A stretch of 18,477 nt of DNA, taken from NCBI GenBank assembly GCA_046758505.1, contig JBHIAH010000051.1:1-18477 (forward strand), given 5' to 3'. The stretch comes from Candidatus Methylomirabilales bacterium. Lineage in GTDB: Bacteria; Methylomirabilota; Methylomirabilia; Methylomirabilales; CSP1-5. A program made the translations under genes and the position numbers. Below, one piece after another: positions 1-18,477 of the stretch; positions within the stretch are counted from its first letter, which is position 1, and the number at the start of each line of letters is the position of its first letter. The notes beneath the pieces were generated by a model. That model was not told where the DNA came from. It saw only the letters and a list, made by a program, of their open reading frames with translations, and did no database searches.

Positions 1-125
1 CCAGGCCGACGAGGGGCAGTCTTTTCCCTTGACGTGGTTTTTCATAGGTGACCCCGAGATTTCCGAGATTTCGAGATTTTGGCCCCAGGGCTGTGTGCGC
101 TTGCCATGGGACTGCGGGAGGCGGT

Positions 126-1208
126 TTAGGTGTCTGGGGTGGACCCGGAGGGAAGGCGTTGGGGGGGCTCGGGGAGAGTGCTGGAGAGGCGGTGCGTCAG
201 CCGTTGTACGGTGATGAGACGCTCCATGGCCTTTTCGAGGGTGGGGATCATCGCGGGGTGGTGGTGGGTGGCGGTGTTAAGGAGTTCCTCCAGGTAGCCC
301 TCGAGCGATTCGAGGGGGGGACCGAAATCCTCAGCAAGGTTCGACAGGGCCAAGACCGCGGTCGACTCTCGTTCTCGGTCCATCAACCTGGTCTGCTCGA
401 TGACGGTGGCGGCATGCAACGCGATCGCCTCGAGCAGTGTCAGGTCCACCTGGCTGAACGGGCGCCCATCGACGTGATTCAGGAGCTGGACGACGCCGAT
501 GATTCCCCGGCTGCTCTTCAAGGGAACGCACAGAATCGAACGGGTGATAAAGCCACTCGCCTTGTCTACGCCGCCTGAGAAGCGTGGATCGGCGCTCACG
601 TCCGGGACGAGGAGGGCCTGTCCGGTCTGGGCGACCCACCCGGCGATGCCCTGCCCGGGGGCGAGCCGGCGGCCGCGGAGCCGATCCGCGACGGGTCCCA
701 GGGCAACGGCGAAGACCAGTTCCCCGGTGGCCTCCTCCCGCATGAGGAGGGAGGCCGCCTCGGCGTGCAGCGCGCCAGCAATCCGCTCGATGGCCAGCTC
801 CAGGACCCGTTTGAGGTTATGGGTGGAATTGAGAATGCTGGCTACGTGGTTCAGGGCGTCGAGTTCCTCGATCCGACGCTTGAAGAGCGTGATGTCCTGA
901 ACGACGGCGAGAAAGCCGGGGGATCTCTCTCGGGGAGAGAGGAGGGTGAGGGTGAGGCGCAGGTGTCGTTGGCCGTGGGGGAGCTCGAGGACCTCCCGTT
1001 CCGGCGCCGTGGGGCCTGCGAGACGTGCAATGGCGGCGGCTACCGTGTTCGCGTTTTCGCCCCAGACGGTAGCGAGGGTGGCCCCGATGAGATGAACCCC
1101 GGGCGCCCAGAGCAACTCGATGGCAGCCGGGTTGGCCCCGATGACGCGGCCCCTGGCGTCCGTCTCGAGCACCCCCTCGCCCAAGTGCTGGAGGATGGGA
1201 TCCTCCAT
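126..1208 (-). CDS. PAS + GAF domain sensory protein with degenerate HisKA-like C-terminal helix (no catalytic domain)
   Basis: Likely start MEDPILQHLGEGVLETDARGRVIGANPAA (PAS signature), with AGGA upstream. GAF domain motifs: GQGIAGWVAQTGQ, DVSADPRF, TRSILCVPL, GVVQLLN, FSQVDLTLL. An alternative ATG lies at 1247. Confidence 0.85.
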   Translation of the reverse strand: MEDPILQHLGEGVLETDARGRVIGANPAAIELLWAPGVHLIGATLATVWGENANTVAAAIARLAGPTAPEREVLELPHGQRHLRLTLTLLSPRERSPGFLAVVQDITLFKRRIEELDALNHVASILNSTHNLKRVLELAIERIAGALHAEAASLLMREEATGELVFAVALGPVADRLRGRRLAPGQGIAGWVAQTGQALLVPDVSADPRFSGGVDKASGFITRSILCVPLKSSRGIIGVVQLLNHVDGRPFSQVDLTLLEAIALHAATVIEQTRLMDRERESTAVLALSNLAEDFGPPLESLEGYLEELLNTATHHHPAMIPTLEKAMERLITVQRLTHRLSSTLPEPPQRLPSGSTPDT

Positions 1209-1333
1209 GGGGTTCCTGCGTCTCGTGGTTTTGATGCCTGGATGCATGGTCCCTCGTGACTTCCTCTGGGATATCCTGTGAGGCCGCATAGTTGACGCGA
1301 GTGCGCCGAGAGTCAAGCACTGCCTTACGAACG

Positions 1334-1350
1334 AGCAAGTGGTGTGCCAG
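1334..1350 (-). promoter_or_regulatory. sigma54 (-24/-12) promoter for the PAS-GAF gene
   Basis: Minus strand reads CTGGCAC-ACCAC-TTGCT, matching the TGGCAC-N5-TTGC consensus, about 125 bp upstream of the start codon. Confidence 0.75.
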
Positions 1351-1374
1351 TTGCCCAATTCTACTGAGTTTTTA

Positions 1375-1403
1375 TTGACCCGGCGCGAAATATCAGGTAC
1401 CCT
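1375..1403 (+). promoter_or_regulatory. putative sigma70 promoter of argS
   Basis: TTGACC-N17-TACCCT, 24 bp upstream of the ATG at 1428. Confidence 0.5.
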
Positions 1404-1427
1404 TCGCCAGGATTGACCAGGGCGAAA

Positions 1428-3122
1428 ATGACGCAACTTGCCAAACTCAAGGCGGAAATTAGCGAGGAGTTACGCCAGATCCTGCGGCGGGCGGCGGAGG
1501 CAGGTGAGGTGCCACCCGTCGAGGGGCTCGAGGTGACCTGGGAGTACCCCGTCGAGTCCGCTTTTGGGGATCTGGCGACACCGGTCGCCTTTGCCCTCGC
1601 CCGGTCCCTCCGCCAGAAACCTCGAATCATCGCGCAACTCATTCAGCAGCGCCTCGATCTGGATCCGCAGATTGTGGACCGGGTCGAGGTGGCGGGCACC
1701 GGGTACCTCAACGTCTTTCTCAGCAAAGGCTTCTGGCGGCAAGTGGTTCCCGAGATCCTCGGGGCGGGGACGCGGTATGGGCGGAGTCGGCTCGGCGCGG
1801 GTCAACGGGTTCAGGTCGAGTTTGTCAGCGCGAATCCGACCGGGCCCCTCCATGTCGGCCACGGGCGCGGTGCCGCAGTGGGGGATGCCCTGGCGAATCT
1901 GCTGGATGCCATGGGGTTTGCGGTGGAGCGGGAGTTTTACATCAATGATGCCGGCACGCAGATCGAGATGCTGGCCCGCTCGGTCCTGGCCCGCTACCGG
2001 CAGGGCTCGGGCGTGGACGTGGCCTTTCCCGAGGACGGGTACCACGGGGAGTACGTCGGGGAGCTGGCGGCCAGACTCCGGGAAGAGTATGGGGAAAAAT
2101 TCGTGGAGTGCCCGGATCGGGAATGTCTTCCCGCTATCGGCGAGTTTGCGATCCGCCTCATGCTGGAGGAGCTCAAGGGAGATCTGGAGCGGTTCGGGAT
2201 CCGCTTTAATTCCTGGTTTAGCGAGAAGGCGCTGCTCCACCGGTGGGGTCCCCCCGATCGGGCTCGGTTGCTGCAAGCGGCCCGCGATCTCTTTGGCCAG
2301 CACGTCTATGAAGAGGAGGGAGCCATCTGGCTGGCCACATCTGCCTTTGGGGATGACAAGGATCGGGTCCTGATCCGGGCGACTGGTGAGCCGACGTACT
2401 TCCTCTCCGATTGTTTTTACCATCGGGACAAGTTTGCCCGCGGGTTTGACCGCCTGATCGATGTCTGGGGGGCCGACCACCACGGCTACATCCCGAGAGT
2501 CAAAGCCGCCCTCCGGGCCGTGGGGTGTCCTGCCGAGGCCTTCCACGTGCTCCTGGTCCAGATGGTCACGGTCCTCCGGGGGGGGGTGCCCGTTCCCATG
2601 TCCAAACGGAGCGGGAAGTTCGTGACGTTGGCCGAGGTCGTACGTGAGGTCGGCAAGGATGCGGCCCGCTTCATCTTTCTCACCCGCCGCTCGGACAGCC
2701 CCCTGGATTTCGACCTCGAGGTCGCCAAGGCCCAGTCGATGGAGAACCCGGTCTACTATGTGCAGTACGGCCACGCGCGGATCAGCAGCGTCCTGCGGGA
2801 GGCGGAAAAGGCTGGGGTCCCGGGCCCGTATGTCGGTGCTCCACTGGAGCTTTTGGATCTGCCCGAAGAGCTGTCGCTGTTGAAGCAAACTGCGCTGTAT
2901 CCCGAAGTCGTCGAGTCGGCGGCGCTCGCGTACGAGCCGCACCGGATCCCGGCCTACTTGCAGAATTTGGCAGGGGAGTTGCATAGTTATTACAATAAAC
3001 ATCGGATCATCAGTGCGGATCGGTCGCTGACCCAGGCGCGGCTCGCACTCGTATCGGCCGTCCGGACGGTGCTGGCCAACGCGTTGGGCCTCTTGGGCGT
3101 GGCGGCGCCTGAACGCATGTAA
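1428..3122 (+). CDS. argS: arginine--tRNA ligase
   Basis: VEFVSANPTGPLHVGHGR (HIGH motif), WGADHHGY, MSKRSG, ENPVYYVQYGHAR and the C-terminal GLLGVAAPERM. Confidence 0.98.
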   Translation: MTQLAKLKAEISEELRQILRRAAEAGEVPPVEGLEVTWEYPVESAFGDLATPVAFALARSLRQKPRIIAQLIQQRLDLDPQIVDRVEVAGTGYLNVFLSKGFWRQVVPEILGAGTRYGRSRLGAGQRVQVEFVSANPTGPLHVGHGRGAAVGDALANLLDAMGFAVEREFYINDAGTQIEMLARSVLARYRQGSGVDVAFPEDGYHGEYVGELAARLREEYGEKFVECPDRECLPAIGEFAIRLMLEELKGDLERFGIRFNSWFSEKALLHRWGPPDRARLLQAARDLFGQHVYEEEGAIWLATSAFGDDKDRVLIRATGEPTYFLSDCFYHRDKFARGFDRLIDVWGADHHGYIPRVKAALRAVGCPAEAFHVLLVQMVTVLRGGVPVPMSKRSGKFVTLAEVVREVGKDAARFIFLTRRSDSPLDFDLEVAKAQSMENPVYYVQYGHARISSVLREAEKAGVPGPYVGAPLELLDLPEELSLLKQTALYPEVVESAALAYEPHRIPAYLQNLAGELHSYYNKHRIISADRSLTQARLALVSAVRTVLANALGLLGVAAPERM

Positions 3123-3126
3123 GAGA

Positions 3127-3204
3127 GACCGACGACCGGTGACCGATGACAGTTGACCGGAAGGGACAGGAGGTGTATTTTCCTCCTGTCATCGGTCTTC
3201 GGTT
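3127..3204. repeat. 7-bp-periodic GACCGAY-type array plus 9-bp hairpin after the argS stop
   Basis: GACCGAC GACCGGT GACCGAT GACAGTT GACCGGA (3127-3161), then GACAGGAGG-N8-CCTCCTGTC (3165-3190), then inverted units ATCGGTC TTCGGTT. Confidence 0.75.
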
Positions 3205-3363
3205 GGCGGATGTCGTGTGTTCGTCTTCGCTCAAGAGTCGTTGCGGTCGGCGGTGGCAGGGGCTGAGAGCGGAGAGTCGAGTGTCCAGTGGTGGAAGCTG
3301 GTTCTTGCTGATTGCTGGCCGCTGTTCTTATCGGTCGTCGGTCATCGGGTTAAGGGAGCGGAG

Positions 3364-4530
3364 ATGGAAGAATTTGGACGGATGAAGCGACTCCCCCCCT
3401 ATGTCTTCAGCGTCGTCAACGAGCTGAAGACCAAGGCACGGGCGCGCGGGGAGGACATTATCGATTTCGGCATGGGGAACCCGGACCAGCCGACGCCGAA
3501 GCATATCGTCGAGAAGCTCTGTGAGGCGGCTCGAAATCCTCGAAACCATCGCTACTCCGCCTCGCGGGGGATCACCAGGCTCCGGGGAGCGATCGCCGAG
3601 TGGTACGGCCGCCGGTACGGGGTGAAGATCGATCCCGATACCGAGGCGATCGCCACCATCGGGGCGAAGGAAGGGATTTCTCACCTGGCCCTGGCGGTCG
3701 TCGAAAGGGGGGATGTGGCACTGGTCCCGAGTCCCACCTATCCCATCCATGCCTACTCGGTCGTCATCGCAGGCGGAGATGTCCGGAACGTCCCCCTGGG
3801 ACCGGGGATCGACTTCTTCGAGAAGTTACAGGAAGCGTACAAGGCGTGCTGGCCCCCACCCAAGCTTCTCATCCTGAGCTTTCCCCATAATCCCACGACG
3901 CAAGTCGTGGACCTCCAGTTTTTCCACAAGATCGTCGAGTTTGCCAGGGCGCACCGCCTGCTGGTGATCCATGACTTTGCCTATGCCGATCTCACCTTCG
4001 ACGGATACCGGGCCCCGAGCTTCTTGGAGGTTCCAGGGGCGCGGGAGGTCGGGGTGGAGTTCTTCAGCCTCTCGAAGAGCTACAACATGCCGGGGTGGCG
4101 CGTCGGCTTCGCTGTCGGGAACCGGCAGATCATCGCGGCCCTGGCCCAGATCAAGAGCTATCTGGACTATGGCCACTTCCAGCCGATCCAGATTGCCTCG
4201 ATCATTGCACTGAAGGGCCCGCAGGACTGTGTGCGGGACATCGTGGGGACGTACAAGGCCCGGCGGGATGTGCTGGTGAACGGGCTGAACCGGCTCGGCT
4301 GGCCGTGTGAGAAGCCCCAGGCAACGATGTTCGTCTGGGCCAAGATCCCCGAGGCTTACCGGAACATGGGGTCCCTGGAATTTGCGAAGTTTCTGTTGGA
4401 AAAGGCCAAGGTAGCGGTCTCTCCGGGGATCGGGTTCGGCGCCCTGGGGGATGCCTATGTCCGTTTCGCCCTCGTCGAGAACCAGCACCGGACCCGCCAG
4501 GCGCTGCACGGGATCAAGCGGGCCCTCTGA
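3364..4530 (+). CDS. alaC: PLP-dependent class I/II aminotransferase, AlaC/DapL-like
   Basis: [31 protein letters not shown] and [14 protein letters not shown] (PLP lysine). Strongly resembles the AlaC/YfdZ group, but an LL-DAP aminotransferase role is not excluded. Confidence 0.85.
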
Positions 4531-4552
4531 GCGGAGGAAGGACCTTTGGCTC

Positions 4553-4581
4553 TTGTCAGGACAGGGAACGTTCGATATAGT
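4553..4581 (+). promoter_or_regulatory. sigma70 promoter of purF, likely giving a leaderless transcript
   Basis: TTGTCA-N17-TATAGT followed by only 6 nt before ATG 4588, with no SD in between. Confidence 0.65.
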
Positions 4582-4587
4582 CAAGCC

Positions 4588-5997
4588 ATGAGCGAGGAGC
4601 CGGATAAGTTCCGGGACGCCTGCGGCGTCTTCGGGATCTGTGGCCATTCAGAGGCCGCCAATCTTACCTACCTCGGTCTGTACGCCCTGCAGCATCGTGG
4701 CCAGGAATCGGCGGGGATCGCGTGTTCCGACGGCAAGACGATCCACGTCGAGAAGGCGATGGGTCTCGTGGCCGATGTCTTCACCGAGGCCCGCCTCCGG
4801 CGGCTCCCAGGCGAAATCGCCATCGGGCACGTCCGATATTCCACGTCCGGGTCCAGCCAGCTCAAGAATGCTCAGCCCTTTCTCGCGGGGACGCATCGCG
4901 GCTCCCTGGCGCTTGCCCACAACGGGAACCTGGTCAACGCCGCGCGGATCCGGGCGGATCTGGAGGGTCACGGGTCCGTCTTTAGCTCCACCTCGGACAC
5001 CGAGGTTATTCTGCATCTGGTGGCGCGTTCGCAGGCGGAGAACTTGGTCGATGCGGCCGCCGAGGCGCTGCTGCACCTGCACGGGGCGTACTCGTTGGTC
5101 CTGATGAACGAGCGGCAGCTTCTCGGGATCCGCGACCCCCGGGGCTTTCGCCCCCTCTCCCTAGGCCAGTTCAAGGACGGCTACGTGCTCGCCTCCGAAT
5201 CGTGTGCCTTTGACCTGATCGGGGCGACCTTTGTGCGGGATGTGGAGCCGGGCGAGTTTTTGCTGATCGACGAGCGTGGAGTGCACTCTTACTTTCCCCT
5301 CTCGGTGGCACTCCCCTCCATGTGTATGTTCGAGTATGTGTACTTCGCCCGTCCCGACAGCCTGGTCTATGGTCAGCATGTCTCTCGGGTCCGAAAGGAG
5401 CTGGGCCACCACTTGGCCCAGGAGGCTCCCGCCGATGCCGATATCGTGATTGCTGTTCCCGACTCTGGGATTTACGCCGCCTTGGGCTTTGCCCAGGAAG
5501 CGGGCCTCCCGTACGAGCGGGGCATGGTTCGGAACCACTACGTGGGACGGACCTTCATCGAGCCCAAGAACTCTATCCGCCATTTTGGGGTCAAGGTGAA
5601 GTTGAACGCCGTTCGGGATGTCCTGGAGGGAAAACGGGTCGTCGTGGTGGATGACTCCATCGTGCGGGGGACGACCAGCCGGAAGATCGTCTTCATGCTC
5701 CGGTCGGCCGGTGCGCGGGAGGTTCATATGCGGATCAGCTCGCCCCCGACCACCTGGCCGTGTTACTACGGGATTGATACGCCGACCCGCCGGGAACTGA
5801 TCGCGTCTTCGCACACCGTGGAAGAGATCCAGCGATATATTGGCGCCGATTCGTTGGCATACCTCAGCCTGAAAGGCCTCGTGGCGGCGGTGGGCAAGGA
5901 TGACGGGTACTGTGCGGCGTGTTGGACTGGCGGATACCCGGTGGACTTTCCGGGCCAGGCGGGGCGACAGTTGAACCTCTTCACGGATCTCGGATAA
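4588..5997 (+). CDS. purF: amidophosphoribosyltransferase (Bacillus-type, propeptide and Fe-S cysteines)
   Basis: 11-residue propeptide then [33 protein letters not shown] (PRPP motif), PCYYGID and YCAACW. Confidence 0.98.
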
Positions 5998-6009
5998 AGG
6001 GGAGAAACG

Positions 6010-6279
6010 ATGGCGGTCTCTACGGATCCTCACGAGCGGGCGCGGCGGCTCGCGCGGCTGATTGTGGCCGATATCATCCTCTATAATCAGTCCAAGATCG
6101 ACGAGGGGATCAAAAACGACACCCTCTTTGATGTCCTGGCCGAGGATATCGACGTCGCCCGTCGGTATTACGAAAAGCATGTGGACCCCGCTGTAGCCCG
6201 GGAGGCGAATTACTTCGACCTGGCCCTGGTCGATATCTTGGTCAAGGGACGGCAGGAAATCCCGTCCACGATCTGGTAA
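6010..6279 (+). CDS. romX: RomX-like small protein (putative MglA GEF subunit)
   Basis: 89 aa with GGGGAG SD. The pattern ARRLARLIVADIILYN..KI..GI.ND.LF.VL...NYF..A..DI...S.IW matches my recollection of M. xanthus RomX (about 88 aa, ending in IW). Confidence 0.75.
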   Translation: MAVSTDPHERARRLARLIVADIILYNQSKIDEGIKNDTLFDVLAEDIDVARRYYEKHVDPAVAREANYFDLALVDILVKGRQEIPSTIW

Positions 6280-6357
6280 GAGGCGTCTCCCACAACCACG
6301 GTCTGTATCTCTCCTTCCGACAACGACACAAAGAGTGTGGGTGGATTGGAGGAGGAG

Positions 6358-6378
6358 AAGGCCCCCGAGGGGGCCTTT
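6358..6378 (+). terminator. GC-rich hairpin (possible terminator or attenuator) between romX and hppA
   Basis: AAGGCCCC-CGAG-GGGGCCTT followed by only a short T run. Confidence 0.45.
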
Positions 6379-6415
6379 CGCGCTCCGTCTGAGCACGGGG
6401 GAGTGGAGGATTTCA

Positions 6416-8386
6416 ATGGCGATGGTGGCGGTGGTGGCAGGACTGATTGGCCTGGGGTATGCAAAATATCTTTCCTCGTATGTCATGAAACAGCCGGAGG
6501 GGACGGACCGGATGGTGGAGATCTCATCCGCCATTCGTCAGGGCGCCCGCGCCTTTCTCGCCCGCGAGTTCCGCGCGCTGGCCCTGTTTGCCGTCGTGTT
6601 GTTCCTCGCCCTGGGCATAATCGTCTCGTGGGGTGGCGCGCTGGCCTACCTGTTCGGAACGTTCACGTCGGCCCTGGCCGCCTACCTCGGGATGTCCATC
6701 GCCACCCGGGCCAATGCGCGGACGGCTCACGCTGCCGTGAGCAGCTATGCCACGGCGCTGAAGACCGCCTACTCGAGCGGGGGCGTCATGGGGTTCTGCG
6801 TGGTGGGGTTGGGCCTCTTCGGGCTCGGGGTGGTCTACCTCGTCGCTCCGGGTAACTTCGAGATGTGGCTCATCTATGCCTTTGGCGCCTCCTCGGTGGC
6901 CCTGTTCCTTCGTGTGGGCGGGGGGATCTTTACCAAGAGTGCCGATGTCGGCGCGGATCTGGTGGGCAAGGTGGAGGCCGGGATCCCGGAGGACGATCCG
7001 CGCAATCCGGCCGTGATCGCCGACAACGTGGGGGACAACGTGGGGGACATCGCCGGCATGGGCTCGGACCTGTTCGAGTCCTACGTGTCGGCGGTGGCGG
7101 CCTCGATGGTGCTGGGGGCGCACTTGGGCCCCCGGGGAATCCTGCTGCCGATGTATCTCGCCGCGGTGGGCATTGTCTCTTCCGTGGTCGGGACCCTGTT
7201 TGTCCGTCCCCCCGAGGTGAGCGGGTCCTTCGAGGCGCAGGCCGCCCAGGCCCGGCGCAGCATGAACACGGGGCTTTACATGTCCAATATCTTGGCCGTG
7301 GTGGGGGCCGTGATCCTGGTGTGGCTCTACCTCGGGGACTTGAACATCTTCTGGGCCCTCGTGCTCGGGCTGGCTTGTGGGACGGGCATTGGAATCGGGA
7401 CTGAATACTACACCGCGGAGAAGGCGCCCGTGATTGGGATCGCCCGGGCAAGCGAGACCGGGCCCGCAACCACGCTCATCGAGGGGATGGCCGTCGGGAT
7501 GATGAGCACCATTCCCCCCATCGTCCTGGTGGCGATTGCGACGGTGGGGTCCTTCCAGTTGGGGGGGCTGTACGGGATCGCCATTGCCTCCATGGGCATG
7601 CTGGTCACGCTGGGGAGCGTGTTGGCCATCGACTGTTACGGGCCCATTGTGGACAACGCCGCCGGTATCGCCGAGATGGCGCACCTGGGGACGGAGGTCC
7701 GCGAGCGCTGCGAGGCGCTGGATTCGGTGGGCAACACCACGGCGGCAGTCGGCAAGGGTTTTGCCATCGGGTCGGCGGCGTTGGCCTCCCTGGCCTGGCT
7801 GGCGACCTACTTCGAGGTTGCCAAGGTCGAGTCGGTGAGTCTCACCGATGTCCACGTGATGGCCGGCCTGTTTATCGGGTGTCTCCTTCCCTTTGTCTTT
7901 AGCGCCCTCGCGATGCGGGGCGTCGGGGCCGGCGGCCATGACATGGTTGCCGAGGTGCGGCGCCAGTTCAAGGAGATTCCTGGCCTGATGGCGGGCAAGG
8001 GCAAGCCTGACTACATCGCGTGCGTGGACATCGCCACCCGAAGAGCGCTCCGCTCGATGTTGCTGCCGGGACTGATCGTCATCATCACTCCCGTGGCGCT
8101 CGGGCTGCTCCTCGGCGTCGCCTCGCTGGCCGGCCTCTTGATGGGGGCGCTCTTGAGCGGCTTTGTCCTGGCCGTCTTCATGGCCAACGCCGGCGGGGCC
8201 TGGGATAACGCCAAGAAGTACATCGAGGCCGGCAATCTGGGGGGGAAGGGGAGTGAGGCGCACAAGGCGGCGATCATCGGCGATACGGTCGGGGATCCCT
8301 TTAAGGACACCGCCGGCCCCTCGCTCAACATCCTGATCAAGCTGGTAGGGAAGGTGGCGGTGATCTTTTCTCCGCTCTTCCTCTAA
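6416..8386 (+). CDS. hppA: membrane-bound ion-translocating pyrophosphatase, K+-dependent, probably Na+-pumping
   Basis: GGGIFTKSADVGADLVGKVE, EDDPRN, DNVGDNVGD, GMGSDLFESY, GNTTAAVG (Ala form) and GDTVGDPFKDTAGP. SD GGAGGA lies 5 nt before the ATG. Confidence 0.97.
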   Translation: MAMVAVVAGLIGLGYAKYLSSYVMKQPEGTDRMVEISSAIRQGARAFLAREFRALALFAVVLFLALGIIVSWGGALAYLFGTFTSALAAYLGMSIATRANARTAHAAVSSYATALKTAYSSGGVMGFCVVGLGLFGLGVVYLVAPGNFEMWLIYAFGASSVALFLRVGGGIFTKSADVGADLVGKVEAGIPEDDPRNPAVIADNVGDNVGDIAGMGSDLFESYVSAVAASMVLGAHLGPRGILLPMYLAAVGIVSSVVGTLFVRPPEVSGSFEAQAAQARRSMNTGLYMSNILAVVGAVILVWLYLGDLNIFWALVLGLACGTGIGIGTEYYTAEKAPVIGIARASETGPATTLIEGMAVGMMSTIPPIVLVAIATVGSFQLGGLYGIAIASMGMLVTLGSVLAIDCYGPIVDNAAGIAEMAHLGTEVRERCEALDSVGNTTAAVGKGFAIGSAALASLAWLATYFEVAKVESVSLTDVHVMAGLFIGCLLPFVFSALAMRGVGAGGHDMVAEVRRQFKEIPGLMAGKGKPDYIACVDIATRRALRSMLLPGLIVIITPVALGLLLGVASLAGLLMGALLSGFVLAVFMANAGGAWDNAKKYIEAGNLGGKGSEAHKAAIIGDTVGDPFKDTAGPSLNILIKLVGKVAVIFSPLFL

Positions 8387-8390
8387 CGGA

Positions 8391-8632
8391 GACTGACGAC
8401 CGATGACCGTTGACCGACCATCTGGTTCACAGTTCACGGTTCATGGTTCACGGTCAAAACCTGGGGCACATCGAGAACTGTGAAGCCTTAAGGTAAGACT
8501 CCTTCGGTTTAGCGTTCCATCTGGCTCCGTGGACCGTAAGCTGTGGGCCCTCAGCTCGCGGCTGTGAACCGCGAATCCCCAGGTGTCAGACGTCAGCGGG
8601 GAAATCCTCAAGCTGAAAGCTGATAGCTGACA
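8391..8632. repeat. intergenic cluster of 7-bp-periodic repeats and inverted repeats
   Basis: GACTGAC GACCGAT GACCGTT GACCGAC (8391-8418); GGTTCAC AGTTCAC GGTTCAT GGTTCAC (8424-8451); AGCTGAA AGCTGAT AGCTGAC (8611-8631). Confidence 0.75.
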
Positions 8633-8668
8633 GGTGTATGCTGACTGCGGAGTGGTGAGGGCGGTGCA

Positions 8669-9511
8669 GTGATCCGGCGGCCGCACCACGATGGATGGAT
8701 CCTGATCACCCAGCGGGATCATGCGATGCTGTCTGGAGCCCTGATGGCGCGGTGGGGGAATGAAGCCTTCGCTCCTGCCGCACCCCACGCGGAGGTCCTC
8801 TTCGGCATCGCCGAGCATGATAACGGGTGGGAAGAGTGGGATCAGGCGCCCAAGATCCATGTCGAGAGCGGCTATCCCCTGCACTTCAACGAGCTTGCCG
8901 CCGAGGCCTACGGTCAGATCTGGCGGCGCGGGGTCGAGCGGTATCGAAAAAGGTCCCCGTACGCGTCCCTGCTTATCACCCTCCACACCGCAGATCTCGC
9001 CCGCAGGCGGCTGGAGAATACGGCCCGGCGGGAGGCAGAGAGCAAGTCGGCGAGCCGGTTTCTGGGGAAGGGGGTGGGCGGCCGTGCGGAGACGGCCACT
9101 CTCAGCGTGTTTCTTGCGGAGATGGAAGCGCGTCGGGGAGAGCTCACTGACGCGCTGATGGGCCAAGCCAAGGCGCGATCCGATCGGCTCGAGGCCGAAA
9201 TCGAGGCCAACTTTCGCCTCCTCCAGATCGGGGATATCATCTCCCTCATGTTCTGTTGCGGCCTTTCCGGGCCTTTTACGCTCGAGGACGTCCCAACGGG
9301 GGAAGGCGGCCCTCGCGGTTCTGTGATCTTCGAGCCGGTGAGTGAAGACACCCTCGGCGTGCGCCCGTATCCCTTTTCAGAGCACGACGTTACGGTGGCC
9401 GTCCCGGGCCGTCTCCTCCGCCACAGGGTCTTTGCCTCCAACGCGGAGCTCCACGCGCATCTCAATCGGGCTGCCCCCATCAGTCTGGTCTTCCATCTGC
9501 AGCCGGCATAG
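8669..9511 (+). CDS. DUF3891-like protein (putative HD-type metal-binding fold)
   Basis: GTG start. N-terminal LITQRDHAMLSGALMARWG and IAEHDNGWEEWD, plus YASLLITLH and LLQIGDIISL, are typical of DUF3891. Confidence 0.75.
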   Translation: MIRRPHHDGWILITQRDHAMLSGALMARWGNEAFAPAAPHAEVLFGIAEHDNGWEEWDQAPKIHVESGYPLHFNELAAEAYGQIWRRGVERYRKRSPYASLLITLHTADLARRRLENTARREAESKSASRFLGKGVGGRAETATLSVFLAEMEARRGELTDALMGQAKARSDRLEAEIEANFRLLQIGDIISLMFCCGLSGPFTLEDVPTGEGGPRGSVIFEPVSEDTLGVRPYPFSEHDVTVAVPGRLLRHRVFASNAELHAHLNRAAPISLVFHLQPA

Positions 9512-9513
9512 CG

Positions 9514-9556
9514 GAGCTCCCCGAGGGGGGACGGGAGGGCCCGGCGTGGGGAGCTC
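9514..9556. repeat. inverted repeat after the DUF3891 gene stop
   Basis: GAGCTCCCC (9514-9522) and GGGGAGCTC (9548-9556). Confidence 0.5.
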
Positions 9557-9574
9557 TGTCGGGGGAGGTCCGCC

Positions 9575-9603
9575 TTGCGAAGTGGGGCCGTCTGCGACAT
9601 ACT
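9575..9603 (+). promoter_or_regulatory. putative sigma70 promoter of the radical SAM gene
   Basis: TTGCGA-N17-CATACT, followed by SD GAGGAG before ATG 9626. Confidence 0.4.
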
Positions 9604-9625
9604 ATGGTCAGTGAGGAGATGAGAC

Positions 9626-10612
9626 ATGCCTCCGGGGACTCTGGCGAAAACCCAATATGAGCCGGGCTACGTGGCGCTCTCCCGATCCGGGGAGCTCGAG
9701 CGGCGGGCGGAGCAGGCCCTCGGTATGCTTGCGTGTTGCACCGTCTGTCCCCGTGACTGTGAAATCAATCGGCTGCAGGGGGAAAAGGCGGTGTGCAAGA
9801 CGGGTCGCTACGCGGCCGTGGGGAGCTATTTTCCCCACTTCGGCGAGGAAGACTGCCTCCGCGGGTGGCGCGGCAGCGGGACGATCTTTTTCTCGATGTG
9901 TAACCTCCGCTGCGTCTTCTGTCAGAATTATGATCTGAGTCAGGAAGGAACAGGACGAGAGACTCGCCCGGAACGCCTCGCGCAGATGATGCTGGAGCTT
10001 CAGGAGGAGGGCTGCCACAACATCAATTTTGTCACGCCGGAGCATGTCGTTCCCCAGATCCTGGAGGCGGTACCGCTCGCGGTGCGGATGGGCCTCCGGC
10101 TCCCCCTCGTCTATAACACGAGCGCCTACGATTCCCTCGAGAGTCTGCGGCACCTGGATGGCGTCGTTGACATTTATATGCCCGACTTGAAGTTCTGGGA
10201 TCCCGATGTGTCCAAGCGACTCGCGAAGGCCAAGGACTATCCGGCGGCCGCGGCCGCGGCCATCAAGGAGATGCACCGGCAAGTGGGGGATCTGACGTTC
10301 GCCGAGGATGGGCTGGCCCGGCGGGGATTGCTCGTCCGCCATCTGGTGATGCCGGGAGGCGTGGCCGGGACGCGTGAGGTGGTGCGCTTCCTGGCGCAGG
10401 AGATTTCGCCCCACACCTACGTCAACATCATGGCCCAGTATCACCCGGCAGGTCTGGTGGGCCCGGAGAAGTACCCGGAAATTAACCGCCGGATTACGGC
10501 CGAGGAGTATCAGGAGGCAATCCGGGTCGCCCGCGAGGAGGGGCTGTACCGCTTTGATGAGCGTCACACCATCAGGCGCCGCCTCCGCATCCGGGAACCG
10601 GGATTCGACTAA
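9626..10612 (+). CDS. radical SAM protein, PflX/COG1313-like
   Basis: N-terminal CTVCPRDC, HFGEEDCLRG..GSGTIFF, CNLRCVFCQN (CxxxCxxC), HNINFVTP, DIYMPDLK and VRHLVMPG. Confidence 0.92.
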   Translation: MPPGTLAKTQYEPGYVALSRSGELERRAEQALGMLACCTVCPRDCEINRLQGEKAVCKTGRYAAVGSYFPHFGEEDCLRGWRGSGTIFFSMCNLRCVFCQNYDLSQEGTGRETRPERLAQMMLELQEEGCHNINFVTPEHVVPQILEAVPLAVRMGLRLPLVYNTSAYDSLESLRHLDGVVDIYMPDLKFWDPDVSKRLAKAKDYPAAAAAAIKEMHRQVGDLTFAEDGLARRGLLVRHLVMPGGVAGTREVVRFLAQEISPHTYVNIMAQYHPAGLVGPEKYPEINRRITAEEYQEAIRVAREEGLYRFDERHTIRRRLRIREPGFD

Positions 10613-10623
10613 AGGGGGGAGCG

Positions 10624-12042
10624 ATGTCCGGGGACAAGTATCGCATCGAACGGGACTCGATGGGGGACGTGCGGGTTCCCGCCGAGGCCTATTACGGCGC
10701 GCAAACGCAACGGGCGGTGGAAAACTTTCCCGTCAGCGGGCTTCGGTTTCCCCCGGACTTCATTCGCGCTTTGGGAATGATCAAACTGTGTGCGGCGAGA
10801 GCGAACCTGGATCTCGGGCTCTTGGATCGGCAGGTCGCCGAGGCCATTATCCGGGCCGCCCAGGAGGTGGTGGACGGTAAATGGGACGGGGAGTTCGTCC
10901 TCGACATCTTCCAGACCGGCTCCGGAACCTCGACGAACATGAATGCCAACGAGATGATCGCCAACCGGGCTATCGAACTGCTGGGGGGTGAGATTGGCAG
11001 CAAGCGCCCGGTCCATCCCAACGATCACGTGAACCTGGGTCAGTCGTCCAACGATGTGATTCCGACCGCTATCCATCTGGCCGCCCTGCACGTGGTCGAG
11101 CGTGAGCTCCTTCCCGCCCTTCGCGGGCTCCACCAGGCCCTCCTCGCCAAGGCGCAGGAGTTCGACGGGGTGGTGAAGATTGGCCGGACTCACTTGCAGG
11201 ATGCGACCCCCGTCCGGCTGGGGCAGGAGTTCGCCGGCTATGCCAGGCAGATCGAACTGGCCGTCGCGCGGGTCGAACGGGTCCGCCCATCATTGGGAGA
11301 GCTGGCCCTCGGCGGCACGGCCGTGGGAACCGGGATCAACACCCATCCGGAGTTTCCTGCTCAGGTCATCCGGTACCTGGGCGAGATGACGCGGCTTCCG
11401 CTCACCGAGGCCAAGCATCACTTTGCGGCCCAAGGGGGGCAGGATGCGGTCGTGGAGACGAGCGGGGCGCTCAAGACGGTGGCGGTCGGCCTGACGAAAA
11501 TCGCGAATGACATCCGCTGGCTCGGGTCGGGTCCTCGCTGCGGCATCGGCGAGATCCTCCTTCCCGCCATCCAGCCGGGTTCCTCCATCATGCCGGGCAA
11601 GGTCAATCCGGTCATCCCGGAGGCCGTTATCCAGGTGGCGGCCCACGTGATCGGCAACGATGCCTGCATCACCCTCGGGGGCCTGGGGGGATATTTCGAA
11701 CTCAATATGATGCTGCCGGTCATGGCGTACACGGTCTTGCAGTCCATTACCCTGCTCGCGAGCGTTTCCCGGATCTTTGTGGAGAAGTGTCTTGCGGGGA
11801 TTCGCGTCGATGAGGCTCGCTGTGCCGAGCTCATCGAGCAGTCCCTGGCGATGTGCACCGCGCTGGCGCCGGTCATCGGCTATGATGCCGCAGCAAAGAT
11901 CGCCAAGGAGAGCTATGAGACGGGCAAGACGGTGCGGCAGGTGGCAGTAGAGCACCAGGTCCTTCCCGAGGAGGAACTCACGCGGATCCTGGATCCGCGG
12001 CAGATGACAGAGCGGGGGATTGGACGCCGTGGCGAGAGGTGA
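10624..12042 (+). CDS. fumC: class II fumarate hydratase
   Basis: YYGAQTQRA, QTGSGTSTNMNANE, GRTHLQDATP and GSSIMPGKVNP. Confidence 0.95.
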   Translation: MSGDKYRIERDSMGDVRVPAEAYYGAQTQRAVENFPVSGLRFPPDFIRALGMIKLCAARANLDLGLLDRQVAEAIIRAAQEVVDGKWDGEFVLDIFQTGSGTSTNMNANEMIANRAIELLGGEIGSKRPVHPNDHVNLGQSSNDVIPTAIHLAALHVVERELLPALRGLHQALLAKAQEFDGVVKIGRTHLQDATPVRLGQEFAGYARQIELAVARVERVRPSLGELALGGTAVGTGINTHPEFPAQVIRYLGEMTRLPLTEAKHHFAAQGGQDAVVETSGALKTVAVGLTKIANDIRWLGSGPRCGIGEILLPAIQPGSSIMPGKVNPVIPEAVIQVAAHVIGNDACITLGGLGGYFELNMMLPVMAYTVLQSITLLASVSRIFVEKCLAGIRVDEARCAELIEQSLAMCTALAPVIGYDAAAKIAKESYETGKTVRQVAVEHQVLPEEELTRILDPRQMTERGIGRRGER

Positions 12043-12217
12043 CGTTCCGCGGGAGCAGGGGCGGGAGCGGACGGCCATTCTGGCGTTCCTTGTCGGGTAC
12101 GGGGGATTCGTCATGGGGACGGTCCTCATCCCGATCTCGCCCACTCTGGGCGGTATCATCTTCTGGGCGGGGGTCTTTGGAATCTTTTGGGCCGGCTGGT
12201 GGTCGAGCAGAAAGTAG
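12029..12217 (+). CDS. small hypothetical membrane protein (about 62 aa, 2 TM helices)
   Basis: Overlaps the fumC end. Two hydrophobic segments, AILAFLVGYGGFVMGTVLI and LGGIIFWAGVFGIFWAGWW, and a basic C-terminus. Start is GTG 12029 or TTG 12020. Confidence 0.6.
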   Translation: MARGDVPREQGRERTAILAFLVGYGGFVMGTVLIPISPTLGGIIFWAGVFGIFWAGWWSSRK

Positions 12218-12257
12218 GCGCCCGGACGGGCGACGAATTGAGGGCGTGTCTTTCTCC

Positions 12258-12285
12258 GTGAACTGTGAACCGTGAACGGCGAACT
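12258..12285. repeat. GTGAAC(N) heptamer array
   Basis: GTGAACT GTGAACC GTGAACG GCGAACT, the reverse complement of the array type at 8424-8451. Confidence 0.75.
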
Positions 12286-12391
12286 AATGCCGTTCCACCG
12301 TGTTCGGCCCAGTCCGAGCCTCACAGTTCGGCCTGCTTCCTCGGTTCAGTGAGCGGCAGGTGTTCGGGGAAAATAGTTGGAACGGCACTAG
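12284..12391. mobile_element. putative MITE-like element (about 108 bp) overlapping the ilvE stop codon
   Basis: Terminal inverted repeats CTAATGCCGTTCCA and TGGAACGGCACTAG (13 of 14 match), non-coding interior. Confidence 0.45.
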
Positions 12392-13302
12392 TAGACGGCG
12401 GTACACCAGGCCTGATACTTTTTGTGCTCCGCCTTGACGACTTGGAAGTAGAGCTGTTGGATCTTTGCAGTCACGGGACCGATCTTGCCGTCGCTGAGGG
12501 GGCGCCGATCCACCTCGATAATGGGAGACACCTGGGCCCCCGTCCCGCAGAGGAAGGCCTCGTCGCAGAGATAGAGCTCTGACCGTCCTACCCGCCGTTC
12601 GATCACCTCGAGATCGAGCTCATCACGACACAGATCGATCAGAACCTGGCGTGTGATGCCTTCCAGGATATCGGCCGAGAAGTCCGGGGTGATCAGCTTC
12701 CCCCCACGAATCAGGAAGATGTTCTCGGCCGATCCTTCAGAGATGAATCCGTCCTGGGTCAGGAAGATGGCCTCATCGAAGCCTTGCTCCACCGCCTCCG
12801 TTTTCGCCAGGGCGGAATTCACGTACCCGCCGACCACCTTACACCGGGCTGGGATCGTATTGTCGTTGATCCGCCGCCACGAGCTGAAGCCGACCTTGAC
12901 CCCGGTGGAGGTATCGATGTAGTCCCCCAGGGGAAGCGTGTATATGGCGAATCCGGTGTCGTACCCGATGAGCTTGGGCCCCAGACCCTCGGAGCTGATA
13001 TAGGCAAGCGGCCGAATGTACGTGTCCTCCCGATGGTGGTTCTTTCGCAGGAGTTCCAGGGTGATGTCGCAGAGCTCCTTGATGTCTTTGCCTACCTGGA
13101 GTCGCAGGACGCGGCAATTGCGCAGCATTCGCTCGTAGTGCTCGTCCATCTTGAACACAAAGAGCTGTTTCTGCCGGGCATTCCAGTACGCGCGAATGCC
13201 TTCAAAAATCCCGGTGCCGTACTGGAGCGCATTCGTGCGGACGCTAATCCTGGCGTCGTCGAGGGGGACGAACTGGTTGTTGAAAAACGCAAACGGCTGC
13301 AT
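12388..13302 (-). CDS. ilvE: branched-chain amino acid aminotransferase (class IV)
   Basis: ALQYGTGIFEGIR, YIRP, CKVVGGYVNS (PLP lysine), EGSAENIF, ILEGITR and EAFLCGTGA. Confidence 0.95.
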   Translation of the reverse strand: MQPFAFFNNQFVPLDDARISVRTNALQYGTGIFEGIRAYWNARQKQLFVFKMDEHYERMLRNCRVLRLQVGKDIKELCDITLELLRKNHHREDTYIRPLAYISSEGLGPKLIGYDTGFAIYTLPLGDYIDTSTGVKVGFSSWRRINDNTIPARCKVVGGYVNSALAKTEAVEQGFDEAIFLTQDGFISEGSAENIFLIRGGKLITPDFSADILEGITRQVLIDLCRDELDLEVIERRVGRSELYLCDEAFLCGTGAQVSPIIEVDRRPLSDGKIGPVTAKIQQLYFQVVKAEHKKYQAWCTAVY

Positions 13303-13349
13303 GCGGGGCCCTCTCGGCCTTTCGAACGCTTCCCCGGTGTGTGAGAAGA

Positions 13350-13379
13350 AAAGTAGCGAGAGTGTGGGCAAAAAGTCAA
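13350..13379 (-). promoter_or_regulatory. putative sigma70 promoter of ilvE
   Basis: Minus strand TTGACT-N18-TACTTT. Confidence 0.45.
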
Positions 13380-13441
13380 CTGAATTTTCGCGGGCGCGAG
13401 GACGAGGGGGTCCCCGGTCGGCCCAAAGAGCCAAAAAGCCC

Positions 13442-13470
13442 TTGACAAGAGGGGGAGGGGAAGGTAGCGT
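13442..13470 (+). promoter_or_regulatory. sigma70 promoter of romR(-valS)
   Basis: TTGACA-N17-TAGCGT, divergent from ilvE. Confidence 0.6.
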
Positions 13471-13560
13471 GTCGTCAATAAATTTCGCAAGTTGGAACGC
13501 GCCTTGCAACGTCTTCCGGGACGGTATGACGTTGCTGACGCCACGCAAAAGGAGCACACC

Positions 13561-14532
13561 ATGAAAGCCCGGATCCTGGTCGCCGACGATAGTGCGACGA
13601 TTCAGAAGGTGGTCGAGCTCACCCTGAGTCGGGTCGGTGTGGAACTGATCCAGGCCCGGAGCGCGAACGAGGCCATGCAGAAGGCCAGGGAAGAGAAGCC
13701 TGACCTGATGCTGATCGATCACGCGATGCCGGACCAGTCGGGCCAGGACCTGTGTGCGGCGCTCCGACAGGATGCTCAACTCGCAAGTGTTCCCATCATC
13801 TTCATGACGGGGGCCTCCGCGCCCGTCGACGAGGAGGAAGCGCGGCGGGCTGGAGCAACCGACATGGTGGCCAAGCCCTTTGAGTCGCAGGTTCTCATCG
13901 GGAAGGTGAAGCAGTTATTGCGTGTCCCCATGGCAGAGCAAGCGGCGCTCGCGGATGTGGAAAGCCAGCCGGGGGACGCGGCTCTCGTCCTCGAGCCCTC
14001 GGGGGAGCTGGGCGAAACGATCACGCTTCCCGCCGATGTGATGGGGGACAGTCTGGCGGAGATGACGGCCCAGGATCCGGCGGGCGCGGACGTTCCGACC
14101 TACGACCTCCCGGTGACCGAGGGAGAAGAGCTCCCGCTCGAGGCCATGGTCTCTGAGGATGCACCGGCATCCTCGACACCTGGGGTCGGGGAGATGGCGT
14201 TTCAGGACATGGCCGCGGCCGTGGGGATGGAGGCGCCGGGGGTACGGACCAGGGAAGAGAGGATCCTGGAGCCGGCGCCAGCACCTCCCCAGCTCAGGGA
14301 GGCACAGGTGGCGCCACCGGGGGCGCAGCCCCTGGCGGTTCCGGCCGATCTGGTCGAGACGCTCGCCCGCGAGGTGGCCGAGCGCGTCGCCAGCCACATT
14401 GTCCGGGAGCTCAGGTCGGATCTCCTCGAGCGGGTGGATCGACTGCTCTGGGAGGTGGTCCCCGACTTGGCCGAGCAGTTAATCACGCAGGAAATCCAGC
14501 GGATCCGGGATCTCGTCGAAGGGAAGAAGTAG
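13561..14532 (+). CDS. romR: RomR-like response regulator (receiver domain, acidic Pro/Ala-rich linker, conserved C-terminal helix)
   Basis: SD AAGGAG. Receiver domain with D9/D10, D53, T and K (LVADDS, KPFESQVL), a low-complexity linker, and C-terminal LLWEVVPDLAEQLITQEIQRI. Lies directly upstream of valS. Confidence 0.85.
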   Translation: MKARILVADDSATIQKVVELTLSRVGVELIQARSANEAMQKAREEKPDLMLIDHAMPDQSGQDLCAALRQDAQLASVPIIFMTGASAPVDEEEARRAGATDMVAKPFESQVLIGKVKQLLRVPMAEQAALADVESQPGDAALVLEPSGELGETITLPADVMGDSLAEMTAQDPAGADVPTYDLPVTEGEELPLEAMVSEDAPASSTPGVGEMAFQDMAAAVGMEAPGVRTREERILEPAPAPPQLREAQVAPPGAQPLAVPADLVETLAREVAERVASHIVRELRSDLLERVDRLLWEVVPDLAEQLITQEIQRIRDLVEGKK

Positions 14533-14549
14533 ACAGGGGACGACCGTTC

Positions 14550-14590
14550 CGGGGTGGGAGGGCACTTCCCTCGCACCCCGATTTTTCTTT
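14550..14590 (+). terminator. intrinsic terminator-like hairpin between romR and valS
   Basis: CGGGGTG-G-GAGGG-CACTT-CCCTC-G-CACCCCG followed by ATTTTTCTTT. Confidence 0.6.
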
Positions 14591-14600
14591 GGAGGCACTC

Positions 14601-17381
14601 ATGGGCGAGCGGAGTCGCCACGGCTACGATCCTCGGGATGTGGAGCCCCGCTGGTATGCCCTCTGGGAACAGCGTAGTTTCTTCCACGCCGACCCGAATT
14701 CCCCCCGGTCTCCGTACAGCATCGTCATCCCTCCACCGAACATCACCGGCTCTCTCCACATGGGGCACGCCCTGAACAACACCCTGCAGGATGTCCTGAC
14801 CCGGTGGCGGCGGATGCTCGGCGATAACACCCTCTGGATGCCGGGGACCGACCATGCGGGCATTGCGACCCAGAACGTGGTGGAACGCCAGCTCCTGGCG
14901 GAGGGACTGACCCGCCAGCAGATCGGACGGGAGGCCTTCGTGGCGCGGGTCTGGCGGTGGCGGGAGGAGTCGGGGAGGACCATCATCGGCCAGCTGAAGA
15001 AGTTAGGGGCCTCCTGTGATTGGACCCGGGAATCCTTCACCATGGATGCCCCACGCCAGCGCGCGGTTCTCGAGGTCTTCGTCCGCCTCTGGGAGGATGG
15101 GCTGTTGTACCGGGCGGAGCGGCTGGTGAACTGGTGTCCGCGGTGCGAGACCGCCCTGGCCGATATCGAGGTCGTGCATGAAGAGGCGGACGGTCGCCTG
15201 TGGCACATCCGATACCCCTTCGCTGGGGACCCGGCGCAGGGTGTGGTCGTGGCCACGACTCGGCCCGAGACGATGCTGGCCGATACCGCCGTGGCGGTCC
15301 ACCCGGACGACCCCCGGTATACGAAGGCAATCGGCCAGCACGTGATCCTCCCCCTGGTGGGACGGAGGCTTCCGGTCATCGCCGATCCGTACGTGTCCCG
15401 GGACTTCGGGACGGGAGCCCTCAAGATCACGCCCGGCCATGACTTCAACGATTTCGAGATCGGGCAGCACCATGGCCTCCCCGTGATTGCCGCGTTTCAG
15501 GCGGACGGGAAGGTCAGTGAGGCTTTCTTGGCCGATGCCAGTGACGAGGTCCGGAGCCGCCTCGCCGGCTATGTCGGTCGGGACCGATTTGCGGTGCGGC
15601 GGATGGTCTGTGACGATCTCGAGCGGGAGGGTCTCCTGGTCAAGGAGGAGCCGTACCGGTACGCGTTGGGTCGCTGCTACCGGTGCCAGACGGCTGTCGA
15701 GCCCTATCTGACTCCCCAGTGGTTCGTCCGGACGAAGCCGCTGGCCGAGCCGGCCATCCAGGCGGTCGAGGAAGGCCGCGTCCGCATCGTCCCTCCGCAG
15801 TGGGAAAAGAACTACTTCGAATGGATGCAGAACATCCGGGATTGGTGCATCTCGCGGCAGATCTGGTGGGGGCATCAGATCCCGGCCTGGTACTGCCTGA
15901 CCTGCGATGCGGATCATATCCGCACGGGTGGTGCAGCGACCACGGACGTGGTGGAGATCTCACCACAGGCCAGGCCGATCGTCGCTCGGGAGCGCCCGGG
16001 GGCCTGTCCGCGGTGCGGGGGCCAGGCGCTCTATCAGGATCCCGATGTGCTCGATACCTGGTTCAGCTCCGCCCTCTGGCCCTTTTCTACCCTGGGCTGG
16101 CCGGAGCAGACGAAGGCACTTGCCGTCTTTTATCCCACGACCGTGCTGGTGACGGCCTTTGACATCCTCTTCTTCTGGGTCGCGCGGATGATCATGATGG
16201 GGCTGAAGTGCATGGGGGACGTCCCCTTCCGGCAGGTGTATATCCACGCGCTGGTCCGGGACCCGGAGGGGCAGAAGATGTCCAAATCCAAGGGGAATGT
16301 CATCGACCCGCTCGTCATGATCGAGAAGTATGGGGCCGACGCCCTCCGTTTTACCCTCACCGCCCTGGTCGCCCAGGGGCGGGATGTCAGGCTTTCCGAA
16401 GAGCGCATCGAGGGATATCGGTACTTCTGTAACAAGATCTGGAACGCCTATCGCTTTGTGAGCCTGCATGTGCCCGAAGGGGATCGAGCCGGGATGCTTG
16501 CGTCCCTGCACGAGAAGTGGCCCGCCCGGGCAGACCTCGCGGATCGGTGGATCCTGAGTCGCCTGCAGGAGGTGATCGCATCGGTGACCGAGGCGCTCGA
16601 GACCTTTCGGTTCAGCGATGCCGCCTCCCATATTTATCAATTCCTCTGGCATGAGTACTGCGACTGGTACCTGGAGCTCGTCAAGGTCAGGCTCACCACC
16701 GAGGGGGACCAGGCGGCGCGCGAGACGGGGCGTCTCCTCTTGGCCCGGGTGCTGGAGGTGGCGCTCAGGCTCCTGCATCCCATTATGCCCTTCATCACGG
16801 AGGAGATCTGGCAGCACCTGCGCCCTCCGACGGCGGATCCCCCGAGCGTCATGGTGGCCCCGTGGCCCGTCCCCGACTCCTCCCTCGTGGACCCGGAGGC
16901 GATGCGGAGGATGGAGCGGGTGATGGGGGTGATCCGCAGCATCCGCAACATCCGGTCTGAGGTCCGGATTCCCCCCAATGCCTGGCCGACGGTGCTGATA
17001 AAAGTTGAGGGAGCGGAAGACGAATCCCTCCTCGGAAGCACACAGGGCTCCGTGCGGCATCTCGCCAGGGTGGGCGAGGTGCGGATCGGACGAACGCTTG
17101 AGCGGCCCCGCCTGTCGGCGGTGGCGGTGACCGCTGGCATGGAAATCTATGTCCCCCTGGAAGGACTGATCGACATCGCCTCGGAAACTCAACGGCTCGA
17201 CCGGGAGCTCACCAAGGTGAAGCGAGAGCTGGAAGGGGCGAGCCGGAAGCTCAGCAACGCCGACTTTCTCGCCAGGGCACCCGCAGACGTGGTGGGCAAG
17301 GAGCGGGAGAACCAGCGGGCGCTCCGCGAGACCCGGGAGAAACTCGAGGGACATCTCACGATGCTCAGAGATGAGGGGTGA
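14601..17381 (+). CDS. valS: valine--tRNA ligase
   Basis: PPPNITGSLHMGH, GTDHAGIATQ, DWCISRQIWWGH, KMSKSKGN and a C-terminal coiled coil. SD GGAGG. Confidence 0.98.
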   Translation: MGERSRHGYDPRDVEPRWYALWEQRSFFHADPNSPRSPYSIVIPPPNITGSLHMGHALNNTLQDVLTRWRRMLGDNTLWMPGTDHAGIATQNVVERQLLAEGLTRQQIGREAFVARVWRWREESGRTIIGQLKKLGASCDWTRESFTMDAPRQRAVLEVFVRLWEDGLLYRAERLVNWCPRCETALADIEVVHEEADGRLWHIRYPFAGDPAQGVVVATTRPETMLADTAVAVHPDDPRYTKAIGQHVILPLVGRRLPVIADPYVSRDFGTGALKITPGHDFNDFEIGQHHGLPVIAAFQADGKVSEAFLADASDEVRSRLAGYVGRDRFAVRRMVCDDLEREGLLVKEEPYRYALGRCYRCQTAVEPYLTPQWFVRTKPLAEPAIQAVEEGRVRIVPPQWEKNYFEWMQNIRDWCISRQIWWGHQIPAWYCLTCDADHIRTGGAATTDVVEISPQARPIVARERPGACPRCGGQALYQDPDVLDTWFSSALWPFSTLGWPEQTKALAVFYPTTVLVTAFDILFFWVARMIMMGLKCMGDVPFRQVYIHALVRDPEGQKMSKSKGNVIDPLVMIEKYGADALRFTLTALVAQGRDVRLSEERIEGYRYFCNKIWNAYRFVSLHVPEGDRAGMLASLHEKWPARADLADRWILSRLQEVIASVTEALETFRFSDAASHIYQFLWHEYCDWYLELVKVRLTTEGDQAARETGRLLLARVLEVALRLLHPIMPFITEEIWQHLRPPTADPPSVMVAPWPVPDSSLVDPEAMRRMERVMGVIRSIRNIRSEVRIPPNAWPTVLIKVEGAEDESLLGSTQGSVRHLARVGEVRIGRTLERPRLSAVAVTAGMEIYVPLEGLIDIASETQRLDRELTKVKRELEGASRKLSNADFLARAPADVVGKERENQRALRETREKLEGHLTMLRDEG

Positions 17382-18189
17382 GAGTCGAACGGGAAGCGCG
17401 GAGCGCCTGACGGCCGAGGGCCTCGCCCACGAACTCGGGACCCGGGTCGTGGGACGCCGTATCCTGACGTATCCCGAGGTCGCGTCCACAAACACCGTCA
17501 CTTCGGAGCTGGCAGAGCGGGGGGAGCCGGAGGGGACGGTAGTCGTGGCGGAGACTCAGACGGCGGGGCGGGGACGGCTGGGAAGGACGTGGGTTTCGGC
17601 TTCGCATCTGGGGCTCTACACGTCCATCCTCCTTCGGCCGGCCGTGGACCCCGACGAGGCCTCGCTGTTGAGCCAGCTTGCCGCGGTGAGCCTGGCGGAC
17701 GCCCTGGCTCAGGTGGAGCCCACCGTCACCGTGCGGGTCAAATGGCCCAACGACCTCCTCATCGGGGATCGGAAGGTGGCGGGGATTCTCGTGGAGATCA
17801 AGACGGAAGGGGAGCGCATCCAGTACGCCGTGGTGGGGATCGGGGTCAACGTCAACCATGCCCGAACGGACTTTCCCGAGACACTCCAGGGGTCGGCAGG
17901 CTCCCTCTTCTTGGCTCTGGGCAAGCGGGTCTCCCGCCTGGACGTGGCCCGGGCCCTCTACCGGCAGTTTGACGTGGGGTACCGCCGCTTTCTCGAGAGG
18001 GAGAGTGGGCCGATGCTCGCCCGTCTGAGTGCCCTGTCCGCAACGGTTGGACGGTGGGTGCGGGTCGAGGCCGGCCGGCAGGAGTTTGAGGCCTTCGCCG
18101 AGGCAATCAACCCGGATGGGTCCCTGCGCGTTCGCCTCCCCGGCGGAGAGATGCGCAATCTCGTCTCAGGTGAGGTCAGCATCCGGTGA
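17371..18189 (+). CDS. birA: biotin--[acetyl-CoA-carboxylase] ligase (no N-terminal HTH)
   Basis: STN, QTAGRGRLGRTW, KWPND, KVAGIL, GIGVNV and C-terminal SGEVS. Overlaps the valS end. Confidence 0.95.
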   Translation: MRGESRTGSAERLTAEGLAHELGTRVVGRRILTYPEVASTNTVTSELAERGEPEGTVVVAETQTAGRGRLGRTWVSASHLGLYTSILLRPAVDPDEASLLSQLAAVSLADALAQVEPTVTVRVKWPNDLLIGDRKVAGILVEIKTEGERIQYAVVGIGVNVNHARTDFPETLQGSAGSLFLALGKRVSRLDVARALYRQFDVGYRRFLERESGPMLARLSALSATVGRWVRVEAGRQEFEAFAEAINPDGSLRVRLPGGEMRNLVSGEVSIR

Positions 18190-18200
18190 CCGACGATGAC

Positions 18201-18464
18201 GACTCGACTGAGCTCGCCGAAGTCCGCCTGCCAAGAGCTCGGAGGGACCTTCGTCGGCTGCGCCAAATTCTCCGAGGACGTGATGCGCCGGGGCAACCTT
18301 ACGCATGCTTGGGCGTTGTGGTTCGCTAATGCGGGCCACCCCCGCCTGCGCTGCGCTCCGGCGGCGGGACCCCGGCCAGTCCGAAGGACTCCGGACTCCT
18401 TCGGAGACGCAAGCCAGATGTCGCCAGCCTCGGAAGGAACCCCCTCCTCGCTCTTGGCGACATC
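18201..18464. repeat. palindrome-rich non-coding region (REP-like hairpin plus MITE-like long inverted repeat)
   Basis: GACTCGACTGAGCTCGCCGAAGTC hairpin (18201-18224); imperfect IR of about 31-34 bp at 18230-18260 and 18425-18458; TCCGAAGGA-N8-TCCTTCGGA (18380-18405); GATGTCGCCA/TGGCGACATC (18417-18464). Confidence 0.6.
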
Positions 18465-18477
18465 GGACCTCGGACCT

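Follow-up and report, generated by a model that had tools for sequence, protein, structure and literature searches.

The window analyzed here, an 18,477-nucleotide stretch of genomic DNA, carries two genes ~7 kb apart that raise the question of whether the cell-polarity system of Myxococcus xanthus is encoded in this bacterium and whether the two genes form a unit. The initial annotation described an 89-aa ORF and a receiver-linker-helix ORF upstream of valS, proposed that they encode RomX and RomR, and read the pair as a module acting as the exchange factor (GEF) of MglA. Both ORFs are present as described, and the locus contains the following features:

4588–5997, + strand: purF (TIGR01134 above cut-off), with its stop codon 12 bp upstream of the romX start
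6010–6279, + strand: romX, 89 aa, a three-helix bundle that matches PDB 8ZNA in sequence and predicted fold
6416–12042, + strand: housekeeping block outside the module (hppA, DUF3891, a radical SAM protein, and a class II fumarase-family lyase)
12388–13302, − strand: ilvE (TIGR01122 above cut-off), divergent from romR over 258 bp and parting the two cassettes
13561–14532, + strand: romR, 323 aa, assigned from Pfam Response_reg (res. 5–116, E = 8.8e-23) and a receiver tree
13561–13926, + strand: RomR receiver (res. 1–122), with V17, D53, KPFES, and E108
13927–14346, + strand: RomR linker (res. 123–262), acidic, Pro/Ala-rich, and poorly conserved
14347–14529, + strand: RomR-C helix (res. 263–323), with W297 (codon 14449–14451), P301, and E305
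14601–17381, + strand: valS (TIGR00422 above cut-off), 68 bp downstream of romR

The best sequence match of the 89-residue product is PDB 8ZNA (res. 8–89, E = 4.6e-16), followed by a runner-up at E = 0.016. An AlphaFold2 model with a mean pLDDT of 86.5 matches 8ZNA with a Foldseek TM-score of 0.85, the sole match with E ≤ 0.001 among 10, and the runner-up reaches a TM-score of 0.37. In the 8ZNA alignment, R13, R16, D21, and W89 correspond to R11, R14, D19, and W87 of M. xanthus RomX, and helix 3 contains V78/K79, of which K79 is the basic residue expected there. Helix 1 of M. xanthus RomX forms the MglA-binding face, and helix 3 together with the terminal Trp forms the face that binds the RomR receiver (bioRxiv 2024.02.20.581209). 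By analogy, helix 1 of the protein described here (R13/R16/D21) would face MglA, V78/K79 and W89 would face the RomR receiver, and the protein would bind both this receiver and MglA-GTP, as an exchange stimulator or as an effector. The L75/R76 numbering used in the same preprint is one lower than the Leu-Arg counted in the 8ZNA chain. A RomX profile finds a single match in the whole genome; no Pfam or NCBIfam model matches RomX or RomR-C, and the RomX look-alikes in the ESM Atlas fall in unnamed clusters, with Myxococcota the commonest phylum. On sequence and predicted fold, we assign 6010–6279 as a RomX orthologue.

The romR product has a receiver, an unconserved linker, and a Glu-rich helical RomR-C with an invariant Trp and Pro. 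We placed its start at the ATG at 13561, where 30 aligned homologues begin at the matching residue, the ORF itself extending to a TTG at 13492. The pattern given in the initial annotation is present: KPFESQVL (res. 105–112), D53, and the C-terminal helix motif WEVVPDLAEQLITQEIQR. Residues V17, D53, and E108 carry the same numbers as those named for M. xanthus RomR in published work. The linker contains 26 D/E, 4 K/R, 19 P, and 26 A among 140 residues and is probably disordered. In RomR-C, W297, P301, and E305 are invariant in 30/30 aligned homologues, and W297 sits 26 residues from the end, as does W394 in the 420-aa M. xanthus protein. The key M. xanthus residues W394 and E402 (PMC12719032) are equivalent to W297 and E305.

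The receiver falls in a 13-row clade (support 100/99) with two valS-adjacent deltaproteobacterial proteins that bear RomR-C, in a 62-row, 122-column tree that had not reached bootstrap convergence and whose rows do not include M. xanthus RomR. The protein is the top RomR-profile match in the genome, with 506 bits versus 101 for the second; the profile was built from this RomR and its relatives, so the score reflects uniqueness and is not independent support. Searches of PDB and NCBIfam returned generic receiver matches and no RomR model, and all ESM Atlas scores with RomR-C were below 0.9, including a weak DUF2497 row. The likeness to M. xanthus RomR rests on published residue numbers and architecture, the MXAN_4461 sequence being outside the comparison. 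These generic matches and the scope of this comparison are what speaks for an unrelated receiver protein merely resembling RomR, a reading to which we give next to no weight, in view of the architecture, the residue positions, the valS neighborhood, the tree grouping, and the co-loss with RomX. We therefore take 13561–14532 to encode a RomR orthologue, as the initial annotation had it.

The genome-wide search that the initial annotation proposed located most partners. An MglA-family GTPase (PDB MglA match, E = 1e-96) and MglB (E = 1e-36) are encoded on contig C57 in the order dnaX-ybaB-recR-mglB-mglA, with mglB coupled to mglA; the order recR-mglB-mglA is shared with a Myxococcales locus (L219). 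This MglA belongs to group 1, with R53 and TVPGQ, and keeps the interface residues R53, Q82, E108, and E111, while E115 is replaced by Q; no other MglA-family GTPase turned up in the genome. RomY (contig C15:18994–19254, 87 aa) scores 91 bits against NF053858, the RomY N-terminal family, for a cut-off of 50, and consists of the N-terminal domain only, its C-terminal part being absent. It was located via deltaproteobacterial homologues and confirmed by NCBIfam, a RomY motif having missed it. The type IVa pilus proteins PilB, PilT, PilM, and PilQ are all above cut-off. Two partners fared less well: an SgmX-like protein (635 aa versus a 1065-position model) scores 190 bits, far under the cut-off of 1800, and mglC was not found. 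On the side of the myxobacterial Frz input, the chemotaxis set is minimal, with one MCP-CheW-CheA cluster (CheA 506 aa), and for the Agl/Glt gliding machinery none of 22 matches to GltE, the only gliding marker searched, is above cut-off, which together make Myxococcus-type reversals doubtful. Flagellin and pmoA were not found in this genome (96.8% complete). Named sequence matches place the host in Methylomirabilales, in agreement with the Methylomirabilota origin guessed from the window.

We conclude, with a probability of about 0.8, that romX and romR are vertically inherited orthologues and part of an Mgl/Rom polarity module dispersed over the genome of a Methylomirabilales bacterium. The identity of the genes, their conserved interface residues, the partners in the genome, and the co-occurrence and co-loss described below carry this reading. 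Binding, polar location, and output of the module can be sketched from M. xanthus and Bdellovibrio. RomR would collect at one cell pole via its linker and C-terminal helix, and its receiver would bind RomX at helix 3 and the terminal Trp. RomX would use helix 1 to bind MglA-GTP, as an exchange factor or an effector, carrying it to the RomR pole, and MglB with the short RomY would turn MglA off away from that pole. MglA-GTP would then act on the type IVa pilus machine by way of the SgmX-like TPR protein, and this, as proposed, would yield pili at one pole for twitching, attachment, or DNA uptake. The GEF label of the initial annotation is contested: the GEF role of RomRX is disputed in print, a preprint reporting it as an MglA-GTP effector, not a GEF (bioRxiv 2024.10.31.621274).

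RomX occurs in 30 of 151 genomes of the phylum, as detected with two queries. Across 66 genomes of the order, we counted MglA in 42, RomR-C in 42, RomY in 36, the SgmX-like C-terminus in 50, and PilM in 54. In pmoA-negative genomes of genus g3 (completeness 67–94%), RomX is present in 6/9 tested, with its helix-1 residues intact, and RomR-C in 5/10, with MglA in 0/10; neither RomY nor MglC was found in those that retain RomX and RomR. The pair can thus exist without the GTPase. Complete pmoA-bearing genomes lack both romX and romR. Loss in the pmoA-bearing genus, also new here, may have proceeded in steps, in which mglA, mglB, mglC, and romY would go first, RomR-C would then lose its Trp while RomR and RomX persist in the absence of a GTPase, and romR and romX would finally be deleted, with a romX remnant left in one genome. 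PilM is retained in 16 of 20 g3 genomes without the module, indicating that pili do not need it.

This pattern bears on the alternative that RomR-RomX serves primarily as a static polar hub with non-motility roles (cell cycle, pole identity, c-di-GMP signaling), with the MglA-pilus link secondary. In its favor, B. bacteriovorus RomR is reported as essential and as a hub for numerous partners (PMC11025332), RomR and RomX persist in pmoA-negative g3 genomes after MglA, RomY, and MglC are gone, and both genes travel with housekeeping operons. We consider this unlikely, however, since the absence of both genes from complete pmoA-bearing genomes indicates that neither is essential in the order, and the SgmX-like gene follows the pattern of the pair in g3 (6/20 genomes, none pmoA-positive), linking romR and romX to the pilus activator. 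The dispersed polarity module remains our preferred reading, and a quick MglA tree, in which rows group by family, fits vertical descent. Recent transfer from myxobacteria was considered and rejected, given this family-wise grouping in the unrooted MglA and receiver trees and the shared gene neighborhoods.

A profile search of the genome for MglC returned MglB only, and MglC was found in 0/14 other genomes of the same family. The usual mglC site is empty in 13/13 loci of the host's family and occupied in 6/6 loci of two other families; this family-wide absence from the usual site is new here. MglC has a central place in the feedback loop of M. xanthus, as described in PMC10329633. RomR W297 and MglB R16/R117/R122, the surfaces that contact MglC in Myxococcus, are kept. 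The polarity switch in the host's family appears to run without MglC. A possible, still tentative, joint reading is a minimal switch comprising MglA, MglB, RomR, RomX, plus one-domain RomY, in which mglC was cleanly deleted, combined with stepwise loss of the module towards the methane oxidizers. If so, RomR would bind MglB directly or another protein would stand in for MglC. The MglC-less set offers a natural test of MglC bridging RomR and MglB versus the alternative model, in which RomR-MglB competition is direct, and the RomR-RomX pairs without MglA offer a test for a GTPase-independent role of the pair.

The initial annotation regarded Rom/Mgl beyond Deltaproteobacteria as little described; earlier papers already document it in Acidobacteria, Deferribacterales, and Aquificales, and RomX in Gemmatimonas as well (PMC3441718; PMC9481161 S1 Table). 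A literature search, in which papers on pili and motility were judged by title, found no publication on an Mgl/Rom module in Methylomirabilota, a different phylum that is absent from the 32 species of PMC9481161 S1 Table. The known switch is therefore extended to one more phylum. Like Geobacter, Pelobacter, Acidobacteria, Deferribacterales, and Aquificales as given in these two sources, the host has type IV pili alongside a complete MglA/MglB/RomR/RomX/RomY set outside the myxobacteria. It shares with M. xanthus the RomX fold and interface residues, the RomR architecture and key residues, group 1 MglA (R53, TVPGQ), coupled mglB, the RomY N-terminal domain, an SgmX-like protein, and type IVa pilus genes, and differs in the missing MglC, the 87-aa RomY, the 635-aa SgmX-like protein, the lack of GltE above cut-off, and a RomR of 323 rather than 420 aa. 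Bdellovibrio bacteriovorus likewise has a reduced module in a non-myxobacterium, there a RomR/MglA/SgmX/RomY hub tied to polar pili (PMC11025332), but is listed without MglB and RomX in PMC9481161 S1 Table, whereas both are present in the host genome, where it is MglC that is missing. Of the front-rear polarity switches of bacteria, the one studied best thus reaches Methylomirabilota, whose well-known methane-oxidizing genomes are without it; their lack of it may explain why the phylum is missing from complete-genome surveys. We predict polar, regulated type IV pili in uncultured non-methanotrophic relatives.

The spacing of the two genes, which the initial annotation pointed out, does not make them a functional unit. 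In this genome romX follows purF and lies 7.3 kb from romR (gap 7281 bp), rather than far away as in M. xanthus; in published genomes the two genes lie ~100 or more locus tags apart (PMC9481161 S1 Table). Only 12 bp separate the purF stop from the romX start, making co-transcription probable, and purF precedes romX in 34/34 named Methylomirabilota-type loci (L123–L156). The romR-valS order recurs in two deltaproteobacterial MAGs (L188, L189). That the closeness itself is selected, with romX and romR a co-regulated unit, is very improbable. RomR is encoded 2.6–8.1 kb downstream of romX in 16 of the 34 named loci (15 of the remaining 18 have <4.2 kb of sequence downstream of romX), and such closeness is expected for ~0.5% of random locus pairs; however, because these genomes are related, the 16 cases count as one event. 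Nine genes, whose content varies among relatives, and the divergent ilvE stand between the two, romX and romR are unlinked in relatives G058 (two contigs >500 kb), G001, G124, and G016, and neither purF nor romR stands beside romX in 25 loci from other phyla. The intervening genes and broken links speak against an operon or island, a reading we reject. The 7.3-kb spacing instead reflects synteny, conserved at order level, between two housekeeping cassettes, purF-romX and romR-valS. A promoter scan, which was uninformative, detected no sigma-70-like site either ahead of romR or in the surroundings of romX; a purine-rich Shine-Dalgarno-like stretch lies ahead of the ATG of romX and likewise ahead of that of romR.

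The initial annotation read two ORFs ~7 kb apart as romX-like and romR-like genes of a candidate MglA-GEF polarity module, and both ORFs were recovered, each preceded by a Shine-Dalgarno-like stretch.

6010–6279, + strand: romX, 89 aa (protein P0001)
6416–8386: hppA
12020–12217, + strand: small hydrophobic ORF of ~65 aa, 3′ of the fumarase-family gene
13561–14532, + strand: romR, 323 aa (protein P0002)
Other neighbors: argS, alanine transaminase, purF, DUF3891, radical SAM protein, class II fumarase-family lyase, ilvE (reverse strand), valS, birA

The small hydrophobic ORF is conserved in the genus and has no Pfam match. Two types of hppA, ~40% and ~86% identical to that of the window, alternate after romX within the genus (loci L106, L107 and L119), suggesting that hppA was swapped in place at this site.

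P0001 is RomX-like in both sequence and fold. Residues 8–89 match M. xanthus RomX (PDB 8ZNA) with E = 4.6e-16, the remaining four matches being at 0.016 or weaker, and the predicted three-helix model (mean pLDDT 86.5) matches 8ZNA with a TM-score of 0.85, the sole one of ten matches with E ≤ 0.001. P0001 residues R13, R16 and D21 align with M. xanthus R11, R14 and D19, assigned to MglA binding, while V78-K79 and W89 align with the helix-3 Leu-Arg pair and W87, assigned to the RomR receiver (available text of bioRxiv 2024.02.20.581209). A profile search showed how widespread the RomX domain is, with matches in 3573 clusters (50% identity). Long multi-domain proteins account for many of the 150 best matches; P0001 is a stand-alone RomX protein. 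RomX was reportedly named in a 2019 paper. Among the profile matches, P0233–P0254 are long proteins carrying two to five RomX-like repeats.

The RomR-like assignment of P0002 is upheld by its layout, residue positions and receiver tree. A receiver (Pfam) is joined to a conserved C-terminal helix (RomR-C) through an acidic linker of 140 residues rich in Pro and Ala, matching the three-part definition of RomR in the available text of PMC3441718. V17, D53 and E108 share their numbering with the residues named in papers on M. xanthus RomR; W297 lies 26 residues before the end, as does W394 in the 420-residue M. xanthus protein, and E305 corresponds to E402 (PMC12719032, available text). A profile of P0002 relatives retrieved a valS-preceding receiver protein with the same C-terminal motif from two of five deltaproteobacterial or myxobacterial MAGs and just generic receivers from the other three. 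These two form one clade (100/99) with 11 Methylomirabilota receivers, in a tree of 62 rows and few columns with unsettled bootstrap, built without the M. xanthus RomR sequence.

The host belongs to Methylomirabilales, in line with the initial suggestion of a Methylomirabilota-like genome: close named homologues belong to Candidatus Methylomirabilales or candidate division NC10, and identities to 'candidate division NC10 bacterium CSP1-5' (L129) are 80% for ValS and ArgS, 87% for PurF and 91% for RomX. Its genome (G000, 96.8% complete) has no pmoA-family match. The expected MglA-family GTPase is encoded on contig C57 in the order dnaX-ybaB-recR-mglB-mglA; MglA (E = 1e-96 to M. xanthus MglA) retains R53, TVPGQ, E108 and E111, and MglB matches its M. 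xanthus counterpart with E = 1e-36. Further partners include an 87-aa RomY N-terminal domain on C15 (NF053858, 91 bits; cut-off 50), pilB-pilT-pilC on C52, pilM to pilQ on C4, and, for SgmX, a 635-aa SgmX-like TPR protein on C8 (190 bits, far below cut-off). None of 22 weak TPR matches to GltE exceeded the cut-off, and flagellin was not found. Chemotaxis genes amount to a single small MCP-CheW-CheA cluster of three genes (C28:12364–15579; L250:8365–11580), with no CheY, CheB or CheR adjoining; it is a possible input to RomR D53. A third PilB/GspE-type ATPase (C100:3650–7346) adjoins a protein with a long Pro-rich linker, whose N-terminus we take to be PATAN-like.

By homology, RomR would act as a polar scaffold and RomX would link its receiver to MglA-GTP, while MglB and RomY would inactivate MglA elsewhere in the cell; MglA-GTP would then switch on the pili via the SgmX-like protein. 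The proposed GEF activity is one of two published views, the other presenting RomRX as an MglA-GTP effector (available text of bioRxiv 2024.10.31.621274). The main rival to such a polarity switch would be a stationary hub at the cell pole, of the type described for Bdellovibrio (PMC11025332, available text).

This polarity module lacks a recognizable MglC in G000, where an enlarged profile returned MglB only. A roadblock protein from a deltaproteobacterium, encoded between a TPR gene and aroQ, matches PDB MglC (E = 2.7e-27). Among the best 30 of 59 aroQ genomes, this site carries an MglC match in 6/6 loci of families f4 and f6, in 0/11 loci of g3 (the pmoA-bearing genus of the order) and in 0/13 of the window's family, where the TPR-to-aroQ gap is 6–101 bp (12 of 13 loci computed). 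A six-protein roadblock alignment yields MglC-type matches in 25 of the order's 66 genomes, including a few weak MglB cross-matches; 14 further genomes from the window's family gave none. Despite this absence, RomR retains W297, on the MglC-binding surface in M. xanthus, and MglB R16, R117 and R122 match K14, R115 and K120 of the MglC-binding surfaces in M. xanthus MglB (PMC10329633; available text for both). A diverged MglC substitute may be encoded elsewhere in G000. Direct, low-affinity binding of RomR to MglB (bioRxiv 2024.10.31.621274, available text) offers a possible way for the module to work without MglC. Other families of the order have a second roadblock gene resembling mglC, flanked by smc and an ftsY-like gene (L227–L234, L236–L238, L240, L241); this site is empty in G000 (C8:5221–5246).

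The ~7-kb proximity is real in the window, and romR lies 2.6–8.1 kb downstream of romX in 16 of 34 named Methylomirabilota-type loci (15 of the remaining 18 end ≤4.2 kb downstream of romX), all 34 with purF 5′ of romX. An operon is rejected: intervening gene content is variable, ilvE runs divergently, and the linkage breaks down in four genomes (G058, G001, G124, G016). All 25 loci examined in other phyla lack the purF-romX-romR arrangement, and locus tags of published genomes likewise lack romX-romR proximity (PMC9481161, available text). The spacing is one ancestral chromosome arrangement.

As for a little-described occurrence, our search found no publication on the module in Methylomirabilota/NC10, subscription papers falling mostly outside it and unseen supplements possibly listing homologues, although the system is already published outside Deltaproteobacteria. 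The available text of a 1611-genome survey places it in Deltaproteobacteria, Acidobacteria, Deferribacterales and Aquificales and does not list NC10 (PMC9481161); the wider MglA and MglC families are covered in PMC4316618 and PMC4719450 (available text). The module itself is a known system, here with one further member; noteworthy are its MglC-less make-up in the window's family and a series of losses within the order.

RomX occurs in 30 of 151 sampled phylum genomes, with single or broad query alike. Across 66 genomes of the order, MglA is present in 42, RomR-C in 42, RomY in 36, SgmX-like in 50 and PilM in 54 (tallies include unpublished G046, G057 and G167; no claim depends on these three alone). 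All ten pmoA genomes of the order fall in g3, which is therefore presumably Ca. Methylomirabilis. These ten lack RomR-C, RomY and the SgmX-like domain, RomX is absent from the nine tested, and one (G172, 8% contamination) has a distant MglA alone. In five near-complete members romR is missing before valS; in four, purF runs straight into hppA, romX being deleted, and pmoA-bearing G004 keeps a broken romX remnant after purF (L208:2298–2474). Ten pmoA-negative g3 genomes (67–94% complete) have romX in 6/9 tested and romR in 5/10, all five with the invariant RomR-C Trp replaced by Arg, and MglA or RomY in 0/10 (romX/romR loci L097, L099–L102 in G055, G040, G097, G121, G045; L014–L016, L021, L022, L031). 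recR, located in four g3 genomes, is followed by neither mglB nor mglA in any of them. The order of these losses is inferred, because the genomes are kin and partly incomplete.

RomX is found in 11/11 genomes of the window's family versus 0/94 of the large family f9, 44 of whose 94 genomes have a more distant MglA (mostly 52–59%). Two f9 genes (L104:853–1992 in G056; L105:919–1689 in G010), away from valS and with no RomX found, encode a degenerate receiver with a RomR-C-like tail, its Trp replaced by Arg. In two f9 loci, the gene order is mglA-mglB-pilB-like.
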